Below, in pieces: positions 1 to 64,000 of a stretch of 64,000 bases of DNA (within the stretch, counting starts at the first letter, position 1; the number at the start of each line of letters is the position of its first letter). The stretch is from Patescibacteria group bacterium (GTDB lineage: Bacteria > Patescibacteriota > Patescibacteriia > 2-01-FULL-39-33). The notes under the pieces are model-generated. The model searched no databases, was not told the origin of the DNA, and worked only from the letters and a program-made list of their open reading frames with translations. The DNA lies in the NCBI GenBank assembly GCA_041662745.1, contig JBAZRV010000002.1:149785-213784 (forward strand). The letters are read 5' to 3'. The translations under genes and the position numbers were made by a program.

Positions 1-503
1 ACATAGCCCAACTGAGGCCGTTTTTTTATTTCTTCCAGCAGTTCGGCGGATAACGGATTATTGCCGATAATCAATACGTGGTTGGCGATTTGCGGCGATT
101 TGATTAAACCGTAGAATATTTTACGCCAACCAAATAAGAGAATAAAAGTTACAACCAAATCAATTATCAAGACCCTCTGCGGTTTAATTGAGGGGAAAAG
201 TGGTGCGAGGAAATAAAATAAAAGGACAGCGATAATGCCGTTGATGATTATGGCTCGGCCGTAATTAGTCAAAAGCGAAAAATTATTGTAACTGATTTTA
301 AGTTCGTAAAAATCACTGATATAAAAAACCAATAGCCAAGCCATAAAGATAAATAAAAACGCTCCAGCATGGGTCGGCCAGTTTTCTGATGTGGTATTGC
401 CCCAGTAACGCAAGACCAATGTTAAATAAAGCGCCAGATAAAGGCAGCCAATGTCGCCCAAAAACAAGAAGAATTTTTTGGTTTTTAGTATAAAACCAGT
501 CAT
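1..503 (-). CDS. Polyprenyl glycosylphosphotransferase (bacterial sugar transferase), N-terminal part. The gene continues past the window start.
   Basis: Manual minus-strand translation from ATG at 503-501 gives MTGFILKTKKFFLFLGDIGCLYLALYLTLVLRYW...LIIGNNPLSAELLEEIKKRPQLGY. This is a TM-rich N-terminus followed by a Rossmann-like start, typical of the WbaP/exopolysaccharide priming transferase family. It is absent from the ORF track because it is truncated by the window edge. Confidence 0.5.
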   Translation of the reverse strand, partial: MTGFILKTKKFFLFLGDIGCLYLALYLTLVLRYWGNTTSENWPTHAGAFLFIFMAWLLVFYISDFYELKISYNNFSLLTNYGRAIIINGIIAVLLFYFLAPLFPSIKPQRVLIIDLVVTFILLFGWRKIFYGLIKSPQIANHVLIIGNNPLSAELLEEIKKRPQLGY

Positions 504-611
504 AGGATTAATCAATTAACGAACTATTTATACCATATTTAGGAAGAAAAAACAAGTTTTATCTTAATTTAATTTGTGTTATAATGAAACAGGGTCAAAT
601 GCCCGCTTTTT

Positions 612-1043
612 ATGTTAAAGACGTTAAAGGAAAAAATTTACCTGTTGCCGTTATTCAAGCGATCATTATTCAGGCAATTCATTAAGTTCTGCTTGGTTGG
701 CACATCCAATTTCTTTGTTGATTTGGGCGTATATTGGCTGATGACTCGTTTGTTCGGCCTTCATTATCTTATTGCTTCGGTTATTTCTTTTTCCGTAGCC
801 GTTACTTGGAGTTTTGAATTTAACCGTAAATGGACTTTCCGCCATCATAACAATAATCTAAAGCGACAGTACGTTAAATTTTTTATTGCCAATATCGTAA
901 GCTTATCATTGAACTTGAGCCTTTTAAGCTTATTAATTGAATTAGCGCATGTCCCCGATTTGTGGGCCAAGACCCTTTCCGCTCTTATCGTGGCTATTTT
1001 TAATTTCAGCCTAAACCGTTTTTGGACCTTTCGTCGCCAATAG
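612..1043 (+). CDS. GtrA-family membrane protein (polysaccharide synthesis/flippase-associated)
   Basis: 143 aa with four predicted TM segments. FIKFCLVGTSNFFVDLGVYWLMTRLFGLHYLIASVISF is typical of GtrA-like proteins. It sits next to glycosyltransferase genes. Confidence 0.65.
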   Translation: MLKTLKEKIYLLPLFKRSLFRQFIKFCLVGTSNFFVDLGVYWLMTRLFGLHYLIASVISFSVAVTWSFEFNRKWTFRHHNNNLKRQYVKFFIANIVSLSLNLSLLSLLIELAHVPDLWAKTLSALIVAIFNFSLNRFWTFRRQ

Positions 1044-1119
1044 CTTGTTTGGCAATAAGGAATTATGTTATAATTTAAGTGTTAAGTTTTAGACTTTAGA
1101 AATTTTAACCATCAAGCCT

Positions 1120-2160
1120 ATGCCAGTTAAGAAGGCGATATTTGATAAAAAAAATATTTTGGTCGTCGGAGGAGCCGGATTTGTCGGTTCCAATCTTTGC
1201 GATGAACTGGTCAAGACCGCCAAAGTTATCTGTCTTGATAATTTTATTACCGGCGATCAGTCCAATATCGCCCATCTGTTAGCCAATCCTGATTTCAAGT
1301 TTATAAATCATGATATTATAAATCCGATTGAATTGGAAAGTCGTCCGGAATTAGCCGAGTTTAAAGTTGCTTTTCAGGGGGTGCAGGAAATTTATTTCTT
1401 GGCTTCGCCGACATCGCCCAAGGCTTATGTGGCACATCCGATAGAAACATTGTTAGTCAATTCAGTCGGCTTACGACACGCTTTGGATTTGGCGGTTAAG
1501 TACGAATCATCTATTTTATTCGCTTCGGCGCCGGCGGTTTATGGCGCCGGCACCGGTCCCATGCCGATCAAAGAGGATTATGTCGGTCCGGTTGATCAGT
1601 TCGGACCGCGCGCCTGTTATGCTGAGGCCAAGCGTTTTGGCGAGGCTTTAGTTAACAATTATCGTTTGACTCATAAGGTAAACACCAAGATAGCCAGGAT
1701 TTTCAATTGCTATGGTCCGCGTTTGAGCTTAACCGACGGCCGAATGATTCCAGAAATGATTTCTGCCGCTTACAGCGGAACGGCAATCACTGTTTATGGC
1801 CAGGAAAGCGAGTTTGCTTCTTACTTTTATATTACCGATTTAATCCGCGGATTGATGAAATTGATGGAAAGCGGGGAAAGCGGTCCGGTCAATATGGCAT
1901 CGGAATGGAAGATGGGCGTAACCGAAATCGCCAAAAAAATCATTGCCTTGACTAATTCTAAATCAGTGATTGAGTTTAAGGATCGTCCGGCTCATTTTGA
2001 AGCCCAGCCCCTGGCTAATATTTCTTTGGCTAAAGAAAAATTGGGTTGGTTCCCGATAATTTTAATGGATGAAGGCTTGCAAAAGACCATTGATTATTTA
2101 AGCGCGCAAAAGGGGATTAGGCGTCCGGAAACAACCCTCGGTTCCGGCCGGGCGATTTAG
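1120..2160 (+). CDS. NAD-dependent epimerase/dehydratase (UDP-glucuronate decarboxylase/UDP-xylose synthase-like)
   Basis: N-terminal Rossmann motif VVGGAGFVGSNLCDEL. Catalytic YxxxK region CYAEAKRFGE. 346 aa. Confidence 0.75.
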   Translation: MPVKKAIFDKKNILVVGGAGFVGSNLCDELVKTAKVICLDNFITGDQSNIAHLLANPDFKFINHDIINPIELESRPELAEFKVAFQGVQEIYFLASPTSPKAYVAHPIETLLVNSVGLRHALDLAVKYESSILFASAPAVYGAGTGPMPIKEDYVGPVDQFGPRACYAEAKRFGEALVNNYRLTHKVNTKIARIFNCYGPRLSLTDGRMIPEMISAAYSGTAITVYGQESEFASYFYITDLIRGLMKLMESGESGPVNMASEWKMGVTEIAKKIIALTNSKSVIEFKDRPAHFEAQPLANISLAKEKLGWFPIILMDEGLQKTIDYLSAQKGIRRPETTLGSGRAI

Positions 2161-2163
2161 CTT

Positions 2164-2826
2164 ATGAAATTGGCGATAATTATTCCGGCTTATAACGAAG
2201 CGGAAAAAATAAGCTCGGTGGTTTTCGGAGTTAGGGCCGCTCAGCCCGAATCTTTGATTGTGGTCGTTGATGACGGTTCTGTCGATGCGACGGCTGAACT
2301 GGCTGTTTCCGCCGGAGCGGAAGTGTTGAGACACAAAATCAACCGCGGCCAGGGAGCGGCGCTCAAAACCGGCATTGATTATGCTTTCCGCCGCCAGGTT
2401 GACGCGGCTGTTTTTTTTGATGCGGACGGGCAGATGGAACCGTCGGATATTAAATTATTGATTGATAGGCTGGCCGAGGGGTATGACGCGGTGCTGGGTT
2501 CCAGGAATTTGGGTCGCGCTCTGAATATGCCGCTAACTAAGAAAATAACCAAAAAATTAGCTCTGTATTTTACCCGTCTTACTACCGGCTTAAAGTTAAC
2601 CGATACGCATAACGGCTTTCAGGCCTGGACTGCCAAGTCTTTGCAGCAACTGAATTTGGGGCAGGATCGGCAGGCCTATGCCAGCGAGGTACTGCATGAA
2701 ATCAAACGCTTGAAGCTCAAATATTGCGAAGTGCCGGTAACCATTCATTACACCGATTATTCCATTAAAAAGGGACAAAGCATCTGGAACGCGTTTGGAA
2801 TCTTGTGGGATTTATTGATTAAATAA
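2164..2826 (+). CDS. Family 2 glycosyltransferase (dolichyl-phosphate sugar transferase-like)
   Basis: N-terminal IIIPAYNEAEKI and VVDDGSVD (DxD-type) motifs. 220 aa. Confidence 0.75.
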   Translation: MKLAIIIPAYNEAEKISSVVFGVRAAQPESLIVVVDDGSVDATAELAVSAGAEVLRHKINRGQGAALKTGIDYAFRRQVDAAVFFDADGQMEPSDIKLLIDRLAEGYDAVLGSRNLGRALNMPLTKKITKKLALYFTRLTTGLKLTDTHNGFQAWTAKSLQQLNLGQDRQAYASEVLHEIKRLKLKYCEVPVTIHYTDYSIKKGQSIWNAFGILWDLLIK

Positions 2827-2834
2827 TATTTTTT

Positions 2835-3284
2835 ATGTTTTTTCGCGAAAAGAGATTAAAAAAATGGGCAGAAAATAATGGTTATACTTTTAGAAGTAGT
2901 AAAGATGAAAAATTTAAAGGTTGCTATGCTTTTAACGCAAATGATATTAATATTACTGGCAATCGTAATGGTAAAAGTTTTGAAATTATCGAAAAAGTAA
3001 ATTTATCTTTTGGCGGTTTTGAAATAGAGAGCACATCTCGTGAAAATGAAATAAGAGTAAATAGTAAGAAAGTTTATCCTAAGCCAGAATCATGGTTACC
3101 TAATTTTTTTAATGACGGAGTATTGACTACTAAACAAATAGAAAACTTACTTGATGAGTATATAAAAAATGGTAAAATCGATTATAAAAAATATTTAACT
3201 GTACAACAAAAAGTAAGTTTGATTATTATATTACCCTTTTCAGCACTTATACTTTTTGAATTTATCAAGGTTATATTTTTTTAA
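2835..3284 (+). CDS. Hypothetical small protein in a very AT-rich ORF
   Basis: 149-aa ORF with markedly lower GC than its neighbours. It has a hydrophobic C-terminus and no recognisable motif. Confidence 0.3.
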   Translation: MFFREKRLKKWAENNGYTFRSSKDEKFKGCYAFNANDINITGNRNGKSFEIIEKVNLSFGGFEIESTSRENEIRVNSKKVYPKPESWLPNFFNDGVLTTKQIENLLDEYIKNGKIDYKKYLTVQQKVSLIIILPFSALILFEFIKVIFF

Positions 3285-3294
3285 TTAATTTTCT

Positions 3295-3630
3295 ATGCTA
3301 ATTCAAATCATTTTGCTGATTATCATTGCCGTCATTATTTTACGTTTGGTTGTTAAATACCGCGCCAAGGAAATGCCCGGCAAACAGTTCGCCGGCTGGC
3401 TGATTTTGTGGCTGTTGGCCGCCGTGGTTGTAATTTGGCCTCAGTTGACGGTGGATATCGCCAATCGCGTAGGTGTAGGCCGCGGTTCCGACCTGGTGGT
3501 TTATCTGGCTTTGGTGTTTTTATTTTACATTATCTCCCGTTTATTTTTACGCATTGAGAAATTGGAAAAAAACCTGACCAAAGTCGTCCGGGCCGAGGCC
3601 CTAAAAGAAAAAGATGATTCAAGCGAATAA
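3295..3630 (+). CDS. Small membrane protein (DUF2304-like), commonly paired with GT2 genes
   Basis: 111 aa with three TM helices (LIQIILLIIIAVIILRLVV...). Its position between two GT2 genes matches the usual DUF2304 context. Confidence 0.45.
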   Translation: MLIQIILLIIIAVIILRLVVKYRAKEMPGKQFAGWLILWLLAAVVVIWPQLTVDIANRVGVGRGSDLVVYLALVFLFYIISRLFLRIEKLEKNLTKVVRAEALKEKDDSSE

Positions 3631-4666
3631 AAAAATCGTCATCGGCATTGTTACTTATAACTCCCGCCACAAAATCGTTGATTGCCTTAATAGCGTCAAC
3701 CGGCAGAACTATCAGCGCGAATTGGTGCAAGTGGTGGTGGTGGATAATAACAGCCATGATTCAACCAAGGAATACTTGGCCGAAGCCTGGCCGCAAGTAA
3801 CGGTCATCGCTAATGATGAAAATCTCGGTTTTGCCACGGCCAATAATCAGATTTACGCTTGGGCCAAAGACCAAGCCGATTATTTGGTTTTGCTTAATGA
3901 CGATACGATTGTTGAGCCGAATTGGCTGATCCGATTGGCCAACGCCGCTTCCGGCGATGAGACGATTGCCGCCGCGCAATCTAAATTATTACTTTATCCG
4001 GAGAAGAATCTGATTAACAGTTTGGGCAATTCCATCCAATTTTTGGGTTTTGCTTTTTGCGATCATTATCGCGAGCCGGACAGCCATGCCACGACCGCTT
4101 TATTTGATTTGCCTTACGCCTCGGGCGCGGCTGTGCTTCTAAAGCTGTCGGCGCTTCAGGAAATCGGCTTGTTTGATGAGAAGCTATTTATGTATCACGA
4201 GGATGTTGATTTGGGTTGGCGTTTGCGTTTGCTGGGCTATCGCGCGGTTCTTGATCCGCTTTCCGTCGTCTATCATAAATACAATTATTCCAAGGCCAAG
4301 TATAAATTCTATTACATGGATCGCAATCGTTGGATTGTTTTATTGAAGAATTACCGCTTAGCGACTATTATTGTCTTGGCTCCAATGCTGCTGGTAATGG
4401 AGCTTGGCATTACGGCTTTTTCCATAAAAAATGACTGGTTTAAAGAAAAACTCAAGGGCTGGTCATGGTTGTTGAGTAATTTTGGTTATATTATGGGCGA
4501 GCGCCGTAAAATTCAAGATTTACGGCGAGTGTCCGATCGGGAGATTTTGAGTTTGTTTGTCGGCCCGATCACCAATCAAGAGGTGGAAAACAAGCTGTTA
4601 GCCTGGGTGGCAAACCCGCTCCTGGAAGTTTATTTTTTATTGGTTCGGCTGATTGTTTTTTGGTAA
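3614..4666 (+). CDS. Family 2 glycosyltransferase (rhamnosyltransferase-like)
   Basis: VIGIVTYNSRHKIVDCLNSV and VVVDNNSHD motifs. 350 aa. Confidence 0.7.
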   Translation: MIQANKKIVIGIVTYNSRHKIVDCLNSVNRQNYQRELVQVVVVDNNSHDSTKEYLAEAWPQVTVIANDENLGFATANNQIYAWAKDQADYLVLLNDDTIVEPNWLIRLANAASGDETIAAAQSKLLLYPEKNLINSLGNSIQFLGFAFCDHYREPDSHATTALFDLPYASGAAVLLKLSALQEIGLFDEKLFMYHEDVDLGWRLRLLGYRAVLDPLSVVYHKYNYSKAKYKFYYMDRNRWIVLLKNYRLATIIVLAPMLLVMELGITAFSIKNDWFKEKLKGWSWLLSNFGYIMGERRKIQDLRRVSDREILSLFVGPITNQEVENKLLAWVANPLLEVYFLLVRLIVFW

Positions 4667-4737
4667 AGGACTTGATTTTTTCTTAATTTTACATTATAAT
4701 TAAAAACACAAAATTCACTGCATTTAATAACAATGCG

Positions 4738-5532
4738 GTGATAAGGAAGGGGAAAAATATGGACCAAATTACACAGCCGATTAAGAGGATGGGCGGCGGC
4801 AGGATCGCCGTTTATATCGTTTTAATTTTGGCTCTGGCCTCTGTGGCTATCATTTCCATCGTGCGCGATCGTATTGTTAATTATCCGCAGAACTCGGTGT
4901 CTGTCACCGGGCAAGGCAAAGTGATTTACCAGCCGGACATCGCTATTGTTACTTTGGGCGTACAAATTGATAAGGTGGCCAAACCGGATGAGGCGCTGAA
5001 TCAATTAAATGATCGGATTGCTAAAATTGTTGCGGCGGTCAAGGCTTTAGGCATTGCGCCGGAGGATATTGTTACGCAGAGTTATTCGTTATACCCGCAA
5101 TACGATTATATCAATAATGCCAGCAATCTGTCCGGCTATAACGCCAATCAGCAGGTTACTGTCAAAGTGCGGGACATCAAAGTCAGTCCGGATAAGGTTA
5201 GCAGGGTGTTAGCCGAGGCCAGCAAGGCCGGCATTAATCAGGTCTTGGGAATTTCCTTTGATGTTTCCAATTTAGATGATCTTAAACAACAGGCCAGAAT
5301 TGAGGCTTTGAGCGATGCTAATAATAAGGCAATCAAGATGGCTTCGGCGGCTGAGGTGAAGTTGGGGCGGATTACCGGTTGGTGGGAGAATTACGTGCAG
5401 GGTCCGGGCCAAGGCGTTTCTTATTACGCCGATAAGGGTGGTTTGGGCGGCGGCGGTAGCGTGAGCGCTACAATTCCGACCGGCAGTTATGAGATTGTGG
5501 TGGAGATGAATGTAAATTACAAATTAAAATAA
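4738..5532 (+). CDS. SIMPL-domain (DUF541) secreted/membrane-anchored protein
   Basis: N-terminal TM anchor, then VSVTGQGKVIYQPDIAIVTLGVQ and a C-terminal glycine-rich tail. This pattern is typical of SIMPL/26-kDa periplasmic immunogenic proteins. Confidence 0.55.
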   Translation: MIRKGKNMDQITQPIKRMGGGRIAVYIVLILALASVAIISIVRDRIVNYPQNSVSVTGQGKVIYQPDIAIVTLGVQIDKVAKPDEALNQLNDRIAKIVAAVKALGIAPEDIVTQSYSLYPQYDYINNASNLSGYNANQQVTVKVRDIKVSPDKVSRVLAEASKAGINQVLGISFDVSNLDDLKQQARIEALSDANNKAIKMASAAEVKLGRITGWWENYVQGPGQGVSYYADKGGLGGGGSVSATIPTGSYEIVVEMNVNYKLK

Positions 5533-5640
5533 GAATTAAGATATTTTATTGCCATATTTGAGTGAAGCGAAGGGTTTGGCGGTTTTAACGGAACCGAGCG
5601 CCCTTCGCTTCATTACTCTATAATTCGGAATAACAAATAA

Positions 5641-5711
5641 GGGCCTATAGTCTAGTGGTACGACGCTACATTCGCATTGTAGAGGCGGCGGTTCGATTCC
5701 GCCTAGGTCCA
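5641..5711 (+). tRNA. tRNA-Ala (anticodon CGC)
   Basis: Cloverleaf folded by hand. Acceptor stem GGGCCTA/TAGGTCC with the diagnostic G3:U70 Ala identity pair. Anticodon stem CTACA/TGTAG, loop TTCGCAT, so anticodon CGC. T-arm GGCGG-TTCGATT-CCGCC. Discriminator A. No encoded CCA. Confidence 0.9.
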
Positions 5712-5716
5712 CATAT

Positions 5717-5793
5717 GGACATTTAGCTCAGTTGGTTAGAGCGTTCGATTCACATTCGAAAGGTCACAGGTTCGAATCCTGTAATGTCCACCA
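5717..5793 (+). tRNA. tRNA-Val (anticodon CAC), CCA encoded
   Basis: Acceptor GGACATT/AATGTCC. D-stem GCTC/GAGC. Anticodon stem TTCGA/TCGAA, loop TTCACAT, so anticodon CAC. T-arm ACAGG-TTCGAAT-CCTGT. Discriminator A, then CCA. Confidence 0.9.
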
Positions 5794-7248
5794 GTTCGGA
5801 AATGTCAAATTTTGTTGGTTATTTTGGCCGCCTTGGGCGACCAAATCATACGGAATTTTAAAGTCCAAAAGCAATTGGCGGTTTTGTAAAATGCGGTTCG
5901 ACCCGATATTTTTTAGAAATGCAGCCAGTTCCTTTTTCTCTGGGCTCTGCATTAGGATATTGGCTTGGTTGAGCGATAAAATAAACTCACGAGCCGGTTC
6001 GACCCAAGAAACGCCATTCTGTTCAAAATCTTGGATTTTCTCATTAAGTTCTAACTTTCGAGTTAGGATTTTTTGTTTTCTACTGGTATATTCTTCAGTC
6101 GTGATTGTCTCGCTTAAATAGACATCAAGCAGTTTTTCTAATCGCTGGTTAATATTTTCCAATTCGCTTTTAAGATTTTGAACAGTAATGATTGCCTCGC
6201 CCTTAGCCTGTTTTTCCTCTTTGTCTATCTCAAACAATATTTTCTCGGTTTCTTGAGTCGAAATAGAAACTTTTTGAAGATAATTTTTTATCTGATTTTC
6301 CAATTCTTCTTCGCGTAAAAAATGTTTTTCGAGGCAATTCTGCTTTTTCTTGGTACAACGATAATAATTATGGCCTTTCTGTGTCTCGGCCGTAATACTG
6401 CAACCGCAAGAACATTTCAGTAGTCCAACAAAGGGAAAATCATGCTTTTTAATCCTGCCTCGCTTCTTGCCTCTTTGTCGCATGACATTTTTTACTTCTT
6501 CAAAAAGTTTCTTAGAAATCAACGGCTCGTGAGTGCCCTCAAATACTTCTCCGTCATATTTCATTAGCCCAGTATAGAAAATGTTTTGCAAAAGCGTGAA
6601 GAAATAACTTGTCCTAACTCTTTTGCCGTGAAAGCCCGTCAAATGGTGTTCTTCGCAGAACCTCTCTAAATCGCCCAATGAATAATCCTCAGTGGCGTAG
6701 AGGTCAAATATCTGTCTAATTAGCGGGCCTTTAATAGGGTCGACATCTATACCTCTCGTTTTGGGATTATTCAAATAGCCAATCGGGGCAAGCGAAGGCC
6801 AAACGCCATTTCTAATCTTTTGCCTCATGCCTCGTTTTACATTTTCTCGCAAGTTGTCGATATAGTATTTGCTTTGGCCAAAAGCGATACTAAGCATGAA
6901 TAATCCTTGCGGAGTGGGCTCAAACCAAAAGGTGGGGAATTTGAGGGCTTTTATCGCTCCCTTATCAATCATATGGATTATCTTGCCACCATCAACGCTG
7001 TTTCTCGCCAATCTATCGGGGTGCCACGAAATAATACCACTTGCTTCGCCTTTTTCGATTCTGGCTAGCATTTCGCCGAATATTATTCGGCCTGGCTCTT
7101 TGGCAGTCTTGGCTTCCTGAAAGGAAGCGACAATTTCCAGTTTTTCTTTGGCGGCAAATTCTTTTAATTCAACTAATTGGGCTTCTATAGACAGTATCTG
7201 CCTATCTTCTTCCTCAGTACTCTTGCGAGCGTAAATAAAGTACTTCAT
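5764..7248 (-). CDS. Large serine recombinase (resolvase/invertase-type catalytic domain, recombinase domain, zinc ribbon and coiled coil)
   Basis: N-terminus YARKST (catalytic Ser) through SWHPDRLAR. A Cys-rich zinc-ribbon CSCGCS...YYRC. A long coiled-coil C-terminus. The reading frame runs through the 100-bp flank element into the tRNA-Val gene before reaching a stop, so the true C-terminus is uncertain. Confidence 0.85.
   Translation of the reverse strand: MKYFIYARKSTEEEDRQILSIEAQLVELKEFAAKEKLEIVASFQEAKTAKEPGRIIFGEMLARIEKGEASGIISWHPDRLARNSVDGGKIIHMIDKGAIKALKFPTFWFEPTPQGLFMLSIAFGQSKYYIDNLRENVKRGMRQKIRNGVWPSLAPIGYLNNPKTRGIDVDPIKGPLIRQIFDLYATEDYSLGDLERFCEEHHLTGFHGKRVRTSYFFTLLQNIFYTGLMKYDGEVFEGTHEPLISKKLFEEVKNVMRQRGKKRGRIKKHDFPFVGLLKCSCGCSITAETQKGHNYYRCTKKKQNCLEKHFLREEELENQIKNYLQKVSISTQETEKILFEIDKEEKQAKGEAIITVQNLKSELENINQRLEKLLDVYLSETITTEEYTSRKQKILTRKLELNEKIQDFEQNGVSWVEPAREFILSLNQANILMQSPEKKELAAFLKNIGSNRILQNRQLLLDFKIPYDLVAQGGQNNQQNLTFPNWWTLQDSNL
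5785..5886 (+). repeat. ~100-bp tRNA-3'-flank element (copy 1, forward): the CCACCA end of tRNA-Val plus about 95 bp
   Basis: Exact reverse-complement copy at 7307-7405. A related (~85% identical) element lies immediately 3' of tRNA-Lys at 46603-46690. Confidence 0.85.
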
Positions 7249-7306
7249 GATGAGATTAATTAATGATTAATAATTTAGAATTTAAAAATTTTCTTTTACC
7301 CTAATT

Positions 7307-7405
7307 CAAAACCGCCAATTGCTTTTGGACTTTAAAATTCCGTATGATTTGGTCGCCCAAGGCGGCCAAAATAACCAACAAAATTTGACATTTCCGAACT
7401 GGTGG
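7307..7405 (-). repeat. Inverted exact copy of the 100-bp tRNA-3'-flank element (copy 2), including an inverted CCACCA
   Basis: The reverse complement of 7307-7405 equals 5785-5886. Translation of both copies yields identical peptide strings in the ORF track (…HQFGNVKFCWLFWPPWATKSYGILKSKSNWRF). Confidence 0.85.
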
Positions 7406-7494
7406 AGGATAATGGACATAGCTCGAACGCATTTTCGGGCCGTCGCAGACGGCACTGATTTTCCCCCAAAAATTAAGCCCGAATTCTGAACTTT
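7400..7494 (-). repeat. Inverted exact copy of the terminal ~95 bp of AT-rich repeat-family copy A
   Basis: The reverse complement of 7400-7494 equals 8385-8479. Both copies carry the hairpin GCCGTCTGCGACGGC. The MRSSYVHYPPP peptide appears in two different ORFs of the track. Confidence 0.85.
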
Positions 7495-7598
7495 CAAGAC
7501 TGCCAATGAGCCAGAAAAAATATCGGGTCGAACCGCATTTTGGGTAAAAGAAAATTTTTAAATTCATTATTAACATAATTAATTAACTCATAAATAAT

Positions 7599-8264
7599 AT
7601 GAACCAAAAAACTTTAAACATTATTTTTGGAATCGTCATCGTTATTTTAGTTGTGGCTGTAGCCTATTTTGCTTTTGGTAAAAAAGCTGAACAGTTAAGT
7701 GATCAAAATGAAAACATTAATGTTCCTTTGGTGGACAACAATCAAAATTTACCAACAGCCGAACAGAATCAGAATGTTAATGAGCCAGCAGTGGCCGTGA
7801 ATACAAACCAGCCAGTGGTAAATCCCACTCCACCTACAAATCCGATGGCTGACTGGAAATCATACAATAGTAGCAGTTTTAGTATAAAGTATCCTACTTA
7901 TTTATCGCAAAAAGCCAAAGAAGATGAAGTTAAATCGCCAGTAACTTCGATAGTATCTTTTCAGGGTACTGCACCTCAAAGCAATTACGGTTCTCTGCTT
8001 TCAATTGAACAAATGGTCAATCAAGGCGGATTAACTTTAACTGATTGGACTAATGAAATAATTTCTCAATCAAAATGGATTAAGCAAGGTTCGGTAAAAA
8101 TATCCGGTCAAACTGCTTATATCCTGGTTTTACCAGAAACTGATGCTGGTGCGCGTTACTTTTTCTTGAGTAAAGACGGCCGAACAATGTTTGTTATGAC
8201 AATACAGCATTTTGATCAAACAACAATTGATTCAATTATTTCCTCATTCTTATTGAAAAAATAA
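7599..8264 (+). CDS. Hypothetical membrane-anchored/secreted protein with a Q/N/P-rich linker (cargo between the nested inverted repeats)
   Basis: N-terminal TM segment IIFGIVIVILVVAVAYFAF, a low-complexity N/Q-rich segment, and a C-terminal globular part. No recognisable family. Confidence 0.45.
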   Translation: MNQKTLNIIFGIVIVILVVAVAYFAFGKKAEQLSDQNENINVPLVDNNQNLPTAEQNQNVNEPAVAVNTNQPVVNPTPPTNPMADWKSYNSSSFSIKYPTYLSQKAKEDEVKSPVTSIVSFQGTAPQSNYGSLLSIEQMVNQGGLTLTDWTNEIISQSKWIKQGSVKISGQTAYILVLPETDAGARYFFLSKDGRTMFVMTIQHFDQTTIDSIISSFLLKK

Positions 8265-8281
8265 TATTCTGATTAAGAATT

Positions 8282-8479
8282 AAAAGAATTTGCCGCCAAA
8301 TCAATAAATTTTCAAACTCTGAATTATTTGAAAATTTATTGAGATGATTTTTAGTAAAAAATCATTGAAAAACTGGAAATTGTCAAAGTTCAGAATTCGG
8401 GCTTAATTTTTGGGGGAAAATCAGTGCCGTCTGCGACGGCCCGAAAATGCGTTCGAGCTATGTCCATTATCCTCCACCA
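8282..8479 (+). repeat. AT-rich non-coding repeat family, copy A (~200 bp), ending in CCACCA
   Basis: It shares AAAAGAATTTGCCGCCAAATC…CATTGAAAAACTGGAAATTG…hairpin…AAAATGCGTTCGAGCTAT with copies at 48447-48645 and 49256-49375. Confidence 0.75.
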
Positions 8480-8488
8480 ATATATCTT

Positions 8489-9238
8489 ATGATTATGCCA
8501 AATATTTTATGGTCAATTTCGGCCGTAGCTGTTGTCAGCCTGCTGTCGTTCTCCGGAGCGCTCAGCTTGTTTCTTAACGAAAAGTGGCTGAACAAAGCTT
8601 TGATTTATTTTGTCTCCTTCGCGGCCGGTTCCATGATCGGCGCGTCCTTTTTCCATTTATTGCCCGAAGCCTTAGAAACAATTCCTTCATTAGAGGTTTT
8701 TATCGCCGTTTTAGTCGGTTTCTCGCTTTTCTTCGTCTTGGAAAGATTCTTGCGTTGGCATCATTGCCATAATGGGAAATGCGAAACTCATAATCATTTG
8801 GGCTGGCTGAATTTGATCGGCGACGGTTTTCACAATGCGATTGACGGCATGGTCATCTTTGCCTCCTTTTTGGGCGGTCCGGTTTTGGGCATACCGGTTA
8901 CTTTATCCATAATCCTTCATGAAATTCCGCAGGAATTGGGAGATTTCGGGGTTTTACTATATTCCGGATTTACCAAAAAGAAGGCTTTATTTTATAATTT
9001 GTTTTCCGCCTGCATGGCCTTTGTCGGCGTGTTGCTAGGTTGGATGTTTTATCAACAAAGCGAACTGGTTTCCGCTTTACTTCTGCCTTTTGCCGCCGGC
9101 GGTTTTATTTATATCGCTTCCTCGGATTTGATTCCCGAATTGCATAAGGATAGGAATTTGACCCGCGCTGTTTTATCTTATATTTTGTTTGTTTCGGCTT
9201 TAGTTTTCATGTATTTTATGAAAGTGTGGTTTGAATAG
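8489..9238 (+). CDS. ZIP-family metal (zinc) transporter, ZupT-like
   Basis: The HEIPQELGDFGVLL signature and multiple TM helices. The track ORF starts at 8447 inside the repeat. The ATG at 8489 (MIMPNILWS) is the more plausible start. Confidence 0.8.
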   Translation: MIMPNILWSISAVAVVSLLSFSGALSLFLNEKWLNKALIYFVSFAAGSMIGASFFHLLPEALETIPSLEVFIAVLVGFSLFFVLERFLRWHHCHNGKCETHNHLGWLNLIGDGFHNAIDGMVIFASFLGGPVLGIPVTLSIILHEIPQELGDFGVLLYSGFTKKKALFYNLFSACMAFVGVLLGWMFYQQSELVSALLLPFAAGGFIYIASSDLIPELHKDRNLTRAVLSYILFVSALVFMYFMKVWFE

Positions 9239-9303
9239 ATTAGCTGTTAATTATTTCTTTCCGCCTGTCGGCAGGGTTAGCGTTAAAATATTATCTGGAA
9301 ATT

Positions 9304-10377
9304 ATGAAAAAAATCATATATCTAATCGTTTTTCTGTCAGCGTTTTGGCCGGCTTTGGCATTAGCTCAGTATTCGCCTGTCGGCGATAATCAGAATATTT
9401 ATTATTATTCCGCCACTTGCCCGCATTGTCTTAATGTCCACGAATTTTTTGATCAGTATGATATTTTAAAAAAATATAACATCATAGAGAAAGAGGTGTC
9501 GCAGAATCCCAAAAACGCCAAGGAGTTTTATGATTTATGCGTGGCTAAGAGCGTGCCGCCCGAGGATATTGGCGTACCTTACTTGCATTTTGAGGGTCAG
9601 TGCCTGTCCGGCGATCAGCCGATCATTGATTTTTTTAAAGCTAAATTGGGACTGATGGAGGAAAGCCAGCCGCCGAACGGCGGTCCGGCAACAGGCAAGA
9701 CAGATAACGGCTTGACGATCGGGGCGGTAACCGTGGCGGCTTTGGCCGATTCCATCAACCCTTGCGCCTTCTCGGTTATGATTTTCCTAATGTTGTCGCT
9801 TTTGGCTATCGGCGCTAAGAAGAGAATGCTTAAGATCGGCATCACTTATATTATTACTGTCTATATCGTTTACTTGGCGGCCGGATTGGGTTTGCTGGCA
9901 ACCTTTCAATGGCTTAGCGTCATTAGCAAATATATTTTATGGCTGGCGGCCGGACTGGCGATTATTGCCGGACTAATTAACATTAAAGACTTTTTTTGGT
10001 ATGGCCAGGGGATTACTCTGGCTATTCCCGAAGATAAGAAGCCGCTATTGGAAAAATATATCAAGCACGCCTCACTGCCGGCGGCAATTGTTTTGGGGTT
10101 TTTAGTCGCCCTGTTTGAACTGCCTTGCACCGGCGGATTTTATTTGGCTATTCTGGCCTTGTTGGCTCAAGAAATGACTTATTGGAGCGGGGTGGCTTAT
10201 TTGCTGTTTTATAATATTGTTTTTGTGGCGCCGTTATTTATTATTTTAGCCATTGTGTATAAAGGCGTATCGCCGCAACAGTTGGAGAATTGGCGTACGG
10301 CCAAACGCAAATGGCTACGGCTGTTGATGGGATTAGTGTTAGTTGTGTTGGGTTTGAGTTTGATATTTCTATTTTAA
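9304..10377 (+). CDS. Thioredoxin-like domain fused to a CcdA/DsbD-type disulfide-transporter membrane domain
   Basis: N-terminal signal peptide and a CPHC thioredoxin motif (SATCPHCLNVHEFF). C-terminal 6-TM domain with the conserved cysteines of the CcdA/DsbD family (NPCAFSV… and ELPCTGGFY). Confidence 0.7.
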   Translation: MKKIIYLIVFLSAFWPALALAQYSPVGDNQNIYYYSATCPHCLNVHEFFDQYDILKKYNIIEKEVSQNPKNAKEFYDLCVAKSVPPEDIGVPYLHFEGQCLSGDQPIIDFFKAKLGLMEESQPPNGGPATGKTDNGLTIGAVTVAALADSINPCAFSVMIFLMLSLLAIGAKKRMLKIGITYIITVYIVYLAAGLGLLATFQWLSVISKYILWLAAGLAIIAGLINIKDFFWYGQGITLAIPEDKKPLLEKYIKHASLPAAIVLGFLVALFELPCTGGFYLAILALLAQEMTYWSGVAYLLFYNIVFVAPLFIILAIVYKGVSPQQLENWRTAKRKWLRLLMGLVLVVLGLSLIFLF

Positions 10378-10473
10378 AATTCTTTTTGATAAATATTGCC
10401 CACCTTAGTATTGGTTAAGGTGGGTTTATTTTGTTTAAAATTAGGTATTATTTATTGATTGTGGATAAACCCC

Positions 10474-10502
10474 TTGACAAAATATTAATATCGTGAGATA
10501 AT
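10474..10502 (+). promoter_or_regulatory. Sigma-70-like promoter upstream of the DGR target operon
   Basis: TTGACA at 10474-10479, a 17-bp spacer, and GATAAT at 10497-10502. A hairpin-containing 5' UTR and RBS GGAGA follow. Confidence 0.5.
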
Positions 10503-10586
10503 CTATGCAGTACGTTACATCTGGCAGGCCTTAGGCCGGAGAATAGTTCTCCGGTAGGAGGTAAGCCGCAACATGGGAGAAAGACC

Positions 10587-11273
10587 ATGAAAAAGAAGAG
10601 TGAGTTCTTGAGTGCCCTGGGTGTTATGTGGGAGATTTGGAAATCGCTGACGGACGAAATTTTGTCTTTAGGCGGCGATGACGAGGCGATTTGCCTTATT
10701 AAGGCGAATAATGATCTGCGAAGGCAAATGGCCGAATTGGTAATGGCTAAAGCGCGTGACATCAAAGACGCCGCCAAGCAAATCGTCTCGCCGTATCTGA
10801 CGTCTGTCCATGACCTCGTCATTGACTTCAGTCAGGATCTCGGGCAGATGATTGCCGCCGGCAAGTATGACTGGACCAACTCCGACATTACCGCCGAGCA
10901 TTTTCCTCTTAATGGAGCGGGTAAGCGGAAGGTCCGAGTCGAGTTGCTTCACTTCAATCAGTATTTCAAAAATGGCGATGAAGTGATTGCCAAACTGAAA
11001 GAAGTCAATAAGTGGCTGGCCCAGCAAGGAGCGAACTATCGCTATCGTTTCTCTCGCATTGAAGAGTTTTTGGCTTTGGGCGTGGTCCAACCCGGTCTGC
11101 AACGGCAATTTCCCATTGCCGCTCTGGGCTCAATTTGGCACCGTGCCGGCCTCCGCGACTTCGCTTACCTCTACGGGTTTGGTGCGGAGCGCGACCTGCG
11201 CCTGCGCTGTCTTGAGTTTGACTTCGGCGGCCCTTGGCGGTTCGCTGTTGTCCGCGAGCATGCCTGCCGGTAG
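10587..11273 (+). CDS. DGR target (variable) protein 1. The C-terminal ~41 codons form variable repeat VR1. The C-terminus ends …WRFAVVREHACR, reminiscent of C-type-lectin-fold DGR targets.
   Basis: Its C-terminal 123 bp match the template repeat, with substitutions only at TR adenines. It is paralogous to the downstream gene over the C-terminal ~130 aa and differs at the N-terminus. Confidence 0.8.
   Translation: MKKKSEFLSALGVMWEIWKSLTDEILSLGGDDEAICLIKANNDLRRQMAELVMAKARDIKDAAKQIVSPYLTSVHDLVIDFSQDLGQMIAAGKYDWTNSDITAEHFPLNGAGKRKVRVELLHFNQYFKNGDEVIAKLKEVNKWLAQQGANYRYRFSRIEEFLALGVVQPGLQRQFPIAALGSIWHRAGLRDFAYLYGFGAERDLRLRCLEFDFGGPWRFAVVREHACR
11133..11255 (+). repeat. DGR variable repeat VR1
   Basis: Aligned by eye to TR (12216-12339). 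About 22 mismatches, all at positions where TR has A (e.g. TR AAC codons correspond to VR CTC, TTT, GGC and so on). Three further non-A mismatches lie only in the last ~12 bp. Confidence 0.85.
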
Positions 11274-11284
11274 GCAGGCATGTT
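11257..11284 (+). other. IMH-like GC-rich segment and hairpin (CATGCCTGCC-GGTA-GGCAGGCATG) downstream of VR1. Probable DGR target-recognition/cruciform element.
   Basis: A perfect 10-bp stem with a 4-nt loop immediately 3' of VR1. The same ~60 bp (GTTGTCCGCGAGCATGCCTGCCGGTAGGCAGGCATGTTACCTTGATTCCTTGAACCTTGAC) follows VR2. It is absent after TR. Confidence 0.75.
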
Positions 11285-11333
11285 ACCTTGATTCCTTGAA
11301 CCTTGACACCAAAATCGGAAAAAGGAGGACATC

Positions 11334-11945
11334 ATGAGAACTGTAAGTAAAACCGGAAACAAAAAAGTCAGAACTGGAACTATCTCCGCCATCACTGGCG
11401 CGATAATCTGCCAAGGCGGAAAAGCCAAGGACTTGACTGCGATTGTCAGAAATGATGAATTGCTCAAACAATTGGCCACGACCATTATCGAACTGTCCAA
11501 AAAGATCATTCAAGTCATTGTTGACTGCACCATGTCGCTCGGCGATATGATCGACGCCGGCAAGTATGACTGGGTGAACTCGAACATCAACGCCAACAAC
11601 TTCCCGATCAGCAGGAAGGGTAAGAAGGTGGTCAGCATTGAACTCTGGCATCCCAACAGGTATTTTAATAACGGCGATGAAGTGATTGCCGAGCTGAAAA
11701 AAACTAAACCCGGCTATCGTTTTACTCAGATTGAAGAACTCCTGGCCTTAGGCGCGGTCCGACCCGATCTGCAACGGCAATTTCCCATTGCCGCTCTGGG
11801 CTCAATTTGGCACCCTGCCGGCGACCGCGACTTCGCTTTCCTCGACAGGCATGATGCGGAGCGCAACCTGTTCCTGGACTATCTTGAGCGTGACTTCAGC
11901 GACCGTTGGCGCTTTGCGGTTGTCCGCGAGCATGCCTGCCGGTAG
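11334..11945 (+). CDS. DGR target (variable) protein 2 (paralog of target 1). The C-terminal portion is VR2.
   Basis: The conserved segment GDMIDAGKYDW…WRFAVVREHACR is shared with target 1. Its C-terminal 122 bp match TR with A-specific differences only. Confidence 0.8.
   Translation: MRTVSKTGNKKVRTGTISAITGAIICQGGKAKDLTAIVRNDELLKQLATTIIELSKKIIQVIVDCTMSLGDMIDAGKYDWVNSNINANNFPISRKGKKVVSIELWHPNRYFNNGDEVIAELKKTKPGYRFTQIEELLALGAVRPDLQRQFPIAALGSIWHPAGDRDFAFLDRHDAERNLFLDYLERDFSDRWRFAVVREHACR
11805..11926 (+). repeat. DGR variable repeat VR2
   Basis: It differs from TR at about 17 positions, all TR adenines. The 3' end (TTGGCGCTTTGCGGTTGTCCGC) is identical to TR. Confidence 0.85.
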
Positions 11946-11956
11946 GCAGGCATGTT
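11929..11956 (+). other. IMH-like segment and hairpin downstream of VR2 (second copy)
   Basis: Identical to the 11257-11284 element. Confidence 0.75.
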
Positions 11957-11991
11957 ACCTTGATTCCTTGAACCTTGACCCCTTGAATTTT

Positions 11992-12030
11992 CCGCGCGAT
12001 GACCATAGTTATCGCGCGGCTTTTATTTTA
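11992..12030 (+). terminator. Rho-independent terminator after the target operon
   Basis: Stem CCGCGCGAT / ATCGCGCGG with a 10-nt loop, followed by TTTTATTTT. Confidence 0.6.
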
Positions 12031-12215
12031 TCTAATTTTTTACTATAATAGAGCCAAGGGTTAATACTCCCGCGGCCACGGTTTCGGGATACCCGCAAAA
12101 TAAACAAGATTGCTCGGCGTCTGATGTTGGCGGGTTTAAAGACCCCGAATAAAATACAGCCGGAAGATACGGCCTGGCTGTTCAACCGGCAGTGGCTACA
12201 GATGGCGTCAGACGA

Positions 12216-12339
12216 ATTTTGGCACCATGCCGGCAACCGCAACTTCGCTTACCTCAACAGGAATGATGCGAAGCGCAACCTGAACCTGAACTATCTTGAG
12301 AATGACTTCAACGACAATTGGCGCTTTGCGGTTGTCCGC
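12216..12339 (+). repeat. DGR template repeat (TR)
   Basis: Adenine-rich (Asn-codon-rich if translated: …AGNRNFAYLNRNDAKRNLNLNYLENDFNDNWRFAVV). It matches VR1 and VR2 except at A positions. It is followed by divergent sequence (TATCAATTTTG) instead of the IMH plus hairpin. A -10-like TATAAT sits at 12044-12049 upstream. Confidence 0.85.
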
Positions 12340-12772
12340 TATCAATTTTGTTTTCCGTCCTCGCTGTTGGCGGGGATGTTTTTTCCAAACCGATTTTCCA
12401 CGCATAGGCCAACCGTCCGATTTCCTCAATTTTAAGCGCCAAATCGCGGAATTTATTATCATTAAATAGCTTCATTTCCCAGCACAGCCGCAAATAAAAT
12501 TTCAGCAGATCGATTTTTTTTATTGATTTTATTGCCGGTTTTAATTTTTTGTCTTTCGGCAGATATTGGGCGGTGGCCAGTATTTCCAATAGTTCCAGAA
12601 ATATCTGATCCAGGCGGATGCCCAAGGTAAAGCGAGATGTTTTGGGAAAATTTTTTAACCAATCATGCCAAAGTTTGTAGGCAGCGATGGTTTTGCCCAG
12701 AACCAGTAAATTTCCCGTCGGGGGGGGGGATTTAAAGGATGAATTATGAGAAATAAGATCAGATTGAGTCAT
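12308..12772 (-). CDS. Avd-like accessory variability determinant (four-helix-bundle, 23S rRNA-IVS protein family)
   Basis: AAYKLWHDWLKNFPKTSRFTLGIRLDQIFLELLEILATAQ…LALKIEEIGRLAYAWKIGLE resembles the DGR Avd/IVS four-helix-bundle family. It is encoded on the opposite strand to RT. Its 3' end overlaps TR by ~30 bp and its 5' end overlaps the RT start by 27 bp. Confidence 0.6.
   Translation of the reverse strand: MTQSDLISHNSSFKSPPPTGNLLVLGKTIAAYKLWHDWLKNFPKTSRFTLGIRLDQIFLELLEILATAQYLPKDKKLKPAIKSIKKIDLLKFYLRLCWEMKLFNDNKFRDLALKIEEIGRLAYAWKIGLEKTSPPTARTENKIDSGQPQSANCR
12720..12729. repeat. Homopolymeric G10 (C10 on the minus strand) tract
   Basis: CGGGGGGGGGGA at 12719-12730. It encodes PPP in the avd N-terminus and lies 17-26 bp upstream of the RT start codon, adjacent to its RBS AAAGGA. 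Confidence 0.8.
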
Positions 12773-13804
12773 AGTTTTGACGAGATTATTTGTCTTGATA
12801 ATTTATTGGCGGCCTGGCGGGAATTCGTCCGTGGCAAAAGAGACAAGAAAGACGTGCAAGAATTCCAGTGGCAACTGATGGATAATCTTACAGTGCTTCA
12901 TTGGAATTTGGCAAGCGGCGATTATTGCCATGGCGGCTATCAGGCCTTTAAGATTTGTGATCCCAAATCGCGGCAAATCCATAAGGCGTCGGTTCGGGAC
13001 AGATTAGTCCATCATGCGATTTATCGGATTTTGTATCCGTTCTTTGATCGGACTTTCATCGCCGATTCTTATTCCTGCCGGCTGGGCAAGGGCACGCATA
13101 GGGCCTTGGCTCGGTTCAGTGAATTCGCTTACTCCGCCAGTCGGAACAATACCCGCACTTGCTGGGTTTTGAAGGGCGATATCAGGAAGTTTTTTGCCAA
13201 CATTAATCATGGGATATTGAAAGAGATTTTGGCCGAGTATATTCTAGATAAAAAGATTTTGGGGTTATTGGATGAAGTGATTGACAGCTTTCACTGTGTT
13301 AATGATAACCTGGATTCCTGCTTTCGCAGGAATGACAAGGGGAAGGATGAGGATGTCAGTGGTAGTAGAGGTCTGCCATTAGGCAATCTGACTTCGCAAC
13401 TTTTAGTTAATATTTACATGAATAGATTCGATCAATTTGTTAAGCATAAATTACAAGTCAAGTATTATATCCGCTATGCTGATGATTTCGTGATAATATC
13501 TAATGACAAAGGAGATCTAATTCGATTATTGGAGTTGATTAGCAATTATTTGAAACAAGAACTGAAATTGGAGCTTCATGATGATAAAATTTCCATTCGC
13601 ACTCTTAGTTCAAGCATTGATTTCTTGGGCTGGATTAATTTTCCCCGTCATCGTGTTTTACGGACAAAAACTAAAAGGAGGATGTTTAGGAGATTGCGGG
13701 ATAATTTTAGGTCAGAAGCGGTTAATTCGTATATCGGCCTGCTAAGTCATGGCAATGCTTATGGATTGCAAAAAAAGATTGCTAAATTAGCTGATTTTTG
13801 TTAG
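12746..13804 (+). CDS. DGR reverse transcriptase
   Basis: N-terminal FDEIICLDNLLAAWREFVRGKR. SVRDRLVHHAIYRIL. A catalytic IRYADDFVII (YADD) motif. RGLPLGNLTSQLLVNIYMN. 352 aa, typical of DGR RTs. Located adjacent to TR and avd. Confidence 0.9.
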   Translation: MRNKIRLSHSFDEIICLDNLLAAWREFVRGKRDKKDVQEFQWQLMDNLTVLHWNLASGDYCHGGYQAFKICDPKSRQIHKASVRDRLVHHAIYRILYPFFDRTFIADSYSCRLGKGTHRALARFSEFAYSASRNNTRTCWVLKGDIRKFFANINHGILKEILAEYILDKKILGLLDEVIDSFHCVNDNLDSCFRRNDKGKDEDVSGSRGLPLGNLTSQLLVNIYMNRFDQFVKHKLQVKYYIRYADDFVIISNDKGDLIRLLELISNYLKQELKLELHDDKISIRTLSSSIDFLGWINFPRHRVLRTKTKRRMFRRLRDNFRSEAVNSYIGLLSHGNAYGLQKKIAKLADFC

Positions 13805-13834
13805 GATACCAGTATAATTTATGCGCAGAATCTT

Positions 13835-14572
13835 ATGTCTTTTTTGGATAAAATTCTAAAATCCTCCGGCAATACCTTATACTATCCCGGCTGTCTGACC
13901 AAATACGTAGCCAAGGATATTTTTGATAATTACAAAAAACTGCTGGAAATGTGCGGCGAGGATTTTATCATTTTGCCGGACAAGGAAGTTTGTTGCGGTT
14001 CGCCGGCCATTAATGCCGGCTTTAAGGCTGAGGCCAAATCTTTAGTCGGGAAAAATCTAGAATTATTCAAACAGTATAATATCAAAAAAATCATTACCGG
14101 CTGTCCGGCCTGCTATCGCGTGTTCAGCCATGAATATCCCAAAATTCTATCAGATTCTTGGGGTATTGAGGTGGAACACATGACCACCTATCTGCTGGAA
14201 AAGTTAAAGTCCGGCAAACTTAAATTGCCAGAAGTTAAAATCAAAGCCGCCTATCACGATCCCTGCCATTTGGGCCGGCATAGCCGGATTTATGAGGAAC
14301 CGCGAGAGTTGCTCAGGGCCATAGGCGTAGACTTGCAAGAAATGGCGTTGAACCGCGAATATGCTTTCTGTTGCGGCGCGGGCGGGGGGGTGCAATCCAA
14401 TCATAAGGAGTTGGCGGAAAAGATCGCCACCGAGAGGGTGAGCCAAGCCGTGGCTACGACCGCCGAATACCTGGTAACGCCTTGTCCCATGTGCGCTTAT
14501 AATTTGCGCAATGGTACGGGCGATAAGATTAAAGTCGTGGAATTTTCGGAAGCGCTATTGGGTAAAATATAA
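13835..14572 (+). CDS. Cysteine-rich (CCG-domain) Fe-S oxidoreductase subunit, LutA/GlcF-C-terminal/HdrB-like
   Basis: Two CCG-type cysteine clusters (YYPGC…CCGSPAINAGF…TGCPACY and PCH…FCCGAGGG…PCPMC). Confidence 0.65.
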   Translation: MSFLDKILKSSGNTLYYPGCLTKYVAKDIFDNYKKLLEMCGEDFIILPDKEVCCGSPAINAGFKAEAKSLVGKNLELFKQYNIKKIITGCPACYRVFSHEYPKILSDSWGIEVEHMTTYLLEKLKSGKLKLPEVKIKAAYHDPCHLGRHSRIYEEPRELLRAIGVDLQEMALNREYAFCCGAGGGVQSNHKELAEKIATERVSQAVATTAEYLVTPCPMCAYNLRNGTGDKIKVVEFSEALLGKI

Positions 14573-14574
14573 TT

Positions 14575-15726
14575 ATGAATCGTGATTTTGTTTACAATTA
14601 TCTTAGCAAGCGAGTTGCCGCCTTAAACCGCGAAGATCAGGAAAAGCTGCGCGATGAGATTTTTGAATTGAAAAAAAAGGCGGCAGCCAGGTTACCCGAG
14701 TTGGTGGAAAAGGCTAAAAATAAATTGGAGCAAGCCGGCGCCAAAGTTTATGTAGTCAAAGATAATGCCGCCGCCACGGAGCTGATTAAAGAATTAGCCG
14801 GTTCCAGTTTGGCGGTTAAAAGCAAATCCAACACCTTGGATAAATTGGGATTAAAAGGAATTTTAGGGGATAAATTGACTGAAACGGATTTGGGCGCCTA
14901 TATCGTCAGCCAAATCGGCGGCGACTCGGATCACCCGGTTTTGCCGGCCATTGATTTGTCAGCCGAAGAAATCGTTGCCAAATTCAAAGAACGGGGAATT
15001 GATCTGCCGGCCAAGCCCAAGGAATTGGTGGATAAATTAAAAAAAATCATTAAGGAAAAGATTTTATCCGCTGAAGTCGGATTGACCGGCGCTAACGCCG
15101 TTACCGCCGACGGGCAAATCATGCTGCTGGAGAACGAAGGCAATATTTCATTGGTCACTCGTTTACCCGGGTTGCATATTGCCGTCGCCAAGGTGGAAAA
15201 AGTCGTTGCTTCTTACGAGGATGCGATTAAAATCGCCAAGGCCGCCGCCGTTTGGGGGACCGGCCAGAGTTGGACGTCTTACGTGTCTTTTATCGGCGGA
15301 CCGTCGCAAACCGCAGATATTGAGAATGAGTTGGTTACTGGAGTGCAGGGAGCGCAGAAGTTAATCCTGATTTTAATTGAAGGACAATCCTATCAAAAAA
15401 TTGGCACGGAGTTGGAGAGTATGCTATACTGTATACATTGCGGAGCTTGTTATAATCTTTGCCCGTCCTGGAATCTGACCTTGACCATGCCTAAAGTCAG
15501 CAGTGATCAGACCAATTTTACTTGCACTCTGTGTCAGAATTGCACCCTTAATTGCCCGGCCAGGATAGATTGGCAGAATATTACCAGGATTTATCGTGAG
15601 AAATTTACCGCCGAAGGCAAGATTAGCGCAGTTAATGCCAAAATGCTTAAGAATTTAAGGCAATATGGCAACCCTTTCGGCGAAGTTTCAGAGGGCGTCG
15701 CGCCGGATGAATTATTTTGCTGTTAA
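14575..15726 (+). CDS. LUD-domain protein with a C-terminal 4Fe-4S ferredoxin-type domain (LutB-like)
   Basis: CIHCGACYNLCP and CTLCQNCTLNCP ferredoxin motifs, with an N-terminal LUD/DUF162-like region. Adjacent to the LutA-like gene. Confidence 0.6.
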   Translation: MNRDFVYNYLSKRVAALNREDQEKLRDEIFELKKKAAARLPELVEKAKNKLEQAGAKVYVVKDNAAATELIKELAGSSLAVKSKSNTLDKLGLKGILGDKLTETDLGAYIVSQIGGDSDHPVLPAIDLSAEEIVAKFKERGIDLPAKPKELVDKLKKIIKEKILSAEVGLTGANAVTADGQIMLLENEGNISLVTRLPGLHIAVAKVEKVVASYEDAIKIAKAAAVWGTGQSWTSYVSFIGGPSQTADIENELVTGVQGAQKLILILIEGQSYQKIGTELESMLYCIHCGACYNLCPSWNLTLTMPKVSSDQTNFTCTLCQNCTLNCPARIDWQNITRIYREKFTAEGKISAVNAKMLKNLRQYGNPFGEVSEGVAPDELFCC

Positions 15727-15765
15727 AATAGATAAATAAATTCACCCTGTTAAATAATTCGCCTA

Positions 15766-15783
15766 GGCGAATTAAAAATCTAT
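15766..15783. promoter_or_regulatory. Perfect 18-bp palindrome AATTCGCCTAGGCGAATT in the promoter region. Candidate operator.
   Basis: Located between 14-bp inverted repeats (ACCCTGTTAAATAA at 15749 and TTATTTAACAGGGT at 15857). A TATAAT-like element lies at about 15795, upstream of the 15877 gene. Confidence 0.35.
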
Positions 15784-15876
15784 TGTTATAATAAGCAGAT
15801 GGGATACGGGTGAAATCTCAATAAAATTACTTCTTAACTCAATTTTAATTAATTTTTATTTAACAGGGTAAACAAT

Positions 15877-16800
15877 ATGAAGAAAATTATTTCTAAAATT
15901 TCCGATTGGTGCAAGAATGTTTGCGCCAAACGCGAGGGGCAAAGCAATTTCAAGCGCGGTTTGATAATCGGTTTGGCCGTTGCTTTGGTTATTGTCATTA
16001 TTTTGGCGTTAGTTTTATGGCTATCCGGCGTGTGGGGCGGAGGAAAAGACGATTCCCAACCGGCTAATCCTATTGCTGAGGCCAAGGTAATCGTTTTGAC
16101 TTCCACGCATTGCGGCAACAAGTGCTGGGATACCAGTTTGTTTATTGACGCTTTAAAGAGCCGAAGCATCAAGATTACCGACGTAGAAACCCTTAAGGTT
16201 GATGGTTGGTGGCCCTGGAGCAAAGGCAAGGCTTTAGCCAAAAAATTGCAAGTAACCAAAGTTCCGACCGTGGTGGTGGAAACTGATTTCAGCAAGAATC
16301 CTGATTTAGCGGCTTTTTTCAGCAGCACTCTGGGTAATACTGTTGATAATCAATTTGTTTTGACTAAGATCTTGGCGCCTTACTATGATTTGGCTCTCAA
16401 TAAGCTTAAGGGAGAGATTTTGGTTACTTATTTGACTGATGAATCTTGCAAAACCTGCTATGATGTCAAAACCCATGTAACGGCTTTGGAGAATCTTGGC
16501 GTGCCGACCAGCCGATCAAAAACCGTGGATGTTTCTTCGTCTGCCGGCAAGGCCTTGGTTGATAAGTATAAGATCACCAAAGTCCCGACCATTTTAATCA
16601 GCGGGGAAGTCAGCGAGTACCTGGTGTTTACCCAAGCTTGGGCCGATGTGGGAATTGTTGCTGATGATGGCACTTACATTTTTACCAATCTTGACTTGAT
16701 GGGTGATTATAAGGATCTGACCACGGGCAAGGAAATTAAAGCGGATGCCACTAAGGCTTCCGGCTCGGCTGCCGCTCCAATCACGGCAACTACCAAATAG
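15877..16800 (+). CDS. Hypothetical membrane-anchored protein with CxxxC/CxxC pairs
   Basis: N-terminal TM (LIIGLAVALVIVIILALVLWL), CGNKC and CKTC pairs, and an Ala/Thr-rich C-terminal tail. No confident family assignment. Confidence 0.4.
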   Translation: MKKIISKISDWCKNVCAKREGQSNFKRGLIIGLAVALVIVIILALVLWLSGVWGGGKDDSQPANPIAEAKVIVLTSTHCGNKCWDTSLFIDALKSRSIKITDVETLKVDGWWPWSKGKALAKKLQVTKVPTVVVETDFSKNPDLAAFFSSTLGNTVDNQFVLTKILAPYYDLALNKLKGEILVTYLTDESCKTCYDVKTHVTALENLGVPTSRSKTVDVSSSAGKALVDKYKITKVPTILISGEVSEYLVFTQAWADVGIVADDGTYIFTNLDLMGDYKDLTTGKEIKADATKASGSAAAPITATTK

Positions 16801-16813
16801 TTAAAAAAGTTTT

Positions 16814-16844
16814 CAACCCTGCCTCGGCAGGGTTGATTTTTTTT
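16814..16844 (+). terminator. Rho-independent terminator
   Basis: CAACCCTGC-CTCG-GCAGGGTTG followed by ATTTTTTTT. Confidence 0.7.
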
Positions 16845-16875
16845 GGCTAAAGTGTTATATTTTAATCATCTGATT

Positions 16876-17565
16876 ATGAATTTATATATTGTCGCCACGC
16901 CACTGGGCAACTTAAAAGATATTACTCTGCGGGCTTTAGAGACACTTAAGTCCGTACCTTTGATTGCCTGCGAAGACACTCGCGTTTCCGGCAAGCTTTT
17001 GGCGGCTTACGATATTAAAACCAAGACCATTTCCTATCATCAGCACAGTTCGGCCGGCAAGGTTGATTTTTTGTTGGATAAGTTGGCTGAAGCGGGGGAG
17101 ATGGCGGTTATTACCGACGCCGGCACGCCGGGCATTTCCGATCCCGGCAATTTGTTAGTGGAAGCGGCGGTCAAGAGATTCGGCGACAAGTGCCGCATCA
17201 TTCCCATTCCCGGTCCGTCGGCTATTATTGCCCTTCTATCCATCTCCGGGCTGCCGACCGACCGATTTGTATTTTTAGGTTTTTTGCCCCATAAAAAAGG
17301 CAAAGAAACAGCATTAAAAAAAATAATCAATAGCGAGGAAACTGTCATTTTTTACGAATCAACCCACCGCATTATCAAATCCCTGGAGAAATTAAATGAG
17401 CTGATGGCGTTGGGAGGGGAAAGCGACAGGCGAATCGTCGTAGGCCGGGAGCTGACGAAAAAATTTGAAACCGTTTATCGCGGCAATATTAAACAAATTT
17501 TAGATCAATTGAGATCCGATACCGCTAAAGGCGAGTTCGTCGCAGTGGTGGAGGGAAAAAAATAA
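16876..17565 (+). CDS. rsmI: 16S rRNA (cytidine1402-2'-O)-methyltransferase RsmI
   Basis: LYIVATPLGNLKDITLRALETLK…IACEDTR, of the tetrapyrrole-methylase family. The likely start is MNLY at 16876. The track ORF starts at 16843. Confidence 0.8.
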   Translation: MNLYIVATPLGNLKDITLRALETLKSVPLIACEDTRVSGKLLAAYDIKTKTISYHQHSSAGKVDFLLDKLAEAGEMAVITDAGTPGISDPGNLLVEAAVKRFGDKCRIIPIPGPSAIIALLSISGLPTDRFVFLGFLPHKKGKETALKKIINSEETVIFYESTHRIIKSLEKLNELMALGGESDRRIVVGRELTKKFETVYRGNIKQILDQLRSDTAKGEFVAVVEGKK

Positions 17566-17566
17566 T

Positions 17567-19069
17567 ATGTCCAAGTTTTATATCACAACGCCAATCTATT
17601 ATTCCAACGCTGAACCGCATATCGGTTCGGCTTATCCGACGGTTGCCGCCGATGTTTTGGCTCGCTATCACCGTTTGCGCGGCGAAGAAGTTTATTATCT
17701 GACTGGCGTAGACGAGCACGGCCAGAAAATGTCCGATTCGGCCGCGGCCGCAAACAAATCGCCTCAGGAATTTTGCGATGCTATGGCGGCTAAATGGCAA
17801 TTCGCCTGGGATGCGCTTGATATTTCCAATGATGATTTTATCCGGACCACTTCCGATCGCCACAAAGACGGGGTTAGCAAATTGTTATTAAAATTAAGGG
17901 AGGCCGAGGCGATTTACGAAGGGAAATATGAGGGTTATTATTGCAAGGGTTGCGAGGCTTTTGTGACGGAAAAGGACTTGGTTGACGGCAATTGTCCGGT
18001 GCATCAAAGCAAGCCGGAACTGATTGAAGAAAAGAATTATTTTTTTAATTTAAGGAAATACTTGCCGGCAGTGGAACGGTTGATTGATACTGATCAAATC
18101 AGGATTCTGCCTGCCAGCAAAAAGAAAGAAGTGCTGGGCCTGTTTAAGCAGGAATTATCCGACTTTTCCATTTCCCGCCAGAATCTCAAGTGGGGCATAC
18201 CTCTGCCTTGGGATCCGACGCAGGTTGCTTATGTTTGGGCTGACGCCTTAAGCAATTATATTAACGCCCTGGGATACGGCTCCAGCGACGAGTCCAAGTT
18301 AGACAAGTTTTGGCCGGTTGATGTTCATGTCATCGGCAAGGATATTATTAAGTTTCATTGCATTTTCTGGCCGGCAATGCTTTTGGCCGCCGAAATCCAA
18401 CCGCCTCAGGTTGTTTTTGCCCATGGATTTTTTACGGTTGACGGGCAGAAAATGGGTAAATCCCTGGGTAATATTATTGATCCGTTAGAGCTGATTAAAG
18501 GCTTTGGCGCCGATGCCGTCAGATATTTGTTGTTGTCTCAATTCCCGTTTGGGCAGGATGGCGATATCAAAGCGGACAAGTTCGTTACTCAATATAATTC
18601 CGATTTAGCCAACGGCATAGGCAATTTCGCCTCTCGCGTCACGGCAATGGCGGAAAAGTATTTTACCGGCTTAGTGCTCGGCCGTGACAGTGAATTAAAG
18701 GCGGCAACGGAAAATATTATCGGGCAGTATAATCAAGCCATGAGCGATTTTTTGCCCGATAACGGCATTGAAGCGGTCAAGGCCCTGGTGGCCCTGGGCG
18801 ACGCTTACGTAGAAAAAAACAAGCCCTGGGAATTGGCCAAGACTGATATTAAAAGATTAGAAGAAGTGATTTATAATTTGTTGGAATTATTGCGCCATGT
18901 CGGAGTCCTGCTCTGGCCGATTATGCCGGAAACGGCGGAAAAGATATTGGCAGCTTTGGGACAAGGCGATTTCTTCGGCCAAGATTATAAAACCTTGACC
19001 GTGTGGGGACTACTGGAACCTCAAAGCAAAGTGGAAAAAATCGCCGGCTTGTTTCCTCGCATCCAATAA
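17567..19069 (+). CDS. metG: Methionine--tRNA ligase
   Basis: HIGS motif (AEPHIGSAYPTV). Zinc knuckle CKGCEAFV…CPVH. KMSKS-like QKMGKSLGN. Confidence 0.95.
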   Translation: MSKFYITTPIYYSNAEPHIGSAYPTVAADVLARYHRLRGEEVYYLTGVDEHGQKMSDSAAAANKSPQEFCDAMAAKWQFAWDALDISNDDFIRTTSDRHKDGVSKLLLKLREAEAIYEGKYEGYYCKGCEAFVTEKDLVDGNCPVHQSKPELIEEKNYFFNLRKYLPAVERLIDTDQIRILPASKKKEVLGLFKQELSDFSISRQNLKWGIPLPWDPTQVAYVWADALSNYINALGYGSSDESKLDKFWPVDVHVIGKDIIKFHCIFWPAMLLAAEIQPPQVVFAHGFFTVDGQKMGKSLGNIIDPLELIKGFGADAVRYLLLSQFPFGQDGDIKADKFVTQYNSDLANGIGNFASRVTAMAEKYFTGLVLGRDSELKAATENIIGQYNQAMSDFLPDNGIEAVKALVALGDAYVEKNKPWELAKTDIKRLEEVIYNLLELLRHVGVLLWPIMPETAEKILAALGQGDFFGQDYKTLTVWGLLEPQSKVEKIAGLFPRIQ

Positions 19070-19155
19070 TATTTAACTATAAGCTTTTGGCTGTTTGCTT
19101 ATTATTCCACTCACTGTTTCCATAAGCTATATGCCATAAGCCATAAGCTATTCTT

Positions 19156-19677
19156 ATGATTTTCACGCTTGCCGATGTCATTTTAATCATTATTATTTTG
19201 ATTTTCGTGATGTGGGGCTTTGTCATGGGCCTGATACGCACGATTGGCGCTTTAGTCGGCATGATTTTTGGCACTTGGGTGGCCGGCCGTTATTTTATGC
19301 CGGTAGCCGATTGGCTGACGCCGGTATTGATGGGCCATGCCATTGCCGCCAAGATTATCGCTTTTTTGTTTGTTTTTGCCGCAGTGAATCGCTTAACAGT
19401 TTTACTGTTTTACCTGATTGATCGCGGCTTCAAGTTGATTTCCATCATTCCCTTTTTGGGGTCATTGAATCGTCTCGGCGGCGCGCTTTTGGGGTTGGTT
19501 GAAGGCGTTTTGACTTCCGGCATTATCATCTTCGTTTTAGCCAAAATTGCTCCCGATATTTCTTTGATTAAGGACTCTCTGGCTAACTCGCAAGTAGCGT
19601 ACTGGCTGGTTTTGTCGGCTACTTGGCTGACTAAGCTTCTGCCTGAAGCGTTTAATAGAATCCAGTCAATATTTTAA
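19156..19677 (+). CDS. CvpA-family membrane protein
   Basis: Four TM helices. N-terminal ILIIIILIFVMWGFVMGLIRTIGALVG is typical of CvpA. Upstream, three short direct CCATAAGC repeats lie at 19120-19150. Confidence 0.65.
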   Translation: MIFTLADVILIIIILIFVMWGFVMGLIRTIGALVGMIFGTWVAGRYFMPVADWLTPVLMGHAIAAKIIAFLFVFAAVNRLTVLLFYLIDRGFKLISIIPFLGSLNRLGGALLGLVEGVLTSGIIIFVLAKIAPDISLIKDSLANSQVAYWLVLSATWLTKLLPEAFNRIQSIF

Positions 19678-19680
19678 GGT

Positions 19681-20556
19681 ATGTTGGTAGATTCCCATTG
19701 CCATTTGAATTTTATTTCTTTTAGAGATGACGCCACCGCGGTGGCGGCTGATTTTTTGTCATCCAATTACGCCTTGTTGAACGTAGGGGCGCAATATTCC
19801 ACTTCCGAACGGGCGATCAAGCTGGCAGAAAAATTCCCGCGCGGGGTTTATGCCGTAATCGGCTTGCATCCGCTTCATTTAATGGAGGCGGGAGAAGAAA
19901 CTGTTATTATTGACGGCAAACCGCAGACTTTTAAGACTGCGCTAGAAGATTTTGATGCTGATAAGTATCGCCAGTTAGCCCGGTCTTCCAAGAAGATTGT
20001 GGCTTTCGGCGAAACCGGATTGGATTATTTTTATTTCGGTAAATTTTCCACGGCAGAAATCGCGTCATTAAAAATAAAGCAGGAGCAGGCCTTTCGCGGC
20101 TTTATCGCCTTGGCTGAAGAGTTTAATCTGCCGTTAGTTATCCATACTCGGGGATCGGTTGCCGATCCGACTGACGCTTACGATGATATTTTGCGTATTC
20201 TGCGAGATGAAATCGGTTCCGGCAGAAAGGTTCAGGGGGTGGTGCATTGTTTCGGCGGCAATAGTGAACAAGCCAAGGAATTCCTGCAACTGGGTTTATA
20301 TTTGGGTTTTACCGGTATCATAACATTCAAAAAAAAATCCGAGGAAGCGCAACAAATCGTCCGGGAGACCCCGCTTGAGAGGATTTTGGTTGAAACCGAT
20401 GCGCCCTTTTTGTCGCCGGAGCCGTATCGCGGAGCCAGGAATATTCCGCAGTACGTGGAATTTGTAGCTAAAAAAGTCGCGCAACTTAAAGATTTGCCGT
20501 ATGGCGAGGTGGCCGAAGCCACGACCCGAAACGCCAAAAAATTATTCGGCATTTGA
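19681..20556 (+). CDS. TatD-family metal-dependent hydrolase
   Basis: N-terminal VDSHCHL, internal GETGLDY, and HTR… motifs. Confidence 0.85.
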   Translation: MLVDSHCHLNFISFRDDATAVAADFLSSNYALLNVGAQYSTSERAIKLAEKFPRGVYAVIGLHPLHLMEAGEETVIIDGKPQTFKTALEDFDADKYRQLARSSKKIVAFGETGLDYFYFGKFSTAEIASLKIKQEQAFRGFIALAEEFNLPLVIHTRGSVADPTDAYDDILRILRDEIGSGRKVQGVVHCFGGNSEQAKEFLQLGLYLGFTGIITFKKKSEEAQQIVRETPLERILVETDAPFLSPEPYRGARNIPQYVEFVAKKVAQLKDLPYGEVAEATTRNAKKLFGI

Positions 20557-22352
20557 CGTTTATGATTATTTATTTAATCCTATCGCTTGCTTGGCTGCTT
20601 ATTTCAACCTATTTTGCCGGTAGAATTATTTTGCGAATCCTTCCCGTTAACCGGCAATTGGCTACGATATTGGGAATTTTTTTCAGTTTAGCCGTTTTGT
20701 CGCTGATCGCTAATATTTTTACGGCTTGGCTGGCCTTAGCCGATATTTTTATTATCAGCGCTTTTGCTGTTTCTTTGCTTTTGTTGGTCGGCTTATATCT
20801 TTATTATGCTAGACTGCCCGTATTGGACACCGCTATGCGAGCGGGCGGTGAACCGTTTTTGCCCTCTTATTTCAGCTACGCCGCTATTTTATTCGTTTTG
20901 GCTATCATTGGCGGTTATTTTGTTTCTGCCGGCATTAGCGGTGGCGCCTTAACGAGCCCCTGGCAGGTTATTAATCCGTTGTTTTTGGCTGTCGTTTTTG
21001 TTTGTTCTTTGGCCGTCCTGTATTTATCGCAGAGCCGTCTGCCTTTGGCGGCGGCGTTATTTTCCGTCCTGGTCTTTTCCTTGTTGATCCATTCTTATTT
21101 GCTGGTTTATCCCAATGGTTTCGGCGGCGATCGTTTTCGCCATCTCGGGTCGGAATACCGCTTATTGTCGGGATTGGAATATCAGCCAACGCTATTGGCC
21201 AGGGATGTGTGGTATGTCAACGTCGGCGGAATAAAAATTCCCCAGGCTTTGGTTGATCCGGCCAAGTTGTCTTATGGCGCTCAGTGGTCGCTGGAAGTCG
21301 TTGTCTCCAAAATAACTTCAATTGACGTGTTCCAACTCAATCGCTTTCTTTTGCCGCTTTTTTGGTCTTTATTTTTGCCGTTGATTATTTTTGTCAGCGC
21401 TTTATTGCTATATCCCAATCGGCAATTCGCTTTGCTGTCCGCCGTTTTAAGTTCCGGTTTTTATTTATGGCAATATTACGGCGGGCAGGGCTTGCCGGCG
21501 ACTTGGGGCTTGCTTAACTTCGCTTTCGGCGCCATGTTTTGGCTGGCTTACTTGAGGCGTCCAAACGGCAAAACGCCCCTTCTGGCCATGATTTTTACGG
21601 CGCTTAATTATTTTAATTATTCTTTGGCCTTTATTTTGCTGTTAATTTTCGGTGCTTTGTCCTTGGCCGCCCAAAAACGCGGTTGGTTGCCGGTTGTGGC
21701 CTTGTTGGCGCTGGCAGGACTGGTGGCCTTGGATTTTGTTTCCAGCCGGCAAATCAGTTTTCAGTTGGGTAATTTATACCAAGCTTGGACCGCCGGCAAT
21801 TTGTGGTACTTCAATTCCGGCTTAAGACTGTGGCCGCAGTGGGGCCTGGCGCCTAAGATTTTTGATTTGCTTGTGGCCGCCGTTTTTATTTTTATTTATT
21901 TGATTTCCCTGGTTGTTGCCTGGCAACGCAATGATCCGGCCTGGCGTTTGATTTCTTATTTTTCCTTGGTTGTCCTAGGCGCTTATTTCATTAGCTGGGG
22001 ATTCCTGACCGGTGAACATTTATTGGCGCGCCGTTTAACGCTTTTTGCGGTTTTCCCCATTCTTTTATTATTTTGCCAGTTGCTTAGCTCGGTTATTAGA
22101 AAAAGGCGTCAAGCGGAATTGGCCGTAGTTGTTTTGGCTTTGCTGATCGTTGCCAATTATTATTCCGGCCCCGTTATGGATCTGACGGTAACTGATGCCG
22201 ATTGGCAGAAAGCTCAGGCCGTCTGGCAAGAAATAAAATCCTTGCCGGAAAAGCCGTGTGTTAAAGAGCCTTTGCCGGTAATCTTGGCCTTAGAGGCTGT
22301 TTCCGCCAAGGAATTCCAAGAAACAACAAATAATATTATTTGCGACAAATAA
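20553..22352 (+). CDS. Large polytopic integral membrane protein (possibly ArnT/PMT-like glycosyltransferase)
   Basis: 599 aa with more than 12 predicted TM helices. No catalytic motif recognised. Confidence 0.45.
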   Translation: MTFMIIYLILSLAWLLISTYFAGRIILRILPVNRQLATILGIFFSLAVLSLIANIFTAWLALADIFIISAFAVSLLLLVGLYLYYARLPVLDTAMRAGGEPFLPSYFSYAAILFVLAIIGGYFVSAGISGGALTSPWQVINPLFLAVVFVCSLAVLYLSQSRLPLAAALFSVLVFSLLIHSYLLVYPNGFGGDRFRHLGSEYRLLSGLEYQPTLLARDVWYVNVGGIKIPQALVDPAKLSYGAQWSLEVVVSKITSIDVFQLNRFLLPLFWSLFLPLIIFVSALLLYPNRQFALLSAVLSSGFYLWQYYGGQGLPATWGLLNFAFGAMFWLAYLRRPNGKTPLLAMIFTALNYFNYSLAFILLLIFGALSLAAQKRGWLPVVALLALAGLVALDFVSSRQISFQLGNLYQAWTAGNLWYFNSGLRLWPQWGLAPKIFDLLVAAVFIFIYLISLVVAWQRNDPAWRLISYFSLVVLGAYFISWGFLTGEHLLARRLTLFAVFPILLLFCQLLSSVIRKRRQAELAVVVLALLIVANYYSGPVMDLTVTDADWQKAQAVWQEIKSLPEKPCVKEPLPVILALEAVSAKEFQETTNNIICDK

Positions 22353-22390
22353 ATCATCAGTTTGTTACTTTTAATTCATAATCAAATCAT

Positions 22391-22798
22391 ATGGACTGCA
22401 TCTTTTGTAAAATCATTGCCGGAGAAATTCCCTCGGCCAAAGTTTACGAGGACGATAATTTTTTGGCTTTTCTGGATATCGCCCCGGTCAATCCGGGACA
22501 TACTTTGATTATTCCCAAGACCCACCGCGAAACATTGCTGGACCTGCCGGCCGCTGATGCTTGTCGGCTTTTGGGCTTAGTGCAAAAGATTGCGCCGGCG
22601 GTTTTGTCGGCGACCGGAACCAAGGCCTTCAATTTGATGCTTAATAACGGTCCGGCGTCGGGCCAAGTTGTCGGTCATGCGCATTTTCATATCGTGCCTC
22701 GGTTTGAAGGCGACGGCTTGAAACTTTGGCCGGGCCGGGAAGATGAGCCGGGCCGGCAACAGGAATTAGCGGAAAAAATTAAAACGCAAATAAGTTAA
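22391..22798 (+). CDS. HIT-family (histidine triad) hydrolase
   Basis: CIFCKII…, and GHAHFHIVPR (HxHxHxx) motif. Confidence 0.85.
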   Translation: MDCIFCKIIAGEIPSAKVYEDDNFLAFLDIAPVNPGHTLIIPKTHRETLLDLPAADACRLLGLVQKIAPAVLSATGTKAFNLMLNNGPASGQVVGHAHFHIVPRFEGDGLKLWPGREDEPGRQQELAEKIKTQIS

Positions 22799-22810
22799 GA
22801 CAAAAGAAAA

Positions 22811-22835
22811 AAGACGGATTAATTTCCGTCTTTTG
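22811..22835 (+). terminator. Rho-independent terminator
   Basis: AGACGGA-TTAATT-TCCGTCT followed by TTT. Confidence 0.7.
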
Positions 22836-22904
22836 AGTTAAAAAAAGAAAGCCCGCACAATGTCGTACAGGATTTACTGTAGAAATTGTGCGGGTTATTG
22901 TTTA

Positions 22905-23165
22905 TGCTTTTACGCCAGCAAACCATACTTCTTTGCCATTATACTCTCCGACATTAAGGTTGACAACCATACCGCGAAATGGATTGTTAGTGTCTACCTT
23001 AAGAAATCTTTCGCCGTTAATTCTTAGCCCGAAGTAGGCGCTACGATACCAGTCATCTCCTCCTTTCCAAAGCAGAGCGTCAGATAATTTTCACGAGCGG
23101 AATAAAAAATGTGGCCATGATTTTCAGCGGTCGCGACTTTTACGCCATTTTTCTAGAAAAGTGGC
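22905..23165 (-). pseudogene. Gene remnant (frameshifted fragments of a beta-rich protein)
   Basis: Minus-strand translation gives fragments such as INGERFLKVDTNNPFRGMVVNLNVGEYNGKEVWFAGVKA* and …GVKVATAENHGHIF…, interrupted by stops. A 400-bp stretch has no intact ORF. Confidence 0.25.
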
Positions 23166-23317
23166 AGAAAGAAAAGTATTAGATTATAACCTGGATTCCT
23201 GGTCAAGCCAGGAATGACAAAAATAACAGAGATCCAGGATAATTTGATTACAAATTTCCGGGATGACAAATAGAAAAGAAAAACACCATCCTATTCGGGA
23301 CGGTGTTTAGTTGTTCT

Positions 23318-23749
23318 TTATTTTGGCTCTTCGGTTTCGGTCTGGGTTTCCTGCAGGCATTCCAGCGCATTGAGCAACGACGATGAGCCGTTGATTTTGT
23401 CAACTACGCAGACAATGCCGTATTGGTATAGCTGCTCATCGTCAAAAAAGTAACTGTAATTGCGCCAAGTCAGGGCGATTACCGGCGGCAGGGTCAGGCC
23501 TTGTTCCCGCCATTTTGCCAGGAGTTTCAAACCGCTCAAGGCTCCCGGGCCATTGCTCAGTTCATCTAATGGCATTTCGGGTTCAATAACGATGGCATCA
23601 AAGCCATCCCTGGCTAATATCTCTCCGGCTTTTTCCAGTTCGGTTCGGGACATATCGCTGGCGTGTACGATGTAACCGGCATCATTAAGCTCTCGCTTCA
23701 GCGCCGATCGGGCTTCATTGTCAAATTCTATCAAAAGCAACCTGTTCAT
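23318..23749 (-). CDS. Stand-alone response-regulator receiver (CheY-like) domain protein
   Basis: MNRLLLIEFD…DAIVIEPEMP pattern (D…D…K receiver topology). 143 aa. Confidence 0.65.
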   Translation of the reverse strand: MNRLLLIEFDNEARSALKRELNDAGYIVHASDMSRTELEKAGEILARDGFDAIVIEPEMPLDELSNGPGALSGLKLLAKWREQGLTLPPVIALTWRNYSYFFDDEQLYQYGIVCVVDKINGSSSLLNALECLQETQTETEEPK

Positions 23750-23787
23750 AGTGTTTTCCCTTATCGGTTTAAGATCATTGACCTGTT

Positions 23788-24363
23788 TTAAAACGATTGG
23801 CCTCTTTTGAAGCGTGGAATTCTACGGTCGTAGGGAAGGGGGATGATCGGTATGCCGGCCGCTTCAAGCATAATCTTACTGACGCGGTGCTTTTCCGCCC
23901 AAGTCGCCTGATAGCCGGGGTCGCCGAGCGAGTCCCAGTCCTGATCAATATAAATTGCAGCGATGCCGCTTCCGACAATCACTTTGGCGCATTCGGAACA
24001 GGGCAGGCCGTTGGTAAAAAGATGGCAACCCCGCAAAGATCGGCCGAGGCGGGCGGCGGTGCAAATAGCGTTAACTTCAGCATGAATAATCCAAAGGTAT
24101 TTTTCCGGGCGTTCCAGCATGGCCGGAGTAATATTTACACCGCGAGGAAAAAGATTGCAACCGACAGAAACTATCCTTTTTTTAATATCAGCCGGAAAAA
24201 GACATCTGCTAAAATTAAAATCAGGCTGGAGTATGACTGCCCCGATATGCGTATTCGGGTCATTGCTGTTAGCCGCGCATAAATACATGGTATCCATGAT
24301 AAAATCAATTCCCGTTTCAGACATTTTTCTTTTCCGCTCTTCTAACCCCGCTGATTGCAACAT
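23788..24363 (-). CDS. dCMP/cytidine deaminase-family zinc enzyme (ComEB-like)
   Basis: HAEVNAI…PCSECAKVI zinc-binding signature. Confidence 0.8.
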   Translation of the reverse strand: MLQSAGLEERKRKMSETGIDFIMDTMYLCAANSNDPNTHIGAVILQPDFNFSRCLFPADIKKRIVSVGCNLFPRGVNITPAMLERPEKYLWIIHAEVNAICTAARLGRSLRGCHLFTNGLPCSECAKVIVGSGIAAIYIDQDWDSLGDPGYQATWAEKHRVSKIMLEAAGIPIIPLPYDRRIPRFKRGQSF

Positions 24364-24493
24364 CTGTGTTTCTCCCTTTTGATCAGTTTTTTGCTGTTTT
24401 AAGGTTCCTTGATCATCCTATGATAACTCAAAAACCGCCGTTTGTCAAGAGTGGCGGTTTATTCTATGTTTTTATGGATTTTTATTAGACTTA

Positions 24494-25822
24494 CTATTGG
24501 ATGGCCAGTTTATAAATGCCTGCCTGTTCGTCGGCCGGGCTACTGAAATAAAGATTGTTGCCGGCGCGATCAAGTTGGATAAAATTAGCGGGAGCCTCAG
24601 CTATTGTGATAATATTGCGCAATTCGCGGTTATCCAGTTCAATGACCTTTAATTGTCCTTCGGTGGCGAAAAAAATGTAACGTCCGGTCGGATGCCAAGC
24701 GGCGGCGGTAACGGGCTGGCCCAGCCGGGTAATCAGTTCGGGCTCGTCCTTGGCGCTGTTATAAATGGCTAATTCAAAATCGTTATAGATCAGGGCGGAA
24801 TCATCGGCCAGGAAATCAAAGGATTTGGCTTTCAGGCTGGCGGTTTTGGCTTTACCGGCCAAATCAATTACTCGCAACTCGCCACTGAGCCGGTTGAAAA
24901 GATATAAGCGATTGCCTTTGATCGTCTCAATTCGGCAGGCGTCGCAATTTATAGTTGTTATGACGTTGGTGTCGGCGTTAACCGGGGTGCCTCGGCTTAG
25001 AACGGAATTTCTGAAGGTATAAAGATTCTGCCCGTCAAAGTAGAAATCGGCAGTAATGTTTTTTAATATTTGTTTGGCGGTTAAATTGGAAACGTCAATT
25101 TGCCATAAACCAGCTTTGTCGTTGGCATAAAGCGTATCGGAATTTTTGTCCCATTTAACGGCCGAATAACTTTTTATCGGCAATTTATCGTATTTTTTTA
25201 AAAAAGCGTCTATAAGGAAATAGGTCTTAGCGTTGCTTTTTACGCCTTCGGCGATCAGATAACGCCCGGTCGGGGAGTAACTGGTTAATTTAACTTCATT
25301 GTAGTCGGTGATTTGGGCGATTATCTCCAGTGAGCCGCCGGACAATTCTCCGAACAATCCCGAATTGACGTCAATAATGCCGATTGATCCGTCCATTTGG
25401 CTGAAGGCGGCAATATTTTTATCGGGTGAAATGAGCCAGGAAGAAGCGCTGGTGGTGGTGTTTAATTTTTCCGCCACGGACTTTTTCCAGAGGATTATTT
25501 TTTCGGCGAAAGTGGTATTGTTTTCCGTAATCGGCAGTTTTTTCTGCCAATCCAAATAACCCTCTTTAGCCAGTTTTATTTCATAATCGCCGGGCATCAA
25601 ATATTGGATTTTGGCCGGCGTTTGCCTGCTTTGCGCTTGGCCGTTAAGGTAGATGCCGGCGCCACGAGGGACAGAGGTGATGCGCAGGATGCCAGTTTTC
25701 TGTACTCGGCCCTTGCTGAAATTATAACGATAACCGGCCGTATAAGCGATAATCAGTGGTGTAACAACCAGGAAAATTATGATGAAGGAAATGTAGGTTA
25801 GGCGACGGTATAATAAGGTCAT
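24494..25822 (-). CDS. Membrane-anchored PEGA-domain protein with a beta-propeller (TolB-like)
   Basis: TM helix, then a PEGA-like segment (RITSVPRGAGIYLNGQAQSRQTPAKIQYLMPGDYEIKLAKEGY), then repeated propeller blades. The track ORF extends to 25999. The start at MTLLYRR (25822) is more plausible and abuts the murA stop. Confidence 0.5.
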   Translation of the reverse strand: MTLLYRRLTYISFIIIFLVVTPLIIAYTAGYRYNFSKGRVQKTGILRITSVPRGAGIYLNGQAQSRQTPAKIQYLMPGDYEIKLAKEGYLDWQKKLPITENNTTFAEKIILWKKSVAEKLNTTTSASSWLISPDKNIAAFSQMDGSIGIIDVNSGLFGELSGGSLEIIAQITDYNEVKLTSYSPTGRYLIAEGVKSNAKTYFLIDAFLKKYDKLPIKSYSAVKWDKNSDTLYANDKAGLWQIDVSNLTAKQILKNITADFYFDGQNLYTFRNSVLSRGTPVNADTNVITTINCDACRIETIKGNRLYLFNRLSGELRVIDLAGKAKTASLKAKSFDFLADDSALIYNDFELAIYNSAKDEPELITRLGQPVTAAAWHPTGRYIFFATEGQLKVIELDNRELRNIITIAEAPANFIQLDRAGNNLYFSSPADEQAGIYKLAIQ

Positions 25823-25823
25823 A

Positions 25824-27077
25824 CTACTCTTTAACTTTTTCAATTTTGGCTCCCAAGGCCCGCAAGCGTCCGATGGGGTTTTGATATCCTCGTTCAATTT
25901 GGTAGATGTTGTCAATCGTAGTCTTGCCTTGGGCGGCCAAACCGGCCAACACCAAGGCCATGCCGGCGCGCAAATCCGGCGATTCCAGTTTTTTGCCATG
26001 CAAAGTCGTCGGCCCGGAAACGATCACTCGGTGCGGATCGCACATAATGATATTGGCTCCCATGGCATTAAGCTTGTCGGTATAAAACAGCCGGCCTTCA
26101 TAAATAATCTCATGGATTAAAGCCAAACCCTCGGCCTGGGTCATTAAGACGGTAAAGGGCGCTTGCAGATCAGTGGGAAAACCGGGGTATTCATGAGTGC
26201 GTAATTCTATCGCTTTTAATTTGTTGCGTTTCGTTTTGACATAGTTTTCTCCAACTTCCAATTTGGCCCCGGCTTTTTTCAGTATGGCCAAAACCACTTC
26301 CAAGTGTTTGGGTTCGCAATCGGCGACGGTAATTTCACTGCCGGTTAAAAGCCCCATAATGATGAAAGTTCCCGCTTCAATGCGATCGGGGATTAATCGG
26401 CATTTGCCGCCGCTTAATTTTTCTACGCCTTCAATTGTAATGACGGGCGTGCCGGCGCCGGTGATTTTGGCGCCACAGGAATTAAGATAATCGGCCAAAG
26501 CCGGAATCTCCGGTTCCATGGCCGCATTGATTATTTGCGTAGCGCCTTCGGCTAAGGTCGCGGTCATCATTAGGGATTCCGTAGCGGTAACGGCCACCCA
26601 AGGCATGACGATTTTAGCGCCGATTAATTTTTTGGCGTGTAAGGTATAGTGGTTTTCATTCTCCTCAATCTTTGCTCCCAGCGCTTTGAAGCCCGCCAAA
26701 AACATATCAATCGGACGTTTGCCGATGACACAGCCCCCGGGATGAGCCATGGTAACTTGGCCGAAACGCGCCAAAAGCGGTCCGGCCAACATCACTGAGG
26801 ATCTGAGGCGTTTGACCAGTTCGGCTGACGGTTCTGATTTATTGACGTCTGACGGATCAATCAATACGCGTCCCTCGCTTCGTTCAACCTTGGCGCCGAT
26901 ATCTTCAAGAAGTTCCAGCATGTGCGATACGTCTTCAATCGCCGGCACATTGCTGATCTCGCAGGGCTCGGAAGAGAGAATGCTGGCCGCCAAGATTTTA
27001 CCTACTTGATTTTTGGCGCCGGTGACGCTAATTTCGCCGGACAGTTTATGCCCGCCTTCAATAATATATCTTTCCAT
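25824..27077 (-). CDS. murA: UDP-N-acetylglucosamine 1-carboxyvinyltransferase
   Basis: MERYIIEGGHKLSGEISVTGAKNQ N-terminus. Active-site Cys region …GGCVIGKRPIDMF. 417 aa. Confidence 0.9.
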   Translation of the reverse strand: MERYIIEGGHKLSGEISVTGAKNQVGKILAASILSSEPCEISNVPAIEDVSHMLELLEDIGAKVERSEGRVLIDPSDVNKSEPSAELVKRLRSSVMLAGPLLARFGQVTMAHPGGCVIGKRPIDMFLAGFKALGAKIEENENHYTLHAKKLIGAKIVMPWVAVTATESLMMTATLAEGATQIINAAMEPEIPALADYLNSCGAKITGAGTPVITIEGVEKLSGGKCRLIPDRIEAGTFIIMGLLTGSEITVADCEPKHLEVVLAILKKAGAKLEVGENYVKTKRNKLKAIELRTHEYPGFPTDLQAPFTVLMTQAEGLALIHEIIYEGRLFYTDKLNAMGANIIMCDPHRVIVSGPTTLHGKKLESPDLRAGMALVLAGLAAQGKTTIDNIYQIERGYQNPIGRLRALGAKIEKVKE

Positions 27078-27212
27078 AAAATTAAGTGTTTATTGGTTTA
27101 AATATACCATTATTAAGCGTTTAAAGCAAATATTGCAGTTTAATCTTTTATTTTTTTTGTTTAAATTTAGATGTTATTTATTGTTCAGCTGATATTTCTG
27201 TGGATAAATGCA

Positions 27213-27241
27213 TTGACAAAATAATTAATGTATGATATAAT
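27213..27241 (+). promoter_or_regulatory. Sigma-70-like promoter upstream of the helicase gene
   Basis: TTGACA at 27213-27218, a 17-bp spacer, and TATAAT at 27236-27241. A ~200-nt leader with several hairpins follows. Confidence 0.5.
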
Positions 27242-27453
27242 TATATATTGAATTTATGTTTAATTTGAACGGTTTTTGACTGTTTTTAACCGGGTTTTAA
27301 ATGGTTGAATTAAGCCGGTTAAGGCCAGAGTCAACCGCTCAACTGAAAGTTAGCGGCGTACCTAAAAATTGAATATTTTCCGGAGAGGAAAACTTGACGA
27401 CCAAACGGTCGTTCTCTCCATTGTCGGAGAGAACTCAAGTTCCCTCATGATTA

Positions 27454-29688
27454 ATGGAGGATAGTATATTGGTTTCTTTAGTCAATCCATCAACCCTGCC
27501 GGTGTCCGCCCATGAAGAGCGAATTATTGATTCGGTTATGGGCAATCAGGTGACTATCATCACGGCCGAGACCGGGTCGGGTAAGACCACCTTAGTGCCG
27601 CCAATGTTTTGGCGGGCCGGATTCAGGGTGGCATGCACTCAGCCAAGACGTTTAGCCGCTCGCTCTATTGCGAGCCATACAGCGCAACAGGAGGGGTGCA
27701 TCTTCGGCGGACCAATCGGTTATCGCACCGGCTTTGAACGAAATTTTTCTGCCGAAACTCGGTTGCTGTACACCACCGACGGCACTGAGCTGGTTCGGGA
27801 GATTGTCTCGGACTGGCAACCCGAAATTTTGATTATTGACGAAGTCCATGAATGGGGCGTGGAGACCGAGGCCTTGGTGGCCTGGGCCAAAAAGCGCCTG
27901 AAGGAAGGAGCGAGCTTCCGCTTGATCGTCATGTCGGCGACACTGGAAGCCGAGCGTTTGTCGCAGTATTTTGACAATGCGCCGGTGATAAGTGTTGAGG
28001 GCAGGTTGTTTTCTGTGGAAGAAAGATCCATGAGTACCGGATCAGTTGAAGATGAAGTGGCCCAGGCAGTCGCCAAGGGCCGTAATATTCTGGTGTTTCA
28101 ACCCGGGAAAAAGGAGATTGTTGATTGCATTGATCGGTTGAAGGCGATGCAAGCGGAGGCGGTGATTTTACCGCTCCACGGCGATCTCTCGCCGGAAGAA
28201 CAAGATTTAGTATTTAGGGACTATGATCTGCCCAAGATTATCGTGGCGACCAACGTGGCTGAGACCTCGGTTACGGTTCCGGATATTGACTTGGTGATTG
28301 ACACGCAACTGGAAAAGCGTGTTGAAACCAAGGATGGCGTAGAAGGGCTTTATGTGTGTCGGATTTCCAAGGCACAAGCCAAGCAACGCATGGGACGAGC
28401 CGGCCGTTGTAAGGAGGGAACCTACATCAATTGCTACGGCGGCTGGGAAGGTCAGGAAGATTTCCCCAAAGCGGAAATTGAGCGGGTTCGTCTGGACCAG
28501 CTCATTCTCCGATTGGCCTGCCATGGCATTAAGGTCATGGAATTGGAGTTCTTCCATCAGCCCGATAGGGCGGCCATGGCCGAATCCTATCGGACCTTGC
28601 GGATCTTGGGCGCGGTAACGCTTGAGGGCGAGGCGACGTCGCTGGGTAAATTAATATCCCGGTGGCCGGTCTCGGTGAACTACGCCAAGACCCTGGTTTT
28701 GGCCAAGGAAGTCCGCCAATTGCCGGCTATGCGTCGCATCGTTGCCTGCTTGGAGGTAGGTGGAATCCAGTCGCGGATTAAAGACGGCTGGATGAAACTG
28801 CCTCCCTACATCGGAAGTTCCGATGCGGTCGCCCAGTATTATTGTTATCAATTGGCCGCCAAATTGCCGAAGAATCCGGAGGTGTTTGAGGAAAATGGCT
28901 TATCCTTAAAGCACTACCGGCGCGCTCAAGAGATAGAGCGCAAACTGCAATACCTGTCCGACGATAGGGGGCAGAACGAAGCCTCCGCCATTAACGATGA
29001 ACTGATGGCCGAACTTGTAGTGAGCGGCATGTTGGACAGACTCCATATGATTTCCGGTTATGGCCTCGGCGGCTCCAAGGTCAGCGATGGCCGGAAAGAC
29101 GCATCGCTTTCTTACGGATTTGAACAGCGACAGCTGAGCAACCGTTCGGTTGTCTCAAATTTGTTGCCCGGCCAGTTAGTGATCGGGGAACCGATTGACA
29201 TTACCATCAAAGGGAGATACGGCTTTTCCAAAGTGCTAAAACTCCTGACGATGGCGACGTCGGTTCTGGATCCCAGAATCGTTGTGCGGCACGCTCCGCA
29301 CTGTGCCGTTCTCCGGCGTTACGATTGGCGGTGGTGTTCGTCCGAGGAAAGCTTGTCATGCTCGCTGTCCTTGAGCTTGGAAGGCGCTCATTTCGAGCTG
29401 CCTGACAACAAAGAGTATATGGGTTTTGACGAGCTCAAGGCGCTGGTCGGTTCGGGCGATGTGACCGAGGCCGAATTTGAAGAGATCTGCTACTCTGTTG
29501 CTCGGAGAATTACTGAACCAGGGGAAGCCAAAGGGCTGCCTCAGGAAATTCTGAGTAAGATTAAGTTGCGCAGCAGATCGACGGTTGAGTTAACCGCAAA
29601 TCGTTCGCGGTATGGTGTGTCGGCGCAGTCGTCGGCTCCAAGCGCCTTTGGCACCGGTTTGGCCGGCTTGCTAAAGCCGCTTGAATAG
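27454..29688 (+). CDS. DEAH-box ATP-dependent helicase (HrpA/HrpB-like)
   Basis: Walker A TAETGSGKTT. DEVHEW (DEAH). SATLEA. Helicase C motifs (…VATNVAETSVTVPDI…QRMGRAGR). A long C-terminal extension. GC content is visibly higher than the flanking genes. Confidence 0.8.
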   Translation: MEDSILVSLVNPSTLPVSAHEERIIDSVMGNQVTIITAETGSGKTTLVPPMFWRAGFRVACTQPRRLAARSIASHTAQQEGCIFGGPIGYRTGFERNFSAETRLLYTTDGTELVREIVSDWQPEILIIDEVHEWGVETEALVAWAKKRLKEGASFRLIVMSATLEAERLSQYFDNAPVISVEGRLFSVEERSMSTGSVEDEVAQAVAKGRNILVFQPGKKEIVDCIDRLKAMQAEAVILPLHGDLSPEEQDLVFRDYDLPKIIVATNVAETSVTVPDIDLVIDTQLEKRVETKDGVEGLYVCRISKAQAKQRMGRAGRCKEGTYINCYGGWEGQEDFPKAEIERVRLDQLILRLACHGIKVMELEFFHQPDRAAMAESYRTLRILGAVTLEGEATSLGKLISRWPVSVNYAKTLVLAKEVRQLPAMRRIVACLEVGGIQSRIKDGWMKLPPYIGSSDAVAQYYCYQLAAKLPKNPEVFEENGLSLKHYRRAQEIERKLQYLSDDRGQNEASAINDELMAELVVSGMLDRLHMISGYGLGGSKVSDGRKDASLSYGFEQRQLSNRSVVSNLLPGQLVIGEPIDITIKGRYGFSKVLKLLTMATSVLDPRIVVRHAPHCAVLRRYDWRWCSSEESLSCSLSLSLEGAHFELPDNKEYMGFDELKALVGSGDVTEAEFEEICYSVARRITEPGEAKGLPQEILSKIKLRSRSTVELTANRSRYGVSAQSSAPSAFGTGLAGLLKPLE

Positions 29689-29702
29689 CAAACAGTACTT
29701 TC

Positions 29703-29745
29703 GCGAGGCCTGGGAACTTTCCCCGGCCTCTTTTATTTTGGTAAA
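29703..29745 (+). terminator. Rho-independent terminator
   Basis: GAGGCCTGGGAACTTTCCCCGGCCTC followed by TTTTATTTT. Confidence 0.55.
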
Positions 29746-29789
29746 ATTAGATTGAATTTAATTGGGTATAGCGGTTTTTAACTACCCCC

Positions 29790-29817
29790 TTGACATTTTT
29801 CGTCTATTTGCTATAAT
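29790..29817 (+). promoter_or_regulatory. Sigma-70-like promoter of the rplJ-rplL operon
   Basis: TTGACA at 29790-29795, a 16-bp spacer, and TATAAT at 29812-29817. Confidence 0.6.
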
Positions 29818-29824
29818 TAGAACA

Positions 29825-29977
29825 TATTCCGCAGAAAGTGGGCGGGGGAGATACAAAACCCCACTAAGTCCTGCCGAGGAGCTTGGCCTATTTTGGCTGT
29901 TTGTTGCTGCGGAAACGCAGTTTTTTTGTTGTTTTATTTGATTATTGTGTCTTGATTATTGATTATTATTTATATAT
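29825..29977 (+). promoter_or_regulatory. Ribosomal protein L10 (rplJ) leader, an autoregulatory structured 5' UTR
   Basis: A GC-rich structured ~150-nt leader between the promoter and rplJ. Its position and length match the conserved L10 leader. Confidence 0.45.
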
Positions 29978-30481
29978 ATGCCAAAAACCAAATCACAAAA
30001 AGCGGTTATTTTGCAGAACTTGGAAGACAAGTTGGCCAAAATGAAAGCCGCCGTTATGTTTAACTTTTCCGGCATTGAAGTCAAGGAACTTAACAAGTTA
30101 CGCGAAAAATGCCGCGAGGAAGGCATTGATTACTTGGTAGCCAAGAAAACCTTATTGAAAAAGGCTTTAAATGAACAAAAATTAAAAGAAGTGGCAGAAA
30201 AAGATTTCTCGGGCGAGATCGCTACTTTATTCTCCTACGAGGATGAGGTTGCGCCGGCTAGAATCTTGGCCGCTTTTGCCAAAGATCAGGATAAAATCCA
30301 GTTTGCCGGTGGTATTTTTGAGGGCCAGTATATTGACGCCGTTAAGGTTAGGGAGCTGTCTCTGATTCCTTCCCGTCAGGTTTTATTGGGCAAGCTTGTC
30401 GGCTGTATCGCTAATCCGCTGTCCGGCATCGCCCGCGTTTTGAACGCCATTAAGGAGAGCAAAGAAAAAGAAGCTGTTTAA
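29978..30481 (+). CDS. rplJ: 50S ribosomal protein L10
   Basis: 167 aa. MPKTKSQKAVILQNLEDKLAKMKAAVMFNFSGIEVKELNKLREKCRE…. Confidence 0.9.
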   Translation: MPKTKSQKAVILQNLEDKLAKMKAAVMFNFSGIEVKELNKLREKCREEGIDYLVAKKTLLKKALNEQKLKEVAEKDFSGEIATLFSYEDEVAPARILAAFAKDQDKIQFAGGIFEGQYIDAVKVRELSLIPSRQVLLGKLVGCIANPLSGIARVLNAIKESKEKEAV

Positions 30482-30509
30482 TTGTCAATAATAAACTAAT
30501 ATAAATCAT

Positions 30510-30902
30510 ATGTCTGAAGAAAAAAACATCGTCGTTCCCGAGAAGTTCAAAACCCTCGTTGAACAGATTGAAAAGTTATCCGTTATTGACTTGGCCGAAT
30601 TAGTCAAAGTTTTAGAAGAGAAGTTCGGCGTTTCCGCTGCCGCTCCGGTCATGATGGCCGCCGCCGGTGCCGCTCCCGCCGCCGAGGAGAAAGACAGCTT
30701 TGATGTTGAATTGACCGCCGCCGGCGTTCAGAAGATCAACGTTATCAAGGTTGTTCGCACTATCACCAGCTTGGGCTTGAAAGAGGCCAAGGACTTGGTT
30801 GACGGCGCTCCGAAGATGGTTAAGGAAGGCGCAAAAAAGGAAGAAGCCGAAAAGATTAAGAAAGAATTGGAAGAAGCCGGCGCTACCGTTACTTTGAAAT
30901 AA
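30510..30902 (+). CDS. rplL: 50S ribosomal protein L7/L12
   Basis: 130 aa with an Ala-rich hinge. The C-terminal domain [28 protein letters not shown]. Confidence 0.9.
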
Positions 30903-30914
30903 GAATCTCTTGTT

Positions 30915-30950
30915 AAAAAACACACTCAGTCAAATGAGTGTGTTTTTTGT
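30915..30950 (+). terminator. Rho-independent terminator after rplL
   Basis: AACACACTC-AGTCAAAT-GAGTGTGTT followed by TTTTG. Confidence 0.7.
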
Positions 30951-30992
30951 TTGCGTATATTTTTTGTCGTTTTTGGCTCAGGAACATAGGAT

Positions 30993-33215
30993 TTAGAAGT
31001 CCCAATCAATCTGGTAAATTTTGCCGTCAAACAACACCCAGAATTTTTTGTCTTTGGCTGAACCGACAAAGGAGGCGCCGGTCGTGATGAACGGTCCGGT
31101 ATACTGGCGTTTTAAAATGTTTTTATCGTCTAAGATTACTAATCGTCCGACGGTCGCATCCAATAAATATTGCCAAGCGCCATCTTTGGCTGACTGGCTG
31201 ATGGTGGAGGAGGCGATGGGCGGCTCCAGGGTCAAGGATTTCAAATCCAGCTTAATATTAAAGTAATCTTTGCTTGGCTTGAATTTTACGGCTGACATGT
31301 TGGATAATGTCAGCTTGTAAATTGAATTATCGCCGTTAACGACAGCCAGGGTTTTATCATCAATCGCCGTCAGCTTCTTGGCGTTAGAAATAGTGGAAGT
31401 GGCCGTGGTCCATTGCCAGGTGGCGGAGTCCAAACGATAAAATTTGGCGTCGCTATTGTTGAATACCCAAAAGTATTTGCCGGTTTTGGCCAAGCCGGCA
31501 ATATCAGCCGAAGAATTGCTGAGTTTTAAATCAATTACCGGTTTTAAGTCGGTCAGATTGGTTTCTTTTCCTAAGGCGCGTCGGACGTCGTCAATTTTTT
31601 GTTTTAGGTCATTTATCGTGGCTTGGTTTGACCGTTTGACGGGGATTGTTTTCAGCAGTTCTTCAGCTTGAGCCAGGGAGGCGTAGGCGCCTTTTTCGTC
31701 ATTAAAGATATTTTGCGCCTCGGCGTTATCCACCAAGCCCTGTATTTGATTGCCGATTTTGCCGATCGGCGAAGTTTGAGGCGAGTTTAATTCCGAGGAT
31801 CTGCCAATCCAGACTACGCTTTGGCTGAAAATTAATAATAAGACCAGGGCGGCGATAAGCGATCCTTTTTGCCAGATATTCAAACTAAGGAAGTTTTTGA
31901 TCAAGTCGTTGATTCGCCCGTTGATTTTTTGCGCCAACCAGCCCGAACTGAATCTTTCTTGCCAGTTAAGCAATGATTTGGGACGCGGTTGCTCTATCGC
32001 GTCTTGCGCCACTTCGCTTTGCATCGGTTCCGGCGCCGACATGAATTCGTCAGTCGTCAATTCTTCGTTCAGTATTTCTTCTTGGGTCGGCCGTTTTGAT
32101 TCTATATTATTGATGATGCGCTTGGCCTTGGCGGCGCGTCCGGCGATGATTTTATTGGCTAATAAGTTATAGCCGGCATGAAGCTTTCTTCCCAGCCAGA
32201 CCAGGGTAACATTGAGCCCGCGTCCCAGCCAGACCAGGCTGATTTTAAGATACTTGAAAAGCAAAACGAAAAATTTCTGCCAGGCCGGCATCAGCGACGG
32301 CGTCAAGTATTGTTCGGTTCGCACCTGGGTGATAAGCAGGCGATCCAGCGATGATTGGGTTTTGCCTTCCGCCGGAGATGTTTGTCCCGGTCCGGCCGGC
32401 CGGGGGTTGTCAACCCGCATTCTGTCAAACTGATAAGGCTGTTTTGCCGGAGTTGTGGCCGCAGTTTCGGTTGCCGTTGCTCCCGCTTCGGTTGTGACGG
32501 CGCTAACGGGCGAGATCGGTTGGAAGTCGGCGGATTTAAGCAGAACCGAGTAGTAATTGGATTTTAACGGTTGGGAATGAAGAGTCGCCTCTAATTTCTT
32601 TAGGCCTTCCTCGGCCGGCGCCAAAGCCAGCATTTCACCCAGGTCGTTTTGCGACAGGAGCGACAGGAATTCATTGTTGCACACCATGAGCGTATCGCGT
32701 TCCGTGATTTCACCGGAGATGATATTGGAGAAAACCTTTTCCGGTTCCGGTTTGGGCCGTTCTTCGCCCGTGTCCAAGATGTTTATAATCAATAAACCGC
32801 CGTTTTTCTTTTGGCGGAAAAATAGCGCTTGGGAACGGCCGGTATGGCTAAGGAAAATCTTATTGCCCAGGGACAAGCCCATGACAAGCCGCAAATTCCT
32901 CAAATCAATCGGGTAGATTGATTCGCTCACGGCCGTACTGATGCGGCGGTTGGCCCTGGTTAAGGCCTCTTCAAAGCGCCGTTCCGGTTTTTTATCGTCA
33001 AAAGGGGGCAGGTAATATTCGGTTTTAAGGTCGCCGATGGCGTCCAGCACCCGGTCAATGAAAATATCGTTTAAATTGTAAATTTCCACAATACCAAAAA
33101 TCACGCCCAGCCGGTTAATCAGGGTTTTCTCCGGCTTGACAACAAAAGCGCTGCCGATGATGTTAGCATCGGCTTCCATAGCCAATCGGGCCGTTGTTAG
33201 GTTTTTTCCTTCCAT
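30993..33215 (-). CDS. Large hypothetical membrane protein (740 aa)
   Basis: A central TM pair, an N-terminal cytoplasmic domain, and a C-terminal beta-rich extracellular region. No confident family. Confidence 0.45.
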   Translation of the reverse strand: MEGKNLTTARLAMEADANIIGSAFVVKPEKTLINRLGVIFGIVEIYNLNDIFIDRVLDAIGDLKTEYYLPPFDDKKPERRFEEALTRANRRISTAVSESIYPIDLRNLRLVMGLSLGNKIFLSHTGRSQALFFRQKKNGGLLIINILDTGEERPKPEPEKVFSNIISGEITERDTLMVCNNEFLSLLSQNDLGEMLALAPAEEGLKKLEATLHSQPLKSNYYSVLLKSADFQPISPVSAVTTEAGATATETAATTPAKQPYQFDRMRVDNPRPAGPGQTSPAEGKTQSSLDRLLITQVRTEQYLTPSLMPAWQKFFVLLFKYLKISLVWLGRGLNVTLVWLGRKLHAGYNLLANKIIAGRAAKAKRIINNIESKRPTQEEILNEELTTDEFMSAPEPMQSEVAQDAIEQPRPKSLLNWQERFSSGWLAQKINGRINDLIKNFLSLNIWQKGSLIAALVLLLIFSQSVVWIGRSSELNSPQTSPIGKIGNQIQGLVDNAEAQNIFNDEKGAYASLAQAEELLKTIPVKRSNQATINDLKQKIDDVRRALGKETNLTDLKPVIDLKLSNSSADIAGLAKTGKYFWVFNNSDAKFYRLDSATWQWTTATSTISNAKKLTAIDDKTLAVVNGDNSIYKLTLSNMSAVKFKPSKDYFNIKLDLKSLTLEPPIASSTISQSAKDGAWQYLLDATVGRLVILDDKNILKRQYTGPFITTGASFVGSAKDKKFWVLFDGKIYQIDWDF

Positions 33216-33318
33216 TTAGGCGAGAAAATTCAGAATTTTCTTAATTTTAGCCCTTTACATTATGATAGTAATATTATACAATATATGTATCTTAATATCA
33301 AGCTATGAGACCAGTTTT

Positions 33319-33912
33319 ATGTTAGAAAAACTATTCGGTTCCAAAACCAGGGTCCTCCTGCTCAAGCTTTTCCTGAATAATCCCAACCAACCGTATTTTG
33401 TCCGCGAGTTGGCGCGTAATTTGGATTCCCATCTTAATGCTATTCGGCGCGAGTTGGAGAACTTGCAGGATTTGCAGATTATTAATTGTTTTGATAAGGC
33501 GGAGAAGGTGGAAGGTCAGGCCAATGACAATCGCAAATATTACCAGCTCAATCCGGATTTTCCGTTTATTGAAGAATTGCGTTCCGTGCTGGTCAAATCG
33601 CACTTATTGATGGAGCGGGCGTTAATAGGCAAAGTGGAGAAATTGGGAAACATAGATTTATTCTTATTATCCGGATTGTTTGTCGGCCGTGATGACGCTC
33701 CGGCCGATATGCTGATTGTCGGCGGCGCCAACCGCGCCAAGCTGGCTCGGCTGGTGGCGGCGTTTGAGCGCGAAGTTGGCCGTACCATTAATTACACCGT
33801 ATTGAGCAAAAGCGATTATGCTTATCGGCGCGCTTTAGCTGATCGTTTTCTGTTTGATTTACTGGAAAACAAAAACATCATTCTAATTGACCATTTTCAT
33901 AAGGGGGAATAG
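33319..33912 (+). CDS. Putative winged-helix transcriptional regulator
   Basis: N-terminal TRVLLLKLFLNNPNQPYFVRELARNLDSHLNAIRRELENL is HTH-like. The likely start is MLEK at 33319. The track ORF starts at 33262. Confidence 0.4.
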   Translation: MLEKLFGSKTRVLLLKLFLNNPNQPYFVRELARNLDSHLNAIRRELENLQDLQIINCFDKAEKVEGQANDNRKYYQLNPDFPFIEELRSVLVKSHLLMERALIGKVEKLGNIDLFLLSGLFVGRDDAPADMLIVGGANRAKLARLVAAFEREVGRTINYTVLSKSDYAYRRALADRFLFDLLENKNIILIDHFHKGE

Positions 33913-33960
33913 GGCGAAAATGGCAGAGTCCAGTTGAAATGCCAATTATAAATAATTTTT

Positions 33961-35361
33961 ATGCTTAGAAAATTATTTTTCATTTTGCCAACCGCTTTTT
34001 TGATTTTCCTGGCTTTTTCGGTTTTGCCGGTGGCGGCCGCGGCCGCTGATCCGGTTAAGCCCGAGGTCAGGATTTTTAATTGGCGCGGAACCTTGCAGAA
34101 AAGCTTTACGGTATTTGGCGACGGTTACGCCAGCAGCATTGATTTGGCGGCGGCCAAAGGCGGCAAGGAAGAGCCGATTATCATCGTGTCAGCCGGCGGC
34201 GGCAATCAGCCGTTAGTGGAGGAATACGGGGTTGACGGCATCAAGCGCTATGAGTTTTTGGCTTATGCCGAAACATTCCGCGGCGGAGTCTATGTGTCGG
34301 CCGCGGACTTGGATGCCGACGGCCAAATAGAAGTCGTTACCGGCGCCGGCTATACCGGCGGTCCCCATGTCCGGGTGTGGCGAGGCGATCAGCCGCTGTA
34401 TTCTTTTTTCCCTTTTGACAGCAAAGATCGCAAGGGTGTCAAAGTGCTGGCGGCCGATTTGGGGCATGACAACCAATCGGAAATATTGGCTTTCAGCAAT
34501 TATAATTCTCCGGCTGAGTTGCTGTTTTTGGGCAATGACGGCCATCAGATCAAAAGTTTCAAACCCGATTGGCTGACTGATTATTTTTCCGGACTTAACG
34601 CCGTGGTGGGCGATTTTAACGGCGACGGCGTTAAAGAGATTGCCGTAGCCGGCGGTTCGGGCAACCCGGCCGAGGTGTATATTCTGGGCCAGGATAATAA
34701 AATAATTTCCACTATCACTATCGGCGACGCCAATTACCATGGCGGGTTTAATTTGGCGGCCGGCGATGTTAACGGCGACGGCCGAGACGAATTGGTTGTG
34801 GGATTAAGTTTTAGCGGCAGCGATTGGGTGAGTGTTTATGATTCTTCCGGCAAGCGTCTGAGTGATTTTATGGCTTACGGCTGGGACGGGTTTGATCGGG
34901 GAGTGAAAGTGGCCATGACCGACACCAACAACGACGGCTTGGCGGAAATTATCACTGTGCCGGAACGCATTGGTGAACTCAAGAGCCGTTCTTACAAATT
35001 CATTACTGTCAATTTGGCTGATCAGTTGTTGACTTATTGGCAGGACGGCAAATGGCTGGGCGATTTTCTGGTGTCTACGGGCAAAGCCAGCACGCCGACT
35101 CCGACGGGGGAGTATAACATCTATTTGAAGCGCCCCAAAGTTACTATGAGCTGGTATTATGGGCCGGCTAATCCCTGGAATTACTTCTTGCCCAACGTGC
35201 CTTGGGTTGCGTCGTTTAAGGGGCCTTATACCATTCACGGCACCTATTGGCATAATAATTTCGGCCATCCCATGAGCCATGGCTGTGTCAATATGAAAAC
35301 GCCCGAAGCCAAGATTATTTATGATTGGGTGGACATCGGCACACCGGTGATTATTTATTAG
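33961..35361 (+). CDS. L,D-transpeptidase (YkuD domain) fused to an FG-GAP/VCBS repeat beta-propeller
   Basis: C-terminal catalytic HGTYWHNNFGHPMSHGCVNM. N-terminal repeated DxDGDG motifs (DADGQIE, DFNGDGVKE, DVNGDGRDE, DTNNDGLAE). Signal peptide. Confidence 0.75.
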   Translation: MLRKLFFILPTAFLIFLAFSVLPVAAAAADPVKPEVRIFNWRGTLQKSFTVFGDGYASSIDLAAAKGGKEEPIIIVSAGGGNQPLVEEYGVDGIKRYEFLAYAETFRGGVYVSAADLDADGQIEVVTGAGYTGGPHVRVWRGDQPLYSFFPFDSKDRKGVKVLAADLGHDNQSEILAFSNYNSPAELLFLGNDGHQIKSFKPDWLTDYFSGLNAVVGDFNGDGVKEIAVAGGSGNPAEVYILGQDNKIISTITIGDANYHGGFNLAAGDVNGDGRDELVVGLSFSGSDWVSVYDSSGKRLSDFMAYGWDGFDRGVKVAMTDTNNDGLAEIITVPERIGELKSRSYKFITVNLADQLLTYWQDGKWLGDFLVSTGKASTPTPTGEYNIYLKRPKVTMSWYYGPANPWNYFLPNVPWVASFKGPYTIHGTYWHNNFGHPMSHGCVNMKTPEAKIIYDWVDIGTPVIIY

Positions 35362-35390
35362 GCGAAGAATAATAGTTCGTAAAATAGCTA

Positions 35391-35699
35391 ATGTTTGCTT
35401 ATTATATGTTTAAAGAAAACTCGCAACAATTTGAACGACCCGCGTCTCCCGAGACAGAAAATATCATATCTTTTGAAGAATTGTATGATTTTATAGAAGC
35501 TCAAGGAGAAATTCACGGTTCTATAAAATCCTACGACGCGCCTATGCTTAGAAAAATCATTGAAAGAGTTAGACATGGCCACAGACCCATTGAATTTGTT
35601 ACCAATACCATGGGCATTAGAGACACTGTGCAAAGATTACTGCCTGATGATCCCGTGTATTTAAAATATACGAAAGGAAGTAAAGCTAAAAAAAATTAA
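35391..35699 (+). CDS. Hypothetical small protein
   Basis: 102-aa ORF with no recognisable family. Confidence 0.3.
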   Translation: MFAYYMFKENSQQFERPASPETENIISFEELYDFIEAQGEIHGSIKSYDAPMLRKIIERVRHGHRPIEFVTNTMGIRDTVQRLLPDDPVYLKYTKGSKAKKN

Positions 35700-35789
35700 T
35701 TAAATCTTATAATACTGAATATGCGGTTTGGAGCACCCCACCTGAATTTGTCTCACAAAACCTTAGATTTGATAAGGTGTTTGGCAGAG

Positions 35790-35935
35790 TTTTTACAGAA
35801 CGGGCTGCGGCTTCGCCTCGTTCTGCTTGCCGCTACCTGCCTGCCGGCAGACGTGATATCGCAGAGATCGGTATATACATAATGTCGCTAACCCCTTGCG
35901 GGCTTATCGCCACTCCGCATATACCGCAGCCTTGT
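35790..35935 (+). other. GC-rich structured non-coding block (candidate small RNA or cis-regulatory RNA, unidentified)
   Basis: A 380-bp ORF-free gap. The central ~150 nt is much more GC-rich than its surroundings. Hand-found nested long-range helices: GGCTGCGG (35806) with CCGCAGCC (35923), CGGTATATAC (35870) with GCATATACCG (35914), and CAGAACG/CGTTCTG. Strand uncertain. Confidence 0.25.
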
Positions 35936-36080
35936 CAGGAATAAAATTAATTTTTATAAAATAGGAATTGGTTCAATGTAATTTATTGATAAAATTTTTG
36001 AGTATCGTGAAAAATTTCGGAAACTGAGATATGACGCATTTGTCGCAGATCTGCAAAGCGTTAAGACAAACATAATAATT

Positions 36081-36803
36081 ATGTCTATTGATAAAATAAA
36101 ATTAGGCGATAATGAGTATCTGGTGGTGGATTTAACCCAACCGCTGCCCTTAAACGCCGAGGTTTATCCCGGCGATCCAAAACCGGAGCGGAGACTGTTT
36201 AGCGATATAGACAAAACCGGGTGGCATCATTATATTCATGTTATCGGGGATCATGTTTTCCAGCCGCATGTTGACGGGCCGAATCACCAAAATCCTCAAC
36301 TGAAAAGCCAGGGAGTGGAAACTTTTGGTATTGATTTTTGTTTTAATGATGCGTTTTTAATGGATTTATCCACTTCATCGGAAAGCCAAACCGTCAGAAG
36401 CATAAATTATCTGTTAGAAGTAAAGAAAAAACACCTTAAACCTTTTGTAGAATTATTTTCGCAAAAAAGCGCTGTTTTAATAAGAACTGGCTATGATAAG
36501 TGGCTGGAAGCGAATAACCCTCACCAGCCGGAAAATCTGCCTTATTTAAGTAAGGAAGCTGCCGAATTCATTGCCTCTTTTCCCAACATCAAAGTCGTAG
36601 GAATAGATTCGTTATCTGTAGACCCTGCCAAAAGTCATGTGGCCCACCAAGAATTAAAACGCGTAATGATCGTTGAATCGTTGGTTCATCTTAATGAAAT
36701 CCCTCAAGAACATAGATTGAATTTCAGCTTGCAAACCTCGCCCATTAAAATAATCGGCGCGACAGGCGGTCCCGTTGTGGTTTATGCTTTTATTAAAAGT
36801 TAA
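36081..36803 (+). CDS. Putative cyclase-family protein (kynurenine formamidase-like fold)
   Basis: N-terminal DLTQPLPLNAEVYPGDPKPE… resembles the cyclase family (PF04199-like). The His motif is degenerate (HVIGDHVFQPHVDGPNH). Low certainty. Confidence 0.4.
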   Translation: MSIDKIKLGDNEYLVVDLTQPLPLNAEVYPGDPKPERRLFSDIDKTGWHHYIHVIGDHVFQPHVDGPNHQNPQLKSQGVETFGIDFCFNDAFLMDLSTSSESQTVRSINYLLEVKKKHLKPFVELFSQKSAVLIRTGYDKWLEANNPHQPENLPYLSKEAAEFIASFPNIKVVGIDSLSVDPAKSHVAHQELKRVMIVESLVHLNEIPQEHRLNFSLQTSPIKIIGATGGPVVVYAFIKS

Positions 36804-36818
36804 AATTACTAGAACCAT

Positions 36819-37205
36819 ATGTCGTTAGAAAAAAGCAAACTAATTAACCAGTTGATTTATTGGGCGCCCAGGGTTTTGGGGCTGGTGTTTGTCGGTTTTC
36901 TGGCCCTGTTTTCTCTTGACGTTTTTTCCCTGGGTTTGGGTTTTTGGCAAACGGCGCTCGGCCTGCTAATGCATAACATTCCCGCCTTGATCCTTTTGGC
37001 GATCATTATCGTTTCTTGGAAATACGAGATAGTCGGCGGGATTGTTTTTGTTTTGTTCGGGCTGGCGTATATTGCCATGGTGCTCAACAATCCTTTTGAG
37101 TGGTATATGCTGGCCTGGCTGGCAGAGATTTCCGGAGTGGCGTTTTTGGTGGGGATCCTGTTTCTGATTAATTGGCGCCGAAGAAAGAAACAAGATCATT
37201 CATAA
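36819..37205 (+). CDS. Small 4-TM membrane protein, hypothetical
   Basis: 128 aa with four hydrophobic helices and a basic C-terminus RRRKKQDHS. Confidence 0.4.
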   Translation: MSLEKSKLINQLIYWAPRVLGLVFVGFLALFSLDVFSLGLGFWQTALGLLMHNIPALILLAIIIVSWKYEIVGGIVFVLFGLAYIAMVLNNPFEWYMLAWLAEISGVAFLVGILFLINWRRRKKQDHS

Positions 37206-37216
37206 TAAAATCAATT

Positions 37217-37630
37217 ATGTTGCTTATTATCAATACAACTCCGGCCGATCATTTTGAATTATTATTGGCGCGCAACCGCGATGACTTCAAGCGCAAAAAA
37301 GTGACGGGCAAATTCCATCATTCGGAAAAATTGGTGCCGGCTATCGCTTCATATTTAACGGCCAACAAGCTTGCCTGGGATAAATTGCGGGGCATCGGCG
37401 TAGTCGTCGGGCCCGGCGGGTTTACGTCGGTGCGCATCGGCGTGGCCGTGGCCAACGCTTTGGCCTTCGGTCGCAATCTGCCCATTGCCGGCATTAAGGC
37501 TGACGAGTTTGCTTCGGCGGGGGAGCTGGTGGCTAAGATACAGGAACGGCTTAAGGGGGTTAAACCGTCGCAAATCGTGTTGCCGTATTATGATCGCGAG
37601 CCCAATATAACCAAGGCGAAGATAAAATAA
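37217..37630 (+). CDS. Truncated TsaB-like protein (N-terminal Kae1/YeaZ-fold only)
   Basis: GIGVVVGPGGFTSVRIGVAVANALAFGRNLPIAGI matches the TsaB/YeaZ N-terminal domain. Only ~137 aa from MLLIINTT. The track ORF starts earlier at 37172. Confidence 0.55.
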   Translation: MLLIINTTPADHFELLLARNRDDFKRKKVTGKFHHSEKLVPAIASYLTANKLAWDKLRGIGVVVGPGGFTSVRIGVAVANALAFGRNLPIAGIKADEFASAGELVAKIQERLKGVKPSQIVLPYYDREPNITKAKIK

Positions 37631-37868
37631 TCAGCCGATTGTGGATAAGTTTTTCGGTTGATTTTCATTAAGCAAAAAAGTTATCCACCGTTTGAAAAAT
37701 ATTAAAAAATCTTAGTTAAAAATAGCCAAAATTGGCTATTTTTTTATTATATAAAAATGTTGAATTATGGTTGCTTGGTGGTGCTAAGTGGTGTATAATT
37801 ATATCAGAGTGGTGAAATGTGGTGAAATATAAGCCGCAAAAGCCACAACCTTGAGAGAATCCTTATTT

Positions 37869-38297
37869 ATGTTTATCGGCCAATACAATCATAACTTGGA
37901 TGATAAGGGGCGCGTTGCCGTGCCCGCGAAGTTTCGTCCCGAACTCAAGAAAGCCGTGGTAACCAAGGGCTTGGACAGCTGTTTATTCTTGTATCCGCAG
38001 AAGGAATGGCAGAAGATGGCCGAAGGCATTGCTGATTTGCCCATAGATAAATCCGGCAACCGCGCTTTTTCCCGTTCCATGCTGGCCGGCGCGGTGGAAG
38101 TGGAGTTTGATAAGCAGGGCAGGATAATTTTGCCTGACTATCTGCGCCGTTTTGCCGGCTTGAGCAAGAATGTCGTTATCGCCGGTTTGTATAACCGTTT
38201 GGAAATCTGGGATGAAGCCAAGTGGAACGGTTACCAGGCCGAAACGGAAAAGAATTACAACGAAATCGCCGAGGCCTTGCACGATCTTAAGCCATAA
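37869..38297 (+). CDS. mraZ: Transcriptional regulator MraZ
   Basis: MFIGQYNHNLDDKGRVAVPAKFR and a second DKQGRIILP repeat. Heads the dcw cluster. A promoter-like TATAAT lies at about 37795. Confidence 0.85.
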   Translation: MFIGQYNHNLDDKGRVAVPAKFRPELKKAVVTKGLDSCLFLYPQKEWQKMAEGIADLPIDKSGNRAFSRSMLAGAVEVEFDKQGRIILPDYLRRFAGLSKNVVIAGLYNRLEIWDEAKWNGYQAETEKNYNEIAEALHDLKP

Positions 38298-38340
38298 TTT
38301 ATTTTCAACTTTGACTTTATAGACTTTAAAAGTAACAGCC

Positions 38341-39228
38341 ATGCCCTCCATTCATGAACCGGTCTTGCTTAAGGAAGTCTTGCGCTATCTTAATCCTCAA
38401 CCGGGCGACAATTTCATTGATTGCACCTTCGGCGGCGGCGGGCACTCCCTGGCGATTTTGGAACTGGTCAAGCCTGAGGGCAAGGTGCTGGGGATTGACT
38501 GGGATGCTGAAGCGATTCAAGACAGCGCCAACAATAATCTTATCCTGGTTAACGATAATTACCGCAACTTAAAAAAGATAATCGGCGGACTTCCGGATTT
38601 CGGGCCGATTAACGGCATCTTGCTGGATTTGGGCCTTTCTTCCGATCAGCTGGCCGCTGACGAACGCGGTTTCAGCTTCCAGTCAACGGGCGCGCTGGAC
38701 TTGCGCTTTAACCAAGCAACCGGCCAAAGCGCCGCCGAGCTGATTAATGCTTCAAACGAAGCGGAGCTGATCAAGATTTTTACCGATTACGGCGAAGAAC
38801 CGCTGGCCAAGCCGATTGCGCGCGCGATAATCGCCGCGCGTCAGCAGGGCCGGAAAATAGAAACGGCGGAGGAATTGGCTGAAATAGTCTCCGATATTTA
38901 TCAGAAGAAGTTCAAGACGCCGTCCAGGAAGCATCCGGCTACGAGAGTTTTTCAGGCCTTGCGCATAGCGGTCAATGATGAATTCGGCAATATCGCCACC
39001 ACCCTGCCTCAAGCCATTGATCTGTTAGCGCCGGGCGGACGATTGGCGGTTATCTCTTTCCACTCCGGCGAAGATCGGTTAGTCAAAAGATTCTTTAAGG
39101 ACATGGCCGGCAGCGAAGCGCCTCGGATAAAACTCATCACCAAGAAGCCGGTAGAAGCCGGAGCCGAAGAAACGGCCGCCAATCCGCGCAGCCGTTCCGC
39201 CAAACTAAGAGTCATAGAAAAAAATTAA
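38341..39228 (+). CDS. rsmH: 16S rRNA (cytosine1402-N4)-methyltransferase RsmH
   Basis: HEPVLLKEVLRYL…DCTFGGGGHS SAM-binding motif. Confidence 0.9.
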   Translation: MPSIHEPVLLKEVLRYLNPQPGDNFIDCTFGGGGHSLAILELVKPEGKVLGIDWDAEAIQDSANNNLILVNDNYRNLKKIIGGLPDFGPINGILLDLGLSSDQLAADERGFSFQSTGALDLRFNQATGQSAAELINASNEAELIKIFTDYGEEPLAKPIARAIIAARQQGRKIETAEELAEIVSDIYQKKFKTPSRKHPATRVFQALRIAVNDEFGNIATTLPQAIDLLAPGGRLAVISFHSGEDRLVKRFFKDMAGSEAPRIKLITKKPVEAGAEETAANPRSRSAKLRVIEKN

Positions 39229-39245
39229 TTATAAAATATAATCCT

Positions 39246-39620
39246 ATGTGCAAATTTTGGAAAAAAGAAAAATGCAATCATCATTTCCAGGAGCTTAAAA
39301 CCAAAATTAGCTGGCGTTTGCAGGTTTGGAACGGTCTGACCAAAAGACGCTCATTAATAGGAATAGGCATCGTAGTCGCCGTTTTGGGTATTGTTTATCT
39401 GACCCAAACCAATCTGACCGCCACCATCGGTTATCAAATTAAGGATTTGGAAAACGGCATCGCCAAACTGCAATCGGAAAACGGCCGCTTGACCATTAAT
39501 TATCTGAAATTGCAGTCCATGGATCAGATCACCGCTTCCGCCGCCGATCTCAATCTGATTCCGGCCGGCAGTCCGGAAATCGTCATGATAAGAACTTCTA
39601 ACCAGATAGCTAAGCGTTAG
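39246..39620 (+). CDS. FtsL-like cell-division protein (septum formation initiator)
   Basis: A small bitopic protein with one TM and a coiled coil (LENGIAKLQSENGRLTINYLKLQ). Positioned between rsmH and ftsI. Confidence 0.45.
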   Translation: MCKFWKKEKCNHHFQELKTKISWRLQVWNGLTKRRSLIGIGIVVAVLGIVYLTQTNLTATIGYQIKDLENGIAKLQSENGRLTINYLKLQSMDQITASAADLNLIPAGSPEIVMIRTSNQIAKR

Positions 39621-39642
39621 CCCGTTACGGTATCCGACGGAT

Positions 39643-41499
39643 ATGACAGTTTATCAACGACCCAAAACCAAAGTTTCTGACAACCGCGGACGTATTACCG
39701 TACTGTCGGTTGTTTTTTTAATTATCGGCGCCATACTGATCGGCAGGTTGTTTGATGTGCAAATCCTGCGCGGTGCTTTTTATGCCGCGCTCGCCGCCGA
39801 TCAGCATGAAATTTATAAAAAATTATTTCCCGAACGCGGTTCCATTTTGGTGCAAGAAAAAGCCGGCGATAAGACCGTTTCCTATCCCTTAGTCACTAAT
39901 CGTACGATGCATGTCGTTTACGCCATACCCAAAGAAATAGTTGATGCCACCACGACGGCGGAAAAGTTGCTTGAAGTCTTGGGTTTGAGCGAAGAAGATC
40001 GGCAAGCAGCCGAAGATTTGGCCGAACGCCTGCGCGGCAACGCCACCTCCACTGATTTTTTGGAGCTGGACAAGTATGCCGGGCAAACGATCAGGGATGC
40101 GACCAAGAGCGAACTGATTAATGTTTTTAACCAAAAAGAGAAATCGTATTTTTTGGTGCGAGAGCGTTTGGAAGACAGCGCCTTTGAAATATTGAAGGGA
40201 CTACAGCTTAAGGGTGTCGGTTTCAATGATAAGAGCTATCGTTTTTATACGGAAAAATCCCTGGGCGGGCAGTTATTCGGCTTCTTGGGTTATGACGGAA
40301 ACGATCGCAGCGGCAAATACGGTTTAGAAGGATATTATGATCAGTTGCTGGCCGGCCGAGCCGGTGAAATTTTTTCCGAACAGGACGTTCTGGGCAATGT
40401 CATCGCTTTGGGCAAGAATTATCTAAAGGAAAAGGTGGATGGCGCCAATCTGGTTTTGACCATTAACCGCCCTCTGCAATACCAAGCTTGCCAGTCATTG
40501 AAAAAATCTTTGGATCAGCATAAATCAAAAAGTGGCTCGGTTATCGTGATGGAGCCGTCCAGCGGAAAGATTTTAGCCATGTGCAGTTTTCCCGATTATG
40601 ATCCGAATGAATACAATAAAGTTGAAGACGCCTCGGTGTATAACGTTAAAGCAATCAACGACGCTTACGAACCCGGCTCTATTTTTAAGGCCGTTACCAT
40701 GGCCGCAGCCATTGATTCCGGCGCCGTTCTGCCGTCAACAACCTATACGGACACGGGCGTAGTGGATTATACCGATTACAAAATCAGGAATTTTGAAAAT
40801 AAATCATACGGCCTGTCCACCATGACTAACGTTTTGGAGTATTCCATCAATACCGGCGTGATCTTCGCCATGCGTCAGATGACAACCAAGGTTTTCACCC
40901 AATATGTCAAAACTTTCGGTTTCGGCGATTTTACCGGCATTGATCTGTTTAAAGAAACTACCGGCAACATTTCCAACTTGAGCCGCAAGGGGGAAATCAA
41001 TACGGCCACGGCCACTTTCGGCCAAGGCATCAGCGTGACGCCCATTCAGATGCTTACCGCTTTTTCAGCCATCATAAACGGCGGCAAGCTGATGAAGCCG
41101 TATGTGGTGGATCAGATAATCATTGACGGCCAAATCAAACAAATCCAACCGCAAGAAATCAAACAAGTGATTTCGCCCAAAACCTCGCTTCTGATGAAGG
41201 GCATGCTGGTGTCGGTGGTGGAAAACGGCCACGCCAAGAAAGCGCAGATTCCCGGTTGGCGCGTAGGCGGAAAAACCGGTACGGCGCAAGTGCCGGATAT
41301 GCGCGGCGGGTATAAATCGGATGACAGCATTATCGGTTCGTTTGTCGGCTTTGCGCCGTTTGAAAATCCGCGCCTGGCTGTTTTTGTCCGCGTGGACGAG
41401 CCGATTGAAGGCCGGCTGGGCGAGACGGTGGCGGCGCCGGTTTTCACGGAGGTTGCCAAATTCGCTCTGGAGTATTATAATGTACCACACGACAAGTAG
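39643..41499 (+). CDS. ftsI: Penicillin-binding protein 2 / FtsI-type peptidoglycan D,D-transpeptidase
   Basis: N-terminal TM. SxxK (SIFK), SxN (SIN), and KTGT motifs (GGKTGTAQ). Confidence 0.85.
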   Translation: MTVYQRPKTKVSDNRGRITVLSVVFLIIGAILIGRLFDVQILRGAFYAALAADQHEIYKKLFPERGSILVQEKAGDKTVSYPLVTNRTMHVVYAIPKEIVDATTTAEKLLEVLGLSEEDRQAAEDLAERLRGNATSTDFLELDKYAGQTIRDATKSELINVFNQKEKSYFLVRERLEDSAFEILKGLQLKGVGFNDKSYRFYTEKSLGGQLFGFLGYDGNDRSGKYGLEGYYDQLLAGRAGEIFSEQDVLGNVIALGKNYLKEKVDGANLVLTINRPLQYQACQSLKKSLDQHKSKSGSVIVMEPSSGKILAMCSFPDYDPNEYNKVEDASVYNVKAINDAYEPGSIFKAVTMAAAIDSGAVLPSTTYTDTGVVDYTDYKIRNFENKSYGLSTMTNVLEYSINTGVIFAMRQMTTKVFTQYVKTFGFGDFTGIDLFKETTGNISNLSRKGEINTATATFGQGISVTPIQMLTAFSAIINGGKLMKPYVVDQIIIDGQIKQIQPQEIKQVISPKTSLLMKGMLVSVVENGHAKKAQIPGWRVGGKTGTAQVPDMRGGYKSDDSIIGSFVGFAPFENPRLAVFVRVDEPIEGRLGETVAAPVFTEVAKFALEYYNVPHDK

Positions 41500-41569
41500 G
41501 CCCTGAAGCCTCGCCCGCAGCCCCTAATAAGTGTTGATTCAAAGCTAAGTTACAGCTACTGCTTAAATT

Positions 41570-42856
41570 ATGAAATCATTTTTGAAAAAAATTTTACAAA
41601 AAATATTATTTGTTTTGGCGCAAGCCGTTTTGAACAAATACGAGCCGAAAGTTATCGGCGTAACCGGTTCCATCGGCAAGTCTTCAACCAAAGAAGCGAT
41701 TTTTACCGTGCTCAAAGACAAATTCCGCGTCCGGCAAAATATCAAGAATTATAATAATGAAATCGGTTTGCCGCTGACGATTTTGGGCGAATTGTCGCCG
41801 GGCGGCAGTTTGTCGGGCTGGTTAAAGCTGTTTTTCAATGCTGTAAAATTATGGGTGATTGACGATAAAACCTACCCCGAGGTATTGATTTTGGAAATGG
41901 GAGTTGATCGGCCCGGCGATATGGCTTATTTGGTCAAGCTGGCAAAACCGGATATCGGCGTCATTACCAATATCGGTCCGGTGCATTTGGAGTATTTTAA
42001 AACCATAGAAAATATCGCGCAGGAAAAGGGGATATTGGTGGAGCGGTTGCGCGCCGGAGGTTGGGGGGTTTTGAATGCCGATAACGAGTACACGGCCAAA
42101 TTGAAAAACAATGTCAAAGGCAGATTTTTGACCTACGGTTTCAACTCTGAAGCGTCAGTACGGGCCCATGATGTTACCCTGTTAAGCCAAAAAAATGATT
42201 TGCAGGGCGTTAGCTTCAAACTGTCTTACGATGGCAAGGTGGTGCCGGTGTTTTTGCCCGAGGTTTTGGGCGAACATTTGATTTATGGCGCTTTGGCCGC
42301 CGTCTCGGTAGGCATAATCATGAATTTGAACCTGGTGGAAATAACCGAGGCATTGCAAGGCTTTCGGGCGCCGTCCGGACGGATGCGGCTGATTGAGGGC
42401 GTTAGGGATTCGCTTATTATTGACGATACTTATAACGCCAGCCCCGAACCGACGGTTGCGGCGGTCCAGGTGCTTAGCAAGTTGCCGGCTAACGGAAGAA
42501 AAATCGCGGTACTGGGCGATATGCTGGAGTTGGGTGATTTTGAAGACAAAGGCCATCGCTTAGTCGGCCGGACTGTGGCGCAAGAGGGGATTGATCTGTT
42601 GGTTGCGGTGGGCGATCGCGCCAAAATCATCGCTGAGGCGGCGGTGGAAGCCGGATTTGATAAAAAACATGTGGTCAGGTTTGTTGACAGCGAAGAAGCG
42701 GGCGAGTATCTGTTAAAAGAACTTAATGCCGGCGATTTGGTCTTGATTAAGGGCTCGCAAGGCATGCGTATGGAAAAAGCGGTCAAGATAATCTTAGCTG
42801 ACTTGTCTTTGGCTAAAGAATTATTGGTCCGGCAGGATGACAGTTGGTTGAAATAA
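41570..42856 (+). CDS. murF: UDP-N-acetylmuramoyl-tripeptide--D-alanyl-D-alanine ligase (Mur ligase family; MurF most likely)
   Basis: P-loop VIGVTGSIGKSSTKE. Mur ligase middle and C-terminal domains. Dcw context after ftsI. Confidence 0.75.
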   Translation: MKSFLKKILQKILFVLAQAVLNKYEPKVIGVTGSIGKSSTKEAIFTVLKDKFRVRQNIKNYNNEIGLPLTILGELSPGGSLSGWLKLFFNAVKLWVIDDKTYPEVLILEMGVDRPGDMAYLVKLAKPDIGVITNIGPVHLEYFKTIENIAQEKGILVERLRAGGWGVLNADNEYTAKLKNNVKGRFLTYGFNSEASVRAHDVTLLSQKNDLQGVSFKLSYDGKVVPVFLPEVLGEHLIYGALAAVSVGIIMNLNLVEITEALQGFRAPSGRMRLIEGVRDSLIIDDTYNASPEPTVAAVQVLSKLPANGRKIAVLGDMLELGDFEDKGHRLVGRTVAQEGIDLLVAVGDRAKIIAEAAVEAGFDKKHVVRFVDSEEAGEYLLKELNAGDLVLIKGSQGMRMEKAVKIILADLSLAKELLVRQDDSWLK

Positions 42857-42902
42857 TTCAGACGCATGCAAAGCGCCGGAATAATACGGCTAATAGAAAA
42901 TT

Positions 42903-43676
42903 ATGAGGAATTTAACACGTGCACCAATTGATTTTATTAAACTGGAAAGTTCAGAGATGCCGTTTAACCCGAAACTGAATATTTTTAATGAAAGAGGTTT
43001 TGGCACGATACCGGAAGATGAACCCGATTCTGATTCAGTCGTGAGGCTTTTGCCTGGTTGGGATAGGGATCGGGATAATTATTTTGAATTGGCAGATCTC
43101 AAGGACAATCTTAGCGAAGCTCAGAAGGTTTTCCAACAATTAAGGGATGATTACCATATCAGGATTATTCCGTTTAAGTTTGCAATCGGCAAAGACAGTG
43201 AGGGTAAATTGGCCGCTTATGTTATCGCTAAAAAAGCGGAAGGCATTAACCTGGATTCCTTGAGCAAGGAGGACCTTTCCCCTATAGAAGCGGAAACTTT
43301 AAGGCAAGACTTGATAGAAACATGGTCGGGATTAATTGATTATTATTTTGACTGCCTATCTTCTGATCAAGAATTATTTTGGGATGTTTTTCCGGCCAAA
43401 CAATACGTCTATGGGCGTGTGGGCAAAGAAGAAGAAAAACACCCCTATATGATTGATATTGAAATTCGCATTACTAGGGGGCAACAGTATTTGTTCCGGC
43501 TGGCGTTAAGCTGTTTGGCTGAGGACCCTGAAGCAATTGGGGACAGTTTAAGTATGGATTTAAGCCCGATAAAGGAAAAGCTCAAGTTAAAAATTTCTGA
43601 ATTTCTGAAGCAGCCTAATCTGGTGGCGGATGCGAGTTTGAAGAATAATATGCGGGATTATTTGAATGCGTTATAA
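42903..43676 (+). CDS. Hypothetical protein
   Basis: 257 aa, acidic, with no family recognised. It contains the recurrent 14-mer TAACCTGGATTCCT at 43246. Confidence 0.4.
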   Translation: MRNLTRAPIDFIKLESSEMPFNPKLNIFNERGFGTIPEDEPDSDSVVRLLPGWDRDRDNYFELADLKDNLSEAQKVFQQLRDDYHIRIIPFKFAIGKDSEGKLAAYVIAKKAEGINLDSLSKEDLSPIEAETLRQDLIETWSGLIDYYFDCLSSDQELFWDVFPAKQYVYGRVGKEEEKHPYMIDIEIRITRGQQYLFRLALSCLAEDPEAIGDSLSMDLSPIKEKLKLKISEFLKQPNLVADASLKNNMRDYLNAL

Positions 43677-43849
43677 AAGCTATGCGAATTGCCATAATAC
43701 CCTGCAGTTTAAAGCGAAAGTTTATCGGAGTTTACCGCTGTTGACAAAATATTTTCAGTATGGTAATATGAGCTGTCAGTCAGCCGTCCATTAAAACCAA
43801 TTAACATAAACGATGTAAAAAGACCGGGCTAAGCTCAAGGAGGCAAATA

Positions 43850-44296
43850 ATGCCTGAAAAACAAGTAATACCTAAACAAACCATTTTTGATTTGATGGAT
43901 TTGCAGGATCTTTCTGGTTGGCATTTAGTCAGATGTTATGAAGTCCTTGGCAATATTGGCGAACCTTCATCATGCTTGGCATGCGATTTTGATTCTCGGG
44001 GATTTTATAATGATCCGATTTTGGCTTCAATCGCCAGTTATGGCATCGGCTGGTGGGGCGGCGATGGGGTTGTCAGGGAGGTCCTTGTTTTGACTCAAGA
44101 TGACCGGAAGGGCTTTATTCCGAATACTGCAAACCTTGTGTGGTTCCATAGGAAGAGTCCTGTTTTCTGCAGTTGTCCCGCCTTGATAGAAATTTATTCA
44201 GAGGAAAAGATATCGCGATTGCGCGATCATCTAATGAAGCATGATTACCTTAAATGTAAACTAACACCACGGGAGAAAGAGTTGTTGGACTTGTAG
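43850..44296 (+). CDS. Hypothetical protein
   Basis: 148 aa, Cys-containing (CLACDF…CSCP). A promoter-like TTGACA…TGGTAATAT lies upstream at about 43742. No family recognised. Confidence 0.35.
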   Translation: MPEKQVIPKQTIFDLMDLQDLSGWHLVRCYEVLGNIGEPSSCLACDFDSRGFYNDPILASIASYGIGWWGGDGVVREVLVLTQDDRKGFIPNTANLVWFHRKSPVFCSCPALIEIYSEEKISRLRDHLMKHDYLKCKLTPREKELLDL

Positions 44297-44388
44297 GGAT
44301 AATTATTATCCGATATGTTGTACATTAAAACGCCTCTCGGGCAAGCCGTGAAGCGTTTTTTATTTGATTTGCTGCGTTGTTTTTCTGT

Positions 44389-44685
44389 TTATTTGCCCAG
44401 GCCCGGGATATTGAGTCCGCCCATTTGCGACATCTTATTGGCCATGACGCGCTGGACTTTTTTGACGGCATCATTAACCGCTTCTTTGACGGCTGATTCT
44501 AACTTGGCTTTGTCGCCGACGATTTCCTGGTCAATAACGACAGCTTTGACTTCCTGATTGCCATCCATGGAAATTTTCACTTTGCCCCAGCCACCTTGGC
44601 CTTCAATCGTTTCTTCGGCCAAGGCTTTTTTAATGGTATTGGCTTGATTCTTTAAATCTTGAATCGCTTTGATTTTTGAGAACAT
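44389..44685 (-). CDS. ybaB: Nucleoid-associated protein YbaB/EbfC
   Basis: MFSKIKAIQDLKNQANTIKKALAEE…GGWGKVKISMDGNQEVKAVVIDQEIV. The start at MFSK (44685) is preferred over 44706. Confidence 0.8.
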   Translation of the reverse strand: MFSKIKAIQDLKNQANTIKKALAEETIEGQGGWGKVKISMDGNQEVKAVVIDQEIVGDKAKLESAVKEAVNDAVKKVQRVMANKMSQMGGLNIPGLGK

Positions 44686-44790
44686 ATAGTTTTGATTAAG
44701 AGTCAAAAGCCATTAAAGTCAAGGGTTTTAAATTTATCGGATCCGCCTGTCGGAACAGGCCTTTGACTTTGCAGGCTTTCTGGCCGGTTA

Positions 44791-46170
44791 TTAATTATAG
44801 CTTCTGTCTAAATTTTTAAATGATACGGTATTGCCTTCAAAATAAAGGTGCACCAGACCGGTGGGGCCGTTTCTGTGTTTGGCGACATGGATTTCCGCCG
44901 AATGCTTTTCTTCTTCGGTTAAGGAATTAACATCAAAATTCCTGTCGGAGGCCTTGCGGTAAATAAACATAACCACATCGGCATCCTGCTCAATGGAACC
45001 GGATTCGCGCAGGTGGGACAGCTTGGGGATGGCCGGCTTGTTCATTTCCACAGCGCGGGACAGCTGGGAGAGCGCCAGGACGGGAATGTTAAGTTCGCGC
45101 GCCAAACCTTTAAGGGCGCGGGAGATTTCGGCGATTTCCTGTACGCGGCTTTCCGATGATTGGCGGCTGCCCGAACCTTCCATTAGTTGCAAATAATCCA
45201 AAATAATCAAGTCCAGTCCGTGTTCAATCTGCAGGCGTCGCGCCTTGGTGCGGAGTTCCATGACATTGGTGTTGGCAAAGTCGTCAATAAAAATATTGCT
45301 TTCCGACAGCTCGCTCATGGCGTGGCCGATGCGGGGAAAATCTTCGCCGGCTTCGGACAGGCGTCCGGTGCGCATTTTCCACATATCCACTCCCGCCTCA
45401 CCAGAAATCAAACGATCAACTAATTGTTCCTTGGACATTTCCAGCGAGAAGATGCCTACGGATTTTTTGTGGCGGATGGCGGCGTTGCGGGCGATATCCA
45501 GGGCTAAAGCGGTTTTGCCGACTGAGGGGCGGGCGGCCAAGATGACTAAATCGGATCTCTGCAACCCTCCCAGGACATTATCCATTTCAGTAAAGCCGGT
45601 GGGCAAGCCGCGCAGTTTGCCTTTCTCGCGATGCAATTCGTCAATGCGATCAAAGGCGCCGGTCAGAACGTCCTTGATGTGAGTGAATTTTTCTTTTAAG
45701 AATTTTTGCGATACCGCAAAAACCGATTGCTCGGATTTATCCAGGATTTCATTGACTTCCTTGTCTTCCTGATAGCCCAAATCCAAAATATTGGAAGCGG
45801 CGGCAATCAATCGGCGCAGGGTGGCTTTTTTCTGGATAATCTGCGCATAAGATACGACATGCGCCGCTGAAGGCACTTGGTTGGTCAGGGTAACCAGATA
45901 ACTGCGTCCGCCGACCAGATCGATTTTTCCCAATTCGTTCAGCCGGGAGCTTAAGCCCAAGATGTCAATCGGATCTTTACGCTCAAACAATTCCAGGATA
46001 ACCGAATAAATAATGCCGTGCGCCGTCTGATAAAAATCCTCGGCGGTGATGATGTCGGCGATTTTGATGATGGCATCCTTGTCAATCAATAAAGCGCCCA
46101 GAAGCGATTGTTCGGCTTCCAGGTTTTGCGGCGGCAGTTTGCGCAAGGAATTGTCTGACATATTCGTCAC
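44791..46170 (-). CDS. dnaB: Replicative DNA helicase DnaB
   Basis: N-terminal LPPQNLEAEQSLLGALL. Walker A ILAARPSVGKTALAL. RecA-like C-terminal domain. Confidence 0.9.
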   Translation of the reverse strand: MTNMSDNSLRKLPPQNLEAEQSLLGALLIDKDAIIKIADIITAEDFYQTAHGIIYSVILELFERKDPIDILGLSSRLNELGKIDLVGGRSYLVTLTNQVPSAAHVVSYAQIIQKKATLRRLIAAASNILDLGYQEDKEVNEILDKSEQSVFAVSQKFLKEKFTHIKDVLTGAFDRIDELHREKGKLRGLPTGFTEMDNVLGGLQRSDLVILAARPSVGKTALALDIARNAAIRHKKSVGIFSLEMSKEQLVDRLISGEAGVDMWKMRTGRLSEAGEDFPRIGHAMSELSESNIFIDDFANTNVMELRTKARRLQIEHGLDLIILDYLQLMEGSGSRQSSESRVQEIAEISRALKGLARELNIPVLALSQLSRAVEMNKPAIPKLSHLRESGSIEQDADVVMFIYRKASDRNFDVNSLTEEEKHSAEIHVAKHRNGPTGLVHLYFEGNTVSFKNLDRSYN

Positions 46171-46413
46171 CTTTTAGGGTATTCAAGTCCCTTACATTTT
46201 ACCTTAATTGTCCCGCCTTGGCAAACCACCGGTTTTAGAGAGTTTTGGACAGTTTATGCACACGCCAAAGGGTATAACTTTATCGGATTGGGGGCTTGTT
46301 TTTTTTGTATGCCGGTAAACCCCGTACGGCGTTCGGACTTGGGGCTTCATTGGCGCAGGGTTTATTGTTTTGTCAAGAGCAATGTTTACTTTGATTTATT
46401 TCTCTATGGGTAC

Positions 46414-46442
46414 TTGCCAAAAGAAAAATTTTACTGTATAAT
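46414..46442 (+). promoter_or_regulatory. Sigma-70-like promoter upstream of tRNA-Lys
   Basis: TTGCCA at 46414-46419, a 17-bp spacer, and TATAAT at 46437-46442. Confidence 0.5.
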
Positions 46443-46512
46443 ATTAAATAGTTTCATAAAATGTCTTAATTTGCGTTTGGGACAAGCAAAACAATTGAAT
46501 GTCAAATATTAC

Positions 46513-46588
46513 GCGCCTATAGCTCAGTCGGTAGAGCAACAGCCTTTTAAGCTGATGGTCGCTGGTTCGAGTCCAGCTGGGCGCACCA
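46513..46588 (+). tRNA. tRNA-Lys (anticodon UUU), CCA encoded
   Basis: Acceptor GCGCCTA/TGGGCGC. D-arm AGCTCAGTCGGTAGAGC. Anticodon loop CTTTTAA. T-arm GCTGG-TTCGAGT-CCAGC. Discriminator A, then CCA. Confidence 0.9.
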
Positions 46589-46602
46589 GAAAGGAATAGT
46601 CA

Positions 46603-46690
46603 AATTTTTCCGCTTCCCGTCGCCGATTTCGGCGACCAAATCATACGGAATTTCATAATCAAAATGCAATTGGCGGTTTTGTCTGAATAT
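46603..46690 (+). repeat. Divergent copy (~85% identical) of the 100-bp tRNA-3'-flank element
   Basis: GCGACCAAATCATACGGAATTT…CAATTGGCGGTTTTG is shared with 5835-5886. It contains the perfect hairpin GTCGCCGATTTCGGCGAC. Confidence 0.75.
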
Positions 46691-46883
46691 TAATTCAGGT
46701 AAAAGAAAATTTTTATGTTTATTTGACTGCAGAAATTATCATGATTTCTGTTTTTTTGTTCTATTTTGGTGCATATGATTGACATTTTGGTTGATATTTG
46801 CTAAAATTTGGTATTCCCAATGTGAGGGATGTTCTTTGAAATGCCTAGTGCTATCAGCATAACTCAAACGAAAGGAGAGTTTT

Positions 46884-48371
46884 ATGCGTATTGCAGCGAT
46901 TTCCGTTGGTTTGCAAGGGCATGGGCATAACCTCGCCTTTGCTCCAAACGCCATTGTTACAGTGGCAGCCGCTGTTCAGCGGGTTTTTGGAGATAAAGTC
47001 CAGATACGTGTTTTCGACGAAGTTTTGTTTGGTCACGATCAGCTCAAAGAGCTATTGAGTGTGTTTACTCCGAATGTTCTTTTTGTGAGTGTTCCGGTAA
47101 CTGGTTATTATTATTCAGCACTGGACATTTACAATTGGGCAAAAGAGCATGCCATTCCAGTGTTGACTGGAGGGTACCACTTTAATATTCCAGACGTCGA
47201 TTACCATGGGAATCAAGTTTATCCTGGAGTAATCGCCCGTCTAGCCACAGAGCGAGAAGTGTTTGTCTGCTATGCTGACGGGGAATCAACAGCAGTCGGA
47301 TTTGTTGAACACCTCTTTAATCCTAATCATCGCAAGCTCGCTTCAGTTCCAAATCTCTGTTATGTAGAGGCGGGTCAGCTCATTGTCACGCCACGGCAAG
47401 AAAATACCCTTGGTACGCAAGCATACCCAAATTTGCCACTGGAGTCGTTCGATCCCCGTGCTTATTGGGGCTCGCTATCAAAGAGTGATGTCCATGCCAG
47501 CGGAAAGGACTTAATTGGTAACGTTCCAATTGGACGTACAATCGTCGGAGCCAAGATTGTGGAGGGGTGCACTTATCGCCGAGTGAGGTTGAGCCAAGGA
47601 AAGGAAGCATGCTCTTACTGCACATTGACTAGCCCCTGCCACGCGTCCTCAGGTCAGAGTTTTTGGCGTATTACTCAAGAAATGTATGACTATGTCGAGA
47701 GTATATCTTGGTCTGGAGATCAGGGAGTTCGTTGCTATCAAATTGGAGATGATATGGGTAGCGATATCCCTCTCATTAAATCAATTTGGGAATCGCGACC
47801 ACCATGGGCTAACGAGGTTCCTCTCGGTCATCGTGTATATGCTTGGCATGTTCTTGGAGAAGACCAAGCAAGAATGCTATACGACATTGGTGTTCGATGG
47901 ATTTATCTCGGTGGCGATGGGAAAAGGGGGTTTACGAACGAGTGGTCGGTAAGACATCCACTTGTTCGGACTCTGGAGAATTGCCGTAAGCACGGCCTAC
48001 GAGCAAGCATTGGCTTTGTTCTCGGTCAACGAAATCAGGATTGGCATGATATTGAGAAATGGTCCAAATTCAGTCAGCGATTGGCCGCAGAATATGGGGA
48101 TTCTCTCATTATCGTCGACGGCTGGGTGAATGTGCTTGCTCCTGGTTCTCCGGATTGGGCGGTTTTGTGTCAGTATGAACCAAGTTTTGGGAATACGGAT
48201 TGCCCTGATTTGGAGAAGGCCCGCATGGTTTTCTGGCAACAGTGCACAAAACTCTGCGATCATCAGAACCCCGAAGATATCCGTCGGTTGCTGTATGAAT
48301 GGGTGCCACAGTTTGAAAACGACATGAATAGGCATCCTGGCGTCCAGCGTAGTTTCATGTTGCGACCGTAA
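46884..48371 (+). CDS. Hypothetical protein with an N-terminal B12-binding-like Rossmann domain. Possibly radical SAM-related but with a non-canonical Cys motif.
   Basis: The N-terminal …VLFVSVPVTGYYYSALDIYNWAKEHAIPVLTGGYHFN pattern resembles B12-binding domains of B12-dependent radical SAM enzymes. The cysteine cluster is CTYRRVRLSQGKEACSYC (Cx14CxxC), not CxxxCxxC. Codon usage and GC differ from neighbouring genes. Confidence 0.4.
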   Translation: MRIAAISVGLQGHGHNLAFAPNAIVTVAAAVQRVFGDKVQIRVFDEVLFGHDQLKELLSVFTPNVLFVSVPVTGYYYSALDIYNWAKEHAIPVLTGGYHFNIPDVDYHGNQVYPGVIARLATEREVFVCYADGESTAVGFVEHLFNPNHRKLASVPNLCYVEAGQLIVTPRQENTLGTQAYPNLPLESFDPRAYWGSLSKSDVHASGKDLIGNVPIGRTIVGAKIVEGCTYRRVRLSQGKEACSYCTLTSPCHASSGQSFWRITQEMYDYVESISWSGDQGVRCYQIGDDMGSDIPLIKSIWESRPPWANEVPLGHRVYAWHVLGEDQARMLYDIGVRWIYLGGDGKRGFTNEWSVRHPLVRTLENCRKHGLRASIGFVLGQRNQDWHDIEKWSKFSQRLAAEYGDSLIIVDGWVNVLAPGSPDWAVLCQYEPSFGNTDCPDLEKARMVFWQQCTKLCDHQNPEDIRRLLYEWVPQFENDMNRHPGVQRSFMLRP

Positions 48372-48446
48372 CGGGAAGTGTTTTTATTTAGTGGTGTTGT
48401 GCCTCGCATGACACCACTTTTCTTTTTTATTAATTTTTCAAAGAGC

Positions 48447-48645
48447 TAAAAAAATTTGCCGCCAAATCCAGTAAATTTTTCAATAAATCAGCTCTTGAAA
48501 AATTTACTGAAATGAGTTATGATTAACTCATTGAAAAACTGGAAATTGCCGTAAATCAGAATTAGGATTGGGTTTCGTCGGGAGGAAAATCTGCGTCCGC
48601 CGTTGGCGGACAGCCAAAATGCGTTCGAGCTATCTTTAAGATACA
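48447..48645 (+). repeat. AT-rich non-coding repeat family, copy B. It ends in a copy of the tRNA-Lys 3' end.
   Basis: AAAAAAATTTGCCGCCAAATCC…CATTGAAAAACTGGAAATTGCC…GTCCGCCGTTGGCGGAC hairpin…AAAATGCGTTCGAGCTAT, followed by the 20-bp direct repeat. Confidence 0.75.
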
Positions 48646-48684
48646 GCACCAGAAAGGAATAGTCATTCTTTACAATAAAAGGAG

Positions 48685-49128
48685 ATGGTCATGGCTCAAA
48701 TTAAGGTGATAGCTTTTGATGTTTACGGAACCATTCTCTGTTCTGATGACCATGAAAATATTTTGCCGCCACGGTCGGGTTTTACGGAATTCATTTTGCA
48801 TGCTAAGGATTTGAGAATTAAAACCGTTACCAGCTCTGATTCCGATTTGACTAACATGCAATTGGATTTAGCCGCCACCTTTAACGGCGTAGCACCTTTT
48901 GGTTTAGAAATATTTGACGGTTTTTTCAGGCTTGCCATGTACCCCAAGGTTTACCAACAGATTTTGCGATTTTTTGGCATTAAAGATGAGGAATTATTGG
49001 TAATCGGCGATGATTATGCTAAGGATTTATCGCAGGCGCCTTTGCAGGCCCATAAAATCTTAGTTCCGAACTATAAGATTGTCGCCGATGGATTTAGTTT
49101 TTCTCAAGTAGTTATTTCCGACCTTTAA
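48685..49128 (+). CDS. Small HAD-superfamily hydrolase (haloacid-dehalogenase-like motif I DxYGT)
   Basis: IAFDVYGTIL (motif I) and VIGDDYAKDL (motif IV). Only 147 aa. Confidence 0.55.
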   Translation: MVMAQIKVIAFDVYGTILCSDDHENILPPRSGFTEFILHAKDLRIKTVTSSDSDLTNMQLDLAATFNGVAPFGLEIFDGFFRLAMYPKVYQQILRFFGIKDEELLVIGDDYAKDLSQAPLQAHKILVPNYKIVADGFSFSQVVISDL

Positions 49129-49255
49129 CATTCGCCCTCACAAAGCGGATGTTTTTTTGTTATTGATCTTTGACACAACAACCAAGGAAAGGGAAAAGCC
49201 ATGAAAACTATCGCTATCATGCGGGGCTTTTCTTTTTCTTAAATTTTCAAAAGTT

Positions 49256-49375
49256 AAAAGAATTTGCCGCCAAACCCAATAAATTTTTCAAAAGATAGCC
49301 CTATCAGGATTGGATTTCGTCGGGAAGAAAATCTGTGTTCGCTTGTAGCGGACAGCCAAAATGCGTATTTTAAAA
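49256..49375 (+). repeat. AT-rich non-coding repeat family, copy C (internally deleted variant)
   Basis: AAAAGAATTTGCCGCCAAACCCAATAAATTTTTCAAAAG…CAGGATTGGATTTCGTCGGGAAGAAAATCTG…GCGGACAGCCAAAATGCG. It lacks the central ~65 bp present in copies A and B. Confidence 0.7.
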
Positions 49376-49402
49376 CTCCAACCGGAAACAGTTGGAGTTT
49401 TT
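49374..49402. terminator. Bidirectional rho-independent terminator
   Basis: AACTCCAAC-CGGAAACAG-TTGGAG, flanked by a T-run on the plus strand and by TTTTAAAA on the minus strand. Located between the convergent HAD and deacetylase genes. Confidence 0.65.
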
Positions 49403-49403
49403 C

Positions 49404-50096
49404 TTAATGTACTTCAATGCCGCAAGGCAGTTTCACTCCCGGTTGCAACAGTTCGTTGACGGTGGCAAAAGTGAATCCGCGTTCTTTCAAGCCCTGAATT
49501 ATTTTCGGCAGGGCTTCGGCGGCGTTGCTATGGATGTCATGAAACAGTATGATATCGTTCGGTCTGGCCAAGGTTACGATTTGTTGCGTCAGCCTGGAGG
49601 CGGGATAACCGCGCCAATCATTTGAAGCCAATGTCCAAGTAATCATCTGTAACCCCAGCCGTTTCGCCAGCCGGTCAATTCGCGCATTATGGCTGCCATA
49701 AGGAGGCCTGATGAATCGCACTGCCGTTTTATCGCCGATAATTTTTTGCGCTCCGGCCATCTGTCCCAGCACTTTCTCGTCGCCAAGGGAAGTTAGCCGG
49801 CGATGAGATAGCGTATGGTTGCCGATCTCGTGACCAGCCTCAATTTCCTGCTTGATCAGCTCTTCGTGTTTTCGGGCTTCCAAACCGATGACAAAAAAAG
49901 TCGCCCGAATCTGGTATTGTTTGAGGGTTGCCAGTATCAGCGGCGTTATTTTGGCGTTAGGCCCGTCATCAAAAGTCAAAGCGATCAATTTAATTTTCGG
50001 CTGGCTGGCCGAAACTGCCGAGGAGACAGAAGGGATGGTCGGCGCAGAAACATGAAAAACCAAGCAAAGGACCGCGGCAATCAGTGAAAGGCTCAT
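49404..50096 (-). CDS. Polysaccharide deacetylase (NodB-homology, CE4)
   Basis: Signal peptide. TFDDGP motif (LTFDDGPNAKITP). RPPYG and HDIH motifs. Confidence 0.8.
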   Translation of the reverse strand: MSLSLIAAVLCLVFHVSAPTIPSVSSAVSASQPKIKLIALTFDDGPNAKITPLILATLKQYQIRATFFVIGLEARKHEELIKQEIEAGHEIGNHTLSHRRLTSLGDEKVLGQMAGAQKIIGDKTAVRFIRPPYGSHNARIDRLAKRLGLQMITWTLASNDWRGYPASRLTQQIVTLARPNDIILFHDIHSNAAEALPKIIQGLKERGFTFATVNELLQPGVKLPCGIEVH

Positions 50097-50241
50097 TTTT
50101 TTCTCCTTAGTTGTTTAAACCGGATAAAAAGAACTTGTTGATAATTGATTATAGCATTGATTGGGGATAATGTCAAACGGCAAAGCCAATAATCATTTGT
50201 ATTTTCTTGCATGTTTGATGTAAAATGAAGACATTAAAAAT

Positions 50242-51354
50242 ATGCCCAAAATCGCTTTAATCCACGATCATTTGGTGCAGGACGGGGGCGCTGAGCAAGT
50301 ATTGAAGGTGCTTAAGGAAATGTTTCCTGAAGCGCCGATATTCACTATTGTCGCGGACAAAACCAAGACTAACGGTTATTTTGCAAATAAGGAAATAAAG
50401 ACTTCCTTTTTGCAATCGTTTCCTTGGGGCGTGAAAAAATACCAGTGGTATCTGCCATTTATGCCCGCCGCCATTGAAAGCCATGATCTGCGCGGTTATG
50501 ATCTGGTGATCTCCTCGGCCTCATCCTTTGCCAAGGGAGTTATTACGCATCCGGGCACGACCCATATCTGTTATTGCCATACGCCGACGCGCTATTTGTG
50601 GCATGACACCCAGAATTATCTGGATGAACTTAAAGTCATTGCGCCGATTAAGAAATTCTTGCCTTTGACCTTGCGTCAGTTGCGTACTTGGGATCGTTTG
50701 GCCGTTAATCGCGTGGATTATTTCATCGCCAATTCACAAACCGTGGCCGGCAGAATCAAAAAATATTATCAGCGCAACAGCCAGGTGATTTATCCGCCAG
50801 TGGATATGGCGCAGTTCGCGATCTCCGACAGACCGAAAAAATATTTTTTGGCCGGCGGACGCTTGGTGCCTTACAAAAGATTTGATTTGGCGGTGTTGGC
50901 TTTTTCTCGCCTGGGCATACCGCTTAAAATTTTTGGCTTGGGACCGGAGTTGAGGCGCTTAAAATCGTTAGCTAAGCCGAATGTGGAATTTTTAGGCAAA
51001 GTAAATGATGAAGCCAAGGGCGAGCTGTATGCCAATTGTTTAGCTTATCTTAATCCGCAAGAAGAGGATTTTGGCATTACGGCGATTGAAGCCATGGCTT
51101 CGGGTCGGCCGGTCATTGCCTATAATCGGGGCGGCGCCACCGAAACTATTGAGCCCGGTTTGAGCGGAGAATTCTTTGACGAACAGATTTGGGAGGATCT
51201 GGCCGATATGGTAATCCGTTTTCAGCCGGAGAAATACGACCCCTTGGCTATCCGTCGCCATGCCGAGCGTTTTTCTACCGAAAGATTCAAAAAGCAGATG
51301 GGGGAATTAATCAGCGCCGTAACGGACAAAGAATTTAAGACCCATGATTTATGA
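50242..51354 (+). CDS. Family 4 glycosyltransferase
   Basis: GT-B fold with a C-terminal E…FGITAIEAMASGRPVIA motif. Confidence 0.75.
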   Translation: MPKIALIHDHLVQDGGAEQVLKVLKEMFPEAPIFTIVADKTKTNGYFANKEIKTSFLQSFPWGVKKYQWYLPFMPAAIESHDLRGYDLVISSASSFAKGVITHPGTTHICYCHTPTRYLWHDTQNYLDELKVIAPIKKFLPLTLRQLRTWDRLAVNRVDYFIANSQTVAGRIKKYYQRNSQVIYPPVDMAQFAISDRPKKYFLAGGRLVPYKRFDLAVLAFSRLGIPLKIFGLGPELRRLKSLAKPNVEFLGKVNDEAKGELYANCLAYLNPQEEDFGITAIEAMASGRPVIAYNRGGATETIEPGLSGEFFDEQIWEDLADMVIRFQPEKYDPLAIRRHAERFSTERFKKQMGELISAVTDKEFKTHDL

Positions 51355-52445
51355 AGATAATCTTTGACGGCCGTTGCCTGTTGGACGCGAAATATTCCGG
51401 TGTTTCCTGGTATGCCCATAATTTGTCGCAACGTTTGCGCTCGGCGGGTAATCGCCACAATTGGCTGTTATTTGCCAATTCAGCCAAGCCGGCGGACTTG
51501 TCGGATTTGGGTTATCAGACAAAGATTTTTCATTACCCCAATAAATTATTGAATCTGTCTTTGGGTTTTACCGGTCAGCCGCAATTGGATAAGCTGTGCG
51601 GCGGAGCGGAAGCGTTCTTTGCTCCGAATCTTAATTTTATTTCCGTTTCCGCTTCCTGCCGATTGATTGTCGCCGTCCACGATTTGTCTTTTTTGGTTTA
51701 TCCGGAGTTTTTTACGTTACGACAGCAATGGTGGCATAAGCTGATTCTGGCTTCAGGAGTATTGAATCGCGCCGATGCCATTATAGCCGATAGCGAAAAT
51801 ACCAAGCAGGATTTGATTGATCTGTTGGCTGTGCCGGCCGAAAAGATTAAAACCGTTTATTTGGGGGCGGGGGAGGAGTACCGACAAGAAATTCCGGCTG
51901 AGGAATTAAAGGCGATAAAAGAAAAATATAATTTACCGGATAAATTTTTGCTGTTTGTTTCTTCGCTGGAACCGCGGAAGAATTTGGCTGGTGTTTTAAG
52001 GGGTTTAGATAAATTGCCCGAAAGCCGATTGGTTATTGCCGGCGCCGGCGGCTGGAAAAATCAGCAAGAACTAAAGGCGATTAAAAGCAATGAAAGGATA
52101 AAAATGATCGGTTATGTGCCGGAAGCGGATAAGCCGGCCTTATACCGGCTGGCGCGCGCCTTGGTTTACCCGTCATTTTATGAAGGATTCGGCTTGCCTA
52201 TTTTGGAGGCCATGGCCTCAGGTTGTCCGGTCATTGCCGGCAATAACTCATCACAGGGCGAGGTTTTGGCTGATTGCGGCCTACTGGTTGATCCTTATGA
52301 TCTAAACAGCATCGCCGAAGCCATGTCGGAATTGTGGCGGGATAATGGATTGGGCGCAGAATTTTCCAGTCGCGGTCGCGAGCGAGCCAAGATGTTTAAT
52401 TGGGATAAAACAGCGGAAGAGACATTAAAAAACATCGTTGCTTAA
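51351..52445 (+). CDS. Family 4 glycosyltransferase
   Basis: EGFGLPILEAMASGCPVIA motif. It overlaps the upstream GT4 gene by 4 bp (operon). Confidence 0.75.
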   Translation: MKIIFDGRCLLDAKYSGVSWYAHNLSQRLRSAGNRHNWLLFANSAKPADLSDLGYQTKIFHYPNKLLNLSLGFTGQPQLDKLCGGAEAFFAPNLNFISVSASCRLIVAVHDLSFLVYPEFFTLRQQWWHKLILASGVLNRADAIIADSENTKQDLIDLLAVPAEKIKTVYLGAGEEYRQEIPAEELKAIKEKYNLPDKFLLFVSSLEPRKNLAGVLRGLDKLPESRLVIAGAGGWKNQQELKAIKSNERIKMIGYVPEADKPALYRLARALVYPSFYEGFGLPILEAMASGCPVIAGNNSSQGEVLADCGLLVDPYDLNSIAEAMSELWRDNGLGAEFSSRGRERAKMFNWDKTAEETLKNIVA

Positions 52446-52545
52446 TGTTTAACCGATCGCCTCACGCAAATATATAAAATAAAAACACCCGCCCGAGCAG
52501 AAGGCCCAGGCGGGGAGTAAAGTACTGTTTTTACGGGTGCCGGTG

Positions 52546-52875
52546 TTAGCGCCGATTCGGCGTATCACCCTGAACGCGGATTTTCCAGATGTCTCTCGGC
52601 GGATACGAGTAGACATCAACTTTGGCGGGGTTGCCACCTGCATTGAATGCTCGGCAACTGAATGCGTAGCAGGCGAACCCCCGGTCATCTGCCTGCCATC
52701 CTTGGTCCTCAATTTCCGGGGAAATAAAGCCGTATCCCCGAAGAATATGCTTGGCTTTTTCTTCGTCGTTGTACTGCCCCCCTGTGAGGTAGCAGCTCAG
52801 GATGACGGCGCTCACAATCAGCGCAAGGCAAAGACAAATAGCATTCCAATTTGGTTTATCATGCATCTCTTGCAT
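52546..52875 (-). CDS. Hypothetical small secreted/membrane protein in a GC-rich insert
   Basis: 109 aa with an N-terminal hydrophobic segment. Its GC is clearly higher than the flanking GT4 genes. A terminator-like hairpin (CCCGCC…GGCGGG followed by a T-run on the minus strand) lies at 52470-52530. Confidence 0.3.
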   Translation of the reverse strand: MQEMHDKPNWNAICLCLALIVSAVILSCYLTGGQYNDEEKAKHILRGYGFISPEIEDQGWQADDRGFACYAFSCRAFNAGGNPAKVDVYSYPPRDIWKIRVQGDTPNRR

Positions 52876-53264
52876 CTCTTGTTTTCCTCTCTGTTTCTGG
52901 CATCGTTTCTGGTATCGCTCGCGTCTTCGCCATAGGAAGCGAAAACAATCTCGTGTCGAGGCTGTTGTAAGGAAGGGATTTCTTCCACAGCCTCGTTGAT
53001 TGCTTCGCGCAGATCATGGCGAACCTTTTGACGTTTCAAGCGCGTCGAAAATTTTCCGTAATCACCAAGGTCAAAATGCCTATGCGAGGGTACGTTTTCG
53101 CCGTCACGTTTGCCTTTCAGGATTTTGCGACGACCGCCGGGCAGACGAATCGTAAGCCGTTTCCGCCTTGGCGGTTTCTGGTGCCCCAGATCCGGCACTT
53201 CTGGCGGAGCCGCCATAAGTTCGCACCAAAGATCCCACCAGCTTTCCTTGGTTTCTAAAGGCAT
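52818..53264 (-). CDS. Hypothetical basic protein in a GC-rich insert (overlaps the downstream ORF by 58 bp in another frame)
   Basis: 148 aa, Arg/Lys-rich (PRRKRLTIRLPGGRRKILKGKRDGE). It could be one frameshifted gene together with 52546-52875. Confidence 0.3.
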   Translation of the reverse strand: MPLETKESWWDLWCELMAAPPEVPDLGHQKPPRRKRLTIRLPGGRRKILKGKRDGENVPSHRHFDLGDYGKFSTRLKRQKVRHDLREAINEAVEEIPSLQQPRHEIVFASYGEDASDTRNDARNREENKRCKRCMINQIGMLFVFALR

Positions 53265-53447
53265 TACATACTCCTTAAGTTGTTAATGTCCACGCCTATC
53301 TCCAAAAAATTACAAAAACTACATTATATAATTATAGCACACCTAAAATATTTTGTCAAGTACTTTATCCACAAGCATGGTTTATTATATACAAAATGTC
53401 TAAAATTAGGTAAAATATAATAGCCAATACAACAACTTAATAACAAT

Positions 53448-54569
53448 ATGAAAATATTAATAGACGCCCGCCTTTATGGCACCAAACATGCCGGTATCGG
53501 CCGTTATACTCAAGAGTTGATCAAGAATTTAGAAACCGCGGATAAGGAAAATCAATATGTCATCCTATTGCAACGGCAGAATTACGATGAATATCAGCCG
53601 CAGAATCCCAACTTCAAAAAATATCGCGCCGATTTTAAAGTCTACGGTTTTTTTGAACAGATTCTTCTGCCGTTTTTGATTTATTCCCACCGGCCGGATT
53701 TGGTTCATTTTCCCCATTTTAACGTGCCGTTGTTTTTCTTCGGCCGTTATATCGTGACTATCCATGATTTGATTGTCAGCCATTACCCGTCCAGCCGAGC
53801 TACCACGCTTCATCCGCTGATGTATAATTTCAAACTCTTAGCGTATCAATTGGTGATTTCCCGGGCGGCGAAACGCGCCGGAAAAATTATCGCCGTTTCC
53901 CGCTACACCAAAGATGATCTTGTGAGACTGCTGAAAATTCGGCCGGAAAAAATCGCGGTGATTTACGAGGGAACGGACTTACCGCGTTTGTCGCCGGTTT
54001 CTTGTCCGTTATTATTTGAGAGACTGGGCATCAAGCAGAATTTTTTGCTGTATGTCGGTTCGGCCTATCCGCATAAGAATTTAGAAAAACTGATTGAAGC
54101 GTTTGAAATTGTTTTAAGGCAACAAGCCGATTGGCAATTGGTTTTGGCCGGCAAAGAGAGTTTTTTCTATGAACGTTTAAGCGAGGGAATAAAAAAAGAG
54201 TTGAAAGGCAAGGTAATCTTGCCCGGCTATTTGACGGATGAAGAATTAGTCTGTTTATACGCTAAGGCGCGCCTGTATGTTTTTCCGTCGTTAATGGAAG
54301 GATTCGGCCTGCCGCCGCTGGAAGCCCAGAGTTACGGCTTGCCCGTGGTTTCAGCAAACTCCAGTTGCCTGCCGGAAATCTTGGCTGATTCGGCGGTTTA
54401 TTTTGATCCTAAAAATTCTCAAGACATGGCGGATAAGATCGTCTCGGTTTTGACTGACGCTGACCGGCGCAAGCAATTGGCTGACAAAGGCCAAGAAAAC
54501 AGCAAACGTTTTTCTTGGGAAAAGATGGCGAAGGAGGTTATTGGTTTGTATAATTCAATAATCGGATAG
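53448..54569 (+). CDS. Family 4 glycosyltransferase
   Basis: EGFGLPPLEAQSYGLPVVSAN motif. A perfect DnaA-box-like TTATCCACA sits at 53366 in its promoter region. Confidence 0.75.
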   Translation: MKILIDARLYGTKHAGIGRYTQELIKNLETADKENQYVILLQRQNYDEYQPQNPNFKKYRADFKVYGFFEQILLPFLIYSHRPDLVHFPHFNVPLFFFGRYIVTIHDLIVSHYPSSRATTLHPLMYNFKLLAYQLVISRAAKRAGKIIAVSRYTKDDLVRLLKIRPEKIAVIYEGTDLPRLSPVSCPLLFERLGIKQNFLLYVGSAYPHKNLEKLIEAFEIVLRQQADWQLVLAGKESFFYERLSEGIKKELKGKVILPGYLTDEELVCLYAKARLYVFPSLMEGFGLPPLEAQSYGLPVVSANSSCLPEILADSAVYFDPKNSQDMADKIVSVLTDADRRKQLADKGQENSKRFSWEKMAKEVIGLYNSIIG

Positions 54570-54690
54570 ATAAGTTATTTATTAAAACACCGGCAGTAAT
54601 TATCGGTCGCTAAGGTTATCCACACCCGGAGTTGTTTGACTTCGGGTGTTTGTGTTATAATATACTTAAACGTAAACAAAATTTATCAAG

Positions 54691-57615
54691 GTGGCAAAGA
54701 AAAAATCTTTAAACAAAGAAGGACTTGAGCCCAGGGTTTTTGATTTGGAGAATAAATCCAGTAAGGCAGTTCGAAAACCGCGCGTTTCCAGCCGCAAAAC
54801 GGCTGATATTTTGTTTGCCCAAAATGATACGGCCGAAAAATCAGCCGCTAAAACCGAGATAATCGTCAATCAATCGCCACCCAAAACTTTCAATCTGCAT
54901 ATTGCCGAGAATCAGCTGGATGTTTATCGCTCTCCTCATTTATTAAATTTGTCCAAGGCCGGCCGGATAGAAAAAAATAAGCCGGAACAGCACAGAGATT
55001 GGCCGGTCAAGGATATGCCGGCCGGAAAAATATTATCCCGGTTTAGGATTTTGGAATTTTTTGATTTTTCACAGAGTGAAATTTATCTGTATTTATTAAG
55101 AATCGCTCAGATTGTCAAGACTTTTTTCCTTATCTTATTTTCTCGCGCCAAATTGGAATCAAAATTACCCGCTCCGGCCGGAGCTAAGGCGGTCGGCGGA
55201 AACAAAGCGATTGATCGGCTGGCGGAAATATCTTTTGTTAATTTATTTTTATTTATCGCCAACCAATTTTATCGCGTTTATCTGGCGCTGTATAAATTTT
55301 TCTGGCTGATATATTTGTTTGCTCGGAAAGCCCGGTCTCGCCGCGATCAGGTGATTTATTTGCCCAAGCCCGGCGTTGAGCCGCAGAAGGCCGCGGTGAT
55401 TGACGGCTTGATTCAAGTCAATGAAGCGCCGACAATCGCAGAATTGATCAAGGAGTATTCGCCGCAAACCAAAATTCGGCCGTTGCCGACAGCGCCTTCA
55501 GCCAAAGAAATCCGGGAGAAATATCTGGAAACCAATCCCTTCCTGCGCCGAGGCGTAGTTCTGAATCCTCAGCCGCCGTCAGTCGGTTGGCCGAAGCGCC
55601 AGTTGGATTTATCTTTTTCTAATTTTGAATTTCATCGATCCCTGCTTCGGCCGGTCGCTGTTTTTTGCGGCATACTTTTGGCCCTGTTCGGCTCGATTAA
55701 AGCCATCACTTATTGGGATAGCGCTTTAAGCGTTAAGGGAGAGGTGATGGGCGTGGCCGAACAAGCGGTGGGCAATATGTCTAATGCCGGCGATAAACTG
55801 AAAGCCTTGGATTTCGCTTCGGCGCAACAAGATTTCCAATCGGCGCAACAAGATTTCCAATCGGCGCGATCGCAATTGGAGCGGCTCAAGTCATTTGTAA
55901 CTGTTTTGGCCGACATAACTCCAGCCGGCAATATTTATAAAAGCGGCAAGAACACGCTGGAAATGGGGGATCATCTGTCTGCCGCCGCTTTCGGGTTGCT
56001 GTCCGGCATTAATGATATTTCTTCTTCCACCGATCTGTCTTTATCCAGTCGGGTCAAAAGTTTTTCTTCGGCGGTCAAGCCGGCTGTAGCCGAATTAGCC
56101 GCCGCCGCTTCTAACGCCAAATCAATCAACCCGGCGCATTTGCCCGAGGGCGGCAAGGAGCAGTTTATAAAACTCAAAGACGCTTTGCCTCAAGCCGTCA
56201 GCGCCTTAAGCCAGCTTCAAGAAACTTTGGATTTTTCCGTCGCTGTTTTGGGCGATAACGAATTGCGCCGTTATTTGCTGGTTTTCCAGAATGACAATGA
56301 GTTGCGCGCCACCGGAGGATTTATGGGCAGTTACGCCCTGGTTGATTTTAAGGATGGCAAGATAGAAAAAATCACTATTCCGCAAGGTGGCACTTATGAC
56401 GTCAGAGCCGGCTTCAATAAGATACTGATTCCGCCCGAACCCTTGCGCTTGGTTGGCAGCCGCTGGGAATTCCAGGATGCCAATTGGTGGCCCGATTGGC
56501 CCACCTCGGCGACTAACGTCAAATGGTTTTATGAAAAGTCCGGCGGGCCGACCGTGGACGGCGTGATTGCCATTAACTCCGGCTGGCTCAAGGATCTGCT
56601 TCAGGTAACCGGGCCGATCGCTTTGCCGCAATACGGCAAAACGATTACCGCCGATAATTTTGAAGACGAATTGCAGCGCAGTATTGAATTGCAGGCGGCG
56701 GATAAATCCAAGCCCAAGAAGATCCTGTCGGAATTGGCGCCGAAAATCTTAGACAAGGTTTTTAATTTGCCGCCCAAAGACAATCTGCGTCTGGCCGAAG
56801 TCATCGCCGGCGCGCTCAAATCCCGCGCTATCCAGTTGTATTTCAGCAATAATGATTTGCAAAAATTCGCCCTCCGAAACGATTGGGCCGGGGCTTTGGC
56901 GACGCCCGCCCCCCACACTGATTATTTGAATGTCATCGCCACCAACATCGGCGGCGGCAAAACCGATGACTTGGTGCGCCAAAAGATATACCATCAAGCG
57001 GAAATCAAAGCTGACGGCTCGGTGATAGATCGGGTGGTTATCAGCCGTTATAACGCTTCTTCCATTGAGGATCCGCTAAGAAAAGCGGCCAATAATACTT
57101 ACTTGCGGGTTTATGTGCCTGCGGGCAGCGAGCTTTTGGGCGCTTACGGCTTTAAGGATTTTGCCAGTTCCGCTTATAAAGATTTGGATCAGGGCGCGAT
57201 TGAAAGTGGTTTGTTAGCGGGAGAAACGGGAGCCGTTGACAGCGTAGGGGGGACCAAGGTTTATCAGGAAAACAATTATACGGTGTTTGCCAATTGGACG
57301 GTAATCGGTCCGGGAGAAAGTCAAGAAGCGGTACTGGTTTACCGTCTGCCGTTTAAGGTTGGCAAGGACTTTAAGCCAAAAGGATTAATTATGTCAGCGG
57401 CTAATTTTTTCACTCCGGAAATAGCTCCTTATAATTTTGTTTTTCAGAAACAGTCCGGCCGTAGCAATGATCAGATTCAGAGCGTCGTTACTTATAGCGA
57501 TAATTTATCGCCGAAACTGATTTATCCCAAATCCGCCACCACAGAAAACAATAATGTTTACTCCCAAGCGTTGACTGATCAGGATCGTTATCTAAGCATC
57601 GCTTTTATAAAATAA
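54691..57615 (+). CDS. Large DUF4012-family membrane protein (974 aa)
   Basis: LVFQNDNELRATGGFMGSYALVDF resembles the DUF4012 signature (NAELRPTGGFIGS). N-terminal basic region and TM segments. Contains a 21-bp tandem repeat. Confidence 0.55.
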   Translation: MAKKKSLNKEGLEPRVFDLENKSSKAVRKPRVSSRKTADILFAQNDTAEKSAAKTEIIVNQSPPKTFNLHIAENQLDVYRSPHLLNLSKAGRIEKNKPEQHRDWPVKDMPAGKILSRFRILEFFDFSQSEIYLYLLRIAQIVKTFFLILFSRAKLESKLPAPAGAKAVGGNKAIDRLAEISFVNLFLFIANQFYRVYLALYKFFWLIYLFARKARSRRDQVIYLPKPGVEPQKAAVIDGLIQVNEAPTIAELIKEYSPQTKIRPLPTAPSAKEIREKYLETNPFLRRGVVLNPQPPSVGWPKRQLDLSFSNFEFHRSLLRPVAVFCGILLALFGSIKAITYWDSALSVKGEVMGVAEQAVGNMSNAGDKLKALDFASAQQDFQSAQQDFQSARSQLERLKSFVTVLADITPAGNIYKSGKNTLEMGDHLSAAAFGLLSGINDISSSTDLSLSSRVKSFSSAVKPAVAELAAAASNAKSINPAHLPEGGKEQFIKLKDALPQAVSALSQLQETLDFSVAVLGDNELRRYLLVFQNDNELRATGGFMGSYALVDFKDGKIEKITIPQGGTYDVRAGFNKILIPPEPLRLVGSRWEFQDANWWPDWPTSATNVKWFYEKSGGPTVDGVIAINSGWLKDLLQVTGPIALPQYGKTITADNFEDELQRSIELQAADKSKPKKILSELAPKILDKVFNLPPKDNLRLAEVIAGALKSRAIQLYFSNNDLQKFALRNDWAGALATPAPHTDYLNVIATNIGGGKTDDLVRQKIYHQAEIKADGSVIDRVVISRYNASSIEDPLRKAANNTYLRVYVPAGSELLGAYGFKDFASSAYKDLDQGAIESGLLAGETGAVDSVGGTKVYQENNYTVFANWTVIGPGESQEAVLVYRLPFKVGKDFKPKGLIMSAANFFTPEIAPYNFVFQKQSGRSNDQIQSVVTYSDNLSPKLIYPKSATTENNNVYSQALTDQDRYLSIAFIK
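55819..55868 (+). repeat. Tandem 21-bp repeat (TCGGCGCAACAAGATTTCCAA, two full copies plus a partial third) inside the DUF4012 gene
   Basis: Direct reading. It encodes SAQQDFQ-SAQQDFQ-SAR. Confidence 0.85.
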
Positions 57616-57630
57616 TTTATTTATCGGCTT

Positions 57631-59658
57631 ATGCCAGAACAAACCCCCAAAACCAAAGTCGGAGAAATAACCGCCAATCAGGAATTATCGGAAATGGAAA
57701 ATAACGAAAATAATAGCGGCACCGGGCCAAATGATATGGTTACAGCGATTGAAAATAAAAATCAGCCGCCGGCCAAATCAGCTAAACGCGGATTGTTCCA
57801 TTTGAGGCGCGGCAGTGCGGGCAGGCAAAAAGAAATTTCTCGCGATTTGGCGGAAGTCTATACTGATGACGACGGGGTCATACCGGATTTGACTCGATTG
57901 GAGTCCAATGAACGGCCTCTGTGGCAGACTATAGTTTATACCTTGATTGCGGTTCTGGCGGTATTGCTGGTTGGCGCCGCCGTTATTTATTTGATTCTCG
58001 CCAATCTTAACAGCGATACCTTTACCAACGAACGCATAACTTTTAAATTAGAACCGCCAATCTCCATTGTTTCCGGGCAAGAGGGGACTTACACGATAAT
58101 CATCGCTAATCGCGAACGGGTGAATCTTTATGATTTGGATATTGAATTGAAATATCCCGACACCTTTCAATTGGTTTCTTCCTCTCCGGTGGCAACCGGC
58201 GACAAGAGAAATATCTGGAATATTTCCGTTTTAAAAATCGGCGAAACGCAAAAAATAGAATTGCGCGGAAAAATCATCGCTCCCTTGGATTCCGTGCAAA
58301 CCGTTACCGGTGCCATGACCTTCAAGCCGGCCAATCTAAACGCCGAATTCAGTCAGAAATTCAATTTAGATATGGGTGTCAATGCCTCTACGATTATCCT
58401 GACTGTCTCCGGGCCGGATAAAACGCTGGCTAACCAGGGCATTTCCTACACCGTTGATTTGCGCAATGTCGGCACTGAAGTCTTAAATGATTTGGAGGTG
58501 GTAGCCGAATATCCGCCAGGGTTTGTCCTCTCCTCCACTACGCCCGCCGCCAAGGATGGCACTAATAATGTTTGGAGCGTAGCCAAGCTGGCCACTTCCA
58601 CCGATATGGCTACCAGCAGCGATCAGAAAATAATCATCGGCGGCAATTATTCGGGCATCGTTGATTCGGGCAATCAGGAATTTAAAGTCAAAGTCAATCT
58701 GAAAAATCAAAGCGAGTATATCTTGCAAAGCGAACAGTCGGCCGTTACCGCCGTGGTCAAGGATCAATTAAGTTTGAGCGTGATAGTCAACGGTTCGGGC
58801 GAGGATCAGCCGGTGTCTTTCGGCGATTTATTGGTATATACGATTAACTTTAAAAACACCGGCACCGAAGATTTGAAAAATGTGGAATTAACGGCCAAAG
58901 TGGACTCCCAGATTTTGGATTGGGCGACTTTAAGCAGTGATCACGAGGGCAAAGTTAACGAAGGCATAATTGTTTGGACCGGCAAGGAGCTGCCCAGCCT
59001 GTTGAATTTGCGTCCGGGCGAAGAGGGCGCCGTAACTTTTCAGTTAAGAGTCAAGGATTTGGCGGCTATCAGCTCCCTGGATGTGTCTAAGTTCAGTGTG
59101 GAAAGCTCGGCTCAAGCCAAAATTAAAAATGCTGACGGCGTTAATGCCATTAATTCAAAAATCATTACTAATTCCATTAATTCCGATTTGAGTTTAATTG
59201 CCGCGGCGCGTTATTACAATGAAGACAATCTGCCTCTTGGCTCCGGCCCGATCACTCCGCAAGCCGATGAGACTTCTTCTTACAATATCCGTTTATCCTT
59301 AACCAATAACTTGCACGATATCGGCAATATTGAAGTCAGCGCCATTTTGCCCAAGTTTGTCAATTGGGATGATAAGGAAAATCACAACACTGGTGACTTT
59401 TTATATAACTCTAAAACCAAAAAATTATCTTGGCGTATTTCTAAGTTGCCCAAATCAGTCAAAGACGCCGCCATTGATTTTAATGTATCAATCAAGCCGA
59501 CGACTGATGACATCGGCCGAGTGTTGATTTTGATTCCCGAATTCAAATTGACGGCTAAAGACCTGGAAACCGGCTCGGATATCTCCAAAACGATTAGAGC
59601 GGTTACCACCGCCTTCTCCGACCCCATCATGGGTAATTTATCAGGCATAGTGGAATAA
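57631..59658 (+). CDS. Hypothetical TM-anchored surface protein with DUF11/CARDB-like repeat domains
   Basis: A single TM (TIVYTLIAVLAVLLVGAAVIYLIL) and repeated segments resembling the 'conserved repeat domain' (…NVGTEVLNDLEVVAEYPPGF…, …NTGTEDLKNVELTAKVD…). Confidence 0.4.
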   Translation: MPEQTPKTKVGEITANQELSEMENNENNSGTGPNDMVTAIENKNQPPAKSAKRGLFHLRRGSAGRQKEISRDLAEVYTDDDGVIPDLTRLESNERPLWQTIVYTLIAVLAVLLVGAAVIYLILANLNSDTFTNERITFKLEPPISIVSGQEGTYTIIIANRERVNLYDLDIELKYPDTFQLVSSSPVATGDKRNIWNISVLKIGETQKIELRGKIIAPLDSVQTVTGAMTFKPANLNAEFSQKFNLDMGVNASTIILTVSGPDKTLANQGISYTVDLRNVGTEVLNDLEVVAEYPPGFVLSSTTPAAKDGTNNVWSVAKLATSTDMATSSDQKIIIGGNYSGIVDSGNQEFKVKVNLKNQSEYILQSEQSAVTAVVKDQLSLSVIVNGSGEDQPVSFGDLLVYTINFKNTGTEDLKNVELTAKVDSQILDWATLSSDHEGKVNEGIIVWTGKELPSLLNLRPGEEGAVTFQLRVKDLAAISSLDVSKFSVESSAQAKIKNADGVNAINSKIITNSINSDLSLIAAARYYNEDNLPLGSGPITPQADETSSYNIRLSLTNNLHDIGNIEVSAILPKFVNWDDKENHNTGDFLYNSKTKKLSWRISKLPKSVKDAAIDFNVSIKPTTDDIGRVLILIPEFKLTAKDLETGSDISKTIRAVTTAFSDPIMGNLSGIVE

Positions 59659-59834
59659 CCCCGCCATCGGACTGATTGCAAAAATCATCGTTACAATCAG
59701 TGATGAAATCAGGGACGAAATAATATATTTCTAATTTTTTCTCAATAGGCAACAGATATAAATAAGCGCCTCTGCATTCGTGACTTATTATTATATCAAA
59801 TAACCTAATATCAAATAACTTAAATTCCGTTAAG

Positions 59835-61028
59835 ATGGCCTTTAAACTGCTTAAAAAATCTAAGAAATCCCAAGCGCGATTAGGAAAATTAAAAACCGCC
59901 CACGGCATCATTAAGACGCCGTTTTTTATGCCGATTGCCACTAAGGGAGCGGTCAAGAATCTAACCGCCGCTGATGTTAAGGATCTTGGTTCGCCCATAT
60001 TATTATCCAACACCTATCATTTGTATTTGACGCCGGGCAGGGAAGTACTGTCTGCCGCCGGCGGTTTGCATAAATTTATGGATTGGCGCGGAGCCATCCT
60101 GACCGACTCCGGCGGTTTCCAAGTATTCTCACTGTCTAAAATCAGGAAAATCCTGCCTCAGGGCGTGGAGTTCCGTTCGCACTTGGACGGCAGCAAGCAC
60201 ATCTTAACGCCTAAATCAGTCTTGGATATTCAGAAAACTATCGGTTCGGACATTGCCATGATTTTGGATGTCTGTCCGCCGTCAACCGCCAAACACCAAG
60301 AGATCAAGGAAGCGGTTGAAATTACAACCAAATGGGCCAAGGAGGCGGCCAGAACGATTAAAAGCCGAAAGTCCAGAAGCAAAAACCAGGACAAGCAATT
60401 ATACTTTGCTATCGTCCAGGGTGGTGTCTATAGGGATTTGCGCGAGCAATCATTGCAAGACTTGGTTAAATTGGATTTTGACGGTTATGCGGTCGGCGGC
60501 TTGGCCGTGGGTGAAACCAACAAAGAAATGTATGAGGTATTGGATTATTTGGCGCCGCAATTGCCGGCCGGCAAGCCGAGATATTTAATGGGCGTGGGTA
60601 CGCCGGAAAACATTATTGAAGCGGTCAAAAAAGGAATAGACATGTTTGATTGCGTTATTCCGACCCGCGAAGCCCGGCATGGCCGGCTGTATGTTTGGCC
60701 CGACATGTCATTGCGAGAAGGATGTAATCATCCGACGAAGCAATCTCTTAAAAAATATCAGCGCGGCCTTCAAGATTGCTTCGCTTCGCTTCGCTTCGCT
60801 CGCAATGACGAATGGTATCAAACCATCAACATTACCAATTCCAAATACAAGCATGACTTTTCACCGATAAACGGCAGTAACCTGAAAAAATATTCCAAGG
60901 CCTATCTGCATCATCTGTTCAAAACCGGCGAACCCTTAGCTATGCGTTTAGCCACCCTCAATAATCTTGATTTTTATTTGCGATTAATGGAGGGCATCAG
61001 GCGACAAATCAAAAAGGGCAACTTATAA
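59835..61028 (+). CDS. tgt: Queuine tRNA-ribosyltransferase (Tgt) with an atypical C-terminal zinc subdomain
   Basis: HGIIKTPFFMPIATKGAVK, LSNTYHL, DSGGFQVFSL, and YSKAYLHHL motifs. The canonical CxCxxC is replaced (…INGSNLKKYSKAY), and a ~35-aa insertion carries Cys, His and a (GCTTC)4 repeat. Confidence 0.8.
   Translation: MAFKLLKKSKKSQARLGKLKTAHGIIKTPFFMPIATKGAVKNLTAADVKDLGSPILLSNTYHLYLTPGREVLSAAGGLHKFMDWRGAILTDSGGFQVFSLSKIRKILPQGVEFRSHLDGSKHILTPKSVLDIQKTIGSDIAMILDVCPPSTAKHQEIKEAVEITTKWAKEAARTIKSRKSRSKNQDKQLYFAIVQGGVYRDLREQSLQDLVKLDFDGYAVGGLAVGETNKEMYEVLDYLAPQLPAGKPRYLMGVGTPENIIEAVKKGIDMFDCVIPTREARHGRLYVWPDMSLREGCNHPTKQSLKKYQRGLQDCFASLRFARNDEWYQTINITNSKYKHDFSPINGSNLKKYSKAYLHHLFKTGEPLAMRLATLNNLDFYLRLMEGIRRQIKKGNL
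60778..60800 (+). repeat. (GCTTC)4 pentanucleotide microsatellite inside the tgt coding region
   Basis: GCTTCGCTTCGCTTCGCTTCGCT read directly. It encodes ASLRFAR. Confidence 0.85.
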
Positions 61029-61145
61029 AATGGAAGCTCTTGACAACAAGTCAAAAATCAAGTAGAATAAGCGCTTAGAAAGCACGTTAAAATAAAAAGT
61101 AATAGTACAACGGCCGATTCAACAGAAACGGCAGGGAGAACAACC

Positions 61146-62195
61146 ATGGAAGCTGACAGATTAGAAAAATTCAAGCATGTTTTGGAGCAAATGAAGGAAA
61201 ACCCATTAGTTGTGATTCTAACCCATCTTGATCCCGATTCCATGGCCTCCGCCGAAGCCATGAGATTTATTGCCAAGTCGGTTGGCATTGAGCAGATTAC
61301 CGTTCTTTATTGCGACGAGTCCACCGATGAGCAAAACGAGGCCATTATCAATAAGTTGGCTTTGGATCGGCGAATGCAGCCGATTGACAGTTGGGTTGAT
61401 TTTCCGGCTGGTAACAACTATGTTATGGTGGATGCCAATTCGCCTTCCGACAGCCGGCTTAAACACGCTAAAGATAAGTTGAAACTTACAATGGTTATTG
61501 ATCATCATCGCAATGACAAAATCAAAGAAACGGATGATGACTTTATTTGGCTGGAAAATTTCGGCGCCTGCGCCACCATGATGTGCGAACTCATTGCCGG
61601 TCTGGGCTTATTGAGTACCGCTAAGTTCAACGGCGATTTTAAGGATTTGCCCTTATTGCTTTCACTGGGTATCTACATGGATACCAAGGGTTTGATCAGC
61701 GCCGGCAGTAAGGATCGCGAAGCTTTTGCCGAAGTCGCCGGCCTGGCCAAAGAGGCGGACTTGCAGTTCTTCATTAATTATCAGATTTCCCAAACCTACA
61801 TGGAAGCGCTTAAATGCGCTTTAAACTCCATGTCTGTCCGGGGAATGAAGATAGTGGCTTATGCCGGAGAAGTAAGCTCCAAGGAAGCTACGGTTATTGC
61901 TCGGGTGGCGGATTTTTTTATTAGAATCAAGGGATTTTCTCTGGCCGTGGTCTGGGCGACGGTTGATGACAGCCAAATCATGGTTTCTGCCCGAGGTACT
62001 GATTTCGGCACGCCGCTTGATGAATTCATACGTTCCCGTTTCGGTTCCGGCGGCGCCAAGGTTTCCAAATGGGGCCTATGGGAAGGTGGCGTTCAATTGC
62101 CTTTTAACTTCGGATTCTTCCACTCCCCGATCAATAGAATGCAACGAATAGCAACGGCTCAGGCCTTAATCACCGGTCTGATTTTGGAAAATTGA
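61146..62195 (+). CDS. DHH-family phosphoesterase (NrnA-like oligoribonuclease/pAp phosphatase)
   Basis: DHH motifs: THLDPDSMASAEAM and VIDHHRND. A C-terminal DHHA1-like region (GGG…). Confidence 0.7.
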   Translation: MEADRLEKFKHVLEQMKENPLVVILTHLDPDSMASAEAMRFIAKSVGIEQITVLYCDESTDEQNEAIINKLALDRRMQPIDSWVDFPAGNNYVMVDANSPSDSRLKHAKDKLKLTMVIDHHRNDKIKETDDDFIWLENFGACATMMCELIAGLGLLSTAKFNGDFKDLPLLLSLGIYMDTKGLISAGSKDREAFAEVAGLAKEADLQFFINYQISQTYMEALKCALNSMSVRGMKIVAYAGEVSSKEATVIARVADFFIRIKGFSLAVVWATVDDSQIMVSARGTDFGTPLDEFIRSRFGSGGAKVSKWGLWEGGVQLPFNFGFFHSPINRMQRIATAQALITGLILEN

Positions 62196-62395
62196 AAATT
62201 GATGGCAAATTATTGGAGATGTTTGGCACTTTTTACCCCGGATTTCTATCCGGGTTTTATTTTTTTATGGTTTAATCGGCTATTATTGAGCGGGTTTTGC
62301 CGGGATAAAAATTTATGCTATAATGATGTCAAAAGTTGTTTCTTTTTATCGCCGATAGACGGAGGTGATTTTATTAGAATAATGACCAAAAACTT

Positions 62396-63724
62396 ATGGA
62401 CCCCTTGATCAACGATAATCAAACGGCAGACAAGCCCTCGCGCTGGTCTTTTTTGCGTCAACCTTTGGCTTTATGGCTGGCGGTTGTTTTGATTTTTATC
62501 AGTTTCATCATCGGCGCGGCGGTTGGCGGTCGAGGCAATATCGTATCCGATACTAAAGTGATCAAGGGGGCGGACACTCAATTGATGATGGCTGAAGCGA
62601 AAGCTGCGGAATCGGCCGGCCTTACTGCGGGCAATACCGCTACGTCAACGTTGCCCGCTTACCTTAAGAAAGATGTTGATTTCCAATTATACTGGGATAC
62701 TTTAGGAATTATCCATGGCAAGTATTATGCTCAAGATATTCCCGATACCAAATTGTTTTACGGTTCGTTGCAGGGCATGGTGGCAGCTTTGGGCGATCCT
62801 TATTCCGTTTTTCTTACTCCCTCCGATGCTCAGCAGTTCCAAGAGGACCTTAATGGCACCTTTGAAGGCATTGGCGCGGAAATCGCCGTTAAGAACAGCC
62901 AGCTCATCATTGTTTCTCCTTTGGATGATTCGCCGGCCATGAAAGCCGGCTTGAAGCCCAAGGATTGGATTTTAAAAATTAATGGCACTTCCACCGAAGG
63001 CATGAGTTCCCAGCAAGCCGTCAATTTAATCCGCGGTAAAGCCGGAACTAAAGTCAATTTGACGATTTATCGCGAGGGCTGGACCGAAGCGCAGGTAATT
63101 GAAATCACTCGGGCGCCCATTGTGGTTAAAAGCTTGACTTTGGAATATTTGGCCGGCGGCGCCATTGCCCATATTAAGGTTAGACAGTTTAATGGCGATA
63201 CTATGCCGCTTTTTGACAGCGCTATTTCCAATATTTTATCCAGGCCCGGTCTTAAGGGAATTATTTTGGATTTGCGCAACAATCCCGGGGGTTATTTGGA
63301 ATCGGCCGTAGAGATGGCCGGCGAATGGAACGGTGACGGGATTGTGGTCTCGGAAAAAAATCGCGATGGCGTTAAGACGGATCATCGCGCTTATGCTCAG
63401 CCGCGCTTAACTGATTATAAAACCATTGTTTTGGTTGACGGCGGCAGCGCTTCCGCTTCAGAAATAGTTTCCGGCGCCCTAAAAGACTGGGGCAAGGCCA
63501 CATTAGTCGGAATGAAAACTTTCGGCAAGGGTTCGGTGCAGGATTTGACTGATTTGCCCGACGGCAGCCAAATCAAGCTGACTATTGCCAAGTGGTTTAC
63601 TCCCAATGGCATATCCATTGACGAACAGGGGATTGAGCCGGATGTCAAAGTGGATTTAACTGAAGAAGACTATAATAACGACCGCGATCCCCAATTGGTT
63701 AAAGCGCTAGAACTGTTAAAATAA
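62396..63724 (+). CDS. Carboxy-terminal processing (S41, tail-specific) protease with a PDZ domain
   Basis: N-terminal TM. PDZ segment (GIGAEIAVKNSQLIIVSPLDDSPAMKAGLKPKDWILKING). Catalytic Ser/Lys region (…GGSASASEIVSGAL…KTFGKGSVQ). Confidence 0.85.
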   Translation: MDPLINDNQTADKPSRWSFLRQPLALWLAVVLIFISFIIGAAVGGRGNIVSDTKVIKGADTQLMMAEAKAAESAGLTAGNTATSTLPAYLKKDVDFQLYWDTLGIIHGKYYAQDIPDTKLFYGSLQGMVAALGDPYSVFLTPSDAQQFQEDLNGTFEGIGAEIAVKNSQLIIVSPLDDSPAMKAGLKPKDWILKINGTSTEGMSSQQAVNLIRGKAGTKVNLTIYREGWTEAQVIEITRAPIVVKSLTLEYLAGGAIAHIKVRQFNGDTMPLFDSAISNILSRPGLKGIILDLRNNPGGYLESAVEMAGEWNGDGIVVSEKNRDGVKTDHRAYAQPRLTDYKTIVLVDGGSASASEIVSGALKDWGKATLVGMKTFGKGSVQDLTDLPDGSQIKLTIAKWFTPNGISIDEQGIEPDVKVDLTEEDYNNDRDPQLVKALELLK

Positions 63725-63829
63725 CCGTGAATTTATCAATCAGCGGTATTATCTATTCTTATTATCTATTCTTGCCATTCCAATCATAGCGGAGAAACAT
63801 CTTTGCTGGTCGCAATGGCATAAGACATT

Positions 63830-64000
63830 ATGAAGATTGTTTACTTGGAAAATTCCAAAGCCCACAAGCGAGGCGACATTAAGGATGTGGCCGAGGGTTA
63901 CGCGCGCAATTTTTTGATCCCGCAAGGCGTGGCAGCGCCGGCCACAGCGGAAAATCTGGCTAAAATCAAACAAGAAACTGAAAAGAAGGCCAAAACTCAA
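63830..64000 (+). CDS. rplI: 50S ribosomal protein L9 (5' part; continues beyond the window)
   Basis: MKIVYLENSKAHKRGDIKDVAEGYARNFLIPQGVAAPATAENLAKIKQ. Confidence 0.8.
   Translation, partial: MKIVYLENSKAHKRGDIKDVAEGYARNFLIPQGVAAPATAENLAKIKQETEKKAKTQ

Follow-up and report, generated by a model that had tools for sequence, protein, structure and literature searches.

The 61-nt block behind both VRs of a two-target diversity-generating retroelement (DGR) was found to consist of an adenine-free tail, a hairpin and a tandem repeat array. The array looks like a VR-side element that is present across the clade, with a function that is inferred. The hairpin, as judged from the sequences compared, is poorly conserved within this lineage of DGRs and appears to be dispensable or labile. 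The DGR is located in a Patescibacteria genome, within a 64-kb stretch of DNA (the window), and comprises a TR, an antisense bAvd, a reverse transcriptase (RT) and two VRs (Table 1). We tentatively favour a joint reading, with a confidence that falls somewhat short of even, in which the block is the 3' boundary of the target (tail, hairpin and array), the array would be the VR-side integration element, the hairpin a dispensable accessory and the likeness of the two copies at least as much a matter of concerted evolution as of selection. The comparison sample consisted of 63 related Patescibacteria DGRs and nine closer loci.

Table 1. Features of the DGR locus, with positions given in the window.
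Feature	Start	End	Strand	Evidence and remarks
Promoter-like site of the two-gene target operon	10474	10502	+	TTGACA-17-GATAAT with TG; 11/12 consensus positions; consensus match only
Target gene 1 (228 aa, VR1 at 3' end)	10587	11273	+	ORF list; no Pfam domain
VR1	11134	11255	+	26 mismatches to TR: 23 at TR adenines, 3 synonymous non-A in 3' tail
A-free 3' tail of VR1 (IMH equivalent), TTGGCGGTTCGCTGTTGTCCGC	11234	11255	+	3 differences from TR tail, synonymous
Hairpin after VR1, CATGCCTGCC-GGTA-GGCAGGCATG	11259	11282	+	Stop codon TAG at 11271-11273, across loop and 3' arm
Array after VR1, CCTTGA tt CCTTGA a CCTTGA	11286	11306	+	3 units, spacing 8 and 7
Target gene 2 (203 aa, VR2 at 3' end)	11334	11945	+	ORF list
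VR2	11806	11927	+	All 15 mismatches to TR fall on TR adenines; 3' tail same as TR tail
Hairpin after VR2	11931	11954	+	Identical to VR1 copy; stop codon TAG at 11943-11945
Array after VR2	11958	11986	+	Same three CCTTGA units and a fourth (cCCTTGA)
Intrinsic-terminator-like hairpin and T-run, end of target operon	11992	12029	+	Terminator scan (11992-12019): 12 pairs, 8 G-C, tail CTTTTATTTT
Probable structured 5' domain of DGR RNA	12050	12217	+	Reduced version of a strongly covarying domain in relatives; correspondence judged by eye
TR	12218	12339	+	122 nt, 31 adenines, every one at codon position 1 or 2 of the target frame
bAvd ORF	12308	12772	-	PF22296, E = 2.7e-11, above curated cut-off; between TR and RT, converging on TR
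Terminator-like hairpin and T6	12356	12384	+	Terminator scan; hairpin 12356-12378; 17 nt past TR
DGR reverse transcriptase (352 aa)	12746	13804	+	RVT_1, E = 2.9e-27; LGNLTSQ and YADD motifs in translation

Analysis of the locus bore out the preliminary description of a DGR with two targets. The mismatches to the TR were at TR adenines in 15/15 cases for VR2 and 23/26 for VR1, and both bAvd and RT were found. The two motifs detected in the RT are typical of DGRs. The ends of the bAvd ORF are mechanically defined and uncertain; as drawn, it overlaps the 3' end of the TR by 32 nt and the start of the RT by 27 nt. The VRs are located at the C-termini of the target proteins, which share 48% identity. 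The target 2 protein is identical to a protein (P0001) from a Patescibacteria group bacterium MAG, to which NCBI gives the name "hypothetical protein", and no match to the target proteins was found in Pfam or, by sequence, in the PDB. Every RT relative at 51-73% identity is adjoined by a TR/VR pair. The search for viral relatives of the RT returned one contig, at 35% identity, with no clear adenine-biased repeat pair. Both VRs look active, as had been proposed, given these mismatch counts and the adenine-biased strain variation of VR1, where 25 of the 28 variable columns among three strain-level relatives were TR-adenine columns.

The block, GTTGTCCGCGAGCATGCCTGCCGGTAGGCAGGCATGTTACCTTGATTCCTTGAACCTTGAC, is present in exactly two copies with 0 mismatches (11247-11307 after VR1 and 11919-11979 after VR2; 0 expected in shuffles), and is absent elsewhere in the window. 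The identity had been noted previously, with the first copy placed correctly and the second (11918-11978) off by one base. Each copy begins with a 9-nt tail, GTTGTCCGC, followed by the hairpin and three to four tandem CCTTGA units; the last 25 nt of the block are a tandem repeat, which had not been recognised. The segment described as IMH-like was thought to be VR-specific, but GTTGTCCGC also forms the last 9 nt of the TR, so only 52 nt of the block is specific to the VRs. A scan for remote copies identified no further hairpin, VR or VR tail in the 64-kb window, and the 60-nt element was looked for downstream of the TR and was not there.

The sharing of the perfectly conserved element was previously taken to argue that both targets are active. 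Perfect conservation of the two copies is weak evidence of function, as the identity extends over 211 nt, including 38 nt upstream of the VR that could not be homogenised by the TR, which points to concerted evolution of paralogs. The identity of the two copies thus probably reflects concerted evolution at least as much as selection. The 211-nt identity also favours an explanation that we regard as the least probable of those considered, namely that the 61-nt identity is a functionless by-product of duplication and gene conversion, with the hairpin a neutral or selfish palindrome insertion. Three synonymous tail differences are present inside the otherwise identical block, which is therefore not simply a very recent copy, and this argues against an absence of function. 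Furthermore, the 90 nt downstream of VR1 was more conserved than the coding sequence in three strains, with 1 variable column compared to 54/574 upstream (Fisher p = 0.004), although a stem mismatch is tolerated in L086. The absence of a function would also leave unexplained an array that is conserved across 63 loci with RTs 51-67% identical to that of the window.

The equivalent of the IMH is a 22-nt A-free tail, TTGGCGCTTTGCGGTTGTCCGC, which is identical in the TR and VR2. The last TR adenine is at 12317, and the 22 A-free nucleotides that follow mark the 3' limit of adenine mutagenesis. The tail has a GC content of 64%; stretches of G and C alone reach 5 nt at most, with no (G/C)14 run. It had been noted that in Bordetella-phage-type DGRs an IMH/IMH* difference renders homing unidirectional; this could not be upheld here, since a tail that is identical in the TR and VR2 cannot by itself make homing unidirectional, and the donor and recipient sides would have to be told apart by what follows it. 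The final stretch of the VR/TR homology, up to 20 nt, was identical in 28 of the 63 relatives. According to Wu et al. 2018 (PMC5758913), recognition must extend downstream where the IMH and IMH* are identical. The three synonymous differences in VR1 provide a natural marker experiment, as they are kept in this VR1 but have been replaced by the sequence of the TR in two sister strains (L085 and L086), which places the 3' boundaries of transfer, variable in position, within the 22-nt tail.

The TR flank is unrelated to the VR flanks, as described previously; the TR continues with TATCAATTTTG, diverging after GTCCGC. The 10-bp GGTA-loop hairpin was likewise correctly reported as absent after the TR, but the flank is not free of hairpins and carries a different, terminator-like one (12356-12378). 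In the raw sequences of all relatives, a hairpin was seen at the same position after the TR, with stem sequences that differ but are complementary. MAFFT/RNAalifold analysis of the TR 3' flank, limited by a poor alignment, yielded no more than 4 pairs. The 5' domain of the DGR RNA in relatives has 56 predicted pairs, 45 with compensatory changes, and a TATAAT at 12044-12049 precedes the probable equivalent in the window. A comparison with Rfam gave no match for 10400-13000 at E <= 1, nor did the RNA region of L002, L009 and L063 reach the gathering score of any family.

Folding of the VR 3' flanks confirmed the hairpin (-18.1 and -18.5 kcal/mol as single-stranded DNA; z about -3.8 versus shuffles). 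The stem is comprised of 10 Watson-Crick pairs, 7 of them G-C, and could be extended to 12 by a G.T and an A-T pair. The 5' arm, loop and 3' arm are at 11259-11268, 11269-11272 and 11273-11282 after VR1, and at 11931-11940, 11941-11944 and 11945-11954 after VR2. The hairpin encodes the last five target codons and the stop codon. An intrinsic terminator was considered and rejected because there is no T-run (TTACCTTGATT follows) and the VR1 copy lies inside the operon, with the RBS and start of target 2 next; the terminator scan did not report it.

[quoted passage not shown] The hairpin in the window fits this description, with its 10-bp stem, a sense-strand GGTA as the GRNA loop, a position beside the VR end and absence after the TR. 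Its distance from the end of the VR/TR homology is 3 nt (GAG), or 1 nt with the two extra pairs, just outside the range of 4-34 bp in the same source. The agreement in stem, loop, closeness to the VR end and absence after the TR, and the presence of a hairpin after both VRs, would be consistent with the canonical arrangement, in which the hairpin and IMH are essential for target recognition as in BPP-1 and the remainder of the 60 nt is a passenger. Similarly, hairpins with CCTGCC-type stems are present at the same place in the closer relatives L083, L084, L087 and L088, one of them with a compensatory T-A to C-G change. However, the apical parts of these hairpins differ and no GRNA tetraloop is kept.

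The distribution of the hairpin further speaks against an essential role. Conservation of the hairpin structure among related DGRs was not observed, with a GC-rich hairpin near the VR end in only 2 of the 63 loci of the clade; in L001 it lies at a distance of 32 nt and its loop is GGCA, and in L036 the loop is AGA. No hairpin was found after the VRs of L082, a syntenic ortholog with an RT 73% identical to that of the window, or after the VR of L208, despite mostly adenine-specific divergence in both (16/20 and 13/17 mismatches at adenines in the two VRs of L082, and 24/26 in L208). In the second target of L081 the array is degenerate and the hairpin broken, but 22/23 of the mismatches of this target to the L208 TR are at adenines; neither the hairpin nor the array therefore appears to be strictly required in its full form. 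Taken with an IMH part that lacks a (G/C)14 run and does not differ between the TR and VR2, and with a core sequence that is widespread without any VR, these results make the canonical arrangement unlikely here.

The alignment of L082 with the window reads GAGCA/ATCTGA... in the former and GAGCA/TGCCTGCCGGTAGGCAGGCA/TGTTA... in the latter, and the 20-nt hairpin core sits exactly like an insertion. The link of the element to VRs that was proposed earlier is called into question by this core, which occurs in >110 unrelated metagenome contexts without a VR, though for the core only and not for the 60-nt element as a whole. The recurring unit of ~22 nt, (G)CC-TGCCTGCCGGTAGGCAGGCA, has sharp bounds and is present in at least 112 distinct contexts with random flanks (flank GC 29-68%). 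In metagenome contigs, the core is sometimes in tandem and often near contig ends. Among the matches listed, none of at least 119 metagenome stretches had a VR tail upstream of the core, and the core had 0 matches in IMG/VR. It is also present at other DGR loci, inside the array in the opposite orientation in L145 and next to the TR in L190. This insertion-like alignment, the many contexts with random flanks, the varied orientation and placement at other DGR loci and the decayed hairpin of the second L081 target all favour a neutral or selfish insertion, as considered above. The recurrence of a sharply bounded core in many unrelated contexts is reminiscent of REP-like repeats. A REP family is confined to one species and has multiple copies per genome, whereas this core is found in contigs of very different GC and has only two, VR-linked copies in the 64-kb window.

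The CCTTGA array of the window is the local form of a clade-wide (NYCTTDGR)n repeat with a period of 8. Four or more chained units were present after 44/63 VRs, compared to 18/594 other ORF 3' flanks (3%; Fisher p = 8e-39), and in the controls they were present in 0/63 cases on the opposite strand, 5/63 after TRs and 41/1660 random windows. Fewer than three chained units were found in 9/63 VRs, and the array is thus present after 44 to 54 of the 63. The CTT-to-CTT spacing past VRs peaked at 8 (91 cases) and 7 (41 cases) and was flat past TRs, while CTTAG and CTTTG were enriched 22-fold and 13-fold, respectively, after VRs. The first unit is at a median of 10 nt past the end of the homology. 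In L036 and L059, where VR and RT have opposite orientations, the array is on the strand of the VR. It is also present at VRs that lie behind the RT or at a great distance from any RT (the second target of L083, and L084), and in the window it follows VR1 within the operon.

The array always belongs to the 3' untranslated region of the target mRNA, in most cases ahead of the terminator, and a role at the RNA level fits this distribution equally well. The hairpin and array could accordingly be 3'-UTR or intercistronic elements unrelated to cDNA integration, for example for protection from 3' exonucleases, processing between the two cistrons or binding of an RNA-binding regulator. The position of the array past the stop codon but ahead of the terminator of the operon, which means that it is transcribed, and its strict strand specificity (0/63 on the other strand) are in keeping with this. 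Short single-stranded repeats 7-9 nt apart also resemble known RNA-protein repeat sites. Nevertheless, no Rfam family was matched, and the array is associated with VR ends and very seldom found behind other genes in these genomes (18/594). As all of the sampled VRs are in one protein family, this rarity is not decisive; the RT lineage and the target-protein family co-vary in the sample, so that an array linked to the VR and one linked to the gene family are inseparable. On balance, we consider a role confined to the mRNA improbable.

Several other candidate roles of the array were considered and rejected. No locus-specific complementarity or identity was found between the array and the flanks of the DGR RNA. 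Base-pairing of the two was not supported, as shared 6- and 7-mers (same sense or reverse complement) were no commoner within than between loci (permutation p = 0.35-0.46), and the invariant ACTTGG in the RNA of relatives was unchanged in loci with CTCAG array units. A multi-frame stop-codon trap after a frameshift-prone VR was also considered; many units (CTTGG, CTTTGG and CTTTGT) are stop-free, and the conserved CTT would be unexplained. The units do not represent promoter -35 boxes (TTGACA-like), as there is no matching -10 element at the right spacing after VR1.

Under the joint reading that we prefer, the TR (donor) and VR (recipient) would be told apart by the sequence past the tail, with the hairpin and array on the VR side and the terminator-like hairpin on the TR side. 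The (NYCTTDGR)n array may mark or prepare the integration site of the mutagenised cDNA. It might do so by offering several binding sites, for instance to Avd/RT or a host factor, on the sense strand, which is probably the template of lagging-strand synthesis at this locus. The GC skew is positive over the whole window, and the targets are thus probably co-directional with replication; a co-directional orientation was favoured in the reconstituted BPP-1 DGR (PMC12875486). The GGTA hairpin would be an accessory of this lineage that arose when a common palindrome of 20-22 nt was inserted, and might enhance homing by analogy with the BPP-1 stem-loop, yet be dispensable. A more specific form of this proposal, to which we give less credence although it is a serious possibility, is that the array is an undescribed kind of target-site determinant that replaces the hairpin or cruciform, with the GGTA hairpin a secondary add-on from a widespread palindrome.

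The means by which DGR cDNA finds and replaces the VR have been called incompletely understood (PMC12875486). If the array is the VR-side signal in the DGRs of Patescibacteria, among the largest DGR clades, it provides a concrete candidate sequence to test; if its role proves to be confined to the mRNA, what is left is an ordinary DGR whose hairpin looks canonical. No description of the 8-nt array was found in the DGR literature covered, sequence search included, a coverage that was partial and did not extend to Paul et al. 2017 on CPR DGRs.

The locus shares several features with BPP-1 as described by Guo et al. 2011 (PMC3240598), where an IMH is accompanied by a GC-rich hairpin/cruciform with a GAAA loop. 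In both, an inverted repeat with a GC-rich stem in the 7-10 bp range and a 4-nt GRNA loop directly follows the VR and is lacking after the TR, the target stop codon is at the hairpin, and an A-free VR tail bounds adenine mutagenesis. Unlike BPP-1, the window has no (G/C)14 run, and the IMH equivalent of VR2 is the same as its TR counterpart. The hairpin is 1-3 nt from the VR end, compared to 4-34 nt in BPP-1-type elements, it is not conserved in the closest relatives and a tandem 8-nt array lies behind it, and the avd is antisense, between the TR and RT. The Nanoarchaeota DGRs (Paul et al. 2015, PMC4372165) likewise have a hairpin that overlaps the target coding sequence, and a hairpin in this position is constrained at both the protein and DNA level. 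They differ in their GRA trinucleotide loops and in an IMH/IMH* of TGGGGT versus TGGAAT, and no array is reported in the passages covered. In the survey of Wu et al. 2018, high-confidence inverted repeats were present in only 34% of 372 DGRs (PMC5758913). Most of the Patescibacteria clade analysed here, without an inverted repeat and with an identical IMH and IMH*, resembles groups in that survey; the survey names no alternative downstream element, and the (NYCTTDGR)n array is a specific candidate for one.

The locus is a diversity-generating retroelement (DGR), and the coordinates of its features are collected in the table. The two target genes are tandem paralogs with 48% identity, and the target 2 protein is identical to an NCBI protein assigned to a Patescibacteria MAG. 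The non-adenine differences between VR1 and TR (n = 3) were synonymous and lay within the last 16 nt. As mechanically defined, the avd ORF shares 32 nt with the 3' end of the TR and 27 nt with the start of the RT, and a G10 run (12720-12729) is present within its reading frame. As there is no alternative start codon past this run, the true avd start, or the homopolymer length, is uncertain. The GC skew was above zero in every 8-kb window across 1-64000 (+0.02 to +0.10), so the DGR targets are probably co-directional with replication.

Features of the DGR locus in window coordinates
Feature	Position	Strand	Description
Target gene 1	10587-11273	+	VR1 at 3' end
VR1	11134-11255	+	26 differences from TR, 23 at TR adenines
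Target gene 2	11334-11945	+	VR2 at 3' end
VR2	11806-11927	+	15 differences from TR, 15/15 at TR adenines
Terminator after VR2 block	11992-12019	+	Terminator scan
TATAAT ahead of 5' domain	12044-12049	+	
Reduced 5' domain	~12050-12217	+	Correspondence judged by eye; shorter than in relatives
TR	12218-12339	+	31 adenines, every one at codon position 1 or 2
Terminator-like hairpin and T6	12356-12378 (with T-run to 12384)	+	17 nt after TR; terminator scan
bAvd ORF	12308-12772	-	PF22296, E = 2.7e-11
RT	12746-13804	+	RVT_1, E = 2.9e-27; LGNLTSQ and YADD motifs

The preliminary description reported an identical element of ~60 bp after both VRs. A 61-nt string occurs exactly twice in the window (11247-11307 and 11919-11979), with no mismatches and no occurrence in shuffles, which confirms the report apart from a one-base offset in the second interval (given as 11918-11978). 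The hairpin described with a 10-bp stem and a GGTA loop is also present; CATGCCTGCC-GGTA-GGCAGGCATG pairs as 10 bp in each copy, extendable to 12 pairs through one G.T and one A-T pair, and folds as single-stranded DNA at -18.1 and -18.5 kcal/mol (z ~ -3.8). The TR continues with TATCAATTTTG, unrelated as claimed, and lacks the hairpin. A scan of the 64-kb window found no further copies of the hairpin, VR or VR tail.

The block is composite. Its first part, GTTGTCCGC, closes a 22-nt A-free tail, TTGGCGCTTTGCGGTTGTCCGC, common to VR and TR; these 9 nt are thus not VR-specific. In function, this 22-nt tail corresponds to the IMH, because adenine mutagenesis is bounded by it; the segment described earlier as IMH-like also occurs in the TR. 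The tail has no (G/C)14 run and its VR2 version is identical to that of the TR, so the tail alone could not make homing unidirectional. The second part is a GAG spacer followed by the hairpin, from which the final five residues (E-H-A-C-R) are translated; the TAG stop codon straddles the loop and 3' arm. In the third part, TTA precedes a run of CCTTGA units (three at VR1, four at VR2) whose starts are 8 and 7 nt apart. Immediately 3' of the VR1 block comes the RBS of target 2.

The two targets share a 211-nt identity stretch (11097 to 11307 in target 1), interrupted only at TR-adenine positions and at three tail markers. It extends 38 nt upstream of the VR, where the TR has no homology, which suggests that the paralogs evolved in concert; identity alone therefore says little about function. 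Both VRs look active from their adenine-specific divergence. Strain comparison gives better evidence than identity: in three assemblies at strain level, the 90 nt downstream of VR1 contained 1 variable column versus 54/574 upstream (p = 0.004), and 25 of the 28 variable columns in VR1 were TR-adenine positions, showing that VR1 diversifies between populations. The other three are the tail markers, which are synonymous (window 11240-11246; TR 12324, 12327 and 12330). The VR1 tail of the window strain, GGTTCGCT, equals that of the TR and both VRs of the syntenic ortholog L082; the sister strains L085 and L086 carry the TR version, GCTTTGCG. The markers resemble a natural marker-transfer series: the point at which transfer of cDNA information stops on the 3' side would vary within the 22-nt tail, comparable to the BPP-1 boundary within the (GC)14 region (PMC3240598).

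An RT search returned 80 loci from Patescibacteria MAGs (RT identity 51-67%), and the 63 with an adenine-biased TR/VR pair formed the clade sample. The order of VR, TR ~470 nt downstream, antisense avd and RT was observed in 61/63; in L036 and L059 the VR is inverted and downstream of the RT. A GC-rich hairpin near the VR end was rare within the 70 nt after the VRs of these 63 loci. L001 has a GGCA loop 32 nt from the VR end and L036 an AGA loop; the strong hairpins of L016, L020, L023 and L033 have a T-run behind them and appeared terminator-like when checked by eye. Nine closer loci were added via homologs of the target protein. The window's hairpin is present in L085 and L086, with one stem mismatch in the latter. 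In L087 the GGTA version is duplicated, the hairpins of L083, L084 and L088 are longer and rest on a CCTGCCCGC/GCGGGCAG base with different apical parts, and the second target of L081 retains only the 5' arm. No hairpin was found after the VRs of L208 or of L082, whose RT is 73% identical and which shares the downstream CCG and LUD genes with the window. Adenines nonetheless account for 16/20 and 13/17 differences of the two L082 VRs from their TR, and for 24/26 in L208, so the hairpin is not needed for the adenine-specific pattern in this lineage. In the alignment of L082 with the window (...GTCCGCGAGCA|ATCTGACCCCTTGG... versus ...GTCCGCGAGCA|TGCCTGCCGGTAGGCAGGCA|TGTTACCTTGA...), the hairpin core TGCCTGCCGGTAGGCAGGCA appears placed like a discrete 20-nt insertion.

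The same L208 TR (4986-5112, beside the RT) was compared with L081:4479-4600 and L081:3816-3943, on another contig. With 22/23 mismatches at adenines, the L081 target is a remote target in this Candidatus Buchananbacteria population. Its tandem neighbour, with 46 mismatches (20 at adenines) and an indel, looks like a decayed VR. Upstream of the pair is a perfect 84-nt direct repeat (2835-2918 and 2929-3012).

At least 119 stretches of JGI metagenome sequence (L089-L207) contain the exact 20-mer TGCCTGCCGGTAGGCAGGCA, and IMG/VR contigs gave 0 matches. In 112 distinct contexts among the matches listed, the flanks were random apart from (G)CC directly upstream, and their GC content ranged from 29 to 68%. 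Among these listed matches, just 3 copies were followed by a T-run, approximately one third lay no more than 400 nt from the end of a contig or locus, and only two loci contained a DGR. In L145, of the same clade, the core lies inside a repeat array in the opposite orientation, and in L190 it lies 12 nt after the TR. The core was a sharply bounded unit of ~22 nt, in tandem in L109, L119, L127, L178 and L207, among the matches listed. Our best guess is a short dispersed palindrome. As three independent assemblies have it at the same place and in frame, the window's copy is unlikely to be an assembly artefact. Occurrence at unrelated loci without a VR, which the preliminary description regarded as contrary evidence, thus applies to the 20-nt core and not to the 60-nt element.

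A degenerate tandem repeat follows nearly every VR in the 63 loci (for example, ACACTTAG ATTCTTAG ... TCCCTTTG ATTCTTTG GCTCTTTG GCTCTTTG in L049), with the unit consensus N-Y-C-T-T-D-G-R. The CTT-to-CTT spacing peaked at 8 (n = 91) and 7 (n = 41) after VRs and was flat after TRs; CTTAG and CTTTG were enriched 22-fold and 13-fold relative to the loci overall. At least three chained units followed 54/63 VRs. At least four followed 44/63, compared with 18/594 for the 3' flanks of the remaining ORFs of these loci (p = 8e-39), 0/63 on the opposite strand, 5/63 after TRs and 41/1660 random windows. Median values were 10 nt for the distance from the homology end to the first unit and ~50 nt for the span of the array. 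The array keeps its orientation with the VR in L036 and L059, and also accompanies VRs that lie downstream of the RT or remote from any RT (L083, L084). Units in the closer loci are CCCTTGA-like, as in the window, and in L081 and L082 the stop codon lies inside a unit. The last 25 nt of the originally described element are the local form of this clade-wide array, which is the conserved portion of the block; the hairpin is labile. No description of the array was found in the DGR literature examined, in part as excerpts, with the main CPR DGR paper (Paul et al. 2017) outside its coverage.

The TR side is built differently. A hairpin and T-run lie 12-17 nt past the TR in every relative (TR 3' flanks, L001-L077), with stems that vary yet remain complementary (CTCTCCC/GGGAGAG, CTCCGCC/GGCGGAG, CCCCGC/GCGGGG, CTCCTCTAT/ATAGAGGAG), each followed by TTTTGTTT. 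This could mark where the DGR RNA ends, correspond to the spacer priming structure of BPP-1, or do both. Immediately 5' of the TR, 24 relatives share a ~250-nt domain (e.g., L002:4215-4462) predicted to form 56 pairs; 45 of these show compensatory changes, and the covariation term is -15.9 kcal/mol. The domain contains two hairpins of GATTACGGTTTC type, a long-range helix closing just ahead of the TR and an invariant AAAAATGAAGATACTTGG that stays single-stranded, and had no match in Rfam. The DGR RNA of the clade thus seems to be a separate short transcript of structured 5' domain, TR and terminator hairpin, with avd transcribed from the opposite strand. Given these structures, donor and recipient differ completely right after the common tail.

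The tail was identical to that of the TR in VR2 and in 28/63 relatives, and therefore cannot discriminate TR from VR; Wu et al. (PMC5758913, excerpts) raise the case of identical TR/VR tails. A recipient signal should then sit in VR-specific sequence just downstream of the tail, where the array is the only clade-conserved element. The array was tested for base-pairing with the DGR RNA, with a negative result, which favours recognition by protein. The main alternative is that the array works in the target mRNA and not in DNA-level homing, and its constant 3' untranslated position fits an mRNA role equally well. The hairpin probably adds efficiency, like the BPP-1 stem-loop, but can be lost. With replication co-directional, the sense strand and its hairpin and array would lie on the lagging-strand template, where cDNA is suggested to anneal in the reconstituted BPP-1 system (PMC12875486, excerpts). 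The original observation is confirmed, and its interpretation supported in part only.

In the available text of Guo et al. 2011 (PMC3240598), target hairpins have a GC-rich stem of 7-10 bp and a 4-nt loop (consensus 5'-GRNA in the sense strand) and lie 4-34 bp past the end of the VR; what matters is the structure of the stem and the sequence of the loop, not the stem sequence. The window's hairpin agrees in stem and loop, but is 1-3 nt away from where the homology ends. It was rejected as a terminator, with no T-run behind it and one copy intercistronic. Nanoarchaeota DGRs provide a precedent for a hairpin within the target gene (PMC4372165, excerpts). Together with its absence after the TR, these points make the reading as a target hairpin reasonable. 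The hairpin belongs to an already known type and is ordinary on its own; it is the array, with a putative function, that makes this target-site architecture a novel form of a known type.

Follow-up and report, generated by a model that had tools for sequence, protein, structure and literature searches.

A poly-G tract at the 5′ end of avd in a CPR DGR and its relatives: a candidate slippage-driven on/off switch

DGRs are most abundant in CPR bacteria, and unrestrained mutagenic homing should be costly. To our knowledge, the regulation of DGRs is largely unknown, and no general off-switch has been described. The layout TR-(avd)-RT, called B3, has been reported for 90% of the CPR DGR set (Wu et al., 2018; PMC5758913). 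The need for the accessory protein Avd is known only from the Bordetella phage system (summarised in PMC5758913). The DGR surveys consulted, PMC5758913 included, mention no homopolymer, repeat, leader ORF, missing avd start or promoter, and our full-text search found no literature that links DGRs with a homopolymer, phase variation, a repeat or frameshifting (Paul et al., 2017, lay outside its scope).

Three kinds of described systems are close to the one considered here. The first consists of poly-G/C tracts located just after the start codon of phase-variable genes in Neisseria, Haemophilus and Campylobacter, examples being hmbR/hpuAB and the polyG genes of C. jejuni (PMC3786947, PMC3401435, PMC11868660); for C. 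jejuni, 9 is given as the mode of polyG tract length (PMC3401435). The second consists of repeats in promoter spacers: the poly-G of porA and the poly-C of opc in N. meningitidis, the (TA)n between the divergent promoters of hifA/hifB in H. influenzae, and the poly-A of nspA (PMC6389960). The third comprises transcriptional slippage and +1 frameshifting at homopolymers, as in IS-element transposases, Thermus dnaX and endosymbiont poly-A rescue, together with productive reiterative initiation (PMC12709180).

The window analysed here, a stretch of 64,000 nucleotides (64 kb) from a Patescibacteria group bacterium, contains a genuine DGR of architecture B3, TR-(avd)-RT, with two VRs, a TR, and divergent avd and RT (Table 1). 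A 127-nt repeat family is present in three copies, the third of which is the TR because it has adenines where the other two copies vary. VR1 differs from it at three non-A positions, the remaining variable columns being TR adenines. The two VR-bearing target genes are paralogous, and the two VR copies themselves are diverged. As the B3 layout has it, avd is on the opposite strand between TR and RT, and the arrangement matches Figure 5 of PMC5758913. The RT has 141 confirmed relatives in genomes, nearly all of them labelled CPR/Patescibacteria MAGs, and avd is a neighbour in each one having available upstream DNA. Directly downstream of the RT (13835-15726, plus strand) lie genes with CCG (PF02754) and LUD (PF02589) domains, which are lactate-utilisation-like and unrelated to the DGR and indicate a chromosomal rather than a phage context.

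Table 1. Coordinates of the DGR features and of the avd-RT junction, counted from the first nucleotide of the window
Feature	Position	Strand	Basis or remark
Variable repeat 1 (VR1)	11134..11260	+	3′ end of target gene 10587-11273
Variable repeat 2 (VR2)	11806..11932	+	3′ end of target gene 11334-11945
Template repeat (TR)	12218..12344	+	Differences from VRs at TR adenines: mostly (VR1), only (VR2)
avd ORF, 154 aa, 'four helix bundle protein'	12308..12772	-	ORF call, Pfam, database record
Terminator-like hairpin (10 pairs) and T-run	12356..12388	+	Consensus scan only; 12 nt past TR end
bAvd four-helix-bundle domain, residues 34-126	12395..12673	-	Pfam PF22296, E=2.7e-11
avd leader	12730..12772	-	ATG 12772 and about 14 codons (MTQSDLISHNSSFKS) reading into the tract
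SD-like AAAGGA	12734..12739	+	6 nt upstream of RT ATG; AAAGGAGG in sister lineage L083
DGR reverse transcriptase (RT), 352 aa	12746..13804	+	RVT_1 E=2.9e-27; divergent from avd

Some further features accompany the repeats. A 24-nt palindrome, CATGCCTGCCGGTAGGCAGGCATG, is found at the 3′ end of each VR (11259-11282 and 11931-11954), where it spans the target-gene stop codon; this is the expected site of the DGR target-site hairpin/cruciform. The TR lies within a 103-aa ORF (12124-12435, plus strand) that is rich in Asn codons (AAC/AAT) and looks like a truncated third copy of the target-gene C-terminus (…FAYLNRNDAKRNLNLNYLENDFNDNWRFAVVRY). The terminator-like hairpin and T-run directly after the TR suggest that the TR RNA, ending there, and the RT mRNA may be separate transcripts. 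A putative 'spacer' RNA downstream of the TR would be antisense to the avd 3′ end. The avd ORF, whose product is recorded as 'four helix bundle protein [Patescibacteria group bacterium]', extends 37 nt into the TR 3′ end on the opposite strand (12308-12344). Because its homologues end about 11-13 residues sooner, this tail is probably not conserved protein.

The initial annotation drew attention to a homopolymer of ten G's in the avd N-terminus and placed it at 12720-12729, 17-26 nt upstream of the RT ATG, with PPP encoded on the minus strand. The window sequence confirms each of these statements. On the plus strand the tract stands in the context CCGTC-GGGGGGGGGG-ATTTAAAGGATGAATTATGAG, and 12715-12748 reads CCGTC, G10, ATTTAAAGGATGAATT, ATG, the RT ATG being at 12746. 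The minus strand gives TCC CCC CCC CCG, that is, Ser15-Pro16-Pro17-Pro18 of the avd ORF. In the 64 kb, this G10/C10 homopolymer, our candidate slippage tract, is unmatched: all other G runs are shorter than 7 apart from a single G7 (at 14384), and C runs reach 6 at most. G runs of at least 10 are expected 0.03 (iid) to 0.10 (first-order Markov) times per window. Occupying codons 15-18 of avd, the tract is a simple repeat (at least 7) of slippable length in the 5′ coding region, as is characteristic of contingency genes.

Homopolymers are error-prone in sequencing, and the initial annotation had allowed for a sequencing or assembly artefact. For the tract itself this is unlikely, as it is present in more than 100 independent assemblies. 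The same G10 recurs when the sequence is assembled independently (L081, L082), and it is also present in two diverged sister lineages (L083/L084, L085/L086), so that an artefact specific to one contig is unlikely as well. Where two assemblies differ by one base, a homopolymer error may be the cause. We also considered, and dropped, a structured RNA motif: RNA folding around the tract was no better than that of shuffled sequence on either strand (z = -0.75, +0.27), and the region around the tract had no Rfam match.

On the avd strand, the tract comes between a leader and the protein body. The predicted Avd N-terminus is MTQSDLISHNSSFKSPPPTGN..., and its first nine codons are antisense to the first nine RT codons. 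The alignable Avd core begins at Leu22 (codon 12709-12707), as found when it was searched against all loci with tblastn. Before codon 50, the avd frame has no ATG, GTG or TTG other than ATG 12772. When the tract is altered in silico, G9 yields a 38-aa and G11 a 35-aa peptide, in agreement with the earlier claim that a change of +1 or -1 would frameshift avd; G8 and G12 likewise yield 35-38 aa. As no other canonical start is available before codon 50, G9 or G11 would abolish Avd. With G8, G9, G11 and G12 all truncating and G10 in frame, the switch state of the window is ON. Two observations from the window complicate this picture. CTG near-cognate codons follow the tract at avd codons 23 and 25, and starts at these might bypass it, counter to the switch reading. 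In addition, a promoter-like site, overlapping the RT start, was marked on the avd strand by a consensus scan; its -35 hexamer coincides with the leader ATG, which would place ATG 12772 outside the mRNA.

The tract is not confined to the window. With the RT as query, 80 loci were gathered from species-representative genomes and 80 from metagenomes, with an RT identity of 50-70%. In every locus with enough upstream DNA avd is divergent from the RT, and most loci have a G run in the short space between the two. A G run of at least 8 is present in the avd-RT junction in 120 of 152 loci; outside the junction only nine G/C runs of at least 8 occur in about 720 kb of fetched flanks. Among the 120 non-redundant loci, 97 have a homologous G6-G14 tract (at least 8 G's in 90, G6-7 in 7) and 12 have another simple repeat instead: (GA)5-14 in ten, (GT)13 in one and a heptamer repeated five times in one. 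The remaining 11 are without a repeat, several of them showing decayed runs (e.g., GGGGTGGG). Tract lengths run from 7 to 14 and cluster at 9-11, with 9:10:11 = 25:35:15. The occurrence of different repeat units at the same site implies that repetitiveness is conserved and not a sequence motif.

Could the prolines account for the tract? PPP as a purely protein-level need was rejected, since CCC makes up only about 25% of Pro codons in the window, and about as much in the RT genes of the relatives; the only other PPP in the window is encoded by CCT CCA CCA. Being over-represented, conserved in homologues and beyond what the protein needs, the tract is, to judge from these comparisons, under selection, and the alignments indicate a phenomenon more general than a single locus, a family feature of the CPR DGR relatives. 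The same numbers bear on the view that the tract has no switching function, being either a proline linker in an N-terminal Avd extension or a neutral by-product, with the length differences as noise. A CCC usage of about 25% cannot yield C9-C11 in about 100 loci, and a neutral run would decay over the divergence spanned by these RTs, whereas this one is kept while G/C runs are nearly absent elsewhere. We return to this view below, with the comparison of close relatives.

A few loci have unusual arrangements at or near the junction. In L014 (2943-2968) the (GT)13 that replaces the G run is read as His-Thr repeats in the avd leader, and in L066 the G run is replaced by five copies of GATGGTT; in both loci the leader is in frame with Avd. 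At the start of the metagenome contig L161 (1-75), upstream of the RT and at the expected tract site, there are three poly-C stretches (19-24 nt) with single A's between them, probably a sequencing or assembly artefact at the contig end. A second G9/G10 run occurs about 1.8-1.9 kb upstream of the RT in L028 (1165-1200) and L015 (1043-1052). This second run might indicate where a target gene ends; in L028 a GC-rich hairpin (CCTGCCCGC ATGG CGGGCAGG) lies immediately before it.

Located between two divergent genes, the tract could in principle serve either. From the tract to the first alignable Avd codon the median distance is 9 nt (IQR 7-11, sd 4.3). To the RT start it is 14 nt, with an sd of 30 and a range from -17 (overlap) to 173 nt upstream, so that the position relative to the RT is not fixed. 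In eight loci with expanded spacers, the tract remains beside avd. These distances indicate that the tract belongs to avd and not to the RT. The initial annotation had proposed that a change in the tract would also alter spacing in the RT 5′ region. We find no support for this: given that the tract lies upstream of the SD-like AAAGGA, its length cannot change the spacing between SD and ATG, and its distance from the RT varies among relatives over the range just given. In the window, the RT has both an SD and an ATG of its own downstream of the tract and so does not depend on the frame. On the opposite strand, the bases of AAAGGA encode the leader residues Phe-Lys. We rejected the idea that the poly-G stands in for a Shine-Dalgarno sequence of the RT, both because AAAGGA follows the tract and because the tract can be more than 100 nt away.

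The distances also weigh on a second explanation, in which the tract is an element of transcription or of the 5′-UTR: a spacer or initial-transcribed sequence of the back-to-back avd and RT promoters, or a site of reiterative initiation. Its length would then tune promoter strength, and the frame relations would be coincidental. Tract lengths within the narrow range of 9-11 are consistent with a constraint on spacing. In about 20 loci TAnnnT directly follows the G run and the RT ATG comes exactly 7 nt on, which is the geometry of promoters for leaderless mRNA, and the window has TAAATT (12707-12712) 7 nt before the first G, besides the avd-strand promoter-like site already mentioned. However, the tract tracks the Avd core and is 52-173 nt away from the RT start in some loci, and its flanking bases are conserved as the peptide FK-PPP, expanded spacers included. 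Inspection revealed no convincing -35 hexamer at a consistent, fixed spacing, the window has no -35/-10 pair around the tract, and its RT has an SD and is not leaderless. It should be noted that consensus promoter scans are weak evidence either way, as CPR promoters are uncharacterised. On balance, we regard a promoter or 5′-UTR element as unlikely.

The best indication that the flanks of the tract are coding is the leader. An avd-strand ATG with an open frame to the tract is present in 99 of 100 loci. This ATG is usually the antisense of a conserved RT His codon (CAT, residue 9 in the window), so its presence alone proves little. The leader ends in the conserved peptide ...N-S-S-x-F-K-(S/T)-P-P-P, which recurs in five loci (L006, L008, L089, L104, L165) where the leader is wholly within a spacer of 114-120 nt and does not overlap the RT. 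The 'TTAAA' seen on the plus strand after the G run corresponds to the leader codons for Phe-Lys. Only three loci have an ATG at 9 nt or less from the Avd core; TTG or GTG is found near the core in about 40%, and these may simply be Leu or Val codons. These comparisons lead us to infer, with good support, that avd normally starts at the leader ATG and that the tract is part of the coding sequence. Gene callers pick differing avd starts around the tract. Public gene calls begin the RT at an internal TTG, which gives 332 instead of 352 aa and apparently avoids the 27-nt head-to-head overlap with avd (window 12746-12805; L081). An exact-protein look-up did not find the exact 352-aa product on record. 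The shortened RT and the inconsistent avd starts are a warning for annotation pipelines.

Codon choice on the RT side of the overlap is also skewed. In related loci, the 37 RT Leu codons between the start and the conserved His are TTG (33) or CTG (4). TTA and CTA are never used there (0/37, P = 2e-7), and CTT and CTC are absent too; the four together supply 64% of the Leu codons in the body of the RT gene. The bias is suggestive, and no more than that, of stop-codon avoidance imposed by leader translation over RT codons 1-8. Its cause is ambiguous because of the missing CTT and CTC and because RT Ile-Gln-Leu is ATT CAA TTG in most relatives, which creates a CAATTG palindrome (the window has AGATTG; 12761-12772). 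Antisense leader coding, a binding site and an alternative start are all candidates.

If the leader ATG starts avd, the tract determines whether the start is in frame. Leader and Avd core share a frame in only 26-30% of loci; the tract is one base too long in 45-50% and one too short in 20-24% (offsets 0, +1 and -1 in 26, 45 and 24 of 95 loci). The nearest in-frame tract length peaks at 9. About 35% of loci have no canonical in-frame avd start, with avd, RT, TR and VR intact there. The in-frame fraction is no lower among loci with TTG, GTG or ATG near the Avd core than among those without. A conserved start that is mostly out of frame, with a hypermutable run at the junction, looks like a phase-variable gene. 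The same pattern also looks like programmed recoding, or like chance if the frame is irrelevant. Since an in-frame fraction of about 30% is the expectation for a random frame, these data do not show that the frame matters.

In programmed recoding, the leader would always be translated and Avd would be made from any DNA frame, the tract setting a low and perhaps regulated yield. The route could be slippage of RNA polymerase on the C/G run or a tRNA-Pro frameshift on CCC-C aided by poly-proline stalling. All three frame relations exist, and the commonest would need a +1 shift, the direction favoured for tRNA-Pro frameshifting at CCC-C. The loci that have no canonical in-frame start yet are otherwise intact speak for recoding too, as does a slippery homopolymer (C7-C14) at the junction in most loci, runs of at least 9 being in the length range of known transcriptional slippage. 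However, a dedicated recoding site normally has one fixed frame relation among homologues, and here the offset is not fixed: 26-30% of loci need no shift and 20-24% need the opposite one. Moreover, the (GA)n, (GT)n and heptamer repeats of 12 loci are not slippery for ribosomes or RNA polymerase; such non-homopolymer repeats at the same site fit slippage of DNA instead. Recoding would also leave aside the changes in length that exist at the DNA level between identical strains. We hold it to be rather unlikely.

These changes were found by clustering the loci at 92% identity or more and then aligning pairs. In four pairs the length of the tract is the sole difference: G14 against G9 (L025 vs L139/L140; 3977 nt), G10 against G9 (L097 vs L100; 3234 nt), G10 against G11 (L012 vs L108; 3984 nt) and G10 against G11 (L024 vs L138; 3972 nt), with 0 mismatches in each alignment. 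In the first three the avd frame flips, being out in the first-named member and in in the second; in the fourth it is out in both. None of the thirteen A/T runs of 7-8 nt that lie in these stretches varies. Among more distant pairs, L146 is in and L142 out of frame, L077 in and L049 out, and L099 in and L106 out. About ten other clusters show no difference in tract length, one of them, with seven members, having G9 throughout. The initial annotation had suggested, among its checks, comparing the tract length in related genomes. The comparison goes both ways: the length does vary among relatives and flips the avd frame, but the window's own lineage shows no variation, with G10 in all 7 contigs of 3 close lineages. 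In the sister lineages L083/L084 and L085/L086, whose Avd is 88% identical, G10 is in frame despite many nearby substitutions, and in the next relative, L001, the frame is kept by G9 plus one extra base elsewhere. The pattern in the window's sub-clade speaks for selection on the in-frame state. An exact-flank DNA scan for length variants of the locus found none in a metagenome collection that is without the lineage (best RT match 70%), and an exact-protein look-up of the RT, in its 352- and 332-aa forms, found no contigs beyond L081/L167.

The constancy of an in-frame G10 in the window and its close lineages is what one would expect if the tract had no switching function, and so is a family-wide in-frame fraction equal to chance. 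Against this, the difference between G14 and G9, in sequences with no other difference over 3977 nt, is more than a one-base error, and the thirteen A/T runs nearby never differ. Together with the codon usage and the persistence of the run discussed above, this leaves the absence of a function quite improbable in our estimate.

The possibility that the repeat also affects the RT deserves a separate comment. Some relatives, a minority, lack the usual RT ATG, and their RT frame crosses the repeat from a start further upstream. In each of three poly-G pairs, RT and avd are open together in one member (L100, L146, L077) and closed together in the other (L007, L142, L049). A wider proposal is that throughout this clade of CPR DGRs a hypermutable repeat in the shared avd/RT 5′ region switches the retroelement stochastically and heritably, through both genes in some members (L100/L007, L146/L142, L077/L049), with most copies OFF in natural populations. 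A localized hypermutation system would then itself be under the control of another, simpler hypermutation device. We offer this tentatively, as somewhat short of an even chance. In five (GA)n loci (L020, L044, L047, L059, L070), the RT-open and avd-open frames are different states of the repeat: in this sub-family, the RT is open through the repeat from an upstream TTG and the avd leader is one base out of frame. This discordance does not fit a simple common ON/OFF switch, and we therefore claim no general two-gene switch.

We arrive at the following proposal, which we judge about as probable as its opposite: the tract is a slippage-driven ON/OFF contingency switch on avd, conserved in a large CPR DGR clade. 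The G10/C10 would be a selected, slippage-prone tract between the start-codon leader (ATG 12772) and the four-helix-bundle body of Avd. Gain or loss of a G by replication slippage would put the start codon out of frame and no Avd would be made. Mutagenic homing would then stop, because the RT needs Avd in the Bordetella model, and a second slip would restore it. Two parts of this proposal we infer, namely that the length differences arose by slippage in vivo and not in sequencing and, by analogy, that loss of Avd would silence the DGR. If the proposal is true, the activity of DGRs in CPR bacteria would be bet-hedged, most cells keeping a fixed target protein while a minority diversifies. A switch would also explain the many avd genes of the clade that seem to be without a start codon in annotations. 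Tract length modulo 3 would be a sequence read-out that predicts actively diversifying populations, making the question testable with existing metagenomic reads.

In comparison with known systems, the resemblance to slippage and frameshifting elements lies in a run of at least 9 between an upstream start and an out-of-frame body. Those elements keep one fixed offset and use A/T runs, whereas here there are three offsets and, in some loci, di- or heptanucleotide repeats. Like the repeats of porA, opc and hif, the tract is a homopolymer in a very short space between divergent genes, it has a narrow length range, and its length would affect both genes. Unlike them, it lies inside a translated, conserved leader and stays with avd in loci with a longer spacer, and no flanking -35/-10 pair has been established. 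With SSR contingency loci the tract shares a run of about 9-11 G/C in the 5′ coding region, a modal length close to the 9 of C. jejuni, lengths that, in four pairs of relatives but not in the window's own lineage, differ between near-identical strains, a start put out of frame by a +1/-1 indel, and different repeat units at the same homologous site. It differs from them in that the candidate target is the accessory protein of an RT mutator and not a surface or restriction-modification gene, in that the hosts are uncultured CPR bacteria in which switching is predicted, and in that the tract is also in the 5′ region of a divergent, partly overlapping RT. Finally, among DGRs, the element is unlike the Bordetella prototype, in which avd, TR and brt all point the same way and for which no tract of this kind has been described, and like the B3 elements (PMC5758913) in having two target genes with C-terminal VRs, a TR, an avd on the opposite strand and the RT.

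Follow-up and report, generated by a model that had tools for sequence, protein, structure and literature searches.

The tRNA-Lys locus raises the question of whether the 2-kb stretch that follows the tRNA gene is an integrated island and, if so, what kind of element brought it there. The window analysed is a 64-kb (64,000-nucleotide) stretch of a Patescibacteria contig. The 2-kb stretch 3' of tRNA-Lys is a real insertion, and the island is a recombinase-less copy of a very common, apparently undescribed serine-recombinase element that occupies the tRNA ends of Patescibacteria. The explanation as a whole, which we consider probable, is that the island (E1, 46586-48648) derives from a family of integrative elements that move by means of a large serine recombinase (LSR), and is itself non-autonomous. 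The recombination chemistry is inferred throughout, from sequence comparison.

The 20-bp sequence GCACCAGAAAGGAATAGTCA is present as exact copies at 46583-46602 and 48646-48665, as the sequence-only reading had claimed. No further copy was found in the 64-kb window with up to three mismatches allowed, and shuffled sequences gave an expectation of 0; the repeat is exact and non-random. The tRNA-Lys(UUU) gene lies at 46513-46588 (ARAGORN; Rfam tRNA, 73.9 bits) on the forward strand, as do all features of this locus described below. The left repeat copy comprises GCA, the last three nucleotides of the tRNA body (46583-46585) and the putative crossover region, CCA (46586-46588), and the 14 nt with which arm a of the element begins. 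The tRNA share of the repeat, earlier given as 6 nt plus CCA, is 6 nt including CCA; the other 14 nt belong to the element itself, as the inner half-site of its left arm. Element-free orthologous tRNA-Lys genes (L021 and L024) end in GCA followed directly by TAA, with CCA not encoded, and the CCA in the window is probably derived from the element. The repeat is not, as had been proposed, the footprint of a displaced tRNA 3' end, because only GCA belongs to the tRNA body and element-free relatives lack even the CCA. The same 20-mer is found 3' of tRNA-Arg(UCG) in L010 and L016 and of tRNA-Lys(CUU) in L012; in L007, L009 and L011 it makes up the internal b/a junction. The right copy (GCA, CCA and positions 1-14 of arm a) is taken to be a truncated left end belonging to a second element, E2; the orthologous junction of L009 is a diverged version, GCATTAGAAGGTTCGTTTAGTCA.

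Both ends of the island are homologous to the arms of recombinase-bearing members of the family. Arm a (46589-46682), the putative P' arm and left end of E1, was assigned by sequence identity to relatives' arms: it is 97% identical to arm a of L007 and L030, the range across L007, L009, L011 and L030 is 88-97%, and identity to the copy at tRNA-Val (5794-5886) is 75-78%. In LSR-bearing relatives, arm a is the antisense of the recombinase gene's 3' coding tail, and the tail ...IPYDLVAE...LTFP.W is conserved among LSR homologues. The arm is followed by the palindrome CTGAATATTAATTCAG and box p (GGTAAAAGAAAATTTTTA...) at 46683-46730, an a-p junction that in complete elements precedes the LSR gene; it matches the pre-LSR junction of L011 (1517-1475) at 43/43 positions and that of L007 at 98%. 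Further matches to box p are present at 7543 and, in inverted orientation, at 7283-7306. A leader (46731-46883), common to elements with different cargos, carries an RBS and a promoter-like TTGACA-17-TAAAAT site with TG at 46779-46807 (promoter scan 11/12). This leader is conserved in L009 and L011 and 5' of the HAD gene in L024, with an identity of only 80% between the window and L009. The cargo gene (46884-48371, 495 aa) encodes a divergent protein with a B12-binding-domain/radical SAM fold, and an intrinsic-terminator-like hairpin with a T run (48390-48418) belongs to it; the L009 and L011 cargos each have their own, different hairpin at this position. The right arm, n-b (48420-48645), is the putative P arm, again by identity to relatives' right arms (95.5% to L009 and L030; 91-96% across L007, L009, L011 and L030). 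Part n is a 5' coding fragment of the LSR gene carrying a 66-nt two-hairpin insert, and part b terminates with AAAATGCGTTCGAGC (48616-48630).

The island has no LSR (Resolvase, Recombinase and Zn-ribbon domains) of its own. No recombinase ORF was found within 46583-48665, and the sole ORF there is the 495-aa gene, in agreement with the sequence-only reading, which had also correctly described both flanking repeat types as present and common to the recombinase module at tRNA-Val. The same gene order is present in an independent assembly, L005, so the island is not an assembly artefact.

The cargo gene is compositionally foreign, which on codon statistics points to horizontal acquisition. Its synonymous-codon log-likelihood (z = -3.0) is the most extreme among real genes in the window, bearing out the codon usage noted by eye, and its codon G reaches 219, a statistic that does not exceed 115 in host genes; Pro-CCA is used at 0.48 in the cargo versus 0.06, and Ser-TCA at 0.19 versus 0.10. 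Of the higher GC claimed alongside, a marginal difference stands (0.478 versus 0.453 for the window), but the gene is no outlier and its GC3 is lower than that of its neighbours (0.43 versus about 0.53).

The assignment of the cargo protein to the B12-binding/radical SAM class holds at the level of fold only. A structure model with a pLDDT of 88 matched OxsB, CysS, TsrM, TokK and AprD4 among PDB structures in Foldseek (E about 1e-14 to 1e-10, TM 0.5-0.6), with a predicted B12-binding N-terminal domain followed by a radical SAM barrel. On the protein itself, the Pfam Radical_SAM model scored E 0.038, below the cut-off, and the Pfam B12-binding model gave no match; the protein's distant sequence relatives match both models and carry CXnCX2C with n = 6-18. 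Searches of NCBIfam and of PDB sequences with the cargo returned nothing useful. Its cysteine cluster is CX13CX2C (C229, C243 and C246, invariant in 10/10 family members), which corrects the Cx14CxxC spacing reported before and differs from the CX3CX2C [4Fe-4S] motif of class B radical SAM enzymes. Fold alone cannot decide cobalamin binding, because the structurally close AprD4 does without cobalamin. Among 5.8 billion proteins only 10 belong to this tiny family, and they occur in unrelated contexts; its genes are always solitary and have no biosynthetic neighbours. No defence family was assigned by PADLOC to the cargo or its sister cargos. A profile of the family aligned weakly with the L009 cargo (hhalign, probability 7%); the two cargos belong to one superfamily and are not orthologues. 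Neither element arms nor leader were found at the cargo homologues L001-L004 and L027-L029, and the cargo gene is therefore not generally linked to the element. One of these homologues (L003) adjoins the 3' end of a tRNA-Gly gene, where no repeat was seen. In the window, the predicted enzyme is presumably expressed from the leader promoter.

A complete sister element of a different type (Val type) occupies 5717-8479 at the tRNA-Val locus. From left to right it consists of tRNA-Val (5717-5793), arm a (5794-5886), box t (5888-5914), the LSR gene on the reverse strand (7248..5764), an inverted box p (7271-7306), an inverted a-core-b segment resembling attP (7307-7505), an inverted box t (7515-7541), box p (7539-7572), a cargo ORF (7599-8264) and the right arm, n-b-core (8265-8479). 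Its LSR is intact, with the catalytic Ser10, and lies 39 kb from the island. Recombinases of the family have Resolvase, Recombinase and zinc-ribbon domains, with NCBIfam matches to XisF and CcrA/B, and were present in the window and in L007, L009, L011, L014, L018 and L030. At least 7951 LSR homologues were found at E<1e-30, of which the best 120 listed are 64-93% identical (excluding the query's own protein); those among them with source names come from several Patescibacteria groups. Hosts of the family at tRNA-Val, Lys, Arg and Glu 3' ends are Buchananbacteria-like MAGs, and arm a stands directly 3' of tRNA-Val(CAC), Val(GAC), Lys(UUU), Lys(CUU), Arg(UCG) and Glu(UUC). The homologues' ORFs cross arm a and continue into antisense tRNA or into arm b. 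Comparison of these loci shows complete elements as an LSR gene between inverted copies of arm a, with a predicted promoter-leader that would drive a swappable cargo; it likewise shows the LSR module in both natural orientations, being flipped in L030. The Lys-type LSR, whose tail is ...NLTIPFWC and which is seen at the tRNA-Lys site in other genomes, is 72% identical to the Val-type LSR. No LSR relatives were found in IMG/VR viral contigs, so a phage origin is not supported. Rfam searches of both arms and the leader returned nothing besides tRNAs. The data can be explained without reading the 27-nt t boxes as the terminal inverted repeats of an LSR cassette resembling an IS, or TTCTTT(G/A)(A/C)AAT as the boundary of an integron-like cassette. 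In the limited library searched, which is no proof of novelty, no account of such a recombinase/tRNA arrangement in Patescibacteria was found.

Alignment of the junctions shows the predicted attP of the family to be arm b, GCA or CCA, and arm a, and the predicted attB to be the tRNA 3' end, with the crossover placed at tRNA positions 71-73. In LSRs, the ZD motif lies 5 bp further inward in attB than in attP (PMC3783163). In the present family, in Lys and Val types alike, the start of TTCGA precedes the GCA/CCA by 22 nt in arm b and by 17 nt in the tRNA, an offset equal to the published 5-bp attP/attB shift. The zinc-ribbon domain would read the T-loop TTCGA in the tRNA, and its copy 5 bp further out in arm b. 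Of the earlier suggestion of a tyrosine- or serine-integrase footprint, the serine half stands, the family recombinase being a large serine recombinase, but a tyrosine integrase plays no part: no tyrosine recombinase was found at the window locus or any related locus. Proper attR junctions (b, GCA and A/T-rich flank) are present in L030, L014 and L018. The right junction in the window is not such a hybrid; it reads b, GCA, CCA and 14 nt of arm a, resembles attP, and is best read as a probable boundary with a second, decayed element.

That second element, E2, would be recognised from what follows the right repeat copy. A 3'-end remnant of the leader (TTCTTTACAAT and RBS) and a HAD gene occupy 48666-49128, the gene itself (48685-49128; Pfam Hydrolase) being the putative E2 cargo; in L024 a full leader stands in front of the HAD orthologue. 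A third copy of the right arm (n-b, 49215-49366), also present in L020, is cut directly after AAAATGCG and would be the decayed right end of E2. The stub would thus consist of CCA and 14 nt of arm a, a deletion, the leader end, the HAD gene and a truncated right arm. The 20-bp repeat would then result from E1 lying directly against the remains of an older element, and with the right copy read as a stub of E2 with its HAD cargo, the locus becomes a tandem array. The right copy is 20/20 identical to a functional arm start, and the orthologous L009 stub about 65%. Such identity is odd for an old relic and suggests a recent recombination or conversion, which would lie outside the model.

Related loci show the same site with and without the element. 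In L021, tRNA-Lys is followed by the HAD gene with 278 nt between them, and in L024 by a small ORF, the leader-HAD unit and a deacetylase gene; arms a and b, the recombinase, the radical SAM gene and the encoded CCA are absent from both. Both of these element-free loci come from distant relatives (HAD 60-64% identical) and are rearranged in part. L007 and L019 (DnaB 77% identical) carry arm a and a Lys-type LSR 3' of tRNA-Lys. L009 (HAD about 87-88% identical) has the LSR module together with a canonical CX3CX2C B12-radical SAM cargo, which stands behind the same leader and right arm as in the window. An exact 20-mer scan of one metagenome gave six matches, among which there was neither a clean empty site (tRNA-Lys, stub and HAD) nor an excision junction. 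An assembly from a third dataset is interrupted within each of the two arms, which are therefore multi-copy.

Loss of the recombinase from E1 can be derived from complete elements. In the L030 orientation, two p boxes are direct repeats, and a deletion between them would remove the LSR and leave the exact architecture of E1, namely a, p, leader, cargo and n-b. E1 is now most likely immobile, given its attP-like right junction and the lack of a cognate LSR in the window. Were E1 excised, the empty site would read ...CTGGGCGCACCAGAAAGGAATAGTCATTCTTTACAAT and the circle junction ...AAGATACAGCACCAGAAAGGAATAGTCAAATTTTTCC. To integrate beside an attL already in place, E1 would have had to undergo an attP x attL reaction, non-canonical for LSRs.

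A first alternative, rather unlikely as a substitute for the LSR-derivative explanation, is that the scaffold of arm a, leader and right arm is old at this site and that the cargo alone was swapped by homologous recombination within the conserved arms. The donor would be an element copy from outside, and the radical SAM gene would have come to this place without a site-specific event. The same leader and right arm flank different cargos in the window, L009, L011 and L030; homology ends within a few bases past the start codon and returns at the T run of the cargo's own terminator, and between window and L009 the right arm is more conserved (95.5%) than the HAD gene (87%). The leader's 80% identity in that comparison speaks against a swap, however, and the first capture of the foreign ORF would stay unexplained. 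A swap is compatible with the LSR-derivative explanation and does not exclude it.

Less probable still, and improbable in our estimate, is that E1 remains an active satellite moved by the tRNA-Val LSR or by a Lys-type LSR encoded elsewhere, with the 20-bp repeats as att cores. The perfect repeat, the intact arms (91-97% identical to those of LSR-bearing elements), their multi-copy state and the intact Ser10 recombinase 39 kb away would all suit such a satellite. The sequence-only reading had left the choice between a remnant and mobilisation in trans by the tRNA-Val recombinase; both repeat types are indeed common to the two loci, but the Val arms are of a different specificity type, with core CCA versus GCA, inner half-sites identical at 7/16 and 11/17 positions, and the diverged arm a described above. 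It is possible, but doubtful, that the tRNA-Val LSR mobilises E1 in trans. The right junction, moreover, is P with a P'-like half rather than P with B', so it does not follow the attL x attR logic of LSRs, and no excised or empty form was seen among the six metagenome matches.

That the locus is not mobile at all, arms a and b being ordinary intergenic regulatory or REP-like repeats around a vertically inherited gene, is very improbable: the missing Rfam families and phage relatives and an arrangement stable in two assemblies would fit, but the reading is already largely contradicted by the foreign codon usage, by a cargo family of 10 members in unrelated contexts, by arms always linked to LSR and tRNA ends across many genomes, and by the absence of arms, recombinase and radical SAM gene from L021 and L024. 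A classical tyrosine-integrase island whose repeat is a displaced tRNA 3' end is scarcely credible and already contradicted, since, for all its tRNA 3'-end position, its direct repeat and the different, truly tRNA-derived 51-nt repeat at the L021 tRNA-Lys, the tRNA part of the repeat here is GCA and CCA only, tyrosine recombinases are absent from the window and related loci, and the ends match the LSR family.

A wider joint reading, which we put forward tentatively and at somewhat less than even chances, is that the elements represent an undescribed, extremely abundant, Patescibacteria-specific LSR system in which the tRNA T-loop serves as the attB zinc-ribbon motif, crossover falls at positions 71-73, and the island is a by-product. 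As parts of this reading, the CCA end would be contributed by the element in the Lys and Val types; the LSR gene runs antisense over attL and on into the tRNA; inversion of the recombinase module, made possible by a second attP in inverted orientation, would give the recombinase a different C-terminus; and a promoter-equipped slot would let single genes, including rare radical SAM enzymes, pass between minimal genomes. Patescibacteria have tiny genomes, and gene gain in them is poorly understood. The locus offers a concrete, recurrent route of gain, by small LSR elements at tRNA ends with a ready promoter and a one-gene slot. If the proposed site logic is true, a natural set of serine integrases is aimed at the universally conserved tRNA T-loop, which would matter for mobile-element biology and integrase engineering. 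The cargo, a lone gene of a very rare radical SAM lineage, is a tractable enzyme.

The cargo shares the B12-type Rossmann-like domain and barrel of class B radical SAM enzymes (OxsB, TsrM, TokK, CysS and MgmA) and of the B12-free AprD4, but carries CX13CX2C instead of CX3CX2C and stays below threshold for both Pfam models. Islander-type tyrosine-integrase islands resemble this locus in tRNA 3'-end location, terminal direct repeats, tandem accretion and foreign cargo; they differ in that no tyrosine integrase is present here, the repeat holds only 3 nt of the tRNA body, and no long island-borne copy restores a split tRNA. Known LSR elements (Listeria A118/LI, Bxb1, phiC31, SCCmec Ccr and XisF) have the same recombinase domains, short crossover identity, imperfect dyad symmetry of att sites and an outer motif 5 bp closer to the centre in attB; LSRs of the present family likewise need only a few bases of crossover identity. 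Unlike them, this family targets the extreme 3' end of tRNA genes, its recombinase ORF runs antisense through attL into the tRNA, and a second, inverted attP lies inside an element whose recombinase module occurs in both orientations; the island in the window differs further in having no recombinase and an attP-like right end. The integration-dependent systems of the mycobacteriophages BPs and Brujita place attP across the 3' end of the integrase gene, and use tyrosine integrases and a degradation tag. The present family is similar in that the recombinase C-terminus changes with the state of the att site, the LSR tails entering either antisense tRNA or arm b.

Scatter of the 20-bp repeat over many random loci, by which the sequence-only reading proposed to judge the island, was not seen in the window: GCACCAGAAAGGAATAGTCA occurs there as two exact copies, at 46583-46602 and 48646-48665, with no third copy at up to three mismatches and none expected in shuffled sequence. 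The tRNA-Lys(UUU) gene lies at 46513-46588, and the repeat therefore begins with GCA, the final 3 nt of the tRNA body, and continues through CCA into the 14 nt beyond it. The interval 46583-48665 contains a single long ORF (46884-48371, 495 aa), and no recombinase gene was found between the two copies, as had been claimed. An independent assembly, L005, has the identical order at this locus, and a third dataset contributed a 1.8-kb contig ending inside both flanking repeats, as expected of a multi-copy sequence.

Both arms of this island, E1, recur at tRNA-Val, which bears out the proposed sharing of repeat types with the recombinase module there. Arm a (~95 nt after tRNA-Lys) is 75-78% identical to the sequence following tRNA-Val (5794-5886), and the right arm n-b (~230 nt ahead of the right repeat) resembles 8265-8473 and 49215-49366. 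The complete large serine recombinase (LSR) element at tRNA-Val (5717-8479) is built of nested perfect inverted repeats. It reads tRNA, arm a, the 27-nt box t, a minus-strand LSR gene and inverted box p, then an attP-like junction of inverted arm a (100% identical to arm a), tRNA-like core and inverted arm b, and finally inverted box t, box p, cargo ORF, arm n-b, core and flank. The listed repeats measure 100 nt (5787-5886 and 7307-7406), 27 nt (5888-5914 and 7515-7541) and 106 nt (7400-7505 and 8374-8479). The LSR gene encodes Resolvase, Recombinase and zinc-ribbon domains, and its 494-aa ORF (7248..5764) runs antisense across arm a into the tRNA-Val gene.

In the related locus L009 (4583-4790), 66 nt forming two hairpins are inserted in the LSR gene and bring an in-frame stop after codons ELKEFAAK. 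Every right arm contains this insert, between the same codons, as its part n, and so preserves a relic of the recombinase 5' end; related segments lie in the window at 48443-48551, 8277-8300, 49254-49274 and 7147-7170. At another tRNA-Lys(UUU), in locus L013 (4197-4388), the palindrome, box p and ATGAAATAG come after an arm a of Val type; ATGAAATAG is the recombinase start codon with a stop at the third codon, and the locus ends there. This may be a second recombinase-less derivative.

Public data were scanned with the 20-mer and a conserved 21-mer of arm a. Between them these scans gave 13 loci, in MAGs of Buchananbacteria-like and other Patescibacteria and in metagenomes; five of the loci (L007, L009, L014, L018, L019) have the architecture and orientation seen at tRNA-Val; L011, whose contig starts inside arm a, matches from there onward. 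The tRNAs directly 5' of arm a were Val(CAC), Val(GAC), Lys(UUU), Lys(CUU), Arg(UCG) and Glu(UUC). At least 7951 LSR homologues were found at E<1e-30; the best 120 listed, apart from the query's own protein, are 64-93% identical, and the sources named in this list are spread over several Patescibacteria groups. LSR ORFs typically extend through box t and arm a, a stretch that encodes a conserved tail (...KNIGSN(H/R)ILQNRQL.F..KIPYDLVAE...LTFP.W), and end in one of two classes of tail, derived from antisense tRNA (..DSNL, ..ESNP) or from arm b (..ILKIARTxF). In L030 (1-4016) the LSR module is reversed relative to the cargo when compared with L007, L009, L011, L014, L018 and L019, giving the order p, LSR forwards, t', a', core', b', t', p, cargo, n-b, GCA, flank. 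This reversal matches the existence of two tail classes, and together they suggest that the module inverts between the oppositely oriented copies of arm a, a flip that would alter the recombinase's own tail.

The attachment sites were assigned by comparing arm and tRNA ends. Arm b ends ...AAAATGCG-TTCGAG-N16-GCA and the tRNA ...GG-TTCGAG-N11-GCA, so that the distance from the start of the T-loop-like TTCGA to the shared core is 22 nt in the arm but 17 nt in the tRNA. These offsets were the same in every Lys-type (core GCA) and Val-type (core CCA) copy examined. In serine integrases, the zinc-ribbon-domain motif lies at positions 16-24 of the attP half-site and is shifted 5 bp centre-ward in attB (PMC3783163). 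The offsets fit this published shift and so support arm b as the P arm, the tRNA as the B arm and a crossover at tRNA positions 71-73. Proper right junctions in L030 (arm b and GCA|CATAATAAAAAA) and in L014 and L018 (arm b and CCA|CACATAAAA or CCA|CATTAAATT) confirm the assignment. The element-free tRNA-Lys genes of L021 and L024 end GCA|TAA..., without CCA, and CCA is likewise not encoded in the window's tRNA-Ala (5641-5712), which has no adjacent element; it is encoded in the two tRNAs that adjoin one, Val (5717-5793) and Lys (46513-46588). Elements of the Lys and Val types therefore appear to contribute this CCA through their arm, which the Glu-type copy in L015 does not.

The tRNA-Lys locus was then compared among relatives. 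In two distant relatives, with HAD-family hydrolase genes 60-64% identical, HAD lies 278 nt after tRNA-Lys (L021), or the order is tRNA-Lys, a 117-aa ORF, HAD and a polysaccharide deacetylase gene (L024), HAD and deacetylase being arranged as to the right of the window island; arm a, arm b and the radical SAM gene are absent from both. In L007 and L019 (DnaB 77% identical), DnaB and tRNA-Lys are followed by arm a and then by an LSR of the Lys type, which shares 72% identity with the Val-type enzyme of the window. In L009 (HAD 88% identical), an LSR module and a canonical CX3CX2C B12-radical SAM gene lie directly upstream of HAD, this cargo standing behind a leader and ahead of a right arm common with the window. 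L011 and L030 hold further, different cargos in the same slot. In all of these loci homology is lost a few bases at most past the cargo start codon and returns at the T-run in the terminator proper to each cargo, and the leader has a strong promoter-like site (TTGACA-17-TAAAAT with extended -10).

E1 is most likely a fixed derivative of this family. In an L030-type state the two p boxes are direct repeats, and deletion between them would leave arm a, p, leader, cargo and n-b, the structure at 46589-48645; the a-p junction of E1 is 43/43 identical to the junction preceding the LSR gene in L011, in agreement with such an origin. The right end of E1 is attP-like (P arm and most of the P' inner half-site), not attR, the sole LSR in the window is of Val type, with core and half-sites differing from those of E1, and neither the empty tRNA-Lys site sought for the island nor a circle junction was recovered by the 20-mer scan of public data, for which reasons E1 is regarded as most likely fixed. 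Mobilisation in trans is a minority possibility, should another part of the genome encode a Lys-type LSR. Beyond E1, the right 20-mer copy is followed by TTCTTTACAAT and a ribosome-binding site; TTCTTTACAAT matches the leader 3' end, GTTCTTTGAAAT in E1 and GTTCTTTAAAAT before HAD in L024, and HAD is followed by a third right arm cut right after AAAATGCG. The locus therefore reads as a probable tandem array of tRNA, E1 (CCA-a, p, leader, radical SAM gene, n-b, GCA) and a decayed E2, which would comprise CCA-a(1-14), a deletion, the leader end, HAD as cargo and a truncated n-b. The 20-bp repeat would accordingly mark the starts of two units; on this reading it is neither a target duplication nor a displaced tRNA end, so that of the earlier claim the exact two-copy repeat stands and the tRNA origin is reduced to GCA. 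The orthologous L009 junction is a diverged version, GCATTAGAAGGTTCGTTTAGTCATGTCTTTACAAT, whereas the window's right copy agrees with a functional arm start at 20/20 positions, which suggests recent recombination or conversion.

The cargo was described as compositionally foreign, which holds for its codons and not for its GC content (0.478 against a window mean of 0.453, no outlier). Its codon log-likelihood is low (z = -3.0) and its synonymous usage the most deviant among real window genes (G = 219, host genes at most 115), with Pro-CCA at 0.48 versus 0.06, Leu-CTC at 0.31 versus 0.03 and Ala-GCA at 0.31 versus 0.05. Cargo-family genes exceed their flanks in GC in 6/6 contexts examined, the window included (0.70 versus 0.58 in L027, for example). 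Assembly GCA_034680565.1 (L001, L002) has two paralogues, and one homologue adjoins a tRNA-Gly(UCC) 3' end.

Only 10 relatives of the cargo protein, at 44-57% identity, were found among 5.8 billion proteins, and sequence searches of Pfam, NCBIfam and PDB gave nothing or sub-threshold matches. C229, C243 and C246 are invariant in the family and give the cysteine cluster the spacing CX13CX2C, not the Cx14CxxC noted from the sequence. A confident structure model from the 10-sequence alignment (pLDDT 88, pTM 0.88) matched best the cobalamin-dependent radical SAM enzymes OxsB, CysS, TsrM, MgmA and TokK and the B12-free AprD4 (E 1e-14 to 1e-10, TM 0.5-0.6). A profile search with the family returned 407 distant relatives; six of the eight examined have both Pfam domains, B12-binding and Radical_SAM, and their CXnCX2C motifs range from n = 6 to 18. 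Cargo-family genes are solitary inserts in unrelated neighbourhoods, one on a high-GC contig, and no defence-system model matched the cargo. From these results we take the cargo protein to be a divergent radical SAM enzyme of the B12-binding-domain superfamily, with putative cobalamin use, and its gene to have been acquired horizontally.

Other small insertions adjoin tRNA 3' ends in relatives. In L021 the tRNA-Lys 3' end is directly repeated over 51 nt (879-929 and 1027-1077, 97 nt between copies), and in L018 a piece of the tRNA-Tyr 3' end stands displaced, ~200 nt downstream of the complete copy (~3845-4131, minus strand); both small inserts are GC-rich, with GCGAAGC-like motifs in common. 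Repeats of 270 nt and 127 nt, 82-87% identical and unrelated to the element, span two or three adjacent ORFs at 11041-12344, their copies starting 672 nt and then 412 nt apart. A 149-aa ORF at 2835-3284 has GC 0.25 and GC3 0.15 among genes of ~0.45-0.48 GC. Two intergenic inverted repeats containing TTGACAAAATATT (27199-27266 and 53306-53373, 68 nt, 75%; 10456-10486 and 53347-53377, 31 nt, 87%) may represent promoter regions common to several downstream genes, glycosyltransferase genes among them.

In a limited search of the literature, no description was found of five features of the element family: the tRNA 3'-end target, the recombinase ORF antisense over attL and tRNA, the internal inverted attP, the recombinase module in both orientations and the promoter-equipped cargo slot. 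What makes the island worth attention is chiefly the element family that it brings to light, together with its cargo from a rare radical SAM lineage. It differs from a tyrosine-integrase tRNA island in having no adjacent tyrosine integrase and no repeat made of a displaced tRNA segment, and from an autonomous LSR element in having neither recombinase nor hybrid attR. In its recombinase and site logic the element family belongs with the large serine recombinases.
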